In this document: positions 1 through 64,000 of the stretch, piece by piece | Layout: the number at the start of each line of letters is the position of its first letter | Position numbering within the stretch: position 1 is the first letter of the stretch | From: a virus | Reading direction: 5' to 3' (one strand) | DNA length: 64,000 nucleotides | Virus record (IMG/VR): IMGVR_UViG_3300031576_000012 | Location: 1 to 64,000 of that record | Translations under genes and position numbers: made by a program | Notes under the pieces: model-generated | What the model was told of the DNA's origin: nothing | Seen by the model: the letters and a program-made list of their open reading frames with translations, nothing else | Database searches by the model: none

Positions 1-130
1 CCTCAAATAACTGAACTAAGTCTGCATGTGCATGACAATACCCATAATCCTCGTCATCTCTAGGCTGTAGCTCGTTATTCTTTTGAATTATACCAAGTAT
101 TTCATCAATTGTCAAGCTTAAAGATTTCAT
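1..130 (-). CDS. hypothetical protein, truncated by window edge
   Basis: ATG at 130 opens MKSLSLTIDEILGIIQKNNELQPRDDEDYGYCHAHADLVQLFE with no stop before base 1; overlaps the end of the upstream gene. Confidence 0.6.
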   Translation of the reverse strand, partial: MKSLSLTIDEILGIIQKNNELQPRDDEDYGYCHAHADLVQLFE

Positions 131-668
131 GCTGCTTTCTATACCTTTTTAGTGCATTAACCATTACTTTAGTTTCTTCCACAGTATAAACATTACGTCT
201 TAAAAAATTACAATCTTTACAACTAGTTATGACGTTATCTAGCTGATATCCTTTACTATTATCTATTCTATCTAACCCATTGTATTTAAAAGACTTTTTC
301 CTTTTAAAAGCAACGTTACTTGATTTCTTGGAACAATAATAACACGGTTTAATTATTAAATCAAGAAATTGTTGTTCGGTTAGATAAAAACCATTTTTAT
401 TTCGTCTATAGCAACCTAACACATCTCTAAAAGCTGCTTCTTTATCAGGCAAGAGTTTAGAACATCCCTTCTTACAACTTTTAATAGATTTAGTTGTAAT
501 ATCTCCTGTTCTTACTTTTGTAATTCCCCCACAATCGCATTTACATTTCCAAAAATAGGAACCATCATGTTTTGATTGCTTCTTTAATTTTTTAACTACT
601 ACGAGTTTACCAGATCTCTTCCCTATTAAGTTTAAGTTTTTAGGCACTATAAATTCTCCCAGGCCCAC
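105..668 (-). CDS. HNH homing-endonuclease-like protein
   Basis: N-terminal LIGKRSGKLVV..WKCKCDCG domain; C-terminal CYYC...GLDRIDNSKGYQLDNVITSCKDCN; true start may be the GTG near 647. Confidence 0.85.
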   Translation of the reverse strand: MGLGEFIVPKNLNLIGKRSGKLVVVKKLKKQSKHDGSYFWKCKCDCGGITKVRTGDITTKSIKSCKKGCSKLLPDKEAAFRDVLGCYRRNKNGFYLTEQQFLDLIIKPCYYCSKKSSNVAFKRKKSFKYNGLDRIDNSKGYQLDNVITSCKDCNFLRRNVYTVEETKVMVNALKRYRKQHEIFKLDN

Positions 669-1540
669 TGAGCAAGTCTGGAACGCTCACTTTTTAACAT
701 ATGAATAGAACCAATGAAAGGACAATCTTTGCCCTTTTCTATAGCGGTTAAAAGCCCATTATTATCGCTACTTACACCTTTTTCAAATACTTGTGCCAGG
801 TCTCCAAGAAGAATAACCTTAGAGTTTGCTGAAGGTCTGGACAAGATTTGCTTCACTACCTCAATAGACAGGTTCTGAGCTTCATCAATAATGATTACAG
901 CATTGCTGATGCTTCTACCTTGTATAAAGGTAATGGGGCTAATTTCTATATACTTACCACCATTTTCTTTCATAAGATTAGGATCTTGCGATGTTAGAGA
1001 GTCCAATTGATAATGAGGTACCCCTAAAATCTCAAAGTTATCATAGAAGTTTCCAAGCCAAGGTCTAACCTTGTCGAACATAGAACCCTTTAGATAACCA
1101 ATCTCTCTCCCAATAGGAGTTAAGGTCTTACACAGAATAATCTTCTGAACCTTATCCTTTTCAAATTGCTCCATTGCATATGCTAGAGCTAATAGCGTTT
1201 TACCAGAACCGGCACAACCGGAAATAGTTACAAGATCAACACTTGGGTCTCTTAATAGACTCATAACTAAAGTCTGTTCTTTGTTCTTAGGGGAAATCCC
1301 AAAAAGTTTGGGGCTATTATCTAGTTTCTTGATAACGTTCCCTTTAACAATACCTAATGCACTCTGTTTATTAAACTTGAGAACTAAACAAAGATTAGGA
1401 TAAAATTGTATGTCTTTATATTTTTTGGAGGCAGGGATAGAAACTTCTCCTTTATTATATAGTTCTTCTATATTTTCAAACTCCTCTAGAACTTCAACTC
1501 CGGTATATACTGAACTCTGCTTAGAGGTTGTTTTCTTCAT
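647..1540 (-). CDS. phoH: PhoH-family ATPase
   Basis: GCAGSGKT Walker A, IGYLKGS, FIQGRSI, IIIDEAQN, LLGDLAQ, RSRLA motifs. Confidence 0.95.
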   Translation of the reverse strand: MKKTTSKQSSVYTGVEVLEEFENIEELYNKGEVSIPASKKYKDIQFYPNLCLVLKFNKQSALGIVKGNVIKKLDNSPKLFGISPKNKEQTLVMSLLRDPSVDLVTISGCAGSGKTLLALAYAMEQFEKDKVQKIILCKTLTPIGREIGYLKGSMFDKVRPWLGNFYDNFEILGVPHYQLDSLTSQDPNLMKENGGKYIEISPITFIQGRSISNAVIIIDEAQNLSIEVVKQILSRPSANSKVILLGDLAQVFEKGVSSDNNGLLTAIEKGKDCPFIGSIHMLKSERSRLAQWAWENL

Positions 1541-1542
1541 GG

Positions 1543-1992
1543 TTATCCCTTATATCCTTTGTAGCCAAGCCGCTTTGATAATGATGCAAATCGTTTAAAC
1601 AGCCTAGCTTCTTCTATAAAACGATCTGCGTTATGCTCCCAGTATACTATATGACTCAACTCATGTGCAAGACTATTTAAAGTAAATTCAAAATGATATT
1701 TCTTGTGGGCGTCTTCATACCCAGAGGCATATGCTACCCCGTTATCACTACTATAAACTTGACGTTTCTTTAAGATAGTTATAGTGGCTTTTTTGTTTCC
1801 ATCTTTAATAATGGCTGCATGTTGGTTTTCTACTTTATCCAATGGAACATAATAACCTACAATCTTTTCAATTCTCCAGATAGGAACTCCTGCACGTTTT
1901 GCTTCCATTATGTAGGGAGCTAACCATTCTAAGTCCTTATCTATATCTATTGAGTGATTAAGGCCATTTAAGTCTTTCACTCTCTTAATCAT
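1543..1992 (-). CDS. putative zinc metallopeptidase-like protein
   Basis: LAHELSHIVYWEH (HExxH plus downstream His). Confidence 0.55.
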   Translation of the reverse strand: MIKRVKDLNGLNHSIDIDKDLEWLAPYIMEAKRAGVPIWRIEKIVGYYVPLDKVENQHAAIIKDGNKKATITILKKRQVYSSDNGVAYASGYEDAHKKYHFEFTLNSLAHELSHIVYWEHNADRFIEEARLFKRFASLSKRLGYKGYKG

Positions 1993-1999
1993 ACAACAC

Positions 2000-2740
2000 C
2001 TATGATAATTTTAAGGCATCCTGGTGTAGGTCTTCTATTGTTCCACCATTTATAATAATTTGGTCATACTCTTCATCTGTTCCTAAAGAATTCTCAGCTA
2101 CATGTCCTACTACAGGTTGCAGCTGACCTTTCTTATCTAAAGAGTTTAAGAGATGATCTGGGGTAAACCCAGGTCTCTTTAATCTTACTAAGATACAATC
2201 AAAGTTTTCTTTAAGTATCTTTCTTTCATTGGGGAACCTAGCATCTGTAATTACCCAGTTTACTTCTGGTTCTTTCTTCATTTTATTTACCAAAACTTCT
2301 GCGTGATAATCTTCAGAAATCTTTCTACAAATCTCTGTACCTACAAATTGAAATACTTCTCTTGGGGAAGTAAACTTCTTATAGGCTTTGTGTTCCTGTA
2401 CATATTCTTCTACATATATTCTGTCAATCTCTTTTAAAGCAGCTGCTGATGTTTCCAGAGAGTGAGTAGACTTAACCCATTCAATAATTTTTTGAAGTTT
2501 TCTACGATCAAAGTCAATAGGAGGGTTAAGAGTTTTTAATTTGCCCTCTTGAGTATTCATATGAAAGTCTGAAAGACCAAATACAACCTGACACATATTC
2601 TTTAAGTTACCAGCAAAAGAGCCTTGTACAAAGCCCTTATTAATTAAAGCTTTAGCAAATTCATCTTTGCCAACCATCATCTCACCTGCTATTGCTATTA
2701 CTTTTCCCATGTTATCCTCGTTTTGATACTGCTTCTGCAT
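2000..2740 (-). CDS. deoxynucleoside monophosphate kinase
   Basis: IAIAGEMMVGKD P-loop, SFAGNLK, SPREVFQFVGTE, VITDARFPNE; likely start MGKVIA at 2710. Confidence 0.9.
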   Translation of the reverse strand: MQKQYQNEDNMGKVIAIAGEMMVGKDEFAKALINKGFVQGSFAGNLKNMCQVVFGLSDFHMNTQEGKLKTLNPPIDFDRRKLQKIIEWVKSTHSLETSAAALKEIDRIYVEEYVQEHKAYKKFTSPREVFQFVGTEICRKISEDYHAEVLVNKMKKEPEVNWVITDARFPNERKILKENFDCILVRLKRPGFTPDHLLNSLDKKGQLQPVVGHVAENSLGTDEEYDQIIINGGTIEDLHQDALKLS

Positions 2741-2912
2741 TTGTGAACAAATTGTTCTTGAGATCTGTTCTAAGTGTATATTTTCTTAATCTCTTTTTAA
2801 GATTTGCTAGTTGTACTTTAAGTTCAGCATTTTCAATAATTAATGCTACCTTAGAAACCTTTTTAGCTATCTTATCTATTTCTGTTGCGTCCATCATTAT
2901 TTTAACCTCCAT
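2712..2912 (-). CDS. hypothetical coiled-coil protein
   Basis: Fills the gap between co-oriented genes. Confidence 0.6.
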   Translation of the reverse strand: MEVKIMMDATEIDKIAKKVSKVALIIENAELKVQLANLKKRLRKYTLRTDLKNNLFTNAEAVSKRG

Positions 2913-4510
2913 TTTCCATTAATTGAATTAATCATTTGTCGTGAACCATCGGAATACAACAAACAGGATGTATGGAACCAAGAAGAGGCTCCCACATTGT
3001 AATCTAATTTCAGTTTGCTGGTTGTACCAACTCTCCACACGCTTCTGAGAACTTCAGGTGTATGAGCATGTCCAATTACACATGGTCCATAAGCTTTCTC
3101 AAATGTTAGTAAGCTTCCACCTTTACTACCATTAGCTCCTTTATCCCCGTGAGACCCTAATTCTACCCCTGCAATTTTAAAGCTCTCATCTCTCTTTAAG
3201 AAGATAATTCTCCTAAACTCTTTAAGTTCCGCTACTTTCTTATTAGAAAGCTTTGGAAGATTAACCAAGGCATAAGCAAGAGGATCTTTCCTATCAATCA
3301 TAGGAGCTATCAATTGACTTGCGAATCTAAGATTAGATGGATCAGTAAGATACCTTCCATCTTGAAGATACCTATCTAACACTTCATCATGATTAGACTT
3401 TACAAAGATGAACTTTCCAGGAATCCAAGTGAGTAACTCACTAACCTCAGTGTTAACGATAGATAGTTCTTCTTCTAAGCCCATTCTTTTATCCTCAGAC
3501 AATTGAGCTTTTGTTACTGTCTTGTTCATGTCGTGGTGATTATTCCACTTACCATTAAATACATCATGCCCAACTAAATTCCTTACTCCTACTTCGCTAC
3601 AAACTTCTTTCCAGGCTTGTTTAGCAGAAAGTTCATGCTCTCCAGCATGGTAGTCCCCCATAATAAGGGCCTCTGCACCTAGCTTCTCTATCTTTCCATT
3701 TGGGGAGTAGTATTTACCTAAGTCAAAGAACCTTCCGGTATTAGGTTCTGCTTGTACTTGTCTGTAGAAGTATTTCCCTTCAGGATCTAGCTCAACAATT
3801 AAGGCACCCAACACATGGTCGAAATTAGCTAGATATGAAGTTCTCTTGCTCATATAAACATCTGTTTCATAATCAGCACTAGTAACCGCACCTGTTGTCA
3901 TAATAGGATGTGGCAACTTCTCATTTCCCGTAGGAATAAATTGAAGTCTTTGTTTAGGGGAAGCATAAATGAATGCTCCATCTTTCTGACTTAGCCTAGA
4001 AAGTCCTGTTGTAGGATCAATCTGTTTAGCTGATAGCTGAATCATACGAATATGAATGTTCTTATTTAAGGACAAATCATGCCCGATAATATGTTCATTC
4101 GCTAATGCTGGATCTAAAATCCAATCATCTCCTTGTCCTGGATTGGCGCAAGGAACTATAAGCAACGTAGATTTATTAGCCTTACAATAAACCTTTAAGG
4201 TTTTAAAAAACTTAGTATGAATAGGAGAATTAACTACTGCTGTGGTGATAACAAACCTATTAGACCCTTTAACAAGATCATTTATTTGTTTAAATTTCTG
4301 AGGGTCAAATAAAGAATCACTAATTACCCCCTTAAAACATTCAGGGTGTTCTTCCTTCATATAAGTTTTTAATTGACTGATAGAACCAAAATTATGTCGA
4401 ATAGCTGTCCTGCTAATTTGATACTCTAAGAACTCTCGTGTATTAGGAAGACGCTTATTCTTCTTTACAAAGTCCTTAAAAGCATTAATTATTTCTGGTT
4501 TTTTGTTCAT
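2897..4510 (-). CDS. T5 A1-like metallophosphoesterase/nuclease with N-terminal HTH-like domain
   Basis: FVITTAV, MTTGAVT, GDYH, GHD, SNHD, HGDKGANGSKG, GHAH calcineurin-like motifs; 537 aa. Confidence 0.75.
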   Translation of the reverse strand: MNKKPEIINAFKDFVKKNKRLPNTREFLEYQISRTAIRHNFGSISQLKTYMKEEHPECFKGVISDSLFDPQKFKQINDLVKGSNRFVITTAVVNSPIHTKFFKTLKVYCKANKSTLLIVPCANPGQGDDWILDPALANEHIIGHDLSLNKNIHIRMIQLSAKQIDPTTGLSRLSQKDGAFIYASPKQRLQFIPTGNEKLPHPIMTTGAVTSADYETDVYMSKRTSYLANFDHVLGALIVELDPEGKYFYRQVQAEPNTGRFFDLGKYYSPNGKIEKLGAEALIMGDYHAGEHELSAKQAWKEVCSEVGVRNLVGHDVFNGKWNNHHDMNKTVTKAQLSEDKRMGLEEELSIVNTEVSELLTWIPGKFIFVKSNHDEVLDRYLQDGRYLTDPSNLRFASQLIAPMIDRKDPLAYALVNLPKLSNKKVAELKEFRRIIFLKRDESFKIAGVELGSHGDKGANGSKGGSLLTFEKAYGPCVIGHAHTPEVLRSVWRVGTTSKLKLDYNVGASSWFHTSCLLYSDGSRQMINSINGKWRLK

Positions 4511-6726
4511 TCTTTAGTCTCCGATAATCGGTCTGCAATTATAGGTTCAGCCACCAAAGGAAGACTAAGCTTGTAGTTATTCTCCATGATATCTTTCATG
4601 ATAACTGCTACTTGTTCTGCTTGATCTTCTCTAGCTTCCACAACAATTTCATCGTGAATTTGAATCAACACGTAAGCATCCAAGTTTAATTCTTTGAACT
4701 TCCTTCTCATAGCTATCATTGCTCTACTTACAATACTAGCAGCCGTTCCTTGAATTTTAAAGTTAATACTTAAATTCAATAGCTTATTTACTAGTAGCTG
4801 ATCTGATCTTACCCTAGATTTGAGTAATTTGTCAATCCCTACAAAGCGTCTAACTCTTCCTGTCTCTGTTTTAACGTAACCAAGTTTCATGGCTTCCCCA
4901 TGACAACGGTTAACGAATTTATACAGATTAGGTAATCCTTTCCAGTACTTATCAATCTTTTCTTGGGCCTCATCAAGTTCGCACTGAAGGGTATGCCCTA
5001 GCTTCCACTTCTTCATGCCGTAGGCTACCCCAAGGGCAATAGCCTTAGCTTCTTGCCTGATGTCTCCTGCCCCGTCTGCCTTCATTGTATTGGGGTTTCC
5101 TTTGTAGTCCATACAAAGTACCGCAATAGTGCCATAGAAGTCATCTCCACGGTAATAGGCGTCTATTAGAGCCTTTTCCTGGCTGTAATGGGCAAATACC
5201 CTTGGCTCTAGCTGAGAGTAGTCAGGACCGATAAGCTTATACCCTGGTCTAGCAATAATCCCCTGTTTAATCCTCTTATCTTCTCGTGGAAGATTCTGGA
5301 AGTTAGGTTCCCTACAAGAAAATCTTCCTGAGTCTGTTCCATGCTGAAGCCATCGTGGGCGTACTATACCTTCTTTTTGAGAGGTAAGAATACCATCTAC
5401 ATAAGTACTTACTAACTTAATGATCTTTCGTCTTTGCGAGACTTTAGCAACAAAGCTATAACTTTTAGCAAAGTGATCTAAAACCTCATCATCTACTTGA
5501 GCATTGTTCTTATCTGTGACCTTCATAGGTGTTTCACCTAAGCGATTAAAGAGAAGGTCTTTAAGTTGATCATTGCTGCTTAAGTTAATAACATATTTAG
5601 ACTTTCCAAGTTCTAGATACATCTCTTGACGTGTTGTAAATAAAAGATCTGCGTATAGTTTTTCTAATTCTGTTTGTTGAATTAGCCCCATTTTCCATTG
5701 AAGTAATACATTCTCTGGGTGTGTTTTAAACTCAGCCTCTATAACCTTTTTAACAAAAGAAGTTTCTCCTTTTTTATCATAATAAAGAGTTAATCCTGAA
5801 TTTATATAAAGTTGTTCAAACAGCAATCCTCTACTTTTTAATGGATAAGCTTCTGTTAATAGTTCATTTTCTAAAGCTTCATAATGTTTTAAATAGTTTT
5901 TCTTAAGCTCTTCATGAGCTTCTTTTTCAAGTTGGTCTGCTTCCGCTGTAAGTGTCTTTTTAAGGTCTTCAAAATAAGGGATATCACACATTACCCCTCT
6001 TCCAATCATATGATCAATAACAACCTCATTAAGAGGCATTACCTCATCAGTATAAAAGAAATTAACTAGCCCTTGTATTTCAAGTTCGGTGTGCATTACT
6101 CCAAAAATCTTAGCGGTTAAATCTACGTCTGCACATGCATACTTCCCTAAAATATCTAAGTCTGCCATGTAAATGTCTTTGTGGTCTTTGTTCCATTTAC
6201 CACCATTATGTATTACGGAAGCTTTTAATTCTTCTTGTTCATCTTTGGCTTCCTCCCCAAAGATTAGAACAGCTATATCTTTTAGCCCATGCGGTCTACG
6301 TTCATCAAGTGTGTGTTTGAGAAGCATGGTATCTGCATAAAGATTCTTTAGGCAATCAGCTCCGATAGTTTGTTTAATAACTTGCACATCGAACGGGCTG
6401 TTATGCATAATTAGTTTAGCTTTGGAGTGTTCTAGTAACTCAATCAATCCTGTACGCAAAAGAAACGCTCTATGATCATCAATAGTATCTAGTCTTGTAT
6501 TAGTGATCTTATTTTGTTCATCCCTTTCAACAGTGTAATTGTGCATGGGGAAGTAAACGGCTTCTCCCTCTGCTGGACTAATAGAAATCCCCATAAGCTT
6601 ACAACTAAGAGTATCAAGAGAGTTAGTCTCGGTATCAACAGCTAAAAATCCAACATTTCTTTTTAAAATGTCTAGATAGTTAGTTTGATCTTCAAGGGTA
6701 TAAGCTATGTAATAGTTCTTAGTCAT
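4507..6726 (-). CDS. polA: DNA polymerase family A with 3'-5' exonuclease
   Basis: Exo motifs DTET, HNSPFD, YACAD; pol motifs SGRFS..PNFQN, DYSQLEPR, RQEAKAIALGVAYG, IHDE. Confidence 0.97.
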   Translation of the reverse strand: MTKNYYIAYTLEDQTNYLDILKRNVGFLAVDTETNSLDTLSCKLMGISISPAEGEAVYFPMHNYTVERDEQNKITNTRLDTIDDHRAFLLRTGLIELLEHSKAKLIMHNSPFDVQVIKQTIGADCLKNLYADTMLLKHTLDERRPHGLKDIAVLIFGEEAKDEQEELKASVIHNGGKWNKDHKDIYMADLDILGKYACADVDLTAKIFGVMHTELEIQGLVNFFYTDEVMPLNEVVIDHMIGRGVMCDIPYFEDLKKTLTAEADQLEKEAHEELKKNYLKHYEALENELLTEAYPLKSRGLLFEQLYINSGLTLYYDKKGETSFVKKVIEAEFKTHPENVLLQWKMGLIQQTELEKLYADLLFTTRQEMYLELGKSKYVINLSSNDQLKDLLFNRLGETPMKVTDKNNAQVDDEVLDHFAKSYSFVAKVSQRRKIIKLVSTYVDGILTSQKEGIVRPRWLQHGTDSGRFSCREPNFQNLPREDKRIKQGIIARPGYKLIGPDYSQLEPRVFAHYSQEKALIDAYYRGDDFYGTIAVLCMDYKGNPNTMKADGAGDIRQEAKAIALGVAYGMKKWKLGHTLQCELDEAQEKIDKYWKGLPNLYKFVNRCHGEAMKLGYVKTETGRVRRFVGIDKLLKSRVRSDQLLVNKLLNLSINFKIQGTAASIVSRAMIAMRRKFKELNLDAYVLIQIHDEIVVEAREDQAEQVAVIMKDIMENNYKLSLPLVAEPIIADRLSETKE

Positions 6727-8731
6727 CTTTATGTTCTAACTGTTTCCTTAGTCCCGCCAATTCCATTTGTTCTTCTTGTACTAAATCTCTTACAATACCA
6801 GAGGCTCCATGAAAGAACAAATCAATTGTTCCTGTATCCCCCATACGATTTTTAAACATCTTTATGCCCATGATATAATCATAGTCTGGATGAGAGTCTT
6901 TAAAAGGACGGAAACAATTTACTTGAGTGGAAGCTTTTTCTTCCCAAGCTCCTGAGCCTTTGGCTAATATCATTTCATCATTAACATTGTTTCTACTGGT
7001 TTGTGATAGCCCTAGAATACAAATATTCTTATTCTTAGATAGTTCTGCTAAAGAGTGAGCATTGAAAGTATCATTAGCAAAACCTAAATAGTCAGATTTA
7101 ATTAGCTGGACATAATCAATAATTACTAACTTGACCTTCCTACCCCACATGTTTTCTTGTCGGTCAATTTCCGCACCAATGTCTTTTACGGTCATATGAG
7201 TTTGAGAACTGATAAGCACGTTCTCTGAGACCTTTTCAAATGCTTCTAAAGACTTACTCATAAGCCCTTCATCATTTCGTGCATGGCCTTCCATGAACTG
7301 CTTACCACTAATGATCTGCTCTTTAATATCTTCAGCTAGAAGAATGGGGGCACATCTTTGGATAAGCATCTCTTGGCTCATATCCATATTAAAAAACAAT
7401 GCAGGGATATTCCCTTTGCTTGCATTATTCATGATGTTGAGCATAAAACTAGTTTTACCAGTACCAGGCTTACCCACAATTAAATTAAATGTACCTAAGT
7501 AAAGAGGCATCCTCTCATCAATAGTAGTAAACCCCGTCTGTACAACATTGGAGTGATAACCTTTATACCAAGACTTAGAACGCTTGTAAGCATCTAGTAG
7601 GGTAATAACGTCGGCCTTTGATTCTTCAAATTTCTTGGGTGCTAAATGACATTTCCTGCTGCATACAGCATCAAGTACAAAGTCATTACAACCATAATCA
7701 TAGTCGTTCTTAAATACTTGTGAAACAATGGTGTCGATCTCTGGCTCAAGAATTGGGTCCATTTGAGCCTTCTTAGGGTCTCTAGCATTCATTAAGTCTA
7801 ACACACCAAGAAGTTTAGCTTTAACTACTGCTTGTGGCATACCAGTCTTACGCTCATGGTCAGCAATCCTCAATAGAGCATTGTTTCTACCTTCAACGTA
7901 GTCACCTTGGCATAACCTCCAAATACATGTCTTAAACATTCTTGGGGCATTACGGTCATCTGTTAGCCCTTCAGAAGTTATAGAAGGAAGACTAATAAGT
8001 TTTCGGCTTACTGTTTCAACTTCCACCATAGACTTACTAAGTAGGTCTGATAGCTTAGATGCATCCGATAATATGTCAAATAGATGAGGTATTCGTATTT
8101 GTACAGCAAAGCGTTTAATTTCATCAATCGTTGAATTTCTCAACATAGGGACTGATAGACTAGTTTTAAACAGTCTGACTGGACGACCATCAACATCTGA
8201 TTCTTTATCATGTAAAGTACCGGCTATTCTGTATAACCTAATATGGTTGTATATTCCTTTGTCAACCGTTTTTAGATCACCAGCAATTGCTAAACAGATC
8301 TTCTTTACATATAAAGGAGTGTTTTCACTTAAGGCTCCATCTAAGCCAACTATACCCTTAGTTCGTATTTCAACCGCAAAACCTTTTCTACCACTAAAGA
8401 ACACACCAATTTCATTCTCTTTTACACTATAATCAGCAATAAGCCTATCAATTAGTGTAACAGCATCTTGTCGTGATAATTCAAGTTCTACGTTATCGAA
8501 ATCCCATACAAGGTATTCAACTCCAGACTTGCCTTTAAATCCTTTTACTGATCCAGTTTCAGTTACATGCTTAAGCATTTCCTCTGTGTAGTGGAAAAGC
8601 CCTCGGTAACTATCTTTATAAGGATCAATATTTTCATACAGCTTGTCGAGAAGAACTACCTTATTTCTAAGGGAACTAGATCTCAATTCCTCACGGAATT
8701 CGATATACAAACTCATAGAACCTCGGTTCAA
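6719..8731 (-). CDS. primase-helicase fusion (AEP primase, Cys-rich domain, DnaB-like SF4 helicase)
   Basis: WDFD, FSGRKGF, RLYRIAG primase motifs; GKPGTGKT, IIDYVQ, LSQ, KNRMG helicase motifs. Confidence 0.88.
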   Translation of the reverse strand: MNRGSMSLYIEFREELRSSSLRNKVVLLDKLYENIDPYKDSYRGLFHYTEEMLKHVTETGSVKGFKGKSGVEYLVWDFDNVELELSRQDAVTLIDRLIADYSVKENEIGVFFSGRKGFAVEIRTKGIVGLDGALSENTPLYVKKICLAIAGDLKTVDKGIYNHIRLYRIAGTLHDKESDVDGRPVRLFKTSLSVPMLRNSTIDEIKRFAVQIRIPHLFDILSDASKLSDLLSKSMVEVETVSRKLISLPSITSEGLTDDRNAPRMFKTCIWRLCQGDYVEGRNNALLRIADHERKTGMPQAVVKAKLLGVLDLMNARDPKKAQMDPILEPEIDTIVSQVFKNDYDYGCNDFVLDAVCSRKCHLAPKKFEESKADVITLLDAYKRSKSWYKGYHSNVVQTGFTTIDERMPLYLGTFNLIVGKPGTGKTSFMLNIMNNASKGNIPALFFNMDMSQEMLIQRCAPILLAEDIKEQIISGKQFMEGHARNDEGLMSKSLEAFEKVSENVLISSQTHMTVKDIGAEIDRQENMWGRKVKLVIIDYVQLIKSDYLGFANDTFNAHSLAELSKNKNICILGLSQTSRNNVNDEMILAKGSGAWEEKASTQVNCFRPFKDSHPDYDYIMGIKMFKNRMGDTGTIDLFFHGASGIVRDLVQEEQMELAGLRKQLEHKDD

Positions 8732-8989
8732 CTATTCTTTGAAATAAACTACAATGACGCCATCTGGGGAATTTTCCTTCTTCTTTTCCTTCACTGGGTA
8801 AAGGACCACATTTGCTTCGGTAGAAAGGTTTAGCAATCCACCTGAAGCCTTGTGACGAAGAAGAACCTCAAATTCATCTTGGGGTCGTTTTCCAGTAAAT
8901 GCTACTGACTGATTATTACCCTTTGTACTTGAGTTATTCCAGAAAGAACCAATAATCTTTGATTCACTTGGTTTTCTATTCTGTTCCAT
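8732..8989 (-). CDS. small DUF736-like protein, possible ssDNA-binding protein
   Basis: IGSFW..S.KG and KKKENSPD patterns; sits between annealase and helicase genes. Confidence 0.45.
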   Translation of the reverse strand: MEQNRKPSESKIIGSFWNNSSTKGNNQSVAFTGKRPQDEFEVLLRHKASGGLLNLSTEANVVLYPVKEKKKENSPDGVIVVYFKE

Positions 8990-9464
8990 TTGTTTTCTCC
9001 TCTTTAGGTTGTTCTTGACTAGTTACTTCTTGGGTTACTGGGGCACTAGCCTTTGCTTCCAGATCCAATTTTCTTTGTGCCATCATATAATCATACAGCA
9101 AAGCGTACTTAGCTGCAAGTATTTTCTGACCAATATCAAATATAAATTTCTCTTGTTCAGATTGGAACTTACTGACTATCTTTTCACCAGCGTAAGGTAA
9201 CTTAAATAGGCCAGTAATAATCCTTCTCAAGGCTCTTGCACTTAGTTTTCTGGACAGATCATTAAAAATCTTCATTCCAGAAGTATGCTGATTCGCAGCC
9301 ATAAGTCGGCTTTGTTCAGCATTGAACTCTACTCGTTCTCCTGACTTCTTTTCTTCCTCATGAACAGAGGTTACTACTGCATCTGTAACTTTGGCTGCCT
9401 CTTCATCAATCCTGGTTATTTCGGCTTCTGATTGTTCAAGGGTCTCTGTTTTTACTTCTTCCAT
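8976..9464 (-). CDS. hypothetical protein
   Basis: 162 aa ORF in the replication operon. Confidence 0.7.
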   Translation of the reverse strand: MEEVKTETLEQSEAEITRIDEEAAKVTDAVVTSVHEEEKKSGERVEFNAEQSRLMAANQHTSGMKIFNDLSRKLSARALRRIITGLFKLPYAGEKIVSKFQSEQEKFIFDIGQKILAAKYALLYDYMMAQRKLDLEAKASAPVTQEVTSQEQPKEEKTNGTE

Positions 9465-9466
9465 GA

Positions 9467-10153
9467 TTACCCCTGCTGTTTCTTAATGGCTTCTTGGATA
9501 ACACTCTTTTTAAACATTACATTCGTTGCCTTTGGAAATACTGGGGTAGTTCCACCATGAGCATCTACTACAACATTTGTAGGTACAACTTTTACTTCTG
9601 CAACTGTAGGTTTAGAAAATCCCGTTGGGGCTGAACCCGTTACTGCTACCGTAACTGTTTCTGCTTTAGCTGCTACTGGAGCAGACTTAACAAAAGGATT
9701 ACCAGTAGTTGGCTTAGTAGCAAACCGCTTGCTAGAAGCTGTCGATACTGAAGTTTCACCTGTTTCAATCTCTGGATCATCTGAACTGTAAGAGAACGTT
9801 TGAAGAAGGAAGTACTTAAACCCTCCTGTCAAAGCCTTATACACACCCTTATCTGTTGAGTCAAACCCTTGAACTGGGATACTGACCGTGAGAGTCTCAG
9901 GGGATTCAAGATCTAAGATCTTATAGTCAACTACGAATGTAGTAATCAATCCTGATTCTTTTTGCACGATGGTTAAGCTATTCTCTCTTGTTACAGGAAG
10001 AACCTTAATTTTATGTTTAATTTCCAAGGCTCGGAACTCTTTCATAGCATCCTCACCTTTGACATAGCTATAGTTGAACTTAGCATTAGTTCCTGTCTTA
10101 GACAGAGAGCCAAGCTCAGTGGTAATTGCTGATAGTTTTTCAAGTAGTGTCAT
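9467..10153 (-). CDS. ERF-family ssDNA annealing protein
   Basis: FNYSYV, GFDSTDKGVYKALTGGFKYFL..F....DDPE, low-complexity C-tail. Confidence 0.85.
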   Translation of the reverse strand: MTLLEKLSAITTELGSLSKTGTNAKFNYSYVKGEDAMKEFRALEIKHKIKVLPVTRENSLTIVQKESGLITTFVVDYKILDLESPETLTVSIPVQGFDSTDKGVYKALTGGFKYFLLQTFSYSSDDPEIETGETSVSTASSKRFATKPTTGNPFVKSAPVAAKAETVTVAVTGSAPTGFSKPTVAEVKVVPTNVVVDAHGGTTPVFPKATNVMFKKSVIQEAIKKQQG

Positions 10154-11250
10154 TATTTATTCTCCTCATTTTTAAATATATATTTACTCTTATCCCCGAA
10201 ATGGCACAAGTGATAGTAATCACAAAGTCCATAATTTTTACATGCGTTTAAATTTTTAATTCTTAGTCCTTGATTCATAACACTTGCTAAAGTGGAAAAC
10301 CCGTTCATAAAATCATTTTGCCTATCTTTAGAGATTCTGTCAACAAGTATTTGAACCTTGGCTTCTGGTATCTCATCCCACTCACCTTTACATCTTACCC
10401 CATTTACATCATTATTACAAGTCCTATGTGTACTATCCTTTAGGTACCCACACTTAGAACATAGAGCTTTTCCATCCATTTGTTTCAATAGAACTATATA
10501 ACCGGCTAAATCTGTTCCTACTTCGTCCCCTACTGCTGCTGTATATAGTGTCAGTTGCTCTGCTAAAAAGATAGAGTCTGCATCATAATAAGAGGCAGAA
10601 GTCTTTAAATCAATGATAATAGGCTTATCATATCCTTCAAGTTCTGCTATAAGATCAATATACCCAACAACATCTACTCCTTCTGCTGTTTTTCCTTCAA
10701 TCTTATGTTGAATAGCAATTACCTTTTTAATTTTGGGGAGCACATCTCTTACAAATGCTTCAAGCATTAGAAGTCCCTTATTCTTAAGGGAAATCCAACA
10801 AAGCTTATTAAACATTAAGAATTCATTCTCCTTGAGTGGTTTGTGTTCTTTTTGTTTTTCAGCTTTAATGGCATCTTCTGCTTTAACTTCTAGCTCTCTT
10901 TCCCAACTAGACACAAAGAGTTTATCTTCTGAGGATCTAATAACTACTGAATCATAATCCTTTTGTCGGTACCTCATATTAAGATCATTAACAGCTAGAT
11001 TCCAACCTTTTTCAGCATGATTAAGAAATACATCCTTGTATCCTTTTAATCCTTCTTCCCTAGTTCCATTTTGTACATTGGTTAACAGAAACGCAATGGA
11101 AGTATCAATGGCGATACCAAAACCTAAACTAGAACCCATTTCAATAGGCTTTACACGTTCAATATATCTTAAGTAGTGTTTTTCTTGGCACTCCTTCCAG
11201 GCTTGTGCAGCCGAGTGCGAGACATAAGTTGGCAATTTAATATTACTCAT
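10153..11250 (-). CDS. PD-(D/E)XK exonuclease (RecB/Cas4-like)
   Basis: SHSA..WKEC, GYIDL, IIDLKT, QLTLY, C-terminal C...CDYYHLC. Confidence 0.88.
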   Translation of the reverse strand: MSNIKLPTYVSHSAAQAWKECQEKHYLRYIERVKPIEMGSSLGFGIAIDTSIAFLLTNVQNGTREEGLKGYKDVFLNHAEKGWNLAVNDLNMRYRQKDYDSVVIRSSEDKLFVSSWERELEVKAEDAIKAEKQKEHKPLKENEFLMFNKLCWISLKNKGLLMLEAFVRDVLPKIKKVIAIQHKIEGKTAEGVDVVGYIDLIAELEGYDKPIIIDLKTSASYYDADSIFLAEQLTLYTAAVGDEVGTDLAGYIVLLKQMDGKALCSKCGYLKDSTHRTCNNDVNGVRCKGEWDEIPEAKVQILVDRISKDRQNDFMNGFSTLASVMNQGLRIKNLNACKNYGLCDYYHLCHFGDKSKYIFKNEENK

Positions 11251-11704
11251 TTAAGTACCTAATAGCCTTTGTTAAGATTTTAATATTATCAAAAAACTTA
11301 CCCAATCCCACATTACAGTTATCACAAAGAAGTCCTCTAATTATACCAGTTTTATGATTATGGTCAACTGCAAAACGTTTATGTTCATACGGCATTCTTA
11401 AACAGATAGCACATTTTCCTTTTTGTTTATTAAGCATACCATCATATGAACCATAAGGCAAATCAAAAGTATATTTTAAGTGTCTATCTTTATATCTATT
11501 CTTATTTTTAGCTATATATCCTTTAAACCATTCTTTTTTCTTAGCCTTGTTTTTAGGATCTGCCCAATATTTTTTCATGTATTGACTGTGACATTCTTTA
11601 CATATAGATCTAATTTTAGAATTATCTTTTCTAAGATAGAAAGAAGAAGCTTTCTTAGACAAGTTGCAAGATTTACATTGTCTATATGTAGGTAGTTTAG
11701 TCAT
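11243..11704 (-). CDS. endonuclease VII-like (homing-type) nuclease
   Basis: QKGKCAIC...AVDHNHKTGIIRGLLCDNCNVGLG plus N-terminal Zn finger. Confidence 0.9.
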   Translation of the reverse strand: MTKLPTYRQCKSCNLSKKASSFYLRKDNSKIRSICKECHSQYMKKYWADPKNKAKKKEWFKGYIAKNKNRYKDRHLKYTFDLPYGSYDGMLNKQKGKCAICLRMPYEHKRFAVDHNHKTGIIRGLLCDNCNVGLGKFFDNIKILTKAIRYLNE

Positions 11705-11915
11705 TAATCACATCCTGTATATCTTTAAGGTCTTTCAATATCTTTCTACAAAGTAGAACACGTTCTTTTAGTTCAGGTAAGGAAGACATTCCTTCCATTA
11801 CTCTATGAAGAGGGTTTTCTTCCTTCTTCAATGTGATCAATTCTATCTTAGTTTTGGCCAGCAAGTCAAGATAAACTTTTACTTTACTTAACAGGATGTT
11901 ATTTACGTTGCTCAT
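11697..11915 (-). CDS. hypothetical protein
   Basis: Overlap-coupled ORF. Confidence 0.6.
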   Translation of the reverse strand: MSNVNNILLSKVKVYLDLLAKTKIELITLKKEENPLHRVMEGMSSLPELKERVLLCRKILKDLKDIQDVIND

Positions 11916-12369
11916 TTTTAGTAGCTTTTCCTTTTACATTAACATATTCCGAAGGGTTAGTCCAGTATCTTCCACCACTAGCTTCAACTAACTCATAGAA
12001 TGTACCTTGTGGCTTTGGTTTTAAATGACCTTTGGCTGAGTGTTCACGATATGGTATTTTATCTCTAATTGCAGCAAACTTCTTATCATTTACTGGGACA
12101 GCTGTAACAGCAACAACTTTTGCCAGTGTATTTCTTGGCAAATCAGAAATGTAAATCTTACGAGACAACACTACTCGTCCCTTAACTGGATATGTTTTAT
12201 CAAACCATACTTCTTTTTTACCAGGATTTAGTATAACTTCTCGTTGCTTATCTACTGGTAAATAGAATACCTCGTGGTTTTGGAACCATTTCTCCCAAAA
12301 CTTATCTTCTTTAACTGTTTTCTTTTTAAAAGAAACAGGTTTAATTTCTTCTGCTTTAACTTCTGACAT
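11899..12369 (-). CDS. hypothetical protein
   Basis: 156 aa coupled ORF. Confidence 0.7.
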   Translation of the reverse strand: MSEVKAEEIKPVSFKKKTVKEDKFWEKWFQNHEVFYLPVDKQREVILNPGKKEVWFDKTYPVKGRVVLSRKIYISDLPRNTLAKVVAVTAVPVNDKKFAAIRDKIPYREHSAKGHLKPKPQGTFYELVEASGGRYWTNPSEYVNVKGKATKNEQRK

Positions 12370-12676
12370 TATCTCTTTCCTTTAATTCCTTTACCCATTT
12401 ATTATGCATACCCATATATTTCTCAACCATTTGTTGAAACTTTGGTGCATCTTCGGGCTTCATAACAAAACAATCGAAGTGACCATACTTACATTTATAC
12501 CCAAAAAGATACTTAAGAGCTACCCATGCTCTCTGAAACACATTTAGATGTTGACAAAGAAATGAGCCTGCCCATAACTCTGGTGGCCAATCTTTATCAA
12601 ACTCATCGTCAATAGCAAAGGTTAGCCTATGCTCATCTGAGTGACAATGACATTCAAAATATTCAGTCTTTAACAT
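12356..12676 (-). CDS. hypothetical phage protein
   Basis: YFECHCHSDEH...RAWVALKYLFGY pattern; SD upstream. Confidence 0.7.
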   Translation of the reverse strand: MLKTEYFECHCHSDEHRLTFAIDDEFDKDWPPELWAGSFLCQHLNVFQRAWVALKYLFGYKCKYGHFDCFVMKPEDAPKFQQMVEKYMGMHNKWVKELKERDNVRS

Positions 12677-12861
12677 ATTTTCCTTAACTTATGTTTAATT
12701 GTACATGCCCAGTGGTTAATTTAGTAGATTCATAGTTACTAACATCTAGGATATCATAATGATTTATATCATCTTCCGTATATTCAGCCACTAATACTAC
12801 TAAATTTTGATCTACCTTTTCCAGTAGCTTTATAAGTTCTTTTACCGTCATAATTTCTCCT

Positions 12862-12890
12862 ATTATACCACATTTTAGCCCTCCCTGCAA
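12862..12890 (-). promoter_or_regulatory. sigma70-type promoter
   Basis: TTGCAG-N17-TATAAT immediately followed by AGGAGA SD and ATG. Confidence 0.6.
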
Positions 12891-13333
12891 GGTTTTTTAA
12901 GATATCTAGCAGCTTTTCTAAGTAATTTAGGGTTATCTTGGAAGAATCCAATCCCTCTGTTACAATTACTACACAAAAGACCTCTAATTCTATTAGAGAT
13001 ATGATCGTGATCTACAGCTAATGCTATCTTCATATCTTTTTGTTTTAGTGGACAAATCTTGCATTTACCTCTTTGTTTAAACAAAAGATATTTATATTGT
13101 TGAATAGTAATCCCATATCTAGTTTTTAATACACCAGATTGGATAGAAGTGCCAAATTCTTGTCTATATTTCTTCTTATATTCTAACAACTTAAGTCTAT
13201 TGTTTATTCTATATTTTTTACTTCGATCTGCTTCACATAATATACATTCGGATCTTAGTTTGTCAGAAGAAAACTTACTATTATAGAAACTAGTTAAATA
13301 TTTAATTTCTTTACATTTAGTACATTTTTTCAT
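12875..13333 (-). CDS. endonuclease VII-like (homing-type) nuclease
   Basis: QRGKCKIC...AVDHDHISNRIRGLLCSNCNRGIG; paralog of 11243-11704. Confidence 0.9.
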   Translation of the reverse strand: MKKCTKCKEIKYLTSFYNSKFSSDKLRSECILCEADRSKKYRINNRLKLLEYKKKYRQEFGTSIQSGVLKTRYGITIQQYKYLLFKQRGKCKICPLKQKDMKIALAVDHDHISNRIRGLLCSNCNRGIGFFQDNPKLLRKAARYLKKPCREG

Positions 13334-13337
13334 AAAA

Positions 13338-13460
13338 GCCCTTGCCTATTGGATTTTCACCAATCGTGATTCTCTAGCCCTGGAAGTTACGGAAGAATCT
13401 GAAACGCCTCCAATCGGTATACCTGCATTATCATCTCCGCGTGAACGAACGAGGCAAGGA
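13338..13460 (-). ncRNA. candidate tRNA-like structured RNA
   Basis: Closing stem TCCTTGCCT/AGGCAAGGG abutting a T-arm-like hairpin ATTGG-TGAAAAT-CCAAT; starts 6 nt after the tRNA-Met CCA. Confidence 0.55.
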
Positions 13461-13466
13461 TAAACT

Positions 13467-13540
13467 TGGTAGCGGGGCTGGGAATTGCACCCAGGACTTA
13501 AGCTTATGAGGCTTACGTTTTACTACTTCACTACCCCGCA
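13467..13540 (-). tRNA. tRNA-Met (CAT), possibly initiator-like
   Basis: Acceptor GCGGGG/CCCCGC with unpaired 1:72, anticodon arm TAAGC-CTCATAA-GCTTA, T arm CTGGG-TGCAATT-CCCAG, encoded CCA. Confidence 0.9.
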
Positions 13541-13549
13541 ATAATCATT

Positions 13550-13825
13550 CTACCGACATTTCTTACGTACTGTCAATAATTTATGTTTTAAAATTAAAGA
13601 TAATCCTTCAACTGGTATAATCTCTTGTCTAAACTTAGGATACAGACTCTTCTTTGTAGAAATCCAATATATAAGCTCTTCAGGGCTACAATCCATTGCT
13701 CTTGCCCCTACATCCTCTGCTTTTTTAACAGCATGGATAGTTCCTTCTTGGAATCCCATCTCAGCTTCCCCTACTGCTCCTGGTTTAGCCAAATAACTAA
13801 ACAATACTTTGTCCCCTTTTTTCAT
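13550..13825 (-). CDS. hypothetical protein
   Basis: ATGA-coupled to the upstream gene. Confidence 0.6.
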   Translation of the reverse strand: MKKGDKVLFSYLAKPGAVGEAEMGFQEGTIHAVKKAEDVGARAMDCSPEELIYWISTKKSLYPKFRQEIIPVEGLSLILKHKLLTVRKKCR

Positions 13826-14373
13826 CCCATTCCTACATTCTCTTTATTTGGACCTTCAGGAATATTTAAAAACTTTCTCCAATGTGTCCAAGCCCATTCA
13901 GCTGAGTGAGGCGCAGGAGACCAAAATCCCCATTCCCTTTTCTTCTTTCCTAAGACAACAAATGTCAAAGGCCCTTGATCTGCTGTATCTAATGTAAGAT
14001 GCTTATCGAGTATAACTCTGTGAATATGTTCAGCTTTTCTAAACAACAGATCCCCTGGTTTAGCTGATACTGTAGTGGTAATCCAGTAGTACCTTGTATT
14101 CTTAGCGTAGAAGTCTTTACGTAAGATGTTATCTTTGTATCCACCTTCTAAGATGTAAGTAAAGAAAGGCCAAGGATGATCATGGTATGTATCATCATCA
14201 GACCTAAGAAAGCGATGAAGGTATATACCAAACCAACGTGTTTTAGCAACAACATAACGAATCATATAAACGTCTATGTCGTTTTTCTCTCTGCCCGTAA
14301 TATGAAACACTTGGTTCTTCTTTATTGCTCTTTTCATTAACCAAGCTGCTAATAGTCTCATTAACTTCAGCAT
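13822..14373 (-). CDS. cupin-like phage protein
   Basis: IYLHRFLRSDDDTYHDHPW...ILEGGY...HIHRV...KKREWGF. Confidence 0.7.
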   Translation of the reverse strand: MLKLMRLLAAWLMKRAIKKNQVFHITGREKNDIDVYMIRYVVAKTRWFGIYLHRFLRSDDDTYHDHPWPFFTYILEGGYKDNILRKDFYAKNTRYYWITTTVSAKPGDLLFRKAEHIHRVILDKHLTLDTADQGPLTFVVLGKKKREWGFWSPAPHSAEWAWTHWRKFLNIPEGPNKENVGMG

Positions 14374-14398
14374 TCTTCCATTCCTTATACTAAGATTA

Positions 14399-14497
14399 AA
14401 AAAGGGTCAACTCTGCATTATACCCGCGACTATCTCCCCACGCAAGGAGGGAGAAGGAGTGCAAAGCTCGTTACCAAATGTCGGCTCCATGACCCGC
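14399..14497 (-). ncRNA. candidate small structured RNA
   Basis: Closing stem GGGTCA/TGACCC followed by a T-tract, internal stems, own promoter. Confidence 0.55.
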
Positions 14498-14503
14498 AAA
14501 TCT

Positions 14504-14533
14504 ACTATACCTTTTCTTTAACTTCTGTGTCAA
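14504..14533 (-). promoter_or_regulatory. sigma70-type promoter
   Basis: TTGACA-N18-TATAGT; predicted start ~14497. Confidence 0.7.
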
Positions 14534-14606
14534 CTTCTTTTTTATACTCTTCGGATAGCTCTTCCTGTTCCTCTTCAAATGGAACATGGTTAAGCAAAGA
14601 CTTCCT

Positions 14607-14732
14607 CTAATCATCTGTTAACTGTAGTTCATCTAAAAGTTCAGGTGGCACGTTCATAAGCTCCTCCAAAGTCATATCTGCAACCCATTGACCTCTATAT
14701 TTATGTCCTAAGATAGCATTATAATCAGCCAT
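14607..14732 (-). CDS. small acidic hypothetical protein (41 aa)
   Basis: ATG directly after the RNR stop; MADYNAILGHKYRGQWVADMTLEELMNVPPELLDELQLTDD. Confidence 0.5.
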   Translation of the reverse strand: MADYNAILGHKYRGQWVADMTLEELMNVPPELLDELQLTDD

Positions 14733-16604
14733 TTAAATCTCGCATTTATCTCCAGAACATGCTAACGCTTGCGCTCCTGTTGTCGAGTCTTCAAGTTCAT
14801 ATTTGGAGAGTTGTTTATAATCAATCTCAGGGAAGGCTTTCCTTGCCTTTTCATATTCCTCTTCTGTGATCTCCTCGTAAGGAGCCAGCTGATAATGACC
14901 ACCATCATAAGGAAGAAAGGAAACGCCGATAATATCATCAAAATTTCTAAAAACATAAGCTCCTACCTCTGCCCATTCATGGTCGTTAACATATATTGTA
15001 CAAGACTGGTTGTGTTCACACCAGCTATTTTGAATCTTTTTATACCACTCTAACTGTTCAATGGCACTCATTTTATCCCTAGTAATACAATTCTTAGGTG
15101 CTTTTACAGGGAATGTTGCTACCCATGTATCAGGATTATCTTTATCCTGCCCTACTTCGGGTTCACAGGGCACCCCTTGGGTTCGTAGCATTTTGAAGAG
15201 GGGATCTGTTGAGGAAATCCGTACTCGTCTGTAGTAATAACGTGCGTATCTTGGATGACAGCCTGAAGCTGCGTCAACCAACTGGCTAACGGTACCACTA
15301 GGCTTCCCAGTAGTAATAGAAGTACTGAGATTAATCCCAAGACTTGAAGAGGCTTTTTTAGCTGTTTTAATTGCATAATCTTTTAATATCTCTAATTTCT
15401 CTTCAGTTAATAGTTTAGGATTATCAAGTTGCCCCGTTAAAGACACACCTAATAATCTTTCTTCTTCACAATTCTTTTTCCACTCAGCTCTAATATATTT
15501 AAAATTAGTGTAAGTAGATTGGATAGCTCCAATCCATACAGCTACTCTAACTTTATTAATTAGATCATCAAAAGAATCTGTGGATCTAATAACAACTTCA
15601 CTCAGATTACAAAATTCATATGGTCTAAGAAGAATCTCACCACAAGGATTGCTTCTTTCTTGTCCAGTAAACTTACGTCTTGGAGCATACTCAGCTAATT
15701 TAGAGATATTATAGATACCTCTTTCACCTGTACCTGAAGCCGCTAGGTTAAACCATTCTCTTAGAAAGGTAACACTACTAGGCTTAAATTTAAACACTGC
15801 TGAGTTATTACTCATGTATCTAATAGTAGGCATAGGATGATTCTTAGCTTTCATTAAAAGCTCGTCTTCTAGGTCACTAAAAGAAATAAGACTTGACCGT
15901 CTTACTCCTCCCACTACTACAATTTCTGCAATCTTACAACAAATGTCATGGCACTCTAGGCTTGTTAGTCTTCTTCCTTGAGCACCAAGGATAATCTTCT
16001 TCACAAACTTATGAAGACTAATAAGTGGATCTGGACCAGAGGCTCTTCCTCCCATTGTCTCTAACCTAGCTCCTCTTAGCCTTACTTTTGTGTAATCAAA
16101 TTCAATATCTAGTCCTTTGAACAGATTGTCCAGGCTTATTCGTAAAGATTCAGCCCAACCTTCTTTAGAATCTTGAACTACATGTACCCCAGCTCCATCG
16201 CTAGTTTGTAGTTTAACTTCAGGAAGCTGAGAGATATACTCATTCTCTACAGAAAATCCTACTCCTGTTCCGCACATAAGAATGTATAGAAGCTCTGAAA
16301 AAGAGAACAAATCTTTAATAGGTAGATACGAGCAATTATAGCTTGCAACGTTGTTATAAGACATTGCATAGCCAGCACTCCACATAGCTCTCATAGAGGG
16401 CATTACGCCCATTTCTAAGATTTGCTTTTCAATTTCATGTCTAATTTTTTTTGATAGCTTAGTTTGAAGAGGTAATACTGTATTTTTAATATACCTTGTA
16501 ACTGTTTCCTCCCAAGTTTCTCTCCTCTTTTTAGAGGGAATCCAACGAGAATAAGTTCGATAAAAAACAAACTCTGATAGTTCGTTTCGGAAAGGATCAG
16601 TCAC
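14733..16604 (-). CDS. nrdJ: class II (B12-dependent) ribonucleotide reductase
   Basis: FYRTYSR, YNCS, GTGVGF, VVGGVRRS, SNPCGEI, KPSGT, C-terminal CSGDKCEI; no beta-subunit gene nearby. Confidence 0.95.
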   Translation of the reverse strand: MTDPFRNELSEFVFYRTYSRWIPSKKRRETWEETVTRYIKNTVLPLQTKLSKKIRHEIEKQILEMGVMPSMRAMWSAGYAMSYNNVASYNCSYLPIKDLFSFSELLYILMCGTGVGFSVENEYISQLPEVKLQTSDGAGVHVVQDSKEGWAESLRISLDNLFKGLDIEFDYTKVRLRGARLETMGGRASGPDPLISLHKFVKKIILGAQGRRLTSLECHDICCKIAEIVVVGGVRRSSLISFSDLEDELLMKAKNHPMPTIRYMSNNSAVFKFKPSSVTFLREWFNLAASGTGERGIYNISKLAEYAPRRKFTGQERSNPCGEILLRPYEFCNLSEVVIRSTDSFDDLINKVRVAVWIGAIQSTYTNFKYIRAEWKKNCEEERLLGVSLTGQLDNPKLLTEEKLEILKDYAIKTAKKASSSLGINLSTSITTGKPSGTVSQLVDAASGCHPRYARYYYRRVRISSTDPLFKMLRTQGVPCEPEVGQDKDNPDTWVATFPVKAPKNCITRDKMSAIEQLEWYKKIQNSWCEHNQSCTIYVNDHEWAEVGAYVFRNFDDIIGVSFLPYDGGHYQLAPYEEITEEEYEKARKAFPEIDYKQLSKYELEDSTTGAQALACSGDKCEI

Positions 16605-16621
16605 TTCAAACTCCGATCAAA

Positions 16622-16804
16622 TTAATACGTTTCGTCTTCTTCTACTACTTCATCTTCATCGCTTAATGACTTAAGAATATCTTGAGTTTCTTGACGTTTA
16701 ATCTCTTCACTCAATCTTTCTTCAAGATAATAGACTACTTCTTCTACATTTTCCATAGTCTCTATCTCGTCAATAAGTTCTTCTAGTAATCTAGTTGTAT
16801 TCAT
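16622..16804 (-). CDS. small acidic hypothetical protein
   Basis: E/D-rich 60 aa coupled ORF. Confidence 0.6.
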   Translation of the reverse strand: MNTTRLLEELIDEIETMENVEEVVYYLEERLSEEIKRQETQDILKSLSDEDEVVEEDETY

Positions 16805-17484
16805 ACCTCTTCCTGTTCTATCTCTGTAAATTTCATTATTAACTTCTTTGCTTTCTTCAGTCTATAATACGCTGAACTTACATTCTCGTCAATCTTTTTT
16901 ATTTCCTCAATTGTTTTAAAGTTACAATAGTATTGTACCAGAATGTCTCTGTAAATAGTAGATAAAAATCTACCAAACTTCTTTAATAGTCTTTGATACT
17001 CTGCAAATTCTCTAAGTTTTTCTAAAGCTCCGTCTCTTTTTTTGTCTCCCTGAATTGCAGTAAATATAGTTGCTGCTGGGATATTCTGTTCTTTAGAAAT
17101 CTCTTCATAGCTCTTTCCAAATAAAAAATGTTCTTTAATAATCATCTTGTCACGTTCAGATATAGCACCCCAAGGAATATCATTCATAGTTAGTTTATCT
17201 CTTTCTATAGTAACACATGCTTCATTTTGCATATGTTGATAAGAAAATATATCTTCCATCTTTGGAGATAAACTAAACGGAACAGTTGGGAGTGTCTTTT
17301 TATTCCCTCGTTCTATATAAGCTCTCATTTGTGGACAGAGTTTTGTACATGAGTCTCTAATTTCGCAAACTGCACAAGGGGTTACTAATTCACATATACC
17401 ATCTGCATCGGCACAAGGTTGTCTTTTAGGACAATGTGTACATACATCCTGTCTATATTGAATTTTAAATACTTTCTCATTCAA
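16801..17484 (-). CDS. Cys-cluster plus sigma70 region 4-like HTH transcription regulator
   Basis: Two CxxCx5C motifs, then two region-4-like segments (ISERDKMII..HFLFGKSYEEIS; LSTIYRDIL..YYCNFKTIEEI...AYYRLKKAKK). Confidence 0.65.
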   Translation of the reverse strand: MNEKVFKIQYRQDVCTHCPKRQPCADADGICELVTPCAVCEIRDSCTKLCPQMRAYIERGNKKTLPTVPFSLSPKMEDIFSYQHMQNEACVTIERDKLTMNDIPWGAISERDKMIIKEHFLFGKSYEEISKEQNIPAATIFTAIQGDKKRDGALEKLREFAEYQRLLKKFGRFLSTIYRDILVQYYCNFKTIEEIKKIDENVSSAYYRLKKAKKLIMKFTEIEQEEV

Positions 17485-17860
17485 GATTCAACTCCCCAAC
17501 ATTTGTTTCTAGGGTTGGATCAGTATAAAATGCTTTTCTCACCCCTGCCTCTTTTAAAATAGCTTGACAATCAGGACAAGGACGGCACATACCTATTTTA
17601 CCATCTAACCGTTCTCTATAAACATATATAATAGCTCCAATGAGCTTTCTACGATCAATACCTATAATAGCATCTACTTCAGCGTGTAGTTTCTTCTTTG
17701 GATTTCGGCTAGTAATAAGAGGGTGTGTCTTATCCATCTTGTTAAAGCCTACTCCTACAATTTGTTTCTTATTCACAACCACAGCACCTATACGAACACG
17801 ATGCTTAGATTTAAAGCATAGTTCTCTGGCTAATCTAAATTTGCTGTGATGTATAAACAT
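17477..17860 (-). CDS. cytidine/dCMP deaminase-family protein
   Basis: IGAVVV, GVGFN, HAE, RPCPDC zinc motif. Confidence 0.85.
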   Translation of the reverse strand: MFIHHSKFRLARELCFKSKHRVRIGAVVVNKKQIVGVGFNKMDKTHPLITSRNPKKKLHAEVDAIIGIDRRKLIGAIIYVYRERLDGKIGMCRPCPDCQAILKEAGVRKAFYTDPTLETNVGELNLE

Positions 17861-18276
17861 TATAATCCTCTGACTAATGCCTTATAAGTTTTATACACTA
17901 TTTCTTTACCTTTTCCTAATACTTCTTCAGTAACTCTTACTGGGATCTTACTTTTATGTACCTCTTCAGCAGTTTGGGGATCTCCCTGTCCAATACAAAG
18001 ATATGCCACATTAGTATGTTGTGTTTTCTCCGTATGATAAATTGTCACTCTTTTGACACCAGGATTGCCCATTTCTTGACAAAATTCTGTCGTTCTTTTG
18101 ACAATATGGGCTATAAGTTTCTCTGTAACAGGGCTACTACCTTGTAGAATAATAACTTCAACGTTTGTTTTCTGCTCTTCTGGAGAGGGAACTGTAAGTA
18201 CCTTATGCCCACATCCAGTTAACAAAACTAACATACATAACATATATAACATTTTCATAATGGATCTTCCCCACAT
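17860..18276 (-). CDS. putative lipoprotein
   Basis: Lipobox MKMLYMLCMLVLLTG-C. Confidence 0.6.
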   Translation of the reverse strand: MWGRSIMKMLYMLCMLVLLTGCGHKVLTVPSPEEQKTNVEVIILQGSSPVTEKLIAHIVKRTTEFCQEMGNPGVKRVTIYHTEKTQHTNVAYLCIGQGDPQTAEEVHKSKIPVRVTEEVLGKGKEIVYKTYKALVRGL

Positions 18277-18728
18277 AGTTTCTCTGTTCTCATTGCTTCA
18301 CAGGCATAGCTTATAAAGCCTCTAACGGTAGGGCTTCCAAAAAAGTCTTCTTTAGTATGATTATAATCAGCATCATGTTCTTTTTCTCTTAAAACAACAT
18401 GGCCTAGTTCATGAAGAATTTGTTGACAGATGTATTCATGGGTATCTGGATAATGAATGATAATATTGCTACCCGCTAAACAAGCTGCCCCGCCACAATA
18501 TTCTAACACCTTATCTAAAGGTGCTGCGGTAATCGAGTAATAGGATTCATAGTCTCCGAAGTATTCTCTAACCTTAAGATCTGCATGGTCTGCTTCACAT
18601 TGAACGTCTGCCCCTTTTATTTGCATCAATTGGGGGTTCTGAACACATCCTACTAACAACAATGTAAACCACAAATACTTCAAATTACCCATCCTTTTGC
18701 TTCTAATGCTGAAATGGCTATTGGACAT
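18255..18728 (-). CDS. putative lipoprotein with HExxH zinc motif
   Basis: Likely start MGNLKYLWFTLLLVG-C; ILHELGH...H. Confidence 0.6.
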   Translation of the reverse strand: MSNSHFSIRSKRMGNLKYLWFTLLLVGCVQNPQLMQIKGADVQCEADHADLKVREYFGDYESYYSITAAPLDKVLEYCGGAACLAGSNIIIHYPDTHEYICQQILHELGHVVLREKEHDADYNHTKEDFFGSPTVRGFISYACEAMRTEKLCGEDPL

Positions 18729-19387
18729 ACATTCTTTTCCTTAACACAGTTTAACATAAGTTTAGCCACATGTCTAATTTCTGGTTGAGCATGATCTGAA
18801 TTACGAAGTTTCTGATAATTAGCAAAGCTTCTTAGATTGAAGATAGTTGTACGTTCTGTCATTCCACCTGTAGGTACTACTCCTCTTGCTATTTCTCTAA
18901 CACGCTTGTACTCTTTATTAGTAATAATACCAGCATCTTGAGCCTGTTTAGAAAAGTAGATCATGTCATTATATGCTGCAATAGCTGCATCATGCATGAA
19001 TTCTAAATTGTTGGTAAGTTGATTTGAGATAGGAGGACTAACTGTTTCTACTCTCTTCATCATCTCTTTCACATCATCTGGGATGCTGTAATAATCACTT
19101 GGCAATGTTCTATATCTTCCTGATAATCCATTATGAGATGCGATGCGGTGTGTTACAACTTGTCTATCTGTGAAGATAGGAATACGCATCCAAAACTTGA
19201 AAATTACAGATTCAAACGGGGTACCATGACTACCATTTGCCATTAGGTTAATAACTCTCTTAACCTCTTCTTCAGTTCTGTTTTGTTTTTTGTCTTGATC
19301 TAAGCTGCTAGTCCATGCAGTTTCAGCTATACCTCTGTCTGAACCCATCGTGTCAATCAACTGAACCTGTATTTGCTCAAACCCCAT
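18680..19387 (-). CDS. thyX: flavin-dependent thymidylate synthase
   Basis: HGTPFE, THRIASHNGLSGRY, ARGVVP, NLRSF, RNSDHAQPEIR. Confidence 0.95.
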   Translation of the reverse strand: MGFEQIQVQLIDTMGSDRGIAETAWTSSLDQDKKQNRTEEEVKRVINLMANGSHGTPFESVIFKFWMRIPIFTDRQVVTHRIASHNGLSGRYRTLPSDYYSIPDDVKEMMKRVETVSPPISNQLTNNLEFMHDAAIAAYNDMIYFSKQAQDAGIITNKEYKRVREIARGVVPTGGMTERTTIFNLRSFANYQKLRNSDHAQPEIRHVAKLMLNCVKEKNVCPIAISALEAKGWVI

Positions 19388-19814
19388 AATAATACCCCTC
19401 TAGAATTTCTTTAAACCTTTTTGTTTTTAAATATGCCCCATTTTTGAATTCAATAGCACCTATTTTTATTAAAAAGTATCCTATCTCGTGTAAGGAAGTA
19501 TGGGCTTGTCTATGTTTAGAATGATTTTCACAAAGAAATAAGTTATCAATTTTATTATTAAGTTTGTCTCCATCAATATGATGAATGGTTTCTTTTTTAA
19601 GAAGTTTTCTTCCTAAATGTTTCTCTATTACAACTCTATGTTCTCTTTCATAAACAGACCAAGGGGATTTAACATTAATTCTATCTCTAATAGTTACTAA
19701 TCTATAACCATCACTACTAATGTAAGAACCACCTTTCCAATTAGGAGACTTTGAACCTAGTTGGTCTTTTCTTTGAATTCCTTTGGGATTAGCATTTTTA
19801 TGTTCTTTTGCCAT
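19377..19814 (-). CDS. HNH endonuclease
   Basis: PNWKGG, EHRVVIEKHLGR, IHHIDGDKLNNKIDNL. Confidence 0.9.
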   Translation of the reverse strand: MAKEHKNANPKGIQRKDQLGSKSPNWKGGSYISSDGYRLVTIRDRINVKSPWSVYEREHRVVIEKHLGRKLLKKETIHHIDGDKLNNKIDNLFLCENHSKHRQAHTSLHEIGYFLIKIGAIEFKNGAYLKTKRFKEILEGYYYGV

Positions 19815-19830
19815 GTTGTCCTTTAAAAAA

Positions 19831-19912
19831 TGGAGAGCCTAACAGCAAGCACTACATTTCTGTAGCCTGGGTCTTTCGAGGTCTCTGGTCTACTCTCCTG
19901 CTACTATAGACC
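19831..19912 (-). ncRNA. candidate small structured RNA
   Basis: GC-rich intergenic segment; GGAGAG/CTCTCC closing stem then T6; GCTACA-GAAA-TGTAGT hairpin; alternative GGTCTA/TAGACC stem. Confidence 0.45.
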
Positions 19913-19931
19913 TTTTTTCGCAGTTTTTCCT

Positions 19932-20132
19932 TTAGGAAGCTGTGACGTTTGAAGCTTGGGCACCTTTAGCGCCTTGAGTCACTTCGTACTCAACTGCATC
20001 ACCCTCTCGTAGGGTCTTAAAACCTTCTCCGCTGATTCCTGTGTGGTGAACGAATACATCTTTACCGTCTTCGCCTGTAATAAATCCGAAGCCTTTTTTC
20101 TCGTTAAACCACTTTACTGTTCCTTTATTCAC
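19932..20132 (-). CDS. cspA: cold-shock protein
   Basis: [29 protein letters not shown]1/RNP2 motifs. Confidence 0.97.
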
Positions 20133-20350
20133 TTAGTACTCCTGTTTCTTGTTTTTCTAGATTATTAATTACTATACAATCACTTATGTCTTTAAGGGCA
20201 CGTCTGTACCCTCTTGCATGAATCTCTGTTATCTTACCTCTTTTTTGAAGGTAATCCAAGGCTGCGTTCATACCTAACAGTCTTGTCTTAAGTGTCTCAA
20301 TTGGTCTCATTATAGCTCCTTATTGGGGTTAATGCGCCTTTTAAGGCACT

Positions 20351-20563
20351 TTATCGTCTTTTCCTGGCTAGGGCAGCTATCAGCATGATAACCCCTACAA
20401 ATGTCAATATAGAGGCTACAAGGGCCATTGGTATCCAGATGGGGGATAATACCCACATCCAGGACCAATTAATGACATTTCCCAGCTTTAGACCAATGAA
20501 TAGGAGAGCTAGAAGCCCTGTAAACCCTATTGATGGTCCCTTTATTTCAACTTTATTACTCAC
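20351..20563 (-). CDS. small two-TM membrane protein
   Basis: LLFIGLKLGNVINWSWMWVLSPIW, a pattern recurrent in phage membrane proteins. Confidence 0.75.
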   Translation of the reverse strand: MSNKVEIKGPSIGFTGLLALLFIGLKLGNVINWSWMWVLSPIWIPMALVASILTFVGVIMLIAALARKRR

Positions 20564-21393
20564 GTTATCCTACCTTTACTTGATGAAGTTTATAGTCCCT
20601 AGTTCTGTTCAAATGATCGTTCTTACATCTCCACATGATACCAGATTGTTTAACGCCTTGAGTTTTAGCAACTAGGACAGCAATTGCTTCTTCACCACAG
20701 TCATGGCACTTATTTTCAATCTTTTCTTTGATTAAAGCCATTACTTAGCCTTTACCTTCCAGAATTCAGATTCAAGGGCTTGTTTCCCTACTGTCTCAAT
20801 GATTCGTGCTCTAAGTTCAAAAAGCTTATCCCAAGTTGCTTGGTCGAATTGGCCTTTATTTCGGCTGTAATGAGTCATAAACCATTGGAGTCTAGCAAAG
20901 CTTCCATTTAAAAGTTGTCTATTCGTCATCTTTTTTTCCTAAAGTTTGGTTAGAAACATCAATAATCATTGTACCGTCTTCACATTCTTTAATGAATGCA
21001 TCGTCATCTTCGATAGTAATAGTCATATCAGGAGTAACTATTTCATAATCTTCTCCTGTAGCAGCATCACGAAAGATAGTAGGCATATGTATAAGTTCTC
21101 CCTTTCTAGCGGTAAAGCTCCCTCCTACAAATAGATAGCCTTTTAGCCCTTTTGCTGATTTAGTCTGTTTCACTTTAATCTATCTCCCCTACAATTATTA
21201 AAGCACCTGTCATATAAATTGGGTATTTTCTTTTTGTAAATCCTATCAGTTCAAATTCTGTTCCTGCTTTAAATATCTGTTTTATCGGACTACCACTGGG
21301 CCGTTTAAGAAGCTTTTCTCCCCCACTGAAAGGATCTGATAATATCCATTGAGATGCTTCTTTCATAACTTTTTTATCGCCAATTTTCATATC

Positions 21394-21621
21394 TCACTCA
21401 ATGTAAGCTATTATACACCCTTTATTGTTGTTGTCAAATGTCCAAGATATCTCATACTCTTGTAAGGTATCTATTACTTCGGATCTAATTTTACCATGTC
21501 CTGTTATCAATGTCAACTTATGTGATTTTCTGGTCTTAAGTACCTGAAATAATAGAGAATCCATATGAGCTGAAGCCTGTTCTAATCGTAACCCGTGGAA
21601 ATCCTTCTCTATTTTAATCAT
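21394..21621 (-). CDS. stand-alone Smr-domain protein
   Basis: DFHGL..EQA, LITGHG, NKG motifs. Confidence 0.85.
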   Translation of the reverse strand: MIKIEKDFHGLRLEQASAHMDSLLFQVLKTRKSHKLTLITGHGKIRSEVIDTLQEYEISWTFDNNNKGCIIAYIE

Positions 21622-22098
21622 ATCATGCCCTTTTTAATAGGTTTCATCATAGGTTGTGTTATCTCGTCTTTATCTTTATCTGAACCTATTTCAATAAGGT
21701 CTACATAATCAACATCTATAATTTTAAATCCATACGGACCATCTGTTCCCTTTATTCTGGGATCTCCTTCACAGTCTGGGCAATACCTCTCTATGTTAAA
21801 AAGTGGCTTAGTGTCTCTGCCACACTTTTTACATTTAAACTCCGTATGATTGATCCTTTTCGGCATTACATGTACTCTGTTTCCTTTGGCTTAATCTTAA
21901 ACGATTTAAACATTTTTATCAAGCAATGTTCACAAATTGAGAACCAATATCTTGTGGCATCTGATAATACTACAGACTCCCAATGCCCAGTAACTCCTAT
22001 CTCTTCTATACCTGTGAACAATTCTGCTGGGTAGTCTTTAGCACAATTATTGCACGTATATGTTTGTACCGCATCTACCTCTATCTTCTTGATTTTAA

Positions 22099-22587
22099 TC
22101 ATATATTTGTTATCACCTGAAATCTATCGTCTAATAATTTAGACACAATTGGTTTAACTTCTTTCTCCCAATTTCTTCCACCATTTCCGCATCCTGGACG
22201 AGGCAAAACTACTGAAGTGTACTTCTTTTCATTAGTAATAGCAACTAACTCTCTACAGCTTTGTGCTATTAAATCAAGATCAGCTTTATCCCACCAATAC
22301 TTCTTAACAGGGAAGGTAAGCATATCTTGCGTATTATAGCCAGATGCTTCGTCTATGTAATTAGTTATAACAGTATGAATTTTAAATACATGATTCCCGT
22401 TGGCTTTAATTAAAGACCCAGCATGTTTACTTAAACCTGGGTACCTATCACTAGCCTCTTTAGCACAACCTCTACCCATTACCAACGTTCCATCTTTCTT
22501 GATGAAGGCATTAGTAGTAATACATATGGCTGATGCTTCTTTTTGCGCCCAAAGATTTCCAGTGATCTCTTTCATTAAAACCCCCAA
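22099..22587 (-). CDS. macrodomain (ADP-ribosyl hydrolase-like) protein
   Basis: ITGNLW, ITTN, VMGRGCA, FPVK..W, LPRPGCGNGG..W. Confidence 0.85.
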   Translation of the reverse strand: MGVLMKEITGNLWAQKEASAICITTNAFIKKDGTLVMGRGCAKEASDRYPGLSKHAGSLIKANGNHVFKIHTVITNYIDEASGYNTQDMLTFPVKKYWWDKADLDLIAQSCRELVAITNEKKYTSVVLPRPGCGNGGRNWEKEVKPIVSKLLDDRFQVITNI

Positions 22588-22792
22588 GGATCTGGTATTA
22601 ACTTATGTCCTGCTTCAATAGCTTGTTCAAAAGTATCTGCTGAAACAGACACAGGCTCATCCTGTATATCCGTCCACGAAATCTTATACTCATAGCATGA
22701 ACCACAAAGACACCCCTTTGCTAAGGTATATTCTATCTTGGCAAACTGTTCAACAATCATACCTGATAGCCAACCTAATTTCTCTTTGTCTG

Positions 22793-23353
22793 TCATGACG
22801 TAATCTCACCTTTAATAATCTGTTTGATCGTTTCAATATTAACAGGGTAGTAATCCCAATTCTCTACAGCAACACAAATCATTTTACCACTGATCTTCCA
22901 ATGACCATGTACGTGCCCATGAATAAGCCAACCACCTTCATTCTTAGGTCTGCGTTCCATATATTTAAGGTGGTAGTCCTTATCTTCCTCACTAGGTTTA
23001 GGGGCGTAGGGGTAATGACACAATAATACTGGGATACCATCAATGTCAATAGTCTTTCTATCTACCACTTCAACGAAGCCTGCTTTAAGAAACAACTCAG
23101 AGCCTCTATCATGATTACCCCTAATCAGAGTCTTTACCCCATTAAGAGCTGTTGATAAAATGGCCACATCTTCTCTTTTACCAAAAGTAAAATCACCCAG
23201 ATAGTAGACTGTATCCTCTGGCTTTACGACTTCATTCCATCTTTTAGTCATCTCAGTATTCATGTGCCACGTATTACCAAAAGGTCTATCCTCGTATTTG
23301 ATGATGTTCTTGTGGCTAAAATGGTGATCTGATGTGAACCAAATTGTGCTCAT
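22793..23353 (-). CDS. calcineurin-like metallophosphoesterase
   Basis: SDHHFSH, LGDF, GNHD, HYP, HGHVH. Confidence 0.92.
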   Translation of the reverse strand: MSTIWFTSDHHFSHKNIIKYEDRPFGNTWHMNTEMTKRWNEVVKPEDTVYYLGDFTFGKREDVAILSTALNGVKTLIRGNHDRGSELFLKAGFVEVVDRKTIDIDGIPVLLCHYPYAPKPSEEDKDYHLKYMERRPKNEGGWLIHGHVHGHWKISGKMICVAVENWDYYPVNIETIKQIIKGEITS

Positions 23354-23726
23354 ATTCTTCTTTAAGGCCCTTATCTTTAATAAACTTTTCTGCTTTTTCT
23401 AGCTTTTGTTTTGTAGTTACACGTACAAACTTTACTGGCATATTTGAAGTTACGTCCCAGAGAATCACGTTTCTTCCGCTTTGAGAGCATTTTACTTTCC
23501 CAACTTCTTGTACAAGAGACATATTTCTAAGTTCAGCAAATCTAGTATTAGTAGAATAAGCTCTGATTTTTAAAGAGTTAGTTGATTTAGCTATATGATG
23601 AAATACTTCATTAGCTGTTAAAGGCCCATAATTAAAGAGAACATCATATACTTCTTGTTGTCGAATTCCTAATGTGCCTGAAGTTTTTAAATAGTTATAT
23701 GCTTCAATACTAGTTTGTCGTGTCAT
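23316..23726 (-). CDS. winged-HTH-like phage protein
   Basis: Start reassigned to MTRQTSIEAY (AAGGAGA SD); YGPLTANEV, TRFAELRNMSLV. Confidence 0.65.
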   Translation of the reverse strand: MTRQTSIEAYNYLKTSGTLGIRQQEVYDVLFNYGPLTANEVFHHIAKSTNSLKIRAYSTNTRFAELRNMSLVQEVGKVKCSQSGRNVILWDVTSNMPVKFVRVTTKQKLEKAEKFIKDKGLKEEYEHNLVHIRSPF

Positions 23727-23753
23727 TTTATCTCCTTTTATAGTTAATCCCTC

Positions 23754-23828
23754 TGGCTCCGAGCCTACGATTCGAACGTAGAACTTACGCTTTAACAGAG
23801 CGCCGTGATACCATTTCACCAGCTCGGA
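23754..23828 (-). tRNA. tRNA-Asn (GTT)
   Basis: Acceptor TCCGAGC/GCTCGGA, anticodon arm GCGCT-CTGTTAA-AGCGT, T arm CTACG-TTCGAAT-CGTAG, CCA. Confidence 0.95.
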
Positions 23829-24362
23829 CCACAAGAATCAACCATTCTGTTTTGATCTTAGCATAGCTTCCATAGTCTCTGCAACATTTAACATAAAATA
23901 GGTCTGTATTTCAGATTCTATAAAATGATACCTTCTAGGAATCAAAAGAGGAGATAAACCAATAGCTACTCCTGTTATCCTATCCCCACTTACTTCTACT
24001 ATCTTTAGTTTAGGTGGTTGACTAGTAACCCCAGCTAAACTACTATTATGCTCTGGTACTTGTCTTCTATCGTATATTTGACCCACTCTTACCATTATTT
24101 AAACTCTTTAATAACATCATCTAAAGATTTTTTATCTCTTACTCTTGTAGAAACAGCTTCTACAATAGCTCCTAAAAGTACTTCTTTAGAATCATTAGTA
24201 AAGAATCTAACCCAAGATTCTTGACCAGTGTAATCTTCTTCTACTCTTGCTTCATAAGGGACTTCTAGGGCCTTTAAAACTTCTGTAATCTCATTTAGAA
24301 AAGTAATGTGTCTCCTAGTATGAGGTACACTTACAGCGCATGTTGTTAGTTTTTCCATATCC

Positions 24363-24905
24363 TTAATTCCAAGTACGATGTTTCTCAGCAACCCATTCAG
24401 CTCCATCATATTCTTGAATTTCCCATTCTACATCATCTGGGATTTCAACTATCTTATGGGATGAGCATCTTCCACCAGCTTGTTCTCCTAATTCTTGTAT
24501 TGTTTGGATTAAGTGAACGTCGTCCCTTGCAATATCTCTATCATAAAGATCTTTGTCTCTATCTTGTCCAATATGATAATGAACCATTGGACCCCAACTA
24601 TCAGTATCATCTAGTAGCTTTTTCATAAAGGCTTCCGCTGCTTCTTTACCAAACGTATTTTCAATATCTGTAAGAGTCATGCTCGGACCCCAAATAGTAT
24701 CTTTTTCCCCAGTAAAATCTCTATCTGGAAGATCTAATGCGGATCTAACTTGGCTCTCACTAGAATACCAATTAAGATCAATACCTTTAAGTTGAGCAAA
24801 TCTTACATATCCCTTGTGAGAAAGCCCAAAACCACCATGATTCTCATTAATTACTATCTTTTTCATATTTACCTCAAATTGTAAAAGTAAAGTAAAGCCG
24901 CCCAA
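24363..24905 (-). CDS. conserved phage hypothetical protein
   Basis: KIVINENHGGFGLS...RDD..LIQTIQELG...IVEIPDDVEWEIQEYDGAEW; likely start MKKIVIN. Confidence 0.75.
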   Translation of the reverse strand: MGGFTLLLQFEVNMKKIVINENHGGFGLSHKGYVRFAQLKGIDLNWYSSESQVRSALDLPDRDFTGEKDTIWGPSMTLTDIENTFGKEAAEAFMKKLLDDTDSWGPMVHYHIGQDRDKDLYDRDIARDDVHLIQTIQELGEQAGGRCSSHKIVEIPDDVEWEIQEYDGAEWVAEKHRTWN

Positions 24906-25399
24906 CCAGAGGGTAGGCTTTGTGGGTCTGTTTCTAATTCCTTGCCATATTTCACTGCCATTTCAAGCATAAACTTAGCATGAAAGAAAGCTTGTAGCAT
25001 TGGAAGGGTGTGTGTATCCCAATCAGAATTATGATTTAGGTTAAAAGTTTTACCTGTGCCTTTTGCATAGATATCTTCATAGCTGAAATCAAACTCTGTT
25101 GGACGCCTAAAATATGGCTCTTTCCCTTTTTCCTTTAGTTCTTCTTTCCGTTTATCCCATTGTTCCTGTTCTTCTTTGATCCATGTAAGATCTGGAGCTA
25201 AACTCTTTAGGAGCTTAGTAATCTCTTCTGTATAGCCTTGGATATAATAAACCTTAAATGAATGATGATAGTAACGGTAGATCAAATCTTCATAAGTCCA
25301 ATGACTATTTACTTTAGTAAGCAACTCTTCAAGCTCAGGTAATCTAGACTTGATATTTTTAAGTAGCTCTCCATGCTTTGCGTATCTGTCAGTGCTCAT
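24869..25399 (-). CDS. hypothetical protein
   Basis: 176 aa ORF; YEDLIYRYYHHSFKVY, LPSGWAALLY. Confidence 0.7.
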   Translation of the reverse strand: MSTDRYAKHGELLKNIKSRLPELEELLTKVNSHWTYEDLIYRYYHHSFKVYYIQGYTEEITKLLKSLAPDLTWIKEEQEQWDKRKEELKEKGKEPYFRRPTEFDFSYEDIYAKGTGKTFNLNHNSDWDTHTLPMLQAFFHAKFMLEMAVKYGKELETDPQSLPSGWAALLYFYNLR

Positions 25400-25965
25400 A
25401 AATTATAACTCCGTCCATTTCCTTTTGTCATAGGGACTTCACAATCTTGTTTTGCAATCGCTATGAACATACTTCTAATATATATGATATAATACTTTTC
25501 GTCAAGTTGAATCGGATCATAAAGAGTAGTACTAAAGGGCTGTATAACAGTGCCTTTAGGAATGTAACTAGGTCTTATCGAATTAAACTTAGCCCCTGCT
25601 CTCACAAGCTTATACTCATCCCCTTGTGGGTTCTTCGATATGATGTCTACTTTTATTACAATCTCCATTATGTTTACCATTCAGTGCCCCACAAGTAGGA
25701 CAAAGCCCCATTGTTAAAGCCATTTGGTATAGCTCTTCTTTAATTTTTATCATATCAAATTTATCTTGTAGAGTCATCACACCAATCACCATCTATATCA
25801 AAATTAGTAAATATATCTGAAATACTATGATATGACGTTTCATAGGCTGTATTTAATTTAAAAAAAGGAACAAAAGAATCTTCATACCTAAATACTCCGG
25901 CACACCAATAAGGGCCATTTCTTAAGAATTTATGATACAGAATCTTTCCTTTTCCTAGCATGCCT

Positions 25966-26571
25966 CTATTTTATGCCTAGCACTTCTAGTTTGTCAAGAA
26001 TAACCAAACCTGCGATATTAAAATCTTGCCCTACTTTTGCTAATAGTTTCGCGGTGTTATAGGCATCAGCTAAAGCCCTATGTTGTTTACCATATAGGGG
26101 ATCAAACTCAAGCCCCCAAGCCAGTAACATACCCCCTAGCCCGTTAGAAGGTTTCTTCCCTGTAAGAGCATTAATAAAGGTCATAGCACTTTTGGCTTCG
26201 AAGAACTTACGTCTAAAGTTGTATTGAACTAGGTTAACATCCAAGTATTTTTGAAGGTAAGGGATATCTGCTCCCCACGCACCTAATACGATATTCTTTG
26301 TTTTCTTGGTAGCCCACAATTCAAAGTCATACATGACCTCAATTAAACATCTTCCCTTGCTATCCATTTCTTCTTGAGTAATCCCTGTAAGCTCAATGAT
26401 CTCTTGTTGAAGAGGCTTAGATACAGTAATTAGGGCAGTGAAGGGAACTGGGTCAATTGTTCCATCTCGGTTAAACCTAACTGCTCCTAGTTCAATAATC
26501 TCTTCTTTTGTAGGATCATTGGGGTAGTTAATCTCAAGATCAAGGACAATAACGTCATAAGGTAATTTCAT
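25966..26571 (-). CDS. DEDDh 3'-5' exonuclease
   Basis: VLDLE, EIIELGAV, LTGITQ, WGAD, HRALADA. Confidence 0.9.
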   Translation of the reverse strand: MKLPYDVIVLDLEINYPNDPTKEEIIELGAVRFNRDGTIDPVPFTALITVSKPLQQEIIELTGITQEEMDSKGRCLIEVMYDFELWATKKTKNIVLGAWGADIPYLQKYLDVNLVQYNFRRKFFEAKSAMTFINALTGKKPSNGLGGMLLAWGLEFDPLYGKQHRALADAYNTAKLLAKVGQDFNIAGLVILDKLEVLGIK

Positions 26572-26918
26572 AATAGTGTCAACTTTCCTGTAATCTTATC
26601 TACATCTTCTGCTTTAGCCGGTCCAATGGCAAGAGCTGTGATTGTTGGCTCTTTAAATTCTGTTCTGCCTGCATCCATAACAACGTAATAGGGTACATCA
26701 GCAATGATAGCACTTTGAGCTAATACTAACAACTCCTGCTCGCTCTCTACCCCAACACAAATCTTTGTAGATCCTTCTTTTTTCCACTCACTAACAACTC
26801 GTCTATTCATAAGGGACATATTCTTAATAGCCCCGATAGATGCATGAGCACCTTGGACTACCATCTTACCCTTACGCATATTCAAGTCTTTACGCATTAT
26901 AATGACTTGTTTGATCAT
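26568..26918 (-). CDS. pth2: peptidyl-tRNA hydrolase type 2
   Basis: KQVIIMRKDLNMRKGKMVVQGAHA, DAGRTEF, TALAIGP, VDKITGKL. Confidence 0.95.
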   Translation of the reverse strand: MIKQVIIMRKDLNMRKGKMVVQGAHASIGAIKNMSLMNRRVVSEWKKEGSTKICVGVESEQELLVLAQSAIIADVPYYVVMDAGRTEFKEPTITALAIGPAKAEDVDKITGKLTLL

Positions 26919-27189
26919 TATCCATGCCTACAATCTGTAAAAGATAAGTACTGTTTAAAGTTTCAATCACCATGCTAAGACCATCATCTGTTTCTGTAAC
27001 TTTTTGAACAATAGAAGTTGTTAGTCTTCTGTAGTCCATATCTTTGTTTATAGGAGCACCATAAATACTGAAAGATTCTCCTACTGTTGGAAGTTTCTCA
27101 AAATCTCCATCTACAAATTTAGATCGTACTGGATTTTCACTAACATCATCATTTTTTGTTTCTAGTTTTGTAAGTTTTCCTGAATACAT
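26890..27189 (-). CDS. hypothetical protein
   Basis: Strong SD; LTTSIVQKV..IETLNSTY. Confidence 0.7.
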   Translation of the reverse strand: MYSGKLTKLETKNDDVSENPVRSKFVDGDFEKLPTVGESFSIYGAPINKDMDYRRLTTSIVQKVTETDDGLSMVIETLNSTYLLQIVGMDNDQTSHYNA

Positions 27190-27217
27190 ATTTTCTCCTT
27201 TTCTCCTACAATTAGGA

Positions 27218-27250
27218 GGGGGGACAGGTACTTTAATTTCCCTATCCCCC
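27218..27250 (-). terminator. GC-rich hairpin downstream of the collagen gene
   Basis: GGGGGATAGG/CCTGTCCCCC stem; lacks a clear U-tract, so it may be a stabilising hairpin. Confidence 0.45.
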
Positions 27251-27261
27251 TTGTTGTATGG

Positions 27262-28002
27262 CTAGAACGTGATTAAATATAACTTCGTACTTGACTCAAT
27301 TACAATCATAAGGTCACTTCTAAAGAAGACCTCATCTGCATTAGGAGTCAACGATACGATTTTTTGGTTGGAGGTACAGCTAGATGTTGGATACAAATCT
27401 ACTGCACTGGAACCACTAGACTTAGCATATAAGCCTGGTACAACCAAACTACAGCTAGTTCCTACAGTTACAGGAGTTAGGCTTGAACCATTTTCCCCAT
27501 CATTCCCGTCTTCACCATCAGCTCCAGCGGGGCCTTGTGGACCAGCAGGCCCTTGAGGACCAATTGGACCTTCAGGACCAGTTTCTCCAATAGCACCATC
27601 AGATCCATTTGCACCGTCTTCTCCGTCTGCTCCATCACTTCCATTTTCACCAGCTGGACCTACAGGGCCTTGTGGACCTTCGGGACCAGGAGCACCATCA
27701 CAAACAACTGCAACTGAACTCTCGATAATTTCATTAAGATCCAAATTACCGCTTCTATTAAGATCCAAACCTGAAGCAAATAGGAATCCAGAACCCGATT
27801 GACAAACATTCTCTTCAGAATTCAATCGTGTGAAGGTGATAAGACTATTAAATCCGTCTTGACCATCTGCACCATTAGCACCATTTGCTCCGTCTGCACC
27901 ATTTACCCCATCTAGGCCAGTAAGTTTTACTTGCTCTAGGTCTCCGCAGCTACAGAGTACCAGGGTTAAAGCTGCTAGAATTACTTTCTTAAACATTTTC
28001 AT
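27262..28002 (-). CDS. collagen-like lipoprotein
   Basis: Lipobox LVLCS-C; two Gly-X-Y tracts flanking a C..G.G....[14 protein letters not shown]....VCDG module. Confidence 0.85.
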
Positions 28003-28013
28003 TTCTCCTTAAA

Positions 28014-28691
28014 TTAAAAGTCCAAACCAATACCAATGAAGCCTGACTTATTAGTAAAGCCTGCACCCGTTACTGACAATCTGTTATTAAACAGAGGTGT
28101 CAAGAATGAGTAGCTAAGTCCAGCTTCAAGATCGAAGTCTTCCTTAACTACAAAGGTATTAGGGGCTACTAATTTAGCCTTATTCACACCTGATGGAGCA
28201 AGTCCACCAAGTACTGCTACTCTATGTCTACGCACCAATTCTTTAACAACTGGTACTGTTTCTGTCCTTGTTTGAATCAACGGACGTACTAAGATTACAT
28301 CTACTCGCCTGTTGGCTTGCAAATGCTCAGGTAGGTTATCATTTGGAGCAAGAGGTTTCTCTTCTCCTTGGGATACTTCTACCACAATTTGATCTTCTGG
28401 AGCACCAGCTGATACAAGGGCTGCTTTAACTGCATTTGCTCTACGTTCTGCGAGAGCTAGGTTATAAAGTCGGCCTGCACGTTTATCAGCATTTCCAATA
28501 ACAGCTACGATTAGCTTGTTTGCTTTAATACTCTCTGCTGCTAGTTGAAGTTTTTCAACTTCGTTTTCTCTAATAGCAGATTTGTCTGTATCAAAGTGTA
28601 CAGACGTAATTAGTTTATTACTCTTCGCCTCTTCAGCAAAGCATACGCTGCTAACTAACAAAGCAGCAATAACTACTAAGTGTTTAAACAT
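28014..28691 (-). CDS. OmpA-family peptidoglycan-binding protein with C-terminal beta strands
   Basis: Signal peptide; VHFDTDKS, GNAD..., YNLALAERRA, GEEKP, NRRV; ends GFIGIGLDF. Confidence 0.9.
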   Translation of the reverse strand: MFKHLVVIAALLVSSVCFAEEAKSNKLITSVHFDTDKSAIRENEVEKLQLAAESIKANKLIVAVIGNADKRAGRLYNLALAERRANAVKAALVSAGAPEDQIVVEVSQGEEKPLAPNDNLPEHLQANRRVDVILVRPLIQTRTETVPVVKELVRRHRVAVLGGLAPSGVNKAKLVAPNTFVVKEDFDLEAGLSYSFLTPLFNNRLSVTGAGFTNKSGFIGIGLDF

Positions 28692-28706
28692 TACATTTTC
28701 TCCTTG

Positions 28707-29054
28707 TTATACTTCATAGTTTACTTTACCTAGATTAACTAATTGATCATCGAAGGCTAGGTCTACCAGCTCTGATCCTTTTTCTACTACCCTGACTAAG
28801 CCTTCAAAGCCTAGTTTTCTTGAGAACCGTTCAGCGTAACTTACGCCTCCACCACTCCATATTACCACATCCATACCATCTTCTACAAATCTTTTTAACA
28901 GCATAACGTTCTTATAGATCGGTCTTTCTTCATGGTCTATAAGAGTTGAGTCTACATCAAAAGCTATAGTAAGTCTAGTCCTATGACCTCTGTTACTATC
29001 TGTTGTACCTATAAGCTCTAATAAAGAGCTGTATGGCTTTTTAATGGAACTCAC
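28707..29054 (-). CDS. HAD-family phosphatase (minimal)
   Basis: IAFDVDSTL, VIWSGGG, K, AFDD. Confidence 0.8.
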   Translation of the reverse strand: MSSIKKPYSSLLELIGTTDSNRGHRTRLTIAFDVDSTLIDHEERPIYKNVMLLKRFVEDGMDVVIWSGGGVSYAERFSRKLGFEGLVRVVEKGSELVDLAFDDQLVNLGKVNYEV

Positions 29055-30177
29055 TCTGATCTCCTAGTAAGTAAGCGTCTGATACTAATTTTAACACTTT
29101 CCTACCCATGTATGTCAAGCTTTCTTTTATAGGTTTAACAACTATTCCTTCTCTAATCTTTTGAATTGGGGCTAGTACTGAATCTCCATCTACTAACTTC
29201 TTGATTTCATTCAAATTAAACGGGCCTCTGTAAACTACTGGAACTGTTGGGATTATCCTTTGTAAGCAAGTGGCTTGAAAATCAGGAGCGTCTAAATACT
29301 TACCATCTTTCATGATGTCAAAGGCTACAAATTTCTGTTCTCCAGGGTTACAGCCATAGGTATAGCCCTTTTGAATACCTTCTCCGTAGATCTCCCCGTA
29401 AATAACTTCTCCTTCTTGAAGAATAGTCTGGAGGTTATACTTCTTTACTGTTTCCGCGTACACATTAGAATCATAGTATCCATCATAGAATACTTTGTTT
29501 TGAAGTTGCACATTATGTGAGCCATATACAAACTCAAACTTGGGGGCAAATCCAAAAAACTTCTTAATCTTTTTTATGATAGTATCCGCGTTAAAAGGAA
29601 CATACCCACAACGAAAGTTAGATCCATGAATCTTCTCTGTTACTGCTACTAGTTCCCCTTCTTCAAATAAACTTGGGTAGTTCTTAGCATTTTCAATGTC
29701 AGTGTACTTATGGAAATGGGGGTTTATCTGTTTTTTTCTAACTTGAACTCGTGTGTTACCAAACCCAGAGGGGAGGTTAACAGGAGGTTCATATTTCTTT
29801 ATACCCAAATCTTTTGTTAGGTCATCTCCTAGACTAGCATCTGATACTCCTACAGTCTCAGGATGTACAATCAATCCTTGAGAAATAGCACCCCTAAGCT
29901 TAATCGTTTTTACTCGTGAATGATGCAGCTTTATTTTGGAGTCAGGGCCAAAGATCTTAGCCTCAACTTCTTGAGGAAGAAGAGAATCAATAGGAAAGTA
30001 AACAACTTTGTCGCCTACCTTAAATTGATTAAGTCCAGCTATTACATTCCATCCTAGTACTTTGTAAATGGATAATTTATCAGCATTAGGATGTTTGCTG
30101 GATTCTAAAATTTCAACTATTTCTACCTTTAATGTACTCATAAACTCCAAAGACTCCCAAAAAAAGTGTCGCTCCAA
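29041..30177 (-). CDS. Rnl2-family RNA ligase with N-terminal tRNA-binding OB fold
   Basis: HPNADKL, TEKIHGSN, IYGEIYG, FDI, REGIVVK, LKLVS; likely start MSTLKV at 30141. Confidence 0.92.
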   Translation of the reverse strand: MERHFFWESLEFMSTLKVEIVEILESSKHPNADKLSIYKVLGWNVIAGLNQFKVGDKVVYFPIDSLLPQEVEAKIFGPDSKIKLHHSRVKTIKLRGAISQGLIVHPETVGVSDASLGDDLTKDLGIKKYEPPVNLPSGFGNTRVQVRKKQINPHFHKYTDIENAKNYPSLFEEGELVAVTEKIHGSNFRCGYVPFNADTIIKKIKKFFGFAPKFEFVYGSHNVQLQNKVFYDGYYDSNVYAETVKKYNLQTILQEGEVIYGEIYGEGIQKGYTYGCNPGEQKFVAFDIMKDGKYLDAPDFQATCLQRIIPTVPVVYRGPFNLNEIKKLVDGDSVLAPIQKIREGIVVKPIKESLTYMGRKVLKLVSDAYLLGDQSEFH

Positions 30178-30645
30178 AGTTTATCTGAATGGATTATGCT
30201 TCCTTCATCAGATAAATGGAAATGAGGGTATTGAATATTTTCAATAGCCGAACCACATATTAAACATTTTCTATCCCCATCTTTAGTAAAGAAGGGTTCT
30301 TTTTCATCTACAATATTAACTGGCATTTTTATCTCCGCTGTTTATAGGTATAATCTCAGCTAACTTTTCCTTTATGGGGGTTAAAGTAATCTTAGTGCCT
30401 TCAGGAAACAGAAAAATCTTGTACTTTCCTGAGTCCTTTTCCTTACCCCACACAAAGGGCCTATCCAAAGTTTGACCAAAGGCAATGGCTTCCTCTTCAG
30501 TATCAAACTCTTTCTTTGCTACCGCCTTATCCATAGGGAACCGTAGTACGTTGTCTTCCATGTTAGTCTTTCCTTCCTTTAACTATTGTATCAATAATCG
30601 CATGAATTGTCACGCAAACAATTAAAGTAATTAGAACGGCTGTCA

Positions 30646-31386
30646 TCAATCCCACCATGCAAAGAAATTTTCTTCAATGATATTAAGGGCTTTCTTCCAT
30701 TCCTTTTTACGCTTCTTATCTGCCTTAAGATAGGCTCTACGTTCAGCTTTATGTACTTTTTTATAGTTTTCAGGAGTTTCCTTTTCCCTTTTGTTAAAGG
30801 AGATAGATCCTGTGTGTCGGTTCTTAAACGGGCCTTTATCTTTGTTAGCAAAGCCCCATACGCCTCTTGTAGATGCTTCATACCTAATGCTATCACCATA
30901 TTTTGCTGTTACTTCCTTTTCAAATTCCTCATGATAGTCATCTTCCATTACTCGGTTGATTAAACGAATTACTTCTTTAATCTTCTTAGCTTGTTCTAGG
31001 TCTCCTACATGTCTATCATTATCATTCATTACCTTAGCTAGACGCTCAAGCTTCCACAGGAAGATATACATAGCATATGCAGAGTCAAAGTCGTAAGCTT
31101 CATAGCCTTGTTTGAAATAAGCTAGGCCACTCCCCACTTGCTGTCTAAAGTGACGGAAAGTTACTCTACGCAGAAATCTATCCCACTCGTATTCAAGAGC
31201 TTCTTTAACTGAAAACATTTCAAGATCATCAAAGATATCGAAGTGCTTAAAAAATCTCATATTCGAAAGTTTTCCAGCAATCTTTTGAATTCTGGTTTGC
31301 TTATCTTCTTCCCCGTCCATTTTACCGGCTAACTTGGCTGCTCGTTTACCAGAGCGAGTACCCATATTAATCATTTTACTTAACAT
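30646..31386 (-). CDS. hypothetical protein
   Basis: 246 aa ORF ending AWWD. Confidence 0.7.
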   Translation of the reverse strand: MLSKMINMGTRSGKRAAKLAGKMDGEEDKQTRIQKIAGKLSNMRFFKHFDIFDDLEMFSVKEALEYEWDRFLRRVTFRHFRQQVGSGLAYFKQGYEAYDFDSAYAMYIFLWKLERLAKVMNDNDRHVGDLEQAKKIKEVIRLINRVMEDDYHEEFEKEVTAKYGDSIRYEASTRGVWGFANKDKGPFKNRHTGSISFNKREKETPENYKKVHKAERRAYLKADKKRKKEWKKALNIIEENFFAWWD

Positions 31387-31906
31387 TGTTTCTCCTTAAA
31401 ACTTTTATTTTTTTAATAATTAATCCTAATTGTAACATTTCTTTATAGTTAAATTTAGTACTTCTAGTATAATTACATAGGCCACAACAAGAAGTAACAT
31501 TATTTAGTAAATACCCTTTATTATTATTTATTCTGTCTAACCCTATTCCTGTTTTATCTAACTCACTAAAACAATAAGTACATTTTTTAGAGATTAATGC
31601 TTTGTATTTATTATAAGTAATATCCCATTTAAGTCCTCGCCTCTTTGCATTATCTCTAGAATGCCAAAATCTTCTTTTTGGAGTTTTTCTTATTTCTTTT
31701 GATCTTTCTCTCCATCTTGCTTTCATTTTCTCTGGATTCTCTAAACAATTCTTTTTATAAGATCTAGACGTTTGCTCGAGTTTACACTTTTTACAATAAT
31801 AATCACAACCGTCTGATTGACTCTTGTTTTTATAAAAGCTATCAATATTCTTTTTTTCTTTGCAATAAGAACAAATCTTATGTTTTCCAAATTTTATAAG
31901 CAACAT
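31376..31906 (-). CDS. HNH endonuclease
   Basis: CTYC...GLDRINNNKGYLLNNVTSCCGLCN plus N-terminal Zn finger. Confidence 0.88.
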   Translation of the reverse strand: MLLIKFGKHKICSYCKEKKNIDSFYKNKSQSDGCDYYCKKCKLEQTSRSYKKNCLENPEKMKARWRERSKEIRKTPKRRFWHSRDNAKRRGLKWDITYNKYKALISKKCTYCFSELDKTGIGLDRINNNKGYLLNNVTSCCGLCNYTRSTKFNYKEMLQLGLIIKKIKVLRRNNVK

Positions 31907-32333
31907 CTATAAAAAGCTCTCCATTTAAATGCCCAATCTCATGTTGTACAATCTTTGCTTCATCCTCTAAAGCAATAGCACGTTTTTCTTCCCCTTCTAT
32001 GTTGTGATACTTGATCTGAATTTCTAAGTTGCGTTTAACAACCCCTGATCTTCCAGGTACAGATAAGCATCCTTCTAAACTATCTCCTTCTTCCCCTCTC
32101 ATATCTTCAATAGTGGGGTTAATCATTACATATAATGATTTTTTGGGAGCCTGTACAATAATAACCCTTTTTGTAACTCCTATTTGAGGAGCAGCTATAC
32201 CAACTCCTCCTAAAGCTTTCATGGTATCCATAAGGTCTCTTACAAGCTTCTTCAAAGTGTCATCAAATTTGGTAACACTTGTAGACTTGGCTTTTAAAGC
32301 CTTATTGGGTGTTTTTAGAACACTACGTACCAT
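31878..32333 (-). CDS. def: peptide deformylase
   Basis: GVGIAAPQIG, EGCLSVP, QHEIGHLNG. Confidence 0.95.
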   Translation of the reverse strand: MVRSVLKTPNKALKAKSTSVTKFDDTLKKLVRDLMDTMKALGGVGIAAPQIGVTKRVIIVQAPKKSLYVMINPTIEDMRGEEGDSLEGCLSVPGRSGVVKRNLEIQIKYHNIEGEEKRAIALEDEAKIVQHEIGHLNGELFIDVAYKIWKT

Positions 32334-32585
32334 AATGTTTTGTTACTCCCTCTCTCAATTCTTCTTGGTCTTGCGGGAATAATTCTACATTAGTTAGACC
32401 TAAACTGTCAATAAATTGTTTTGCTACCCTTTGGTCACACTTTTTGTCTACAGGGCTAGACGAACTATAATCAAAATTCTTATCGTTACGTTCAAAGGTA
32501 TATACTTTAAGATCAATTCCATTGTCTTCCTCAAGTATGTACCCATTTTTCGTTACAGTAACTTTAACTGATTGCGGCCTCATCA

Positions 32586-33179
32586 TTACATTACCCCTTT
32601 GTACACATCAAGTCTGTCTGTTTTCAGTGTGAAAACTTCATTTTTCTCTTGATTAGGTTCAGTATCTACAACACTCCAATTTTCTTGGGTGAGTAAGATA
32701 AACAGTTTATTGTTTTCTGCTGACTTATAGACCATATTAAATAGTCTATTACAATTTTGCTGAAGATAAGCAGAGAAATCCTTTCTAACTTTAACTGGCC
32801 ATAGCTTTGGAATTTCTAATTCAACTGTAACCTTATCTGGAATAGCAATTCCAATTCTATCATAAATCCCTGATTCTTTCTTACTAATCTTATTGAATCT
32901 ACGAACCTCTGAACTAACAGGGATATACATCTTTGTTAATAGCCACATCGGGTAATCCTCTGAATGAGGAAACGAAGGGGTATTAATCTGATCCTTTTCA
33001 AACTGCATAGTAGTGTTTATCTTGTATTTCTTAAACACTCTTATCTGTATATACTTAGCATTTGGGCTTTCTACAATCTTCTTTTTTACTGTAAGTTGTA
33101 GTGCTACAGGGTCAGGTGGAATCCATGTTTCTTTTTTCTTATTTTCCATTTGATTTCTTCTTTCCGTTTTCCCCGTCAA
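32586..33179 (-). CDS. hypothetical protein
   Basis: 197 aa ORF. Confidence 0.65.
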   Translation of the reverse strand: MTGKTERRNQMENKKKETWIPPDPVALQLTVKKKIVESPNAKYIQIRVFKKYKINTTMQFEKDQINTPSFPHSEDYPMWLLTKMYIPVSSEVRRFNKISKKESGIYDRIGIAIPDKVTVELEIPKLWPVKVRKDFSAYLQQNCNRLFNMVYKSAENNKLFILLTQENWSVVDTEPNQEKNEVFTLKTDRLDVYKGVM

Positions 33180-33426
33180 TAAAAGCTTCTAGGGCTTTCA
33201 TCATTGGTTTAGACATTTCAAAATACTCTATGGTTGTTTTCCCACCATGACTATGCAACTCTTCAACGTTCGATATACTATCAAATATGGTAGTAGAGGT
33301 TACTTCGGTTCTCCATACCAAGGCTACTTTTCCATTGGGCCAGATTACTCCGATTGCAACAGAAGGCCCAGTGCCACTGTTACCGTGTACATCTTCATGA
33401 CGGTGTAATCTGAATATTTTAATCAC
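33139..33426 (-). CDS. conserved phage hypothetical protein
   Basis: FRLHRHEDVHGNSGTG...VALVW...HSHGGKT. Confidence 0.75.
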   Translation of the reverse strand: MIKIFRLHRHEDVHGNSGTGPSVAIGVIWPNGKVALVWRTEVTSTTIFDSISNVEELHSHGGKTTIEYFEMSKPMMKALEAFIDGENGKKKSNGK

Positions 33427-34139
33427 TTCTTTAACCCTTCTACTAAGGCTTGTATTTTTCCTTTAAGGTGGCCACTATATTGCCAGCTACCTAAAGCCCC
33501 TGCTGCCATTAGTAAACCAAAGAGAGCAAATGGAGTTACTCGTCCTATCATAACATGAATCAAAGCTACATTCAAAGCTTGACCCAAAAAGATACCCGAC
33601 ACATAGAACCAGTATCTCTCTTTAAAAGAAAGAACATAAATCTCTGTCTGTTGTTCTTCAGTTAACTGTGTCATCTGATTCCTCTGGTATTAATCTTACT
33701 ATATTAAACAGTGCTTTGTCAAGGTTTTCTAAGTAAGGTCTTAAAGCATCAATACACCCTTCTGCATCATAAAACCTAGAATTAGGTTGTTCTCTGCTAA
33801 TACGTACCGCTGCTCCAAGGGCCTTACCCATCTCCTTATTAATTTGCGCTATAAGTAATTGAATTTCTTTACTTTTCGCCATTTGTTGCCTCTTTCACTG
33901 GTTCTTTTAGAGAGTAAATAGCAGAGTTTAAGGACTGAATACTATTGTTGATTTCGTTTAGTTTTGTTTTTAGATCATTCACAGCATACTCTATATTCAT
34001 GAAAGGTTGGTTATAAGAGCTATTATAGCCTGAATCCAAATCACCCTCATTCTGCGCTCTTAGCGCCCTATAGACCCCTTTAGCTACTGCTTTAGTTAAC
34101 TCTCTTAGATAGTCATGTAATTCTTGATCGTCTGACACT

Positions 34140-34772
34140 TTAAACCTCTATTACAATGGGCTTGTAGACCCTTCTATAATCATCATCAAGTTGTGAAGCA
34201 TTAACAAACTTAGTTCCATCTCTCTCTAATACACCATGAGCTGAATGTATATGCCCAAAAATATGCACAAGGGGTTTAACCCTCTTTACATGATTTAACA
34301 AGTCTTTACAACCTACAGGTTCTCCAGTCATTGGAGTCTTGTCTAAGATCCCATAAGGTGGACCATGAGTAATAAGTACGTCAAGATTAGCAGGAATCTT
34401 TTCCCAATGCTCATTAAGCTTTTCTCCACGCGGGGCATTAAAAGCCCAATCACAAAATTCTGGCTGATAGGGAGAGCCAAAAAAGGTGAGACCTTCTACA
34501 TTAGCCTCTTCTTCATTAAGGTAGATGATACCAGCATCTTTGCACATCTCTCTAGCTAAAGCTGGCTGTCGTTCAAATAGCCAATCATGATTTCCTGCCA
34601 CTAGAATTTTATTTTTATGAGGTAGAGCTTTAAACCATTCAAGGAATGCCCCTACCTCTCGTATTGTTCCTGACCCTGTAAAATCTCCTGGATGTACAAG
34701 GATATCCCCATCTGGTACCACAATCCCTTTATGTTGATTATGAGTATCGCTAATTGCTACTATTTTAGTCAT
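34140..34772 (-). CDS. metallophosphoesterase (MPPED/239FB-like)
   Basis: ISDTH, HPGD, AGNHD, ITHGPP, FGHIH. Confidence 0.92.
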   Translation of the reverse strand: MTKIVAISDTHNQHKGIVVPDGDILVHPGDFTGSGTIREVGAFLEWFKALPHKNKILVAGNHDWLFERQPALAREMCKDAGIIYLNEEEANVEGLTFFGSPYQPEFCDWAFNAPRGEKLNEHWEKIPANLDVLITHGPPYGILDKTPMTGEPVGCKDLLNHVKRVKPLVHIFGHIHSAHGVLERDGTKFVNASQLDDDYRRVYKPIVIEV

Positions 34773-36165
34773 TAACTAATTCCACCTTTTGCACATATAA
34801 GGCTAATGCTTCTTCAAGTGTCTTACCAAGCTTTTGTGCTTGTTCTAGGGTAATTTTAACCGGCCTTACGCCTGTTTCTTTACGGTGGTCTGGTACTTCG
34901 ATAACAACTTGTGTGTCGTTAACTTCAACTACTTTTCCCAAACTATGCTTTGCAGCTACGAAATCTCCAATTTTTAACATATTTACCTCAGTGTAACAAT
35001 ATCTATTCTTGTAATTAACTCATCCTTTTGTAAGGATATTACTTGACGTTTTGTATGAGCGCCCACTTTAATCTCAGGGTAGCTTATGTTTATAGTCCTC
35101 TTGGTTGTAGTATACACAATAACATTTTGGTCAAGATGAACAATACCATGACCAATAATCTTTCCTGCACGAATCTTGTGCTGACTAATCTCCCCTGTTT
35201 GTGTCATATAAAATGTTTTCATTTAAAATTTACCGCTCCTAAACTCACCTTCAAAGTCATCACATATACTTTTAAGTCTTTCATAGTCATCTTTAAGAGC
35301 TTCCCAACCTTCTATCTCTGCTTCTAACTTAGATATTTTTTCTTCTAGCTCATCCATTGTTTTAAACTGACCAGCTATAGTCTCTTCAGCTTCTTCTAAA
35401 TCTAACTGAAGTTGCTCAATTAAAGCACTCTTTTCATCACTGCTTAGGTAGTCCATTGGTTTCTTGCTTCTTTACTTGAGGTTTTCTACCATAAATAAGA
35501 TCAAGGGTTTTACGAAGCCTCTTATGTTTAATCAAATCGTTGTGGAATTTACAAATGAATCTGTACCCGTCCCAATCTATTTCGTATCTTCCATTGGGCA
35601 ATCTAGTGCTTCCTCTTTGTATACGAACAGAGTACACTTCTCGTTTCTCTACAGACATATGATTTTTACATTTGTGAAAACTACACTTTATCATTTCATC
35701 CTCTTTAGTAACTCTTTAACTTCTTGAGCTGCAAGTTTAACAAATTCTCTCTGCTTATCCGTAACAACCGTTATATTATACACCTTTATTAATGAACTTT
35801 CAATAACTTTTTCAATCTCTCTTACAGTTTGTTTGTTCATACATTAAGTATAATCCATCCATGAACCTGTGTCAAGTTGTCTATTGTTCAAGAATTCCGC
35901 ATACTTAACCCTATATTGCATAGACAAAGGGGTATTCAAAGTGAAGTCAGGGGTACTACTATATCTTGAGGTAGTAACAGACTCAAAGGTCTCCATAGTG
36001 AGCATAAAAGTCTCATCTTGGGGTACATTTGTCACCTTATTTTCTAGGAACTTAAACTTAATCATAGCTCTACTTTTCCCAATGGTTAAAGCGTCCAGCT
36101 CGACAAATACGTCTTCAATAACTGCTGTTCGACCATCTTTTACGTCATACACCGTTCCTATTAGC

Positions 36166-36690
36166 CTATTCTTCATCATTGTTTTCTCCCTTTCTTTCCA
36201 TTTTAAACTTTATTGTATCAGCAAGATGTATTTGAAGTCTACCTTCTTTTAAGGATCTAAGCACTGTCCTAATAGGGGTAGAACCTTTTTTTAGTTTCAT
36301 TTTACAAGGGTAACATACAGTATAAGGTACTAATTCAATTTGAGCATAAAGATGTATAGCTCCATCATTAAAGAACGAATGGTTTAGTTCATCAGCGGTT
36401 ACTTCCAAGTAAAAAGTACATTTACAAGGATCTTTGTTAATATATTGGTTATCATAAGCAGGGTTAAATTCATATACATTCTTAGATAACTCTTGAATAA
36501 ACTGATTCCTTTTGGCTTCAATGAAAGATTCAGCCGAATCCATTTCATTATGAAGTCTGTCTATCATGCTCTCCATGTTCTCATATCTAATTCTTTCAAT
36601 CCTTGTCCTCTTTTTAGAGGTTAAAGTAAACCACAAAGACTTAAAGAAGACAACAATTTGTTCTAAAAGATTTCTATAAGCCATAGACAT
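36166..36690 (-). CDS. hypothetical protein
   Basis: 174 aa ORF. Confidence 0.65.
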   Translation of the reverse strand: MSMAYRNLLEQIVVFFKSLWFTLTSKKRTRIERIRYENMESMIDRLHNEMDSAESFIEAKRNQFIQELSKNVYEFNPAYDNQYINKDPCKCTFYLEVTADELNHSFFNDGAIHLYAQIELVPYTVCYPCKMKLKKGSTPIRTVLRSLKEGRLQIHLADTIKFKMERKGENNDEE

Positions 36691-37050
36691 AACTTTATTC
36701 TAAGGGTATTAATAACAGTAAGAATTTTAGAACTAGTTTTCCTTCTACTTTTCAACAGAGTGGTAAGACCCTGTACATGGTTTAACAAAACAAAAAATCG
36801 TGCTTTTAACAGAACAGATTTAGTTCCATTAACAACAGGTGATTCTTCAACTCTAAGAAGACTGTGTTTCAAGTTTGCTTCTTTTCTCATAGTTTTTATT
36901 GGCTTTCTTGTACCCTAACGTTCTAACTTCAAGGTCGTATAACACTGCGTCTTCCGAACACTTCTGAGAACAAAACACGTCATTACTTTGAGACGGTTTC
37001 TTGTTGCACTGAATACAATAGCTAATATGTTCTTCGTTCATATGCCCTCC

Positions 37051-37078
37051 ATTATACCAAAGGATAAGCTAATGTCAA
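37051..37078 (-). promoter_or_regulatory. sigma70-type promoter
   Basis: TTGACA-N16-TATAAT in an intergenic gap, followed by GGAGGG SD. Confidence 0.7.
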
Positions 37079-37085
37079 CATGAAA

Positions 37086-37553
37086 CTAGCCCCCTCCAAA
37101 TATCTTTTTACGATCAACACCTGCCCTAAGTAGGCGACTTCTAATCTTAAACTTACGCTCCTCATTACCTTGAATATAATCACACGTCATATCTCTACCC
37201 ATTTCTTGGTAGTAGTCCCAGAACCTATTAGCTTTAGTGGATGCAAATAGTTCTGCTTTAGCTCCGAATCTCTTTTTGGTCTCTTCAATATCAAAAATTA
37301 TACTTCTAATATTCTTGCTGGTACATACAATGCCTGACTCTGTTTCTGTTAAGGGTGACTGGCAGTACGGACATTTTCCTTTTATTGCTTCATATAAGTT
37401 GCTGTTGCTTTTTTTCCTTTCTCCAATAGCGGGTAAAAGAAAGTTAAACTTAAGGTTTACTCCTTTTTCCATACGGAACTTAATCAATCGCTTTAGGATT
37501 TTCCTAGCCTGAGCGATTGTTTTATTCCTTAAGTCTATCGTTCTTACTTTCAT
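37086..37553 (-). CDS. zinc-ribbon-containing basic protein
   Basis: CPYC...C...CDY. Confidence 0.6.
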   Translation of the reverse strand: MKVRTIDLRNKTIAQARKILKRLIKFRMEKGVNLKFNFLLPAIGERKKSNSNLYEAIKGKCPYCQSPLTETESGIVCTSKNIRSIIFDIEETKKRFGAKAELFASTKANRFWDYYQEMGRDMTCDYIQGNEERKFKIRSRLLRAGVDRKKIFGGG

Positions 37554-38205
37554 TTAGCACCTTCCGCATTACTTCTATCTGCTTTTGTAAAGTCTGCATC
37601 TCTTCCATAAGAAGCTTACGTTGCCATTCACTGAGGAATTGAACATGCTCAAGTTCATAACAAATTCTCTGAATCCTCTCTAGTAACGCTTTGTCTATTG
37701 TATAGACTAAGCTCCCCTTCACACATGGGATGGGTTAGTAACTTCTCTCTGTTTAATGTGTGCATCATATCTGCAATTTGTTCTTTTGTTTTCCCTTCTG
37801 GAAACTCCAATATTTTTTCTATTCCACATTTTTCACAATGAATGATAGTTTTCATTATTCATTATTCTGAAATCTCTAATAACACAGCTTGTCTGTCTTC
37901 TACCGTTGTGTACTTCAGAATACCTCCGAAGAATGCTAGACCCAAAGGAGAATTAGAACTCTTGCCATATCTAGTTTCAGGTGAAGGGCTAGTTGTAAAC
38001 GCCATAACCTCTTTCACACTTTTGTTCTCAGATATCATCTGTAAAACAGCATCTTTAAATATAGCAAGCTGTTCTTGTTTAGGGTTTCTAAACTTAACAG
38101 ATGTGCCAAAGGGGGAAGTAGCAGGAGCAACACTGTTAGTACCTGGAGAAGTACTGTCAATCTTTACTGGCTTCCCATCTGGGGTCTTGAATCCACCTAG
38201 TAGTT

Positions 38206-39627
38206 TCATTTCTCTTCCTTCTTTATCTTTACTATCTTACCAAATTTTACAGCATTTGCAAAGTCTTTTTCTGCATACCCATTCTGTGTTAGTACCCACA
38301 TGACCCCGTATTTTGGCTTAGGAAGGTTAAAGCTAAACCAACCATCTGTTAGTATTACCAAGGCATCAAAGTCGTGCTTATTGGCATATTTGATCCATTC
38401 TGAGGCATCTGTACCGCCTCTCCCTGACACCTTAAAGTCTTTAGGGAGCATCTTCTTCTTCATTTTGTAGTGCTCATGGGTCTGAGTGTCCCCAACCATA
38501 ATCTCTATTTTAGCAAGCTTGGTGTTCCATATCCTATTGATTTCACCACCAAATAGTTTTAAATCAGCCTCACTTATAGACCCTGATGAGTCTACATAGA
38601 TACCTAGTTTAAGCCTTGGGTCAGTCTTTTGCCCTTGATAGGTAATTCCAAACCTTCTTGACCTACGTTTTCTGGTATTTATCCTAAAGATTTCTGTAGC
38701 ACGTTCCATGAACGACCGTAACCTTTGTTTCCAGTTAATTTCTGTCGTAAGGAACTTAAGTATCTCTTCCTGCATATTACCAGGAAGATTACCGAATGAC
38801 TCAGGGGCTTTCTCTTTAGCCTCTCTAATCATCCGTTTTAGCTCTTCATCTAGGATGCCTTGAGTATTCCCTTGTACAGAATCCCATTCATCATGGCTAC
38901 CTGCACCAAAATCAAATCTAACTTTTCCGCTCTTAATGTCTTCTTTTAGTTGCTCTTGCTCTTCAGGTGTGAGATTTGTTTCCCCCGTCTCAGGATTAAT
39001 GTATACAGTCTTGCGTTGAAACTTCTTTAGTAGGTCTTTATTCTCAGTGATAGATTTATAATAGAATTCAGCTGTACGTTTTTCGGGTAAGCCGTAATCT
39101 TGTGGCAATAAGCATGAACAGCATTTACCATCTTTATCTGCTTTAGGTAGTTGCTTCTCTGCTTCTTCTTCTGTCATCCCATGTTGTTTTATAAGCTTCT
39201 CTTTCATTGCTGCTTTATCAAACCTGGGTAGGTTAGCGATATAACAATTGATTGCCATATCAGCCGCTACATTCCACAAATGAGGATCAAGGGATTTACC
39301 CCTAGTCAAATGGTCATTTAGTAAATGGTACACCTCATGGGTTGCAACTGCCTTAGCTTCATCAGAAGACAGAGATGAATAAAAGAATGGGTTTACTAAA
39401 AGAAAGTATCTTGAATCAATTGCACACACTGCTGCTGTTGGAATATCTACAGACATTCTTCGATTCAGCATTTGAATTAGATGCCCAACAAATGCATGAG
39501 ACCGTAAGAGGGTATGGATAGCAGAACTCAGAAGCAAATTAGTATGGTCGATTGCTTCTTTAGTCTCCTCTTCGATCTTTTTGATCTCTTCAGGAGTAAA
39601 CTGTGGTATTACAGGATTACTTGCCAT
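38206..39627 (-). CDS. DUF2201-type metallopeptidase-VWA protein
   Basis: IPTAAV, THEVYH, WNVAADMAIN, INWK..LR, MIDAS VDSSGS, GRGGTD, ILTDG. Confidence 0.9.
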   Translation of the reverse strand: MASNPVIPQFTPEEIKKIEEETKEAIDHTNLLLSSAIHTLLRSHAFVGHLIQMLNRRMSVDIPTAAVCAIDSRYFLLVNPFFYSSLSSDEAKAVATHEVYHLLNDHLTRGKSLDPHLWNVAADMAINCYIANLPRFDKAAMKEKLIKQHGMTEEEAEKQLPKADKDGKCCSCLLPQDYGLPEKRTAEFYYKSITENKDLLKKFQRKTVYINPETGETNLTPEEQEQLKEDIKSGKVRFDFGAGSHDEWDSVQGNTQGILDEELKRMIREAKEKAPESFGNLPGNMQEEILKFLTTEINWKQRLRSFMERATEIFRINTRKRRSRRFGITYQGQKTDPRLKLGIYVDSSGSISEADLKLFGGEINRIWNTKLAKIEIMVGDTQTHEHYKMKKKMLPKDFKVSGRGGTDASEWIKYANKHDFDALVILTDGWFSFNLPKPKYGVMWVLTQNGYAEKDFANAVKFGKIVKIKKEEK

Positions 39628-39831
39628 CTCTCAAATCTCCAGAATAGGTAACTAACTTGTTCGGTCTGATAGGATCATCTGGAAGTATAGTTAAGTTCCC
39701 CTTTCTTAAGATTCTTGATATGGTCATCCATCCTGCTACTGATGCCTCTTCAATTGTTAAGCCTCTAAGATCAGCAGTAGGGAAAGTCTCTACAACAACT
39801 TGCTTAAACACTAGGCTAAAGTCTTCATTAG

Positions 39832-40965
39832 TCATTTGCGTTTTCCTTTCTTCTCTTCTTTGTTAAGCTTGGTGATAACATCAAAGAATTCTTTGGCTAC
39901 TTTGTGATGTGGACTGTCTGGTTTTCCAGACCAATTTACAATCACCTCTGTAGTTGCAAAACATTTCTGCATCAGAGTATCTGCACCCACATATGCAATG
40001 TCTTGAGCAATGTCTAGCATAAAGGTTAGAAGATTAACCACTTGGTTTTCATCCTCTGATACTTCTTTATCATTGAATCGTTCTTTGCTAAACAGTTCTT
40101 CAATCGCTTGCTTCTGTTCTGGGAGCTTTCCATCTGCTACAATCTTTTTAACGTCCTCTCTAATTGATGGATAGTCTTTGAGAATCTTAGTTACATCAAT
40201 AGCTAGGTAGTTAGACTTCCTGAATTGATCGTACTGTACCGCTGCGGCTGTTCCTACTAACCCTGATGCAGCATCAATCATGCAAGCGTCAATATATCCA
40301 AGCTTCTCAAGTGAATTAACCATTCTAGCTAACATCACTGCACTTCTACGATTAGGCTTCACACTATCAAAGTCAAAGCTCTTTTGTTTAGCATCAAGCA
40401 ATTTAGGATTAGCCCTGAAGAAGGAAACAACATCAGGTCTTACACCAATCTCTTTTGCATACGCATACCATTCATCTTTAGTCGGTGTCAAATCAATGTG
40501 ACAGAACCGGCTCATCAATGCTGGTTCAATATCTGTTACTTGGTAATCATCATCACCAGGATTACCAGCTGCTACGATACATGCACCCTTTGGTAGTTTG
40601 TAGTGGTTCATAATCCCGCCTGTAAGAACCAATTGGAACACACAGTTCAAAACATCTGGACGTGCCCTATTCAATTCATCAAGGAATAGAATGCCCTTCC
40701 AATTAGGATCTTGCGGAAGGAAGGAAGACATTAGGAACTCAGCTGTCTTTTTACCGTTCTTATCTGTACTCTCAATAGGCAAGCCCATCCAATCACCTGA
40801 TTCAGTCAGTGCTGCTCTAACGTCAATGAAGTTAATACCTAGCTTTTCTGTAACTTGGAAGACTGTTTCACTTTTACCAATACCGTGAACTCCCCAAAGC
40901 CACACAGATACTCCTGCATGTCGTCCCGCTTCGATTATCTTCTTTGCCGTGGTGATACTTGCCAT
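39832..40965 (-). CDS. MoxR-like AAA+ ATPase
   Basis: GVHGIGKS, ILFLDELNRA, AAGNP, ALMSRF. Confidence 0.92.
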   Translation of the reverse strand: MASITTAKKIIEAGRHAGVSVWLWGVHGIGKSETVFQVTEKLGINFIDVRAALTESGDWMGLPIESTDKNGKKTAEFLMSSFLPQDPNWKGILFLDELNRARPDVLNCVFQLVLTGGIMNHYKLPKGACIVAAGNPGDDDYQVTDIEPALMSRFCHIDLTPTKDEWYAYAKEIGVRPDVVSFFRANPKLLDAKQKSFDFDSVKPNRRSAVMLARMVNSLEKLGYIDACMIDAASGLVGTAAAVQYDQFRKSNYLAIDVTKILKDYPSIREDVKKIVADGKLPEQKQAIEELFSKERFNDKEVSEDENQVVNLLTFMLDIAQDIAYVGADTLMQKCFATTEVIVNWSGKPDSPHHKVAKEFFDVITKLNKEEKKGKRK

Positions 40966-40979
40966 GTTCTGTTCTCCTT

Positions 40980-41486
40980 TTATTTTTTTGCGTTAGCTAC
41001 AATTACTTGTAGTTCTTTTTGAACTTTTACTGGATAGTCCATATTGGTAATTATATGTCCATTGTTGTAGTGAAGTAAAGCTTTTTCTACATTACCGCGA
41101 TACTTTTTTAATAGGTGGGAGAGAAACAAAGAACCACATGCCACATTACGATCAGGGGCAAATGCTTCTTCTTTAGTAAGACCGCAAAGGTTTTTATATA
41201 TAACTGGGGTTAGCTGCATTAGCCCAACTGCACCCGAAGATTGATTATAAGCATAAGGATCACCATCACTTTCTACTTCGATAACTGCTCTTGTGATATT
41301 GGGATCAATAACTGAAAATTGGCCAATCTCAAAAGACGTTTTAGTAGCTGAAGTCTTTTTAAGGAATTCATTCTCTGTTCGGAGAATAGAAATGTCATGG
41401 AAAGCTAGAGCAAGCAACATATAGTTCATAGCAACTAAAGCTGCTAGAGCAAAAATCATATATCTATTTTGTAATGTAATTCTCAT
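40980..41486 (-). CDS. membrane-anchored lytic transglycosylase (SLT)
   Basis: N-terminal TM; IEVES, GAVGLMQL, ALLHYNNG. Confidence 0.9.
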   Translation of the reverse strand: MRITLQNRYMIFALAALVAMNYMLLALAFHDISILRTENEFLKKTSATKTSFEIGQFSVIDPNITRAVIEVESDGDPYAYNQSSGAVGLMQLTPVIYKNLCGLTKEEAFAPDRNVACGSLFLSHLLKKYRGNVEKALLHYNNGHIITNMDYPVKVQKELQVIVANAKK

Positions 41487-42154
41487 TTTATGCCTTTCGG
41501 TTTATTCAATACGTATATGTTACCTAGCTTTATATTATACGCATTTTGTTCTGATGAGTCAAGGTAAATGACCCTAATTGTATTCTTGTGTTTGCTTAGA
41601 TATTCTGCGACAAGCTTGGTCAACTCTACGTTGTTTGGTTTTTGTTCGTGTTCAGTAAGCACATTATTATATTGATAACCCCTTGATATTGCTTGAAATT
41701 CTGCGTTAAACTTAAATCCTTGAACCAATCGTAGGGCTATTTTAGCTGGGGTATCAACTAATATAGCGTCAACAGTATTCTTTTCTTTTGGTGAGGCTTT
41801 ATACATTTTGAAGTCTAGTATTTTAATCTCTCTACCTTTAGCACTATATAAGCGTGTTTTATGTAGGTTAATTAAAGAGGCTTCCTGCATCAACTCGGTT
41901 AACGATTTACCCCTGTACTGCCTGTTCTCTCTACCTACAGAGCCATAATATTTAGTCTTTAAAGAAATAAGAACTTTGTTTTGTGCTTCTATTTCAGTCA
42001 AATAAAACGAAGCTTCTTTGTGCATTTTACTTGATTGAGTGAAATCAACACTTGTAACACAAGCATTAAATGCAGCATTCAATTTTACAATACCTTCTTG
42101 ACATTTACCAACAAGGGTACTAAAGTGCGCTGCTGAATGTGTACGTCTAGGCAT
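41483..42154 (-). CDS. hypothetical protein
   Basis: 223 aa coupled ORF. Confidence 0.65.
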   Translation of the reverse strand: MPRRTHSAAHFSTLVGKCQEGIVKLNAAFNACVTSVDFTQSSKMHKEASFYLTEIEAQNKVLISLKTKYYGSVGRENRQYRGKSLTELMQEASLINLHKTRLYSAKGREIKILDFKMYKASPKEKNTVDAILVDTPAKIALRLVQGFKFNAEFQAISRGYQYNNVLTEHEQKPNNVELTKLVAEYLSKHKNTIRVIYLDSSEQNAYNIKLGNIYVLNKPKGIK

Positions 42155-42736
42155 TGCCTTTAGGCTCCACCTTGCTTAGAATGTCATCAATACGCTGTTC
42201 ACGTTGAGCCTCTTGTTCCTTTTGAAATACTTCAACTTGTGCCTTAGCTTGTTCTAACTTTTTATCCATACTGAGAGTCAATACCTTGTATTGCTTATCA
42301 AATTCGCTCATCACTTCATCTTTAGTAGTTAGCCTACAACTAACAAGAATGTCTGTCAAAACATCCATCATGATCCTTTGTTCAGTTAGAATCTGCATCA
42401 AAGCCATGAAATTAATCTCAACAGGTACCATATTGGGATTATTATTTCGCATTCTTCTTTTTCCTTTCCTGCTCTTTTTTGATCGTTGTCTTAAGCTTGG
42501 TCTCCAATTCTTTACATTCAAGTTTCTTGTCCTTACAGTTTGCATCCATATACTTAAGTCTTTGATTTACAACACCTTTTAGCATTGGATTGTCCTTCAA
42601 GAATGGATCAGCAATCTTAGTAAAACTTGTAAACCTTTGTTTCAATTCTCCTAAAATCTCTAATGATTCTGAAGACTTCTTTATCTTTTCTTTAATCTTT
42701 TGAATCTTAGTTGGTTTCTTTTTCATATACCCCTCT

Positions 42737-42765
42737 ATTATATCATATATAATATTATAAGTCAA
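42737..42765 (-). promoter_or_regulatory. sigma70-type promoter
   Basis: TTGACT-N17-TATAAT with extended TGn. Confidence 0.65.
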
Positions 42766-42916
42766 TTACTCATACAATTGTAATCTCTTTTATTTGTATA
42801 CATACTTCTTATTGTATTAATATATTGCATATAAATTAATTATAATCTACATAAATATTGTATTAACATAATTGTATCTTGTAAGAATACAATTGTAATT
42901 ATAATATATATTATAA
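42766..42916. other. very AT-rich repeat region, candidate replication origin
   Basis: 13-bp direct repeat ATACAATTGTAAT (42772, 42887), further ATTGTA units, 18-bp palindrome TTATAATATATATTATAA (42899-42916). Confidence 0.5.
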
Positions 42917-42938
42917 CCTTTATCTCAGCCATTGTCAA
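42910..42938 (-). promoter_or_regulatory. consensus sigma70 promoter
   Basis: TTGACA-N17-TATAAT. Confidence 0.8.
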
Positions 42939-43285
42939 TCTAAATTATCGTATTCGATTTCAGACCCTTCATATGAGTCTTCATCACAATCTAGCCCCTC
43001 TGCCTCTTCATCTACCTTTTTAGTAATGATATCATATAGTTCTTTATCATTTAGTTTAATGTTATTGGTAACGTCTTCCCCCTCTTCAGTTCTAATTTTA
43101 AAACTAAAGTCATCTAAGAATGACATACGTACACCTCTATTACCATCAGCATCAGCCCCGTAATTGTTATCAGTAACGAAAGTGTAATCTACTTCAATCT
43201 CAAAGAAACGATAGTCATGATTGTTTCTAGTATCTGTATATACAAAATTATGATTCATTAGTCTTCTCCAAAATGGTTTTAACAT
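42935..43285 (-). CDS. acidic hypothetical protein
   Basis: D/E-rich; YGADADGNRG motif. Confidence 0.7.
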   Translation of the reverse strand: MLKPFWRRLMNHNFVYTDTRNNHDYRFFEIEVDYTFVTDNNYGADADGNRGVRMSFLDDFSFKIRTEEGEDVTNNIKLNDKELYDIITKKVDEEAEGLDCDEDSYEGSEIEYDNLD

Positions 43286-43475
43286 ACTTGCTAACCTCTT
43301 GTTCTACAAGGGGCTTATTACTCCAATCAGGTGGGAATACATTCTTGTATTCATCCTTCAAACGCATCATAGAAAATACATGAATTTCACACGCGGTATT
43401 AATAACCGTATCATGCTCTTCTGCATACGCATTATTACACATTAACATAATTAAAGCAAGTAAAATCTTTTTCAT
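43248..43475 (-). CDS. small secreted protein
   Basis: Signal peptide MKKILLALIMLMCNNAYA. Confidence 0.65.
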   Translation of the reverse strand: MKKILLALIMLMCNNAYAEEHDTVINTACEIHVFSMMRLKDEYKNVFPPDWSNKPLVEQEVSKYVKTILEKTNES

Positions 43476-46148
43476 TATCTTCTCTCCTTTTAAATTTTAC
43501 GTTGTTTTACGTTCATTGTCAAATGACTCTTTTAAACAAAGAGTATCTTATAAATACATTTGGTATTTGTTGGTCTGAAGTGGGGTACTTTCCTTGCTGC
43601 CCACCACCAGGGTACCTTTGCCATGAGACCTTATTCTGTTTCTCATGCTCTTTGTTGTAAGGTATTATCCTTATCTTGTCTTTAGGTATGTTCATTTCTG
43701 TATAGTCTTTCTACTGAACCCTATACTAAAACTACAGAATCCAATGAATAATGCAATAACTGTGCCAAATATAAAACCCATGTATATTAAAGAGAACACA
43801 ACTCTAAGACACTCTTTAAAAAATTCTATTACTATTTCAATCATATTAATCTCTTCCTCCCAACCAATATTTAATATTATACCATATCGTTAAGGTAATT
43901 TTAATAGCATAACACATGAAGTCGTTAAATTCTTTTTTGAAATTAGCCAATTTAAAACTCCTTTTAGTTACTTACCATTGATGATTGTAAAGTCACCGTC
44001 ACCACGTACAGGGGCGATACTCCTTACTCCCATTTGACTAATGGTGTATGCCGTATCTTTCAATGACGCTTTCTTTTGTAGGTCTTTACATATTTTAATT
44101 GCATCCATCATTGTGATATTATCAATCAATGTTTCAATTACTCCATTAGACCGCTTGTATATAAGACAATTCTTCATTTGTATACCCTTTTAGTTATATT
44201 GTTGAACATCAAATACATTACTATTAATCAATTCAATTATGACATTCCCATTTTCTAATTCATTCTCATGTTGCTTAACGAATGTTGAAATGGCCAATTT
44301 ATCAAGGCTTTTTATAATCCACTTCAATGAATGGGATGCATGTACAAAATTTTTATCTGCATGTTGTCCTTCACTGATAGCTGTTAGGTTACTATCTAGC
44401 CCTTTCAATACTTCCAATGTCCTTTGCTCTGATTCAGTCATGTTACTTGCTCCCTACAAAAGGTTTATCATCGCTAGGTACTAAGTCAATCAAGTTTGCA
44501 TATTGAACTACCGGCTTTCTACCACGCTTTAGCTGCAAGCTTTCATCAAATACTTTCACTTGCTCCAATAGTGACGCGGCTATCTCATTACCCGCTTTAG
44601 CATCTTTTAATAGTTTAGTTCTAACATTGCGCCTTGTCTTCTTATCTAGTACCACACCTGATACTACTTCCCTAATTACAGTTTCACTAATTGTCGTTTG
44701 TCCCTTTGGCATGTTATCGTCCCTTTCTATAAGTTAATTGAAACGTCTTTAATAAAACATTCATCGCAAAATCTCACAATTGTACAAATACTATCAGCTA
44801 CTTCTTTAAATTTTTTATATTTATTTTCTTTTAATCCTTCTTTCAAAATATCATTTGATATTGTATATTTTTTATTGCATTTTGGGCAACTAGCATCATG
44901 ATATATCATAAAATTATTCCTTTCTTTTCGTACAATCATTTAATAGTTCTAGTGTGAATGGATCAAGATATCCTTTTTGAATTCCCATTTCATCTATTGC
45001 GTCTAGCATCTCACTTGCCGCTTGATAGGCTACCTCAAGGTATCCATCTCCTGTCAATTCAGCATGGGTACCTAATGCCCCTACTGCATCATACAACTTG
45101 CCTCTTAGCCCTAGATAATCATACTTTGTCATAATTACCTCACGAATGCTTTTACATATGCATGTACAGCGGGGGGAATTTGAGCAAACAAATACATTGC
45201 CCCAATAAAATATCCTACTAGCGCCAACATGATTGTTACAAATAATATTTTTTGTTTAGTTTCAAATATCATTTTATTATCCTTTCTTTGTTATAGTTGT
45301 TCACAATACTCTATTTGTTCCTCACCTATTGCCAAAATAAGAGTATCAATATCCTCCTCTTGACAGTCTACTACAAAAACTTCACCGCTTACAAGCTTTA
45401 TCTCATACGTTGAATTAATCACATTAATTTACTCCTCTATAGTCAAAGTCTTGATATGAACATTCATTGTCTTGACTGATAATCTTTGCAATTCTATTGC
45501 CTGCCAAGTCTTCAATGTAACTGTCATGCCCTTCTACCATTGTAGTCAATAGTTCCCCTTCATCTAATAGGTCACTAATCTTTTCTAATGTATATCCTTT
45601 CTTAACTATCATAATATCTTGTGATACATGACCGCTAACTGTAAAAGATATTCTACCTGTTTTTGAATTAGCCAATTTAAACCTCCCTTTTAATATTCAT
45701 TATATAGTTAACTAATTTGTTAGTCAACATTTCTTGCTTTCTTTGTTTTGACACTGCCCCTATAAAAAACCTTCTCATTGAATTACCATATCTTTTTTTA
45801 TTACACTTGCCGCACATGCCCTTACCTAATCCCCTTTTTAGCATGTATTTTACTTGCGTATGATATTCTGCATTACATTGTTTACAATTTACTTTGCATG
45901 ACGTAGTTAATCCTTCAATTGGTGTTTTCATTATCGTACCTCAATTTCTTCAATACTAACCCATGAGTCATTTTCAAAATGGTTTAAGTCTTCCACTGTT
46001 TTAATTGTTTCTTTTAAGTCTTCACTATATTGCTTTAAGATATCCTTTTGAAAGTTTAAAGCTTTCTTTTTTTTGTCGAATACTTCAATTTGTCTTCCAT
46101 TGTCGTATTCATGTGTTAGTACATATACTTTCATTATATTGTCCTTTC

Positions 46149-46727
46149 TTAGCATCGTGTTAGATTCTCAAACAAGTACCCGTTATCATCTTGCGGCAAA
46201 CAATCGTTACGCGCTGCAAAGATAGATATTTCACATTCTTTGCACAATTCTACTCTTTCTTTAATTGACATATTCTCCCATGTTTCACATGCTAGTTCCC
46301 ATTCCATTTCAGAAAACAAGTCTTCATTAAGAATAGGGTAGCTATCTAGGCTTTCTTGAATCAATGCCCATTCAATGAATACGGGGGTTATGTTGCCCAT
46401 TTCATCTATTGGCTTAATACTAAACCCGTCAACGTGCCCTACTGCCCAATGGTTATGACTTTCCATTCTAATATGCCCTGAATTCTCAAAAGGTTTTAGT
46501 TTTTCCTCAATAACCTTTGCATTGCATTGTGTAAGTGTATCAGCGTCACGGTTTGAATAATACACTATGCCCCAATTTTCAGCGTCTTTAGGTTTACCAA
46601 ACCAAACAAAACTATCAAACTTTGCCCAATTGCCGCGTACTTCATTAGCAAACTCTAAAAGCTTTTTCGGATTAGCCAATATTTTAGACTGTTTTAGCAT
46701 GTTGCACCTTTTTGTTAAATTGTTCAT
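46149..46727 (-). CDS. conserved early phage hypothetical protein
   Basis: RDADTLTQCN...HWAVGHVD...LDSYPILNED..SEME. Confidence 0.7.
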   Translation of the reverse strand: MNNLTKRCNMLKQSKILANPKKLLEFANEVRGNWAKFDSFVWFGKPKDAENWGIVYYSNRDADTLTQCNAKVIEEKLKPFENSGHIRMESHNHWAVGHVDGFSIKPIDEMGNITPVFIEWALIQESLDSYPILNEDLFSEMEWELACETWENMSIKERVELCKECEISIFAARNDCLPQDDNGYLFENLTRC

Positions 46728-46898
46728 TGTTTTCTATTTGATGATACCCATTTCTAAAAAATACTTGTTTCCCTATATCTTGTTTTTGCACCCTTCCAAA
46801 AAAGTCATATAAGAATATATTTTTCCCGTGTTTTGTTCTATGGGCGCTAATCATCCCTTGCCCTATATCCTGTTTTTGTATGGTGTAAACATGCATAA

Positions 46899-47033
46899 CT
46901 AAGCTTTCCTTTCTTGTCTGAATAGGCTTAAAGCTTCACTCTTAGTATATCCAAAGTAAACCCGCTTGAACAAATACCCTTGCACAATATCAGTTATGAC
47001 ATATGCCCCGTGAATGTTCTTAGTGATAGTCAT
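46899..47033 (-). CDS. small protein (44 aa) missed by the ORF track
   Basis: MTITKNIHGAYVITDIVQGYLFKRVYFGYTKSEALSLFRQERKA with AGGGGG SD. Confidence 0.65.
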   Translation of the reverse strand: MTITKNIHGAYVITDIVQGYLFKRVYFGYTKSEALSLFRQERKA

Positions 47034-47044
47034 ATATAACCCCC

Positions 47045-47599
47045 TTATATGTAGAAAGCTTGCCCATTAGCAAGAAACGTCATTTCATTACATTGTGCTA
47101 ATTCAATCAAGCTTTCATCACTTGTTTGATGTTCAATATCACTATACCCAATTTTTTCAAACTCCATTGACAAGCTTTGCAAGAATTCAAGGCAAGCGTT
47201 TTCTATCAAGCCAATTGTTTCAGAGTTTGCCCTATTATCACAATGTGTAAAAAGTGTCATGCTGTTTTTATAGGTATAATGCCCCTTAGTCTTAACGTCT
47301 AAGCTTTCAAATTCTACAGCGTCAAGTATTTCAGGGGTTATGCCCTTGCAATGTTCTAGCACGTTTGCCCTTGTCAAATTCCCTTCGAATGCTACCCCGT
47401 CCCCTTGGCAACAACTCAATGACCAATTAGCTTTTAAATCAAGCTTTCTTTCTTCAAGTAACATTGCAAAATTATCTGAAACAATTTCATAAATAAACCC
47501 GTTTTCATATTCTGATTGTCTAAGCTTTTCAATTGCCCTTTCCTTTGCCTTTGGTTCTAATTCTTCAATGCTATAAACTGTTATTTCTACTTTTTGTAT
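47045..47599 (-). CDS. phage/plasmid early protein (family often labelled 'antitoxin of toxin-antitoxin stability system'), ATA start proposed
   Basis: Frame open 45 codons upstream of ATG 47464: IQKVEITVYSIEELEPKAKERAIE; CQGDGVAF, TSDE...NEMTF..NG. Confidence 0.6.
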   Translation of the reverse strand: MQKVEITVYSIEELEPKAKERAIEKLRQSEYENGFIYEIVSDNFAMLLEERKLDLKANWSLSCCQGDGVAFEGNLTRANVLEHCKGITPEILDAVEFESLDVKTKGHYTYKNSMTLFTHCDNRANSETIGLIENACLEFLQSLSMEFEKIGYSDIEHQTSDESLIELAQCNEMTFLANGQAFYI

Positions 47600-48723
47600 G
47601 TTATAACTCGCTTTCTATTATTAAGGTTTTCAATTCTTCCCCTGTACCATCAAAAGGCATTGGTATATATCCTTCATAACACCTATTAGCATAATCTGAT
47701 ATACAAACGTCTGATAGTTCCCAATGCTTACCCGTTTTAGTAAAATATGCATATGATTCACAGTTATGATTTTCTTCATTGCATTCATTATCTTTACAAA
47801 TATCTAAACTCAATTCATTCAAGTATTTTGTTGTATTGTTCCATTGTGTTTTAGTCATATTGTCCCCTTTACTTTACAAGATTGTCTAAAATGGTTTGAT
47901 CTACTTCTTTGCATTCCATGCCCGAAAATTCAGTGCCTAACCATTTATTGATATGCCTTGACGTTGTAACGCTCCATTTTTTGCTTGTACGTACTACCCC
48001 TAAACCACTAATAAAAGCGGCTACGGGGGTTTTATATGAAAAGAGAATAGAGTTATTTTCTGTTTCTAGTACCGTCATGTTACTTGCGTATGGATTAATT
48101 TTCATTTTATGCCCTTTCTTGTTTGTTGTTTATTGCCCTATTCATTAAGCTTACTATTCCATGCATTCAATGTCAAGCTTTATTTCAATCAATCTATTAT
48201 AAAGATTTACATGCTCTTTTGTATTTTCCTTGTCTTCTCTAATTAAGCGTAGGCTTTCACTAATCAGATAATTGATATTTTCAAGCTTTGCTTGCTTAGT
48301 CATATAGCTTGCCTTGCCTGTCTTAAAGAAGCTTAATCCGCTTTGTAGTAGTGTCATGTTGTCCCCTTTACTTGTCTACCCAATTAATTAACCCAATGAA
48401 TAACGCGCCAAAATCAACATATATAATGACCATAGAAGCGATTACAGCTAGAACTATTGCCGCTATATACTCTTTACCTTGCTTTGTCATTATTTCTTAC
48501 CTTGAAGCTTTCTAATCATTGCGATATCGCCACGCTTTACCGCTTCCGTCAATAACACTGAAAGGGGGTTAACAGGCTTTGACGTTTCAGCCTTAACAAC
48601 GGGGCGGCTATTTTTAACCCCATTCAATGATCGTTCAATACGTCTTACCTCTCTATCATTATCGTATATGTCTTTCATGTTGTCCCCTTTCACTTCATTC
48701 TGTTTATTGTTGCCCATATATAG

Positions 48724-48752
48724 AGAGTATCAAACTAAGCTTACTATGTCAA
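48724..48752 (-). promoter_or_regulatory. early sigma70-type promoter
   Basis: TTGACA-N17-TACTCT with TGn extension, at the head of the leftward gene array. Confidence 0.65.
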
Positions 48753-49384
48753 CATTTAATTTCAGCAATCCTTCAAAGGAATGCTAAACCTATCTATCGC
48801 ATATAAAGGGTTAATAGGCTATGATAGAGCATAGATAAATCGTTGATATTACAAGGAAATATGCATATTATTGATATTGTTAGTTATTATTAGCAGTAAC
48901 CGGATTTCCCCAACATGCTACATAGCACTATATACTATGGCAATAAACCTACCTATTATCCCTATTGCTCAATATTGCCCATTCCTATATATACCCTAAC
49001 CCCCTATGTAGTACATTCTTATATGCAAGCTTAGTGCCAATTGTATTAGCGGCGCTAACATACATGACCATACATCAAAGGTTTGTTCCCTCTGCAACAT
49101 ACATGCCAAGGTACAAAGATATTGCTTGACATATAATCCTATTCCTGGTATAATATATGCATGTGTTATGTATATAAGCATAATTCATTGCACCCTATAT
49201 ATGTATTATTACATATTGATAATTGAATGTCAATATATAAATTGATTAATGATTTCAATATGATATGGGTATGGCATAGGGTATGCATACATGATAAGGG
49301 GTACGGTTATATGCACATTGTATGCCATAGGCCACTGGTACCCCAAATGATAACAACAATTTTAGCAAAGGAACAATCATTCCT

Positions 49385-51511
49385 ATGAGTTTAATGGATG
49401 AATTACAAGATCATATTCATAACTGGATGAATTCACACGGAAAAGAGCCTCCTTGTATTAATGTGACTCTCTCTGAGTATAAAATAATAGAGAAGGAATT
49501 ACTCAGTAACGCTAATACCCTCTATATGCCATTACAGGGGGGAGCTAAACTACTGAGTTTTGATGGAGTTCATATTAACATAGCACAAGAATCTGATCTT
49601 GGGGAGTCAATAGATGAGGAACAAGAGCAAGTCTGGTATGCTCAAGAGTATGACCAAGAGTAGTATAAAGGTAGTACTTAATAAAAAGATTGACAAAGCT
49701 ATTACCGATATGTTACAATACGTTATAGATAGGGTAGACTTAGAGAAGGCAGAACTAGCTGAAGAAGAACAGGATAGACTTGAGAGAGAATATGGAAGAA
49801 CCAAGAATAAAGACTGAAGAGCACAGTTTTATGCATCAAGGGGACTGTATAGGACATACTCATAAGTTTACAATTAAGATTAGTACGGTTCCAAATGTAA
49901 CTCCTGGGCAGCTTGTAGAAGTATTCAGGGATGACGTAAAGATTATGAACTATATGATATTAAACGATCAGTGTCCAAGGGTGATCTCTACATACTTTAA
50001 AGAAGAAGAGGGAACCCAGGATGAGTATAATATAAAATATTCAAAAGAAGAGGAATAAACATTCCTATGTCAGATCCTAAAGATATATTGGCTGAAATTA
50101 TGGACCAGGATGAATATAAGCCTAAACGAGAGAACGCTGTGATCAAGATCCAAATACAGGATAAGTATGGTCAGGTTTACGGCGTTACTGAAACGCTCGT
50201 GGGCGCGGTTGCGGATTATGACCCCCGCGATGTCTCTGAAAGAGTGGAGGAGAAGCTCCTTGTCCTCCTTCAGGAGATCTTATACGGAACACGAGATCCA
50301 GACGAGGATAAAGAAGAGCGGGAGGTAGACAATGAGCAAACCATCAAAGATTACGAGCAAAAAGAATAAGGTCTCTTTTCCTAATGGAAGTATGGTGGTT
50401 ATGGATGAGCATCAGTTGGATGCTTTGACCTACCTTACAGCTGAACTTAAGAACTCCAATCAGTTTGTTTATGGTACATTCTTAGATATCTGGAACGAAT
50501 TATATGAGAAAGAGGCTGAAAACGAAAGCCTTATAAGGGAATATGAGCAGAAATCGAGCTAACCGACTGATATCATGGATAATTTCGGTGGTCGCGGCGG
50601 TTTTACTCTACCTTTACGTGAAAACCCAGGTCAAATAGGCGTGAGATGAGAAAAAAACGGAAAAAAACGGAAAAACAGAAACCGCTGGGTCCGGTACCAA
50701 AGACCCCTAAAGAACTTTTTGAGATACACATGGACAAAATCGAGCCAGGACTGGCAAAAGCAGTAGGAAAGTATGCGGATTTCATTAATCCCTTCTTAAA
50801 GATGCCTAAGCTTACTCCTGATAGACAATTAATCAATAAAGAAGAAGAGAATGAACGATTAATCGAGGAATATCAACAAGTTAACAAGAAAGAGGAGTCT
50901 TAAATGGAATATACACAATCTAAATTGGTTTTAGAGCTTCTATCCAAAGCGTTAGAGTTCTATGCCAAGGACGAGAACTATGAAACGGTACCAACAGATG
51001 ATGACACAGATAGCTTTGCGTTACTCCCTAGTGAAGTAGAACGTGATCGTGGTCGGGTAGCGAAGGAAACATTACACAATATCAGGGAGATTATGGGAAA
51101 AGAAGAGAAACATGGATAGGATAGAACAATTTGTCAATGAGTATGTAGGATTTATGTCTATAAACGACACAGATGCCGCAGGACAAGCGGAACTACTAAA
51201 GGAGATGGTCAAGGATCTCCTTGTAGAAGATCGTCTCAGGACGCTCAATATAATCGAAATTAAAGGTATTCCCTTAGACAGTCAGACCAAGAATACAATC
51301 TTGGGGGAGGAAATCAATGCCTTTTAAGGTTTATACATCAGATGAGGCTAAACTGGAAGCCAAGTTGAATGAAATCCAGGAATCAGGGGAGAATGTGGTT
51401 CAAGTTGTACTTATGGTATGGCAAGATGCAGAATCCGCTTATTTTAAAATTATATCGTTATCAATGGCTCCTTGGAAGCCTAAACAGGAACCAGAAAGTC
51501 AAAAACAATGA
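49385..51511 (+). other. cluster of small acidic proteins (49385-49663, 49614-49817, 49780-50058, 50067-50369, 50332-50562, 50646-50903, 50904-51119, 51112-51327, 51317-51511)
   Basis: Overlap-coupled plus-strand ORFs; several share a C-terminal motif. Confidence 0.7.
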
Positions 51512-51831
51512 AAAAGCTAATAATATCCACGTTTTGCATGTTGTCTATGTTTGGCTGTGCTGATAAGTTTGATCTGTCAGAATATAGCAATAATCAGATT
51601 ACAGAGGCTCGTGAGAAGTGTGCTTTTGGAACAATGAAGGTTTTAAATGAAAAGTCTCCATTAGAGATTGAAAAGATCATTTGTAGCCTAAAGAGCAGAA
51701 AAGATCACTGTAAGATCACTCCAGAGGAAGTTCAGGAGTTTACCTTAAGAGTATTCAATTCTTGTGTAGAAGGGGTGCTTAAGAGTCAAAAACCTGAGTT
51801 TGAACCTAAAAAGGGCCAGTTTCCGGTATAA
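51508..51831 (+). CDS. putative lipoprotein
   Basis: MKKLIISTFCMLSMFG-C lipobox. Confidence 0.65.
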   Translation: MKKLIISTFCMLSMFGCADKFDLSEYSNNQITEAREKCAFGTMKVLNEKSPLEIEKIICSLKSRKDHCKITPEEVQEFTLRVFNSCVEGVLKSQKPEFEPKKGQFPV

Positions 51832-52202
51832 GTGAAAATAGTTGAGGAATGATTGTTCCCTTTTGTTAGAAAAAGGGTGAATATTAGGATAACTGTATAG
51901 AAGTCTGTTTATTGGTCTGGGCTTATGATTAACTCCTTAGAAACTTTACGTTTTTGAGGATGTTACGTTTTTGAGTTATATCATGAATGAAAGATTAAAC
52001 CGCCCAGATTTAATTAAGCTTACTTTATTGTTAGAATATTACGATGAAATCCTTATTAATCACGCCCAGGCCAAAATAGTGATTCTTTCGGAACATCGGA
52101 ACATTCTACAGGAACGAAGCCGTATTTTGTCTCTCTTGCGGGATAAAAGAAAAAAGGCATTATTGTTGAGTAGATAATCTTATTCTAGTGAGGTAATCAA
52201 CC

Positions 52203-52709
52203 GTGATGAGCGAAAAGCCATTCAAACAGAAGTTTAAAGAACTAATGGATGACGCTTCTAAACTCGTTAAGGAAGCTACCCCAAAAGAAATAGAAGAGAT
52301 TAAGGTTAATCTATTTAATACAACTATTCTCCCTTCCTCAGACCTGGTTTGCAAAACCGACGAGGAATTTGATTTACGAGTACTTTATCGTATTACAGGA
52401 GTCATTGGTGAATTGCCTTACATTCTTATACATCATGATGAACTTACAGACGCGCAAATCGAAAAGCATCGACAAAAAGCTCTCTCTGAGCACAAAAAGT
52501 TCATCTTACCCTCTATTGTCGAACCAATCTCAAATCACCCTGATCGCCAATTTACCCCTTATCTCGTATTTCCAACACACGACAAATTACTTTTTCTATT
52601 GCCTCTCGAAGGCTCGGCTTTTTCTGATATCGAATTTGAAGATCCACAATCTGAATCTGATGAGGATTTAGAAGACGATTTCGACTTTCCATCTGAGGAT
52701 GAAGAATAG
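52203..52709 (+). CDS. hypothetical protein with acidic tail
   Basis: 168 aa; ends EDPQSESDEDLEDDFDFPSEDEE. Confidence 0.7.
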   Translation: MMSEKPFKQKFKELMDDASKLVKEATPKEIEEIKVNLFNTTILPSSDLVCKTDEEFDLRVLYRITGVIGELPYILIHHDELTDAQIEKHRQKALSEHKKFILPSIVEPISNHPDRQFTPYLVFPTHDKLLFLLPLEGSAFSDIEFEDPQSESDEDLEDDFDFPSEDEE

Positions 52710-52723
52710 CTGGTGAAGGAAAC

Positions 52724-52887
52724 GAGTATGGTGAAAACTATACTCATGCAATTCCTCCCAACTATCCCTTTAAAAAAGGATAGTACTTCCTCCTCATCTG
52801 TTGGGCTAGGTGGCTTCGGCTGCCTAGTCCTTCAGAATTTATGTTCTTAAAGGCATAAACACAGTTTATGTTTTAAAAGACATAGAT
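52724..52887 (+). ncRNA. multi-hairpin intergenic element (ncRNA, terminator or operators)
   Basis: Five consecutive inverted repeats, including GAAA- and TTCG-capped stems. Confidence 0.5.
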
Positions 52888-53207
52888 GCTTATACTGATG
52901 TGGCCATAAGCTTTAAACGGCCCGTGAAAGTGACCGCAAGGTCTGTGCAGCTATGCCCTATCCTACGTAGTAGGAATATAAGACTTAAATATGTTATAGG
53001 GAAGTATTCTATGGATATTAAAAATACATTAAAAATAGTCGGTATCTATGCAGGGGTCGCTATAGCGTACATTCTTGCTGTAGATTTTTTTGCTGGTTAC
53101 TTCCTTGGCAAATTCGATTATTGTATGGTAAAAATGTTTTTTAGTATGATCTTAGGTTGTTTTGCTCTTCATCCTCTTTCCAGATGGATTATTGGAAAAA
53201 TTCTATA

Positions 53208-53609
53208 ATGGCTAAACCAAAAGATAACATAACCAAAAACAGTTCAGTTGCTACAAAGAAACCTGAAATGATTAATGGTGCCCCAGTTCGTAAGAGTGGG
53301 TCTGCTATTGCATCTATGCCAAAAAAGGAATATGTCAATACTATGAAATTTGACTATTCTAGTTTAGAATATAAGCAATATCCTAATAGGGTCAAAGTAA
53401 ATATAGAATTGAATGAAGAGAGATTCCCAGCGGAATCTAAAGTTCCTCCTTATGATAAATATGATGAAAAGGGGAACTACATTAAAAATAAGTTTATTGC
53501 TACTGAAAAGAAAGTGAAGAAGGTAGAAGGAGTAAAATACTCAATAGGTCAACTAGTGAGAGAACATGCCCTTTCTAACCCTCATAAAAACAATGGAAGA
53601 AAAAGATAA
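53208..53609 (+). CDS. basic hypothetical protein
   Basis: Start MAKPKD at 53208 within the ORF-track frame. Confidence 0.6.
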   Translation: MAKPKDNITKNSSVATKKPEMINGAPVRKSGSAIASMPKKEYVNTMKFDYSSLEYKQYPNRVKVNIELNEERFPAESKVPPYDKYDEKGNYIKNKFIATEKKVKKVEGVKYSIGQLVREHALSNPHKNNGRKR

Positions 53610-54141
53610 AACCTTATCCATCGTAAAAGATGAAGAAAAGGACAATCAGGAATTTACGAAGCTTTCTCTAAAAAAAAGAGTCGAGGCACTAGCACCTGGA
53701 AAATATAATCTTTTTCAAGAACTTTTACAAGAAATTCAAGCTTCAGATATTATTGATAATCTTCAAGGTAAAGATCTTTATCTTGAGAATCAATTAGCAA
53801 GATTAAAAATTCTTATTACAAATAAGTTTTCTTCAGATAAAGAAACAGCTGATTTGTTATTAGAATACACTCCTCCTGAACGAACTATTTATGGTTGGTT
53901 TATTGATGAGTGGAAAGAAGCAGTAATGTTAAAAGTTAAGTCTTCTTTTAGATTTAATGAATCAAGACGTTCTGCAGTATTTGATTCTATTTATAAAAAA
54001 GCAGTGGAAAAGGGAGACATGAAGGCTGCTGAGTTGTTTTGCAAACTCTCAGGAGATTTAGAATCGGGGAAGGGTTCTAAGGAATCTAAAGAAATGGAAG
54101 ACTTTAAAGACTTCAATAGGATTCTTCATGGCAAAAAATAA
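53566..54141 (+). CDS. terS: terminase small subunit (putative)
   Basis: HTH-like ERTIYGW, AVFDSIYKKAVEKGDMKAAELF; directly upstream of TerL. Confidence 0.7.
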   Translation: MPFLTLIKTMEEKDKTLSIVKDEEKDNQEFTKLSLKKRVEALAPGKYNLFQELLQEIQASDIIDNLQGKDLYLENQLARLKILITNKFSSDKETADLLLEYTPPERTIYGWFIDEWKEAVMLKVKSSFRFNESRRSAVFDSIYKKAVEKGDMKAAELFCKLSGDLESGKGSKESKEMEDFKDFNRILHGKK

Positions 54142-54144
54142 TCT

Positions 54145-55620
54145 ATGTCACAATACGGCGAACCGCTTAAAATCCATGAATTGCATGTTGAAGAACTAGT
54201 AGAGGAATTCTCGAAACGAGGCATTACTACCACTTCTTCAAAGATTGGTAAGCTACATCCAGCACAAATTCAAATCGTTCATGACGTAGGAAGATTCAAA
54301 GTATTAGCCTGTGGAAGACGTTTTGGTAAATCTTTGTTCTGTACGGCTGTAGCAGCTGCAGTTGCTATGCAGCCAGGAAGAAAGATCTGGATTGTTTCTG
54401 ATAACTATGGTCTAACAGATAGAGTATTTGCAGAACTTTATCATCTTTTTGTTAATGAATTGAAATTAGCTGACTCTTCTAAAGGTGGAGCATCTTCTAA
54501 ATTAAACAGATACATCAGATTACCTAATGGCAGTGTCATTGAAGGTAAATCTTGTGAAAACCGCAAATCTCTCGTAGGTGAATCTATTGATTTACTTATT
54601 TGGGATGAGTGCGCTTTAACTGTTGGAGGGGAAGATATCTGGAATCAGGAGCTTCGTCCTACTTTAATTGATAGAGAAGGTTCAGCTATCTTCATTTCTA
54701 CTCCCCGTGGGAGAAACCATTTGTATAAGTTTTATATGAATGGGTTAGAAGGTATAGCTGCCAGAGAGAAACAGGCTCAAGGCTTACCTCTTACTGAAGA
54801 TGAAACTATAAAATCAGAATGGTCAGGATTTAAATTTAGTTCTTATTGCAATACCACCAATCAAGGTGGCTATTTGAAGAAATCAGAAATTGATTCAATG
54901 AGACTATCAATGCCTGATGTTAAGTTTAGGCAAGAAGTTATGGCTGATTTTACAGCTGTAGCTGATTCTGTGTTCCCTGAATTTGCACAAGAGACTCAAG
55001 TTGTTGATTGGGACTTCAATCCAGCATGGCCAGTTTATGTGGCAATGGATTTTAACTACCAAACACCTTGTACTTCTTTGTATCTTCAAATTGATCCTAA
55101 CAATAATATCTTAGTAATTGATGAATATCATCCTAAAGACGCACATAAAACCGTGCATCAACAGGCTAAACAGCTTTTAGAGATGGATCAAAGGTATAAT
55201 AAGAGAATTGAACTTATTGTAGCAGATATAGCTGGAAAACAGAAAGATCTAAATGGAAGAAGTGCATGGGATGATCTAGCTGATTGGAATATATACCCAG
55301 TTGGCAGAAAGCAAAAAATAGAAACAGGTTGTGATTTAATTCGTTTATGGTGTTCATACCCTAAAGTAGACCAAAATAATCAACCTGTGTTTGATAAAGA
55401 AGAAAAACATATCGTATATCCTAAACTCTTTGTAAATAATAGATGTAAAAATTTAATATTTGCCTTAGAAGCTGCTCGTGCTCCAGAGGGGCAAGGTGGG
55501 GTTTCTAAAGAAGGATATAGAAAAGATGGTATAACAGACGGTCCATTAGATGCACTTCGGTATATTCTAGTGTACCTCTTACATGATTCCAATTTAGTTG
55601 GAACATTACCAGTAGTTTAA
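54145..55620 (+). CDS. terL: terminase large subunit
   Basis: LHPAQ, CGRRFGKS, LLIWDE, ISTPRG, AMDFNY, DGPLDALRY. Confidence 0.95.
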   Translation: MSQYGEPLKIHELHVEELVEEFSKRGITTTSSKIGKLHPAQIQIVHDVGRFKVLACGRRFGKSLFCTAVAAAVAMQPGRKIWIVSDNYGLTDRVFAELYHLFVNELKLADSSKGGASSKLNRYIRLPNGSVIEGKSCENRKSLVGESIDLLIWDECALTVGGEDIWNQELRPTLIDREGSAIFISTPRGRNHLYKFYMNGLEGIAAREKQAQGLPLTEDETIKSEWSGFKFSSYCNTTNQGGYLKKSEIDSMRLSMPDVKFRQEVMADFTAVADSVFPEFAQETQVVDWDFNPAWPVYVAMDFNYQTPCTSLYLQIDPNNNILVIDEYHPKDAHKTVHQQAKQLLEMDQRYNKRIELIVADIAGKQKDLNGRSAWDDLADWNIYPVGRKQKIETGCDLIRLWCSYPKVDQNNQPVFDKEEKHIVYPKLFVNNRCKNLIFALEAARAPEGQGGVSKEGYRKDGITDGPLDALRYILVYLLHDSNLVGTLPVV

Positions 55621-55644
55621 GAATAGCAAAGTAAGGAAGATAAA

Positions 55645-55965
55645 ATGGCAGATCCACATATTGACAGTCGTAAGCGTGTTCGTGAAAGAATTGAACCTAC
55701 GGTTGTTCACAACACAGCAGAATTAAATGGCACAAACACAGTAGGAACTGTTCGACTTGACATTGTATGTCAGAGAATTACGGTCGAACTAGGTAGTCTA
55801 ACTGCGAACGTAGATGGTTCGATTAATGGGAAGAATTTCTTCTCAATCGCAGCCGCTGCTACGGGCCGTGTTAGCTATGGCACAACAGCAGGTAATCACT
55901 TAGTAAAGTGGGTAAAAATCACTCGAACAGCTGGTACTGATGTAGCCGTAGTCATTGGAGTTTAA
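55645..55965 (+). CDS. probable virion structural protein
   Basis: Beta-rich; VDGSINGKNF; head-module position. Confidence 0.5.
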   Translation: MADPHIDSRKRVRERIEPTVVHNTAELNGTNTVGTVRLDIVCQRITVELGSLTANVDGSINGKNFFSIAAAATGRVSYGTTAGNHLVKWVKITRTAGTDVAVVIGV

Positions 55966-56208
55966 AAATGCCTAGTACCCCTAAGTTATTGAGGTACTCA
56001 TCGGGGTTTTTTAAGCTTGTAAAAGAAGAACTACCAGAGGCTATCAAAAACGATAATGAGTTGCATACTAAAGTACTAGTTTTACTTTATAATAAGTATG
56101 CGAACAAATCATGGGGGAACACTCTTCCCACACAACGTTATGAAGAGATGAATAATTACGTTTATACGTTATTAGAAGAATATTTCGAATAAACATGGAG
56201 TAAAAACA

Positions 56209-56511
56209 ATGGCTGAAGAAAGAAAGAAACATCTCTTGAATACACAAGGGAATTTGATGAAGGGTAAAGGGCATCAAAAGGGGAAAGACTATATGGCAGA
56301 TGACGCGACTAGGAAGAATCCTACCATGTCAGATGTTGGTATAGGCAGTTCCTTTACGCTTGCTAGGCTTCGTAATGAAGCTCAGAGAGTGAAGGCTGAA
56401 AGACGCATCCCTGGTAATCTCGGATACCAAGTTAATCTTGGACCAAAATCCGAAGTTGCAGGCTCTACCATCACAAAACAAAAACGAATGCTATATAATG
56501 GTAAGAAATAA
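56209..56511 (+). CDS. small basic protein
   Basis: K/R-rich, SD GGAG. Confidence 0.65.
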   Translation: MAEERKKHLLNTQGNLMKGKGHQKGKDYMADDATRKNPTMSDVGIGSSFTLARLRNEAQRVKAERRIPGNLGYQVNLGPKSEVAGSTITKQKRMLYNGKK

Positions 56512-56566
56512 TTACTATTGCAGCATACATGTATACATATAAAAAACAAAAAAGGAGTAACAAACA

Positions 56567-57097
56567 ATGGGTCTAAATATTAAACCTGTTAGACGTTTGC
56601 ATAAACTCCGCTCAGACGTGAGTGACAATGTTCCTGGACATGAAAAGGTAGAGAAGTTAGATAAAACTCTAAATTCTTCACCTGGTTCTTACAAAGTTGC
56701 TCGTGGTATTCGTCGTCGTCATGAAGAGAGCTTCGGTGGCGATGCATTAGAGAGAGACAAGCCCAAGTTGGCTTGGGAAGTTGATGCGACATTAGATCGT
56801 TTTGACTTTGATGCTGGTGCTCCTACCGATTTTGGTATTAGGATCACTCTTCCCTCTAGCGCACAACTCAGTGACCGTGGCTTAAAAGCAGGCGATGAAC
56901 TACGAATTCTTGATAAAGGTTCGACATTAAAAGGTAAACGCTTTAAAGTAGTTTCTGAAGCAAATACAACTAACGTAGCTCTTGGTAAAGCAAGACTAGT
57001 TAGTGCTACAGTACTACGTTTAAAAGACGTTAACCCGTTCACAACCGAAAACACAATTCGAATTCGTATTGAGCTTGAAGCAGGCAATCGTCGATAA
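56567..57097 (+). CDS. basic protein, possibly virion-associated
   Basis: Strong AAGGAG SD; CGT-rich codon usage like the capsid gene. Confidence 0.65.
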   Translation: MGLNIKPVRRLHKLRSDVSDNVPGHEKVEKLDKTLNSSPGSYKVARGIRRRHEESFGGDALERDKPKLAWEVDATLDRFDFDAGAPTDFGIRITLPSSAQLSDRGLKAGDELRILDKGSTLKGKRFKVVSEANTTNVALGKARLVSATVLRLKDVNPFTTENTIRIRIELEAGNRR

Positions 57098-57136
57098 GAC
57101 ATAACTATATAATTATATAATTAGGAGAAATTAACA

Positions 57137-57301
57137 ATGGCTGAAATGAAATCAAATGCGAAGATGGTACCAGCAAGTGCCCCCTCGCTAAAGTCTCGTG
57201 GAATGCGAATGAAAAATAATCCTCCAGTCGGTTCAAAGAAACCGTTGGATCATAACGTTTCAAAGAAGCATGAAGAGGCTTTCCAAGGAAAAGATAAGTA
57301 A
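57137..57301 (+). CDS. small basic protein (54 aa) missed by the ORF track
   Basis: AGGAGA SD; MAEMKSNAKMVPASAPSLKSRGMRMKNNPP...FQGKDK. Confidence 0.7.
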   Translation: MAEMKSNAKMVPASAPSLKSRGMRMKNNPPVGSKKPLDHNVSKKHEEAFQGKDK

Positions 57302-57315
57302 TCTTACTTAATAAC

Positions 57316-57351
57316 TAGTAGGGGGCGGTGAGAAATCATCTCCCCCTATTA
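57316..57351 (+). terminator. GC-rich hairpin before the portal gene
   Basis: TAGTAGGGGG.../...CCCCCTATTA inverted repeat. Confidence 0.55.
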
Positions 57352-57371
57352 ATGAGTAAAGAGGAGTATTC

Positions 57372-59300
57372 GTGAGTTTTAATTTAGGTGTTCAAAATTA
57401 TCCAGGTGGATATTTAGGTGGATTCGGCTTTGGGACAGTCGGAATTTATCTATACGAAGATGTCTACTATCGTCAATGGATTACTGAAATTGCCTTAGCC
57501 TTCTATGAAGGTAGGCAGGACGAGTTTGTTTGGTTGGATCTTCTAAAGCAATTTAGGAATCCTGAAAAACAACAGATCCTTCCATTAAACTTTACAAAAG
57601 AGATTATAGACGAAATCTCAATTCTTTATCGAGAAGAACCTATCTATAAGATAGTTGACTCTGAAACAGGAGAACTCTTAGATAAAGATCAGAAACTTTG
57701 GGAGAAAGTTCAAAAAGATTCCCGTTATCTTCAAATAATGGATAAAGTTGATAGATGGTGTCATTTACTTGGCACTGTTCTAATCAAGGTATCTTTTATT
57801 GATGGTAAAGGAGAAATGGTAAAAGCCACCGAAGGAGGTAAAGTTCAACTTGACGTTCTTCATGGTGGTGTTTACGATATTAAATATATTGATAGTCCCT
57901 TTCATATATCGGAACTATTAATCGGTTTTGGTCAAGGTTTTGTTGGCTTTAATAGAGGATCTGGTCCTTTAGGTCAAAGACGTGGGGGCTATGTAGCTGG
58001 TATTGGGTCTAATGCAACTGGTGGAAACCAAGCTAACCCTGCTAGTGTTCATGGTCAAATCTCTGAGATTTATTGGTCCCCAGAATCTCATAAAGTAACT
58101 CAGAAAGAAGGAGATACAGAGAAGGTCGTTCATGAGGGTGAAAATCCTTATGGTCGTATTCCTGCGGTTCCTTTCTTTAATTCTGAGCCAGCACACTATT
58201 ATTTTTTACCTATTAATGAGCCTTTGATTTATGCAAATCATGCTCTTAATATGCGTATTACAGACTTAAACCATATTGCTAAGTTCCAATCTTTCGGAGT
58301 TCCAGTTCTATCTGGAGTTGAAAGAGGAACTTCTATTAGACGTGGTAGACCAGTTGATGACTTCAATTTCTTTAGAGCTGGATCTGCAAGTCGTTCTAAT
58401 GTTGGTGGAGCTGCCAGATTCGGACAAGGCACTCAACACAGAACATTTGATAACAGTTATGCCTTCTTTGCAGACGGTAATGCTGATGCAAATGCTGTAG
58501 GAATGAGTATTGGTCCTGATACTGCAATCGCGGTAGGAGAAAAAGGAGACTTTAAGTTTGCCTCTCCAAATGCAGATATTCTAGGACTAGCTTCTACTAT
58601 CCAACAAATTCAGGATTGGGTTCGTGTCAATCATGGATTAACCGCCAAAGGTACTAAAGCCGAAGGTGGAGGTGGAGTAGAGTCCGGTTTTAGTAAGATG
58701 TTGTCCAAGATTGGTGTTCTAGAAGAAAATATTAGACGCCAAAAGTTGTTCAGGGAAAGAGAACAACAGTTATTTGATGTAATCAAAGAACTTTGGAATG
58801 TCCATTATGCGAATGATGGAACACAACAGTTTAGTGAGAATTCCACTCTTGAGATCACCTATGTAGAACCTCAATTTCCAGTTGATCCATTAACTAAGGT
58901 AAACTTAATTGAAGGACAAAGGAAGATTATTGAGACTGGTGATAAGAGAGCAATTAAGGAACTCTTTAAACACCTTTCCGAACCTCAGATTGATAAGATG
59001 ATTAAAGATTATCATGATGATAGGATGGCCCAAGCTGATCGAGAATTAGAGCTTCTTGAAAAGCAAGCAACAAAAATGGGAGAACTAGGGCTTGATTTTA
59101 ATTCATCTGGCCAAGATGGTCAGAATAAGTTCTCATCCATGACAAAAGCAAAAGGTGCTGATAAAGCTGTGTCCGGTCAGGATAACAAACTAAAGCACTC
59201 TGAAGACAGTTCGAAGCAAAAAGGCAAGAACTTAGATTTTCGGAAACAGCCTAAAGAGGTAAAGGCTGCTAAACCACAAGGTAAGGAAAAGGAAGAATAA
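57372..59300 (+). CDS. portal protein
   Basis: FYEGRQ, LNFTKEIID, LLGTVLIKV, NPYGRIPAVPF, ESG, charged tail; position between TerL and scaffold. Confidence 0.85.
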   Translation: MSFNLGVQNYPGGYLGGFGFGTVGIYLYEDVYYRQWITEIALAFYEGRQDEFVWLDLLKQFRNPEKQQILPLNFTKEIIDEISILYREEPIYKIVDSETGELLDKDQKLWEKVQKDSRYLQIMDKVDRWCHLLGTVLIKVSFIDGKGEMVKATEGGKVQLDVLHGGVYDIKYIDSPFHISELLIGFGQGFVGFNRGSGPLGQRRGGYVAGIGSNATGGNQANPASVHGQISEIYWSPESHKVTQKEGDTEKVVHEGENPYGRIPAVPFFNSEPAHYYFLPINEPLIYANHALNMRITDLNHIAKFQSFGVPVLSGVERGTSIRRGRPVDDFNFFRAGSASRSNVGGAARFGQGTQHRTFDNSYAFFADGNADANAVGMSIGPDTAIAVGEKGDFKFASPNADILGLASTIQQIQDWVRVNHGLTAKGTKAEGGGGVESGFSKMLSKIGVLEENIRRQKLFREREQQLFDVIKELWNVHYANDGTQQFSENSTLEITYVEPQFPVDPLTKVNLIEGQRKIIETGDKRAIKELFKHLSEPQIDKMIKDYHDDRMAQADRELELLEKQATKMGELGLDFNSSGQDGQNKFSSMTKAKGADKAVSGQDNKLKHSEDSSKQKGKNLDFRKQPKEVKAAKPQGKEKEE

Positions 59301-59318
59301 AAAAGAGAGGGAATTGCA

Positions 59319-59627
59319 ATGGAAAATAAGTATAGCTTAGTGTTGGATACACTACCTATGTCTTTTAGCTTAGATCAAGGTTCTAGGGAGGCAATGATCA
59401 AAGCTCATAAGAAGTGGTCCATCAAAATTAAAAGAAGTCTGTGGATTGATATCCCAGCAAAAACACCTGTAACCATGAATACAAAGGTTTTTATTGCTCT
59501 TAGAGTAGTAGAGATCACTCCTGAACAGGAGAAAGCGTCTCAGGTGGAACAAGACCCAAGATATAAAACGTTTTTTCAGAACGCCAAGAATATCGGTCCT
59601 GATATAACAGATCAAGGGTATAAATAA
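59319..59627 (+). CDS. hypothetical protein
   Basis: SD and head-module position. Confidence 0.65.
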   Translation: MENKYSLVLDTLPMSFSLDQGSREAMIKAHKKWSIKIKRSLWIDIPAKTPVTMNTKVFIALRVVEITPEQEKASQVEQDPRYKTFFQNAKNIGPDITDQGYK

Positions 59628-59692
59628 ACGTACATTTGAATTGAATTCAAAGTACAAACATCTAATATGGGGTTGAACCCCAGGAGATTAAA

Positions 59693-60577
59693 ATGAACTT
59701 AAATAAGTTATTTGGTACAAAAGATAAGACTGACTCTAAGAGTGATGCAACTACTTCGGAGACTCAGATAACAGCTCCTGCTACAACAGATGAAGGAAAT
59801 ACGGAAGAAGTAACAGGAACTGAACAAACTCTTTCTACGGAGACAACTGTAACAGCTGAAGCAGATAAAACTGCAGAAACTGATAAGAGTAATGATCCTT
59901 ACGCACAATGGACAAGAGAGCAAATCGTTAAAGAGATGCAAGCTCGTGGACAGGAAGCGGCAAAGAATCGCGTCGAAAAGAAGGAAATTGAACGACAACT
60001 CAGAGAAGAATACGAGAAACACCTAAAGTCATTAGAAGAAAAATTCTCACCATTTGTTGAGAAAGCTAATGAACTGAAGAAAATGCAGGATAAGGAACTT
60101 GATCGCAAACGTTCGCTGGAAGAAAAACTAGCGGCTCGTGAAGTTAAGATCGAGGAACTTCTTTCTGAAAAGAATCAAGTAGAAACTTCTCTTAAAAATG
60201 AAAAAATTGAGTTGCAATCACAGCTCGAAAAGAAAGTAGCTGATTTAAATGCTTATGAAAGCTACTGGAAAGAGCAGCTAGAAAAAGAGTTAGCCTTAGT
60301 ACCACAACAGCATAAGAAACTAGCGGATCTGATTGTAAAAGGAGCAGGCTCGGATGTACGAGAAGCCCTTGAAGCAATTCGTCAAGCTAAAACCGATAAT
60401 GTTTTTGGAACAAAGAAAGTTACAGTGTATAATGCTACGCCAAATGCTAAACAAGGAGCACGTATGGACGCAGCTTCAGCACAGAAGTCAACTGATGGTA
60501 TGTCGAAAAAGGACAAAATCTCTCAGGGGCTTAATAAGTGGAAATCTATCCAAAGACGTAGACTCGGTGGTGAATAA
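59693..60577 (+). CDS. capsid scaffolding protein
   Basis: Acidic disordered N-terminus, long coiled coil (EAAKNRVEKK), directly upstream of the capsid gene. Confidence 0.8.
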   Translation: MNLNKLFGTKDKTDSKSDATTSETQITAPATTDEGNTEEVTGTEQTLSTETTVTAEADKTAETDKSNDPYAQWTREQIVKEMQARGQEAAKNRVEKKEIERQLREEYEKHLKSLEEKFSPFVEKANELKKMQDKELDRKRSLEEKLAAREVKIEELLSEKNQVETSLKNEKIELQSQLEKKVADLNAYESYWKEQLEKELALVPQQHKKLADLIVKGAGSDVREALEAIRQAKTDNVFGTKKVTVYNATPNAKQGARMDAASAQKSTDGMSKKDKISQGLNKWKSIQRRRLGGE

Positions 60578-60626
60578 GATCTATTCATCTTTTATAACAA
60601 TATAATCAACCTAATAGGAGTTATTA

Positions 60627-61994
60627 ATGGCACAAGTCATTTCATTAGCTGATGCAGCTAAATTATCTAATAATCTCTTGGTTGAAGGTGTAATTGAAGA
60701 TATTATCACTATTAATGAGTGGTACCGTTTTCTACCTTTCGTTGTATTTGAAGGACTTTCCTATACATTTACACGAGAGGCTCAAATCGCTAAGTCTGCT
60801 TTCGCAGCTCCTGGTGCTAACCTCAACCAATTGAAATATCAGAAGGGTGCAACCGTTTCAAACGTAAACGTTCACCTAGCTGCTATCATTGGCGACATTA
60901 TCATGGACGGACAGATCGAAGACCAACTATCTGATCACAACGATCAGCTACAGGTCCAGATCAGTTCAAAGTCTAAGGATATTGCTCGTACTTACATGAA
61001 CTCAATCATCAATGGCCGTAGAATCCCTGGTGGTCCACTTGTTCAATCGAACAACGGTCCTATCGGAATCGAAGCCAAATTCGACGGTATGAAAGCTATT
61101 CTAGATGCAGAATCTGGAAACAGCGATGACGTTAACCATCCTTTCTATAATGCTGGTGCTTCAACACAAACACTAGACCTTACAGAGGATGACAGCGCAT
61201 CACCCCGTTTGAATCGTCCAGGCCGCGTATTTACACTAGAAGATCTAGACAACTTGATCGACCGTGTAACTACAGGTAAACCTGACTTCTTGATGATGCA
61301 CTCAAGAGACATCCGTACACTAAGAGTATTACTACGTAATACTGGTGGTGGAACAGATGCATATCAAATTCAGCAAGTTGGTCTCGGAAATATGAAGCCT
61401 ATGCTTATGTATCAAGAGATCCCTGTATTCCGAAACGATTTTATTTCTCGTTTCGAACCAGTTAACTTGGTGGATTCAGGCGCAGTTGCCGCAGTAGGCG
61501 CTGCCTCAATCACAACCGCTGAAGACTATTCTCTAGGCGTACCCGCAGCTCTTGCTGATGGTATTGCTGCAGGAACAGCAGCCGCAGTTGTACGTGGTGA
61601 TGATGGAATTCTTCGGAAATACAAAATCACTGTCGCAACAGCAGCTAACCCTTCAGTACTCACAGTAGTCGCAACTGGAACATTCCTTGATGTTGAAAAC
61701 AACAACAATGAACTCCAACTTGCACCAAACGATGTATCCCTCGGACTCGTAGGCAAAACCTATGAACTCTATGAGAGAGCAGACGGTTCGGAAGTCTATT
61801 GTGGACGTTGGGGTGAGATGGAAGGCGTTTGCGGATTTACTTCTGCTAATGACGCCGGTGTTGTATTCGAATTCGTTGGTCCTCGTGAGAACGAGAACGC
61901 CAATCAGTACCGCCTCAAGTGGTATTGTGGGTTCGATCTCTACAACCGCCTCTCGCTTGCTAGAATGCGTAGAGTTCTACCTCTCGGAGCATAA
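60627..61994 (+). CDS. major capsid protein (HK97 fold) with insertion domain
   Basis: ISLADAAKL, GVIEDI, LPF..FEGLSYTFTRE, FDGM, LEDLDNLID, YRLKWYCG; strong codon bias; terminator follows. Confidence 0.92.
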   Translation: MAQVISLADAAKLSNNLLVEGVIEDIITINEWYRFLPFVVFEGLSYTFTREAQIAKSAFAAPGANLNQLKYQKGATVSNVNVHLAAIIGDIIMDGQIEDQLSDHNDQLQVQISSKSKDIARTYMNSIINGRRIPGGPLVQSNNGPIGIEAKFDGMKAILDAESGNSDDVNHPFYNAGASTQTLDLTEDDSASPRLNRPGRVFTLEDLDNLIDRVTTGKPDFLMMHSRDIRTLRVLLRNTGGGTDAYQIQQVGLGNMKPMLMYQEIPVFRNDFISRFEPVNLVDSGAVAAVGAASITTAEDYSLGVPAALADGIAAGTAAAVVRGDDGILRKYKITVATAANPSVLTVVATGTFLDVENNNNELQLAPNDVSLGLVGKTYELYERADGSEVYCGRWGEMEGVCGFTSANDAGVVFEFVGPRENENANQYRLKWYCGFDLYNRLSLARMRRVLPLGA

Positions 61995-62018
61995 TCCAAG
62001 AGTAAACTAATTAAGATT

Positions 62019-62046
62019 GGGGGAGATTAACGTCTCCCCCTTTCTT
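62019..62046 (+). terminator. rho-independent terminator
   Basis: GGGGGAGAT-TAAC-GTCTCCCCC-TTTCTT. Confidence 0.85.
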
Positions 62047-62068
62047 ATCTTTCTATGGAGGAAAGAGG

Positions 62069-62671
62069 ATGTATTATACAACTAAAAAACAAGGAGCCTT
62101 AGATAAAGACTACATACTGGTAAAACACCCACTGAATATAGGTGGGAATTACTTCTTAATGGGAGTTAAGTTTGTAAATGGTATTGCAGTTGTAGAAAGA
62201 GGTTCTAAAGTTCATAAGAATTTATTGAGATCACCTCTTCTTAAGAATCGTAAAGAATTCGGTTTAGAGTGGTTAGTAAAGTTTGGTTTTCGTACAAAAG
62301 ATGTACAAATGGTATTTGGTAAGGATATTTACTATTCTTACTTAAAAGCTATCGAAAAAGAAAAAACCAAACAAGCTGAAATTGATTCTATAGTTAAAGA
62401 AGCTATGGAAGCTATACCAACTCAACTTGAAGAACTTACACTAGAAGAAGTGTCAAGTGAACCAAATCCAATAGAAGATGTAATTGAAGAAGCACCAACT
62501 ATGTCACTTGATGATATTATTGCTGCTCATAAAGTATTACATCAATGTATATTGGTAAAAGAGGATGAAACAGTCTGTGATAAGCCTGTTTCTAAAGGAA
62601 GTCCATCTGGACTATATTGTTTCGCGCATATGCGTAAAGACCCAGAATATAAGAAAAAATTGGAGGAATAA
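62069..62671 (+). CDS. hypothetical head-associated protein with C-terminal Zn-finger-like motif
   Basis: C-terminal C..C..CFAH; follows the capsid gene. Confidence 0.6.
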   Translation: MYYTTKKQGALDKDYILVKHPLNIGGNYFLMGVKFVNGIAVVERGSKVHKNLLRSPLLKNRKEFGLEWLVKFGFRTKDVQMVFGKDIYYSYLKAIEKEKTKQAEIDSIVKEAMEAIPTQLEELTLEEVSSEPNPIEDVIEEAPTMSLDDIIAAHKVLHQCILVKEDETVCDKPVSKGSPSGLYCFAHMRKDPEYKKKLEE

Positions 62672-62673
62672 GC

Positions 62674-62958
62674 ATGTTAGTTTTATTTGATAATGATACT
62701 CTTCAACTTAATGTAAGAGCAGGAGCTTTGGAAACATACGCACCTGATGAACAAGTTAAAGCAGTTACTGCAAAGACAGAAGAATTAAAAGTAAAGGTTC
62801 AGGCTAAACAAACAGAAATGGCAGAAATTTATAAAAAGTTCATTACTGAAGAAATTGAGCCTGTACGAGTTGAAATTCGTAAAGCTGTTCTTGAGATCAA
62901 CAAAAAAAATAATCCCAATCTAGAACAGATTTTAGAAGCACAGAAGCCAGGACAGTAA
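62674..62958 (+). CDS. hypothetical coiled-coil protein
   Basis: GGAGG SD; 94 aa. Confidence 0.65.
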   Translation: MLVLFDNDTLQLNVRAGALETYAPDEQVKAVTAKTEELKVKVQAKQTEMAEIYKKFITEEIEPVRVEIRKAVLEINKKNNPNLEQILEAQKPGQ

Positions 62959-62982
62959 GAGTCCTCAGTACGGGAGTAACTT

Positions 62983-63771
62983 ATGGGTACAAAAAATAAC
63001 TCCGCTGGGTCTCAACATAACCCACGGGGTACAACCCAAGGTATTACGCTCGTAGCACATGAGTCGGGACTCCCTATTGATAGCATTGTAGATGTTAATG
63101 GTAAACGGAGGCTCGCAGTTGATGCTAATATAAGCATCGCTAGTGCTACCATTAACGTAGACTTGGAATCAGATACAGATAACGTTGCCATACGTAATAC
63201 TAGTAACGATAATGAGTTACTAATACATAGCGACGGTAGTATTTCTATTCGTTTAAAAGATGAATCAGGAGCAGCTTTTTCAACTGCTAATCCCCTTCCT
63301 GTTGAAATTGCAGCTGGAAATCTTGATGTTGAATTAGATGCAGCTGATGGGGACAATGTTGCTATTCATGATAATGAAGGCCATGAGCTTGAAATTAATG
63401 CTGATGGTTCAATTAACGTTAATGCTACATTTGGATCAGGTGGCACACCATTTTCTCTCTTTGATGAGATAAGTGCAATAGCCTCTGCAACTCTAACTAC
63501 TATTCTCACACACACTGTACCTGCACTTACTACTTTAAAATTATATAAAATTGAAGTAAGTGGAACCAATACTGCTACGTATGAACTTTATGTAAATGCA
63601 GTTATTGAAGGTAGACGTAGAACATACTTCGGCGGCTCATTATCTGAAGCATTTGAGTTTCCCACAAGTTCCTTGTTGTTAGCAGCAGGGGATGTAGTAG
63701 ACGTGAAAGTAATACATGGTAGACCTTTCACTGGTGATTTTGAAGCAAGGCTTCATGGGGAGACACTCTAA
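62983..63771 (+). CDS. virion structural protein with internal repeat
   Basis: Two copies of (V)xLxxxxDNVAI....ELxIxxDGSI. Confidence 0.65.
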   Translation: MGTKNNSAGSQHNPRGTTQGITLVAHESGLPIDSIVDVNGKRRLAVDANISIASATINVDLESDTDNVAIRNTSNDNELLIHSDGSISIRLKDESGAAFSTANPLPVEIAAGNLDVELDAADGDNVAIHDNEGHELEINADGSINVNATFGSGGTPFSLFDEISAIASATLTTILTHTVPALTTLKLYKIEVSGTNTATYELYVNAVIEGRRRTYFGGSLSEAFEFPTSSLLLAAGDVVDVKVIHGRPFTGDFEARLHGETL

Positions 63772-63959
63772 TGGCTAATATTGAATTAAAAAGAACTCAA
63801 TTAGAGCTAATAAGAGTTAGAGCAGCTAAAGCTGAAATGGAATTTGTTATTGCTGAAAAACTTGAAGATATTGAAAGAGTAAAGAATAACATAAAAATTC
63901 AAGAAGCTAGAGAAGCTGAACTTATAAAAAAACTAGCCGAGACAAAAGAGGTAATATAA
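63771..63959 (+). CDS. small coiled-coil protein
   Basis: TAATG-coupled; the next gene starts at 63960 (MADQNTALPIR, truncated). Confidence 0.65.
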   Translation: MANIELKRTQLELIRVRAAKAEMEFVIAEKLEDIERVKNNIKIQEAREAELIKKLAETKEVI

Positions 63960-64000
63960 ATGGCTGATCAAAATACAGCACTTCCCATTCGTTCTGAAGC

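Follow-up and report, generated by a model that had tools for sequence, protein, structure and literature searches.

In the early region of an uncultured tailed phage, the five-nucleotide word GGGCA forms a dense, one-sided array of 25 copies, which is a real, selected, strand-polar, local and lineage-specific signal at the nucleotide level. The explanation that we favour, with a probability of roughly one in three, is that the word is coded by its density and is read in the course of transcription, either on the early mRNA or on the displaced non-template strand. The phage is represented by a 94,996-bp record (IMGVR_UViG_3300031576_000012, 95 kb), and the window under analysis is its first 64,000 nucleotides. 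The array is found on the minus strand, hence each GGGCA appears as TGCCC on the plus strand.

An array confined to one strand and to 4 kb

The array and its densest part are located as follows.

45076..48980, minus strand: GGGCA array, n=25, with 21 copies in genes (in all three frames) and 4 between genes
45677..47464, minus strand: saturated core, with GGGCA present at 16 of 20 protein-permitted positions (80%)

The plus strand of the whole record holds 75 TGCCC and 37 GGGCA. An exact recount between 45076 and 48980 gives 25 TGCCC, the first at 45076 and the last at 48976, and zero GGGCA, in agreement with the manual count of the initial annotation, whose figure of about seven TGCCC in the first 10 kb was also recovered as 7. 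The block makes up 4% of the genome length but contains one third of all TGCCC copies, where 2-3 would be expected; with an expectation of 3.0 copies scaled from the remainder of the minus-coded arm, the Poisson probability is 4e-15, and the density of GGGCA is 6.4 per kb in the block versus 0.4-0.8 per kb elsewhere. The absence of plus-strand GGGCA, which had been reported along with this excess, is correct but uninformative, the expectation there being no more than about 0.4 copies. A scan of all 4-6-mers in 4-kb windows ranks the TGCCC window at 45001 second genome-wide (P ~3e-18), with only AAAA stronger, and TGCCC first among the non-homopolymer words; the next unrelated non-homopolymer 5-mer is about 8 orders of magnitude weaker.

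Outside the block both orientations are present on the plus strand (50 TGCCC and 37 GGGCA), the counts of GGGCA equal the shuffle expectation on both strands, and no avoidance of the word is seen in middle or late genes, that is to say the enrichment is purely local. A KOPS/FtsK-orienting sequence, which needs a genome-wide skew switching at the terminus, is therefore rejected, and so is an orientation bias of Type III restriction sites (T7/EcoP15I type), since the inverse orientation is not absent genome-wide. The earlier interpretation is supported as to a strand-polar signal at the nucleotide level, but neither as to guidance of a translocase nor as to the region being the first DNA to enter, the block being 45 kb away from either end of the record. 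Elsewhere in the window, a cluster of CACCAT at 24-28 kb is a collagen-like gene.

The intergenic copies lie at 47534, 48110, 48134 and 48976, the last two of which had already been recognized as such. The copy at 48711 belongs to a leader if the gene start is the ATG preceded by a Shine-Dalgarno sequence, which gives 4-5 intergenic copies among the 25, and one of these lies within a Shine-Dalgarno sequence.

Selection beyond codon and protein constraints

The coding copies are split 6/9/6 among the three reading frames, and their number of 21 compares with 7.0 +/- 2.1 under synonymous shuffling (maximum 15 in 2000 shuffles). Sites at which the protein sequence permits GGGCA occur at about 10 per kb, at equal density in the block and in both arms, and they are realized at 20 of 36 in the block (56%) versus 31 of 377 (8%) and 20 of 548 (3.6%) in the arms. 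The frames, the shuffles and the rates at permitted sites together rule out codon or amino-acid composition as the cause, and the objection foreseen in the initial annotation, namely that local Gly/Ala codon choice explains the enrichment, clearly fails on all three. The use of more than half of the synonymous opportunities, and of 80% in the core, implies strong selection on each copy, and the same occupancy implies a mechanism that acts through the density of sites.

The word itself is strict in the block, with GGGCT found once, GGGCG and GGGCC not at all, and only the V-GGCA variants also raised; its 3' GCA is invariant and its 5' position is tolerant of A, C or G. A longer hidden motif is rejected, since conservation is limited to 5 nt and the flanks have nothing in common but their A+T-richness, and paralogous or repeated DNA as the carrier of the word is rejected as well, since no repeat exceeds 27 nt at about 70% identity. 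The spacing of GGGCA shows neither helical phasing nor codon periodicity, and the predicted RNA accessibility at GGGCA sites is no higher than at control sites.

Promoters and a second enriched word

A consensus sigma-70 promoter belonging to a divergent pair immediately precedes the array block, which also adjoins the switch point of coding strand and GC skew. The elements of this region are listed below.

49205..49233, minus strand: leftward sigma-70 promoter TTGACA-17-AATAAT with TG extension, the first promoter of the array-bearing arm
49126..49154, plus strand: divergent rightward consensus promoter TTGACA-17-TATAAT with TG extension (12/12)
48724..48752, minus strand: internal promoter TTGACA-17-TACTCT, with a GGGCA (48715-48711) beginning 8 nt past the -10 element
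48148..48176, minus strand: internal promoter TTGACA-17-TAAGCT, with a GGGCA (48138-48134) beginning 9 nt past the -10 element
46659..49032: AAGCTT, the second of the enriched words, mostly in the form AAAGCTT when read on the sense strand; some copies belong to a -35 or -10 element

Leftward promoters precede all 25 copies, each of which is in the sense orientation, and only two of the copies are at predicted transcript starts. GGGCA is rejected as a promoter element, since it has no general link with matches to the -10 and -35 elements (4.64 versus 4.62). The -35 element of the promoter at 48148..48176 is kept in G001, one of two complete relatives described below. No terminator was found at the left edge of the array, and promoters of the host type continue leftward without the word. 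Within 46659..49032, AAGCTT has 14 coding copies versus 2.9 expected, in all frames.

Genes of the block and its relatives

Twelve of the 21 coding copies are concentrated in two genes, both with homologues elsewhere, and the genes closest to the promoters have counterparts in G001.

46149..46727, minus strand: 192-aa gene of a conserved phage family with the motif SHNHWAVGHVDG, 7 of 8 possible GGGCA realized
47045..47464, minus strand: 139-aa gene (phrog_5162), 5 of 6 possible GGGCA and 5 of 5 possible AAGCTT realized
47869..48490, minus strand: three promoter-proximal genes syntenic with G001, at 78%, 33% and 92% amino-acid identity

The 192-aa protein has no Pfam match, and its structure model (pLDDT 81) has no fold match in the PDB. 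In 55 homologues that keep the conserved HWAVGH stretch, the GGGCA-forming codons are seldom used at the conserved WA and GH positions; among the rows inspected, only the gene of the window uses them at both. Conservation of the array with this gene family is rejected, as no consistent cluster emerged from 86 loci, and what looked like one in a single locus (L007) is only sixth among that locus's own 5-mers. No reader of the array was found, the proteins of the block being without informative family or fold; among the 12 block proteins there is no match to nuclease families, no RegB-like gene was recognized, and neither was a repressor gene. No known RNA families are present in 44000-50000, and a pairing partner for the word is rejected, with zero sense-strand TGCCC in the block and one in a candidate ncRNA at 52.7-53.0 kb.

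The two complete relatives, G001 and G002 (TerL 63-65% identical), both lack the array, and no equivalent word was found inside their genes. G001 has a 125-nt stretch of about 96% identity in common with this phage, while almost all small genes of the block are missing from it. Where GGGCA stands in this phage, the orthologous positions of G001 have AGGCA, GGACA or AGACA, and the AGGCA differs from GGGCA by a synonymous TCA/TCG change. G002 carries 17 co-oriented, iteron-like copies of TATATACTGAGT at the same place as the array. The absence of the array from both relatives, together with the point differences at orthologous sites, makes the array lineage-specific, which argues for a reader tied to the lineage and not to a shared host.

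Alternative explanations

GGGCA, or TGCCC, may be the recognition word of a host helicase-nuclease of the AddAB/RecBCD type, in which case many co-oriented copies near a DNA end would stop linear DNA, whether incoming or replicating, from being degraded and would favour its recombination; we consider this Chi-like function unlikely, though it deserves serious weighing. Some Chi words are short and G-rich, for instance AGCGG, a 5-mer, in Bacillus subtilis. The array is strand-polar, dense and independent of frame, it shows the co-orientation (25:0) and the excess over codon usage (21 versus 7.0 +/- 2.1; 56% of permitted sites) that characterize Chi, and Chi needs no avoidance elsewhere. Moreover, the TerL is nearest to those of T5-like packagers with long terminal repeats, so that a collapsed terminal repeat at 45-49 kb is possible. 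Precedents have been published for phages LLS, MD8 and P1 (PMC12315714): 20 of 23 Chi sites in LLS are co-oriented and concentrated toward one end, and those of MD8 are distributed 32:0 by strand. Their clusters resemble the present one in being a short word beyond codon use, near one-stranded and regional, but they consist of an 8-mer that is established as the Chi of a known host, and lie near a DNA end whose position is known, whereas here the word is a 5-mer, and 45 kb separate the array from either end of a record without terminal overlap, whose ends may not be physical termini. LLS, MD8 and P1 also have no recombination module of their own, and in lambdoid phages such a module mostly goes with absence of Chi clusters (PMC12315714); this phage, in contrast, encodes an ERF-family annealing protein (9467-10153) and a PD-(D/E)XK nuclease (10153-11250). 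Also against a Chi-like word, G001 and G002 have no equivalent despite recent DNA exchange between G001 and this phage, and saturation of 80% of the permitted sites is more than Chi recognition should need. The words that serve as Chi in E. coli, B. subtilis, S. aureus and L. lactis show no enrichment in this genome. Searches of phage and protein-atlas collections for clues to the host gave distant matches or matches to other viruses only.

It is rather improbable that VGGCA is the template site of a phage primase-helicase in a priming zone beside a replication origin. As with the SP6 primase, the sites would then have GCA at their core, the 3' A being cryptic, and would lie on the strand displaced by leftward transcription, near the divergent promoters and the skew switch, where they would allow fast retrograde synthesis. 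The SP6 primase site is 5'-GCA-3', identical to the core of GGGCA, and primase triplets have a 3' base that is essential though cryptic (PMC5737085); sites of the T7 family (GTC in T7, GCA in SP6) are likewise strand-specific ssDNA words of 3-5 nt with invariant 3' and tolerant 5' positions. This fit is a resemblance of sequence, to which may be added the adjoining switch of coding strand and GC skew, the iteron-like copies at the same place in G002, and a 670-aa primase/DnaB-type helicase encoded by the phage. However, Pfam finds only DnaB_C in this protein, which PHROGs labels 'primase', with no TOPRIM or zinc-binding primase domain, and its N-terminal 390 aa have no sequence relative in the PDB, so that no DnaG-type primase (zinc-binding plus TOPRIM) was recognized and the protein is not demonstrably of the T7/SP6 type. 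Furthermore, 25 sites over 4 kb far exceed the needs of any known origin, the saturated core is 2-3 kb away from the promoter region, the relatives do without it, and T7/SP6 primase sites are not known to cluster or saturate locally, both of which GGGCA does.

An inherited signature with little or no present function, left by lineage-specific core genes from a donor in which GGGCA was abundant or under selection, with too little time since for the word to decay, seems improbable to a still greater degree. The tetranucleotide use of the block is the most deviant among 4-kb stretches of its arm even with GGGCA masked, its genes are missing from G001, and the two genes with most of the coding copies have homologues elsewhere. 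On the other hand, the G+C content of the block is the same as that of its neighbours, the homologues of the 192-aa gene seldom use the codons concerned, copies also arose in leaders and, by synonymous change, in a gene syntenic with G001, and a close donor was looked for and none was found. Very doubtful is the proposal that the copies are weak sites in duplex DNA, to which a protein of the phage or of the host would bind as a nucleoprotein coat, silencer or decoy over the early block, possibly jointly with AAGCTT. Two unrelated words are indeed enriched at the nucleotide level in one block, but five base pairs are insufficient for specific duplex binding, strict co-orientation is unnecessary for it, and the spacing lacks helical phasing.

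A word possibly read during transcription

According to the favoured reading in transcription, the lineage would have written GGGCA into the non-template strand across the initial ~4 kb of the early arm that runs leftward under promoters of the host type, with copies acquired by synonymous codon choice in genes and by point changes in leaders. A 5-nt word is unable to mark single sites and therefore must act through density. It would be read on single-stranded nucleic acid exposed by transcription of the operon, probably by a factor particular to the lineage, and the effect may concern the fate of the earliest transcripts or of the region itself, that is shut-off, decay, protection or anti-termination. 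The sense orientation throughout and the two copies 8-9 nt after -10 elements suggest this reading. Against it, no reader was found and RNA accessibility at GGGCA is like that of controls; the word is not avoided in middle or late genes, although a cleavage signal might predict such avoidance; any oriented DNA signal has a 50% prior of sense orientation; the pattern could be partly donor-inherited, given the deviant composition of the masked block; and the left edge of the array has no terminator, with host-type promoters beyond it lacking the word.

Two known systems are close to such a reading. Stoperators in Cluster A mycobacteriophages (L5, TipsytheTRex) are also many asymmetric sites oriented by transcription, as are all 25 GGGCA copies, and lose function when reversed, but they are 13-bp duplex sites in short intergenic gaps over the whole genome, bound by a known temperate-phage repressor (PMC9283540), whereas the array has 5 nt, is mostly inside genes and stays within 4 kb. 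With neither an asymmetric site of ~13 bp nor a cognate repressor, a stoperator-type array is rejected. The GGAG sites of T4 early mRNAs are, as here, a very short sense-strand word in early transcripts, on which RegB acts as a phage-encoded sequence-specific factor; they are found mostly at Shine-Dalgarno or intergenic positions and depend on additional sequence context (PMC1702504), while 21 of the 25 copies here are inside genes.

More specifically, the array might supply the cis half of a so far undescribed control system of this lineage, in which a phage factor reads the 5-nt word in a density-dependent manner, although we hold this to be unlikely. The factor would read the transcript or the displaced strand of the immediate-early operon, candidates being a unique small early protein or the A1-like metallophosphatase nuclease, which is present in this phage and in neither G001 nor G002. 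It may serve in timing the early shut-off, or in labelling the early DNA of the phage as self, to guard it from a nuclease. If true, this would be an analogue of the Chi principle that the phage itself encodes.

To our knowledge, few readers of one-strand word arrays in phages are known, namely those of Chi (RecBCD), of stoperators (repressors) and RegB. Absent from close complete relatives, the array arose recently, and it can be dissected by synonymous recoding with the proteins unchanged. The identification of one reader could account for a feature of phage early regions that has had no explanation up to now.

Results

A local excess of GGGCA that codon choice does not explain

The initial annotation reported 25 copies of TGCCC on the plus strand, that is, GGGCA on the sense strand of the minus-coded early genes, in the block 45076-48980. 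This count is exact (45076 to 48976), and the roughly 7 copies claimed for the first 10 kb were counted as exactly 7. That plus-strand GGGCA is missing from the block is also true, but this holds no information because only ~0.4 copies are expected. The whole 94,996-bp record, of which the window is the first 64 kb, has 75 TGCCC by exact count, thus one third of the copies fall within 4% of the genome, while the expectation for the block, scaled from the remainder of the minus-coded arm, is 3.0. In a scan of all 4-, 5- and 6-mers in 4-kb windows over the entire genome, TGCCC at 45001 (25 versus 2.2, P ~3e-18) ranked second overall after AAAA and first once homopolymer runs were set aside; the words next in the ranking, TGCC, TTGCC and TTGCCC, all overlap it, and the best unrelated non-homopolymer 5-mer lies ~8 orders of magnitude below. 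Outside the block, GGGCA shows no enrichment and no avoidance, whichever the strand.

Gly/Ala codon choice had been named as the finding that would overturn a signal reading. The block is tiled by small minus-strand genes, and the sense-strand copies are spread over frames 0, 1 and 2 (six, nine and six), with four more between genes. When synonymous codons were shuffled 2000 times inside the block, with the proteins and the block's own codon usage held constant, coding sequence gave 7.0 +/- 2.1 GGGCA with a maximum of 15, compared with 21 observed; shuffling of codon order gave 4.6. The clearest test is based on permitted sites, namely positions where some synonymous choice yields GGGCA from the given protein. 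Their density is similar in the block (10.0 per kb) and in the two gene arms of the genome (9.2 and 12.5), whereas the block realises 20 of its 36 and the arms only 31 of 377 and 20 of 548; therefore codons have been changed and proteins have not. Realisation reaches 16 of 20 in the core (45677-47464), with 7 of 8 in a gene for a 192-aa protein and 5 of 6 in one for a 139-aa protein (47045-47464, phrog_5162). Frame spread, shuffles and permitted-site realisation exclude codon or amino-acid usage as the cause, and the array stands as a nucleotide-level signal. When the synonymous shuffle was run on 23 blocks across the genome, the leading 5-mers had z-scores of 3.0-6.2, and just six copies underlie the top value; GGGCA has z 6.4-7.1 and the largest absolute excess.

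The word and its surroundings

Within the block the 3' end of the word is strict: of GGGCT there is a single copy against 3.2 expected, and of GGGCG and GGGCC there is none. AGGCA (7 versus 2.6) and CGGCA (4 versus 0.3) are raised and TGGCA is not, which leads to a consensus V-GGCA whose 3' end does not vary. The sequence on either side of GGGCA is A+T-rich and nothing more. We found no repeat family or hidden longer motif around it in the block, no helical or codon periodicity of the copies, no bias of predicted RNA accessibility at the sites, and no Rfam match in the array region.

Coding sequence at 46659-49032 also has an excess of a second word, AAGCTT (14 versus 2.9 expected, z = 7.2, all three frames), mostly as AAAGCTT on the sense strand. 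Some of its copies are part of -35 (AAGC-TTGACA) or -10 (TAAGCT) elements, and genome-wide it has 83 copies, ~2.6 times the number roughly estimated from base composition. In tetranucleotide use no other 4 kb of the arm deviates as far as the block, even after GGGCA is masked.

Genome organisation and promoters

Sheath and baseplate genes mark this as a phage with a contractile tail, and its TerL and A1-like metallophosphatase are distant relatives of T5-like phage proteins. It encodes PolA, a primase/DnaB-type helicase, class II RNR, ThyX, PhoH and an Erf plus PD-(D/E)XK pair. The A1-like "DNA transfer protein" (2897-4510) adjoins PolA and shares 41% identity with an Ochrobactrum jumbo-phage protein and 28% with T5-like A1; its gene is absent from both complete relatives. 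Also encoded are a sigma-70 region 4 protein (16801-17484), a collagen-repeat protein (27262-28002), whose gene accounts for a local ATGGTG/CACCAT cluster, and an OmpA-family protein (28014-28691). At 86000-92500 of the genome, the large baseplate and fibre genes have local clusters of GCTGG, TGGTGG and CTGG in their sense strand, probably owing to Gly/Trp-rich repeats; full GCTGGTGG octamers number only 3 on the plus strand.

The leftward genes extend from ~49.2 kb down to base 1 and the rightward ones from 49.4 kb up to the end; the change of direction coincides with a switch in GC skew. The predicted promoters are as follows.

49126-49154, plus strand: divergent promoter, sigma-70 consensus 12/12, TG extension
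49233-49205, minus strand: divergent promoter, sigma-70 consensus 11/12, TG extension
GGGCA copy 48711, minus strand: internal promoter TTGACA-17-TACTCT, the copy starting 8-9 nt past the -10 element
GGGCA copy 48134, minus strand: internal promoter TTGACA-17-TAAGCT, the copy starting 8-9 nt past the -10 element

Such full or near-full consensus matches indicate that the host uses sigma-70-type promoters. The leftward promoter lies ~230 nt upstream of the start of the array. No general link of GGGCA with promoter-like sequence was found; further left, at least as far as 37 kb, there are more strong host-type promoters but no GGGCA with them, and no terminator was found at the left edge of the array. 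The leaders after the internal promoters (48100-48140 and 48680-48715) are CAA/AAC-rich, e.g. GGGCAATAAACAACAAACAAGAAAGGGCATAAAATG, and resemble A-R-N repeats or a translational enhancer.

Relatives and the 192-aa family

Two complete IMG/VR genomes, G001 (112 kb; TerL 65%, capsid protein 78%) and G002 (117 kb; TerL 63% identical), are collinear with the window phage. In G002, GGGCA does not cluster, and no other word inside genes is comparable (top 5-mer z = 3.8). At its divergent early/late junction, the same position as the array, this genome has 17 co-oriented (A)TATATACTGAGT(A) copies within a largely non-coding 1.4 kb (3776-5170 of retrieved locus L002, minus strand of the locus), which could represent iterons or an array of operators. 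G001 and the window have three syntenic promoter-proximal genes in common, plus a 125-nt stretch ~96% identical. In the first 4 kb of G001, 5 of 32 permitted GGGCA sites are realised, a proportion that does not differ significantly from the 40 of 472 in the remainder of its early arm. Window GGGCA corresponds in G001 to AGGCA at 47919 (a synonymous TCA/TCG difference), to GGACA at 48110 in a Shine-Dalgarno sequence, and to AGACA at 48134 in a leader. A gene for a 40-aa hydrophobic protein with the downstream Shine-Dalgarno sequence (window 48368-48490, G001 903-1022 in locus L124) has ~96% DNA identity, other genes being 30-78% identical at the protein level; this match points to recent exchange or strong constraint.

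The 192-aa gene (46149-46727, minus strand) is a member of a family that is widespread in phages and unannotated, and that has invariant residues in GNW...F.W and SHNHWAVGHVDG; the AlphaFold model of its protein (pLDDT 81) had no PDB fold match. Among 86 loci with a family gene there is no consistent GGGCA cluster, an apparent one in locus L007 being unremarkable among that locus's own words. At the conserved WA position 8 of 56 cases have the GGGCA-making codons, at GH 10 of 56; apart from the window's gene, no inspected row has them at both. Since the relatives and the family loci lack the array, it is a recent feature of the window lineage.

Discussion

Our analysis reveals GGGCA as a selected, strand-specific, local and lineage-specific word, which can act only through its density. 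For a 5-nt word of strict polarity, the simplest readers would be a tracking enzyme or a factor that recognises single-stranded nucleic acid.

Regarding what reads it, the Chi-like or translocation-guiding array of the initial annotation has good published precedent in phages LLS, MD8 and P1 (PMC12315714), yet this phage encodes its own Erf/nuclease module and the relatives do not have the array in common, and we consider it rather unlikely, though the strongest competitor. A priming zone beside the switch region, which the array adjoins, would suit both the GCA site of SP6 (PMC5737085), which matches the word, and the strictness pattern of V-GGCA; the very large extent of the array and the lack of any TOPRIM or zinc-binding primase domain among the Pfam matches of the primase-helicase make it improbable. 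Slightly less probable still is a hitch-hiking donor signature, and a duplex-binding array has the smallest chance.

We rank first, with a probability of only about 0.35, a reading coupled to transcription, because all copies are in sense orientation, leader copies lie at predicted transcript starts, and the array is absent in a relative with apparently recent DNA exchange, which probably occupies the same niche. Against it, the search for a reader came up empty, and there is no accessibility bias, no avoidance elsewhere and no transcription-unit boundary at the left edge. The nearest precedents for such transcription-coupled reading are stoperators (PMC9283540) and RegB GGAG sites (PMC1702504). 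Under this tentative explanation, a lineage-specific factor would recognise GGGCA during transcription, either in the early mRNA or in the non-template strand that transcription displaces.

Follow-up and report, generated by a model that had tools for sequence, protein, structure and literature searches.

A lineage-specific family of small phage proteins with a common acidic C-terminal module in a probable early accessory cassette

Introduction

Acidic C-terminal tails serve as interaction hubs in Escherichia coli SSB, T7 gp2.5 and T4 gp32, where partners recognise a key aromatic or hydrophobic residue. Tails of the SSB type are disordered, carry the aromatic residue at their very end and can fold back on the basic surface of their own protein. 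A different use of a short terminal peptide is found in the T-even phages, whose internal proteins (IPI, IPII, IPIII and Alt) are diverse small proteins with a short targeting peptide alone in common (PMC3012670). The targeting sequence of T4 (CTS) is N-terminal, is about 10 aa long, acts in prohead assembly and is removed by the head maturation protease (PMC7697877). Targeting peptides are also known from Family 1 encapsulins, where they are C-terminal and dock diverse cargo on an HK97-fold shell; their consensus is rich in G, S and L (SDGSLGIGSLKRS), and the cargo genes share an operon with the gene of the shell (PMC8346489). Small phage genes are also found grouped in early regions, as in the host takeover module of SPO1, with 26 small, mostly uncharacterised genes that the host RNA polymerase reads when infection begins and that show fast turnover (PMC6873191).

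In the present study, we analysed a locus of an IMG/VR phage genome in which a first-pass annotation had noticed an array of small proteins ending in almost the same acidic peptide. The proteins had been described as unrelated cargo, and the peptide had been likened to the T4 CTS as a possible address to the procapsid. Here, we report on the reality, extent and distribution of this common ending, on the transcription signals and gene junctions around it, and on how the locus compares with the systems described above.

Results

Genome context of the small-gene cassette

The IMG/VR record IMGVR_UViG_3300031576_000012 comprises 94,996 bp and is estimated to be 83% complete, and the window, by which we mean the whole stretch of DNA that was analysed, is its first 64 kb (64,000 nucleotides). 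The G+C content is about 36%. Minus-strand genes occupy positions 105-48717 and plus-strand genes positions 49385-94854, and between the two strand blocks lies a divergent, gene-poor region of 670 bp. The plus arm, which carries the array, is AT-rich and purine-skewed; the gene of the large terminase lies there at 54145-55620 (phrog_2), and that of a major head protein of the HK97 type at 60627-61994 (phrog_212). Pfam and PHROGs revealed no prohead protease in the ORFs of the head module, and an Rfam search of the window returned two tRNAs only, both far from the array. The ribosome-binding sites of the phage are of the canonical GGAG type.

The array is part of a cassette of ten small ORFs (A to J, 64-107 aa) that spans 49385-51831. 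The ORFs and the endings described earlier are present in the sequence exactly as stated. ORF A (49385-49663, plus strand, 92 aa) and ORF C (49780-50058, plus strand, 92 aa) are cassette neighbours; the acidic tail of A is not significantly related to the motif, and C lacks the motif. Between them lies ORF B (49614-49817, plus strand), with 67 aa, or 55 aa if translation starts at 49650, and within it is the tail EQDRLEREYGR, which makes B a marginal fourth tail carrier. The members of the family proper are three adjacent, co-oriented ORFs of similar size (76-100 aa). ORF D (50067-50369, plus strand, 100 aa, pI 4.3) has its tail motif, DNEQTIKDYEQ, at 50328-50360 of the plus strand, followed by KE. 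ORF E (50332-50562, plus strand, 76 aa, pI 5.0) has the motif ENESLIREYEQ at 50518-50550 of the plus strand, followed by KSS. ORF F (50646-50903, plus strand, 85 aa, pI 9.5) joins a basic N-terminus to an acidic tail; its motif, ENERLIEEYQQ, lies at 50847-50879 of the plus strand and is followed by VNKKEES, and no downstream gene overlaps it.

Coding-frame margins were positive in all ten ORFs A to J, with 0.12-0.26 per codon compared with 0.26 +/- 0.12 for control small ORFs. Good canonical Shine-Dalgarno (SD) sequences precede B, E, G and I, and the start of B at 49614 has the SD GGGGAG 7 nt before it. ORF J carries a lipoprotein-like signal peptide, an observation that fits an accessory cassette. 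A 24-nt repeat precedes both A and D. A block duplication relating A-B-C to D-E-F, at which this repeat hints, was considered and rejected, given that neither the bodies of A and D nor those of B and E are similar.

Promoter and terminator signals of the cassette

A perfect sigma70-type promoter sequence (TTGACA-17-TATAAT) with a TG extension is located at 49126-49154 of the plus strand, about 230 nt before ORF A. Perfect TTGACA-N16-18-TATAAT sites occur five times in the genome against 0.07 expected; four of them face the minus-strand gene block, and on the plus strand the site at 49126-49154 stands alone. When up to one mismatch is allowed, the plus strand from position 49000 on contains a single further site, at 49690 within ORF B. 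At the other end of the cassette, a strong hairpin followed by a T-rich stretch (about 51930-51975, plus strand) constitutes a probable intrinsic terminator that would close the unit A to J. This hairpin has a folding energy of -15.2 kcal/mol (z -3.6), none of 200 shuffles folded as well, and the terminator-like site itself lies at 51934-51960. Small AGGAA-N6-TTCCT hairpins before A, before D and after J were no stabler than shuffles.

The consensus promoter on the plus strand and the terminator hairpin together suggest that the cassette 49385-51831 is a separate transcription unit, and it looks like one that is read by the host RNA polymerase. It is probably of the early type, as judged from consensus sequences only.

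Reality and membership of the common tail

For all 168 ORFs called in the genome, the C-terminal 25 residues were compared pairwise by their best ungapped 11-mer BLOSUM62 score. Four of the six best among about 14,000 pairs came from the array, namely E-F (score 42), D-E (40), B-F (35) and D-F (34), and the other two were pairs of tail-fibre-like paralogs outside the window. When the six array tails (A to F) were shuffled 200 times, which preserves their E/K-rich composition, the top pair had a mean score of 28.3 and a maximum of 38, and the fourth-best pair did not exceed 30. The per-pair probabilities obtained from 1000 shuffles were at most 0.001 for E-F and for D-E and 0.007 for D-F. For ORF B they were 0.003 with F, 0.028 with E and 0.26 with D, and all pairs involving A or C gave p > 0.24.

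Additionally, the tails of D, E, F and the D ortholog P0004 were combined in an HMM, which was run against a stop-to-stop six-frame translation of the whole 95-kb genome. This tail HMM matched D, E and F only; the next match, at E = 0.086, lay in a non-coding frame, and B received 0.3 bits. Both the shuffles and the tail HMM thus confirmed the common tail in the neighbouring ORFs D, E and F, and the motif is significant in these three against the E/K-rich tail background. The D/E/F consensus is [DE]-N-E-x-[LT]-I-x-[DE]-Y-[EQ]-Q, placed 2-7 residues from the C-terminus. Degenerate copies of the tail had also been claimed for A and B. The claim holds marginally for B, with its p of 0.003 against F and 0.3 bits in the HMM, and does not hold for A (p > 0.24). 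On the shuffle p values and the HMM result, D, E and F are confirmed members of the family, B is a marginal fourth and A is a non-member.

Extent and fold of the module

The similarity reaches beyond the 11-residue motif. BLASTP aligned D and E over 32 aa (E 4e-5), back to a common [IF][LV]YGT. With hhalign, the D family matched E over 30 columns (E 4.7e-5) and F over 23 columns (E 1e-3), and gave no match to B. The last 25 residues of the module contain 8-12 D/E. Once the last 22 residues were removed, Smith-Waterman comparison of the bodies gave no signal (D-E p 0.45, E-F p 0.62, D-F p 0.58).

AlphaFold2 (AF2) models of D and E, built from single sequences and of moderate or low confidence, place the tail in a helix. 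In the model of E (pLDDT 72), a beta-hairpin at residues 11-25 and a helix at 26-40 are followed by a long C-terminal helix at 44-75 that contains the motif. The model of D (pLDDT 61) has a short helix, a beta-hairpin at 23-45, a helix at 53-73, a linker and a tail helix at 85-99, with a pLDDT of about 50 in the tail itself. The order of elements is thus alike in the two models, with a beta-hairpin, a helix and a tail helix. The common part is a module of 23-30 residues in a predicted C-terminal helix, and not a free 11-mer.

The bodies had been called dissimilar, and by sequence they are (Smith-Waterman p 0.45-0.62); against this, D and E are similar over 30-32 residues and have the same predicted order of elements. 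The description of these proteins as unrelated cargo finds no support, given the length of the module and the fact that D and E look like diverged paralogs. A ribbon-helix-helix fold for E, prompted by its strand-helix-helix order and by the residues SLIRE, was rejected, with no Pfam RHH match at E <= 0.1 and a different register. Co-folding of D, F and E returned a score of 0.00 in a run without controls, which is no evidence either way.

Codon usage and gene junctions

Among the 15 aligned codons of E and F, 10 of the 15 residues are common, six of them through different codons, and 28 of the 45 nucleotides are identical. Between D and E, again over 15 aligned codons, eight of the 15 residues are common and five of these use different codons. 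Conservation therefore acts at the level of the protein, as had been supposed from the codons, which differ at six of ten common residues in E-F and five of eight in D-E. The same divergence rules out that a DNA repeat of recent date or gene conversion is the source, and it argues against conservation of an element at the RNA level.

Some of the motif codons also belong to gene junctions. At the D/E junction, the AAT-GAG of the D motif contains the ATG of E, and the codons before it (CGG-GAG-GTA) contain the SD of E, GGGAGG. Similarly, in A, B and E a TAT-G within the E-Y-x codons supplies the ORF that follows with an in-frame ATG. The picture differs at other places: the N-E codons of E (AAC-GAA) contain no ATG, the ORF that starts in the tail of E is 31 aa long, hydrophobic and has a negative coding score, the ATG in the motif of F opens an ORF of three codons, and the SD of G is placed after the motif of F, in the KKEES codons. 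No relic tail was seen upstream of F that could have been the source of its basic N-terminus.

Relatives and distribution of the family

Searches of ORFs A to J against Pfam-A and PHROGs gave nothing below E 0.003 and nothing above a curated cut-off. A word-based search with E in a collection of 5.8 billion proteins returned E itself only. When 1.84 billion representatives were searched exhaustively by HMMER with an E/D/F/B profile, the matches were the proteins of the phage itself, P0004 and two repeat proteins, P0003 and P0006, which we regard as spurious. P0004, the sole known ortholog of D, is a protein of 91 aa encoded on a JGI metagenome contig of 1381 bp and is 47% identical to D. Its C-terminus, EKEIENEANIKEYEKKED, contains E-N-E-A-N-I-K-E-Y-E-K three residues from the end, and the tail is thus retained in the only ortholog found (n=1).

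A profile of D and P0004 found no further relatives, scans of IMG/VR with E, F and P0004 returned nothing, and the D family had no match in the scans of metagenomes and of GTDB genomes. There was no DNA match to 48800-52800 in a phage GenBank collection. The structural searches were likewise negative, with nothing at E <= 0.001 when the model of E was compared by Foldseek with PDB and BFVD, and with no usable lead for D in the ESM Atlas. The external evidence for the family consists of one relative on a 1.4-kb contig, and the evolutionary case is thin. In IMG/VR, a degenerate DNA pattern of the motif had 36 matches, nearly all internal to large unrelated proteins, and no other locus with more than one ORF bearing the motif near its end was found. 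This outcome indicates a motif that is private to the small D/E/F family and not a general phage tag.

The closest complete phage, of 117,406 bp and with terminal repeats, shares the whole head module, with 63% identity in TerL and 73% in a portal-like protein. It gave no match to the family profile. Synteny with this phage starts at 52203, and nothing is conserved to the left of that position. The array region thus appears as a hypervariable left edge of the structural arm that is missing in the nearest complete relative. Together, the promoter, the terminator and the hypervariable region would fit an early accessory cassette, and not procapsid cargo.

Discussion

Taken together, these results suggest that D, E and F, and doubtfully also B, form a small lineage-specific accessory family in a cassette that would be driven by the host RNA polymerase and is probably early. 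The members would have one homologous C-terminal module of about 25-30 residues, in which an acidic run precedes an amphipathic helix that is short (N-E-x-[L/T]-I-x-[D/E]-Y-[E/Q]-Q). The residues L/T, I and Y of this motif form a small hydrophobic patch and are spaced as on one face of a helix. We favour the view that D, E and F are tandem paralogs in which the C-terminal module alone is still recognisable. The common order of elements in the models of D and E, together with the adjacency, the orientation and the similar size of the three genes, makes local tandem duplication the simplest origin, and fast divergence would then have erased the similarity of the bodies and spared the module, which is maintained by selection on the protein. 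Shuffling of the module onto unrelated bodies is possible, since sequence comparison gives no proof of homology between the bodies of D, E and F, and the AF2 folds cover D and E. The module itself most likely acts as a helix by which every member contacts one common partner, either a host or a phage protein, and the divergent N-terminal bodies might supply different activities or specificities. The chances that this explanation is correct in all its parts, from the accessory family and the early cassette to a common contact helix for one partner, seem to us evenly balanced. Within it, we rate the reality of the module and its accessory-cassette context higher, and the common partner lower.

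Other functions of the tail have to be weighed against this explanation. The reading in which a portable address tag docks unrelated cargo on the procapsid interior, the scaffold or the portal, for packing and injection, appears improbable. It would account for a short C-terminal module that is conserved at the protein level in small proteins whose bodies have no sequence similarity, the phage does have a major head protein of the HK97 type (phrog_212), and encapsulins provide a precedent for C-terminal peptides that target cargo to HK97-fold shells (PMC8346489). The earlier reading as a T4-like CTS for the procapsid is nonetheless left unsupported by the location of the genes, which appear to form a unit of their own, with a consensus promoter of the host type at its head and a terminator at its end, about 10 kb upstream of the gene for the major capsid protein. 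Moreover, the motif is unlike the encapsulin consensus and is C-terminal, as opposed to the N-terminal and cleaved CTS of T4 (PMC7697877), the family is missing in the closest relative although the whole head module is common to both phages, and the tail HMM found no other ORF of the 95-kb genome, structural or otherwise, that bears the tail. There is also little to recommend the tail as a C-terminal degron or adaptor handle, through which a host protease would clear the early proteins on schedule or be hijacked. That C-terminal peptides common to several proteins are read by one proteolytic machine is a known principle, and early phage proteins that engage Clp machines exist, such as SPO1 Gp53 with ClpC (PMC6873191). 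Probable early expression would also suit a degron, but 2-7 variable polar residues separate the motif from the C-terminus, and an acidic tail that is predicted to be helical is not known from terminal degrons.

A role within the proteins themselves, either as a self-association element that joins D, E and F in helix bundles or as an autoinhibitory segment that would bend back onto the basic N-terminus in B, E and F, is unlikely, even if parts of the data agree with it. The motif lies in a predicted helix and its N-x-x-[L/T]-x-x-x-Y spacing fits two heptads; the resulting hydrophobic stripe is short, however, at about two heptads, and it is weak in D. As for the fold-back, B, E and F do pair a K/R-rich N-terminus with an acidic tail, but the basic N-termini of B and E are an out-of-frame reading of the acidic tail of the preceding gene, and they may therefore be free riders. 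The overlaps between genes suggest a further reading, in which conservation of the tail codons is a by-product, because the next, overlapping gene draws its ribosome-binding site and start codon from them. The D/E junction, where the D motif and the codons before it hold the ATG and the SD of E, and the in-frame ATGs that TAT-G gives after A, B and E are in its favour. The double use is inconsistent across the junctions of E, F and G, and the five to six identical residues per pair that are encoded by different codons are the opposite of what a constraint on the RNA would leave; junction constraints therefore cannot explain the conservation. The by-product reading is largely refuted and very improbable, and a junction constraint co-exists with the conservation of the tail at one junction, D/E. 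It is barely credible, finally, that the likeness is a chance product of E/K-rich tails or that the ORFs are non-genes. Many ORF tails in this AT-rich, purine-skewed arm are acidic, and the ORFs are short and without known relatives; against this, the best and fourth-best pairs in the composition-matched shuffles stayed below those observed (at most 38 against 42, and at most 30 against 34), the motif is kept in P0004, the coding margins are positive and SDs are present.

Returning to the accessory family with a common contact helix, a common docking function of the tail is possible, and the motif has no link to any known interaction motif. A more specific proposal, which we put forward as a doubtful one, is that the module is a portable handle, such that one reader protein would grip D, E, F and perhaps B by the acidic L/I/Y helix and in this way group different effectors. 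If so, the array would be a small example of a broader and undescribed practice, in which the early regions of phages mark groups of small proteins by one C-terminal peptide. The 25-residue peptide could then serve as bait for a hub where the early proteins of the phage converge, and a hub found in this way would provide a first function for a gene block without known relatives. The case is small, with three genes and one outside ortholog, from an uncultured phage. Its value is mainly that of an example of small, probably early phage proteins that retain only a C-terminal module while the remainder diverges. Overall, the family is new and tiny, and it is of a kind that is already familiar, that of small tandem genes that evolve fast within an accessory region of a phage.

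The comparison with described systems leads to the same picture. Like the T-even internal proteins, the array consists of otherwise diverse small phage proteins of which a short conserved peptide is the sole common part. The D/E/F module differs from the CTS in being C-terminal, about 25 aa long, acidic and predicted to be helical, with no sequence likeness to it, and the N-termini of D, E and F, where a CTS would be placed, are dissimilar; the genes also lie behind a host-type promoter and distant from the head genes. The likeness to encapsulin targeting peptides is that of a short C-terminal peptide. In place of their G/S/L-rich consensus, D, E and F have [DE]NEx[LT]Ix[DE]Y[EQ]Q, which is acidic, and, in contrast to encapsulin cargo genes, which lie within a few kb of the shell gene and in the same operon, the array ends at 50903, about 10 kb from the head gene at 60627-61994, with the terminator-like hairpin at about 51930-51965 in between. 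With the SSB-type tails, D, E and F have in common an acidic C-terminal segment with an aromatic or hydrophobic residue, but their segment is predicted to be helical, its Y lies 4-11 residues from the end, and no OB fold was detected.

The array comes closest to the SPO1 host takeover module, with which it has in common a cluster of small, mostly uncharacterised genes and the context of a host-type promoter. As would be expected of an accessory or host-takeover cassette, the small ORFs are clustered behind a strong promoter of the host type and are absent from the nearest relative. The D/E/F array has no homology to the SPO1 genes, and we know of no C-terminal module common to the proteins of the SPO1 module. 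Altogether, an early accessory or host-takeover cassette, such as the module of SPO1, would be the best functional analogue of the array.

Promoters and repeated elements of the cassette

Perfect sigma70-type promoters (TTGACA-N16-18-TATAAT) occur at five sites in the phage genome, against 0.07 expected by chance, and in most of them TG or G precedes the -10 hexamer. Four lie on the minus strand (87-115, 21410-21437, 37051-37078, and 42910-42938), while the fifth, on the plus strand at 49126-49154, stands ahead of ORF A, the first of the ten small plus-strand ORFs (A to J) of the cassette. Judged from sequence, these five sites would provide a clean map of the phage units driven by the host RNA polymerase. 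In the predicted 5' leader, which runs from the 49126 promoter to ORF A, a 20-nt inverted repeat with arms 80% complementary and a 20-nt spacer is present on the plus strand at 49270-49329; this repeat may be a leader structure.

Besides, a 24-nt element (AG-A-AGGAA-N6-CATTCCT-ATG) is found directly 5' of the start codons of ORFs A and D (49364-49387 and 50046-50069), the two copies being 83% identical, and immediately 3' of ORF J, at 51845-51862, there is an inverted copy of 18 nt (94% complementary); the element therefore brackets the cassette. It could serve as an operator in translation or as a processing site, or mark a boundary of the cassette, and its small AGGAA/TTCCT hairpins were no more stable than those of shuffled sequences.

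Small ORFs and C-terminal tails

The gap between ORFs E and F is occupied by a plus-strand ORF of 31 aa (50543-50638) that has a hydrophobic, transmembrane-like core and whose ATG falls within the TAT-GAG (Y-E) codons of the tail of E. Considering its negative codon-model score, this ORF may not be a gene. The last ORF of the cassette, J (51508-51831, plus strand, 107 aa), begins with a lipoprotein-like signal (MKKLIISTFCMLSMFGC...) and, on this sequence feature, may encode a phage lipoprotein, for example for superinfection exclusion.

ORF L (52203-52709, plus strand, 168 aa, pI 4.5), the first gene with a conserved counterpart (29% identity) in L003, a relative phage of 117 kb, has a very acidic C-terminus, in which 15 of the last 25 residues are D or E and D-F-D-F is present; this end is not related to the tail motif common to ORFs D, E, and F. 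The genome-wide comparison of C-terminal tails was headed, with 11-mer scores of 42 and 55, by large tail-fibre-like ORFs outside the window that form two pairs of neighbours (85905-89318/89321-91006 and 91010-92602/92616-92927 of the whole genome, G000:C1). Both members of each pair have their C-terminal 25 residues in common, and they are probably fibre paralogs or have a common C-terminal assembly domain.

Comparison with a relative phage

In L003, about 4 kb (approximately 4500-8600) upstream of the packaging genes, at the place that the small-gene cassette occupies in the window phage, is almost devoid of ORFs longer than 75 aa on both strands. This stretch may harbor non-coding RNA, tRNAs or very small genes.
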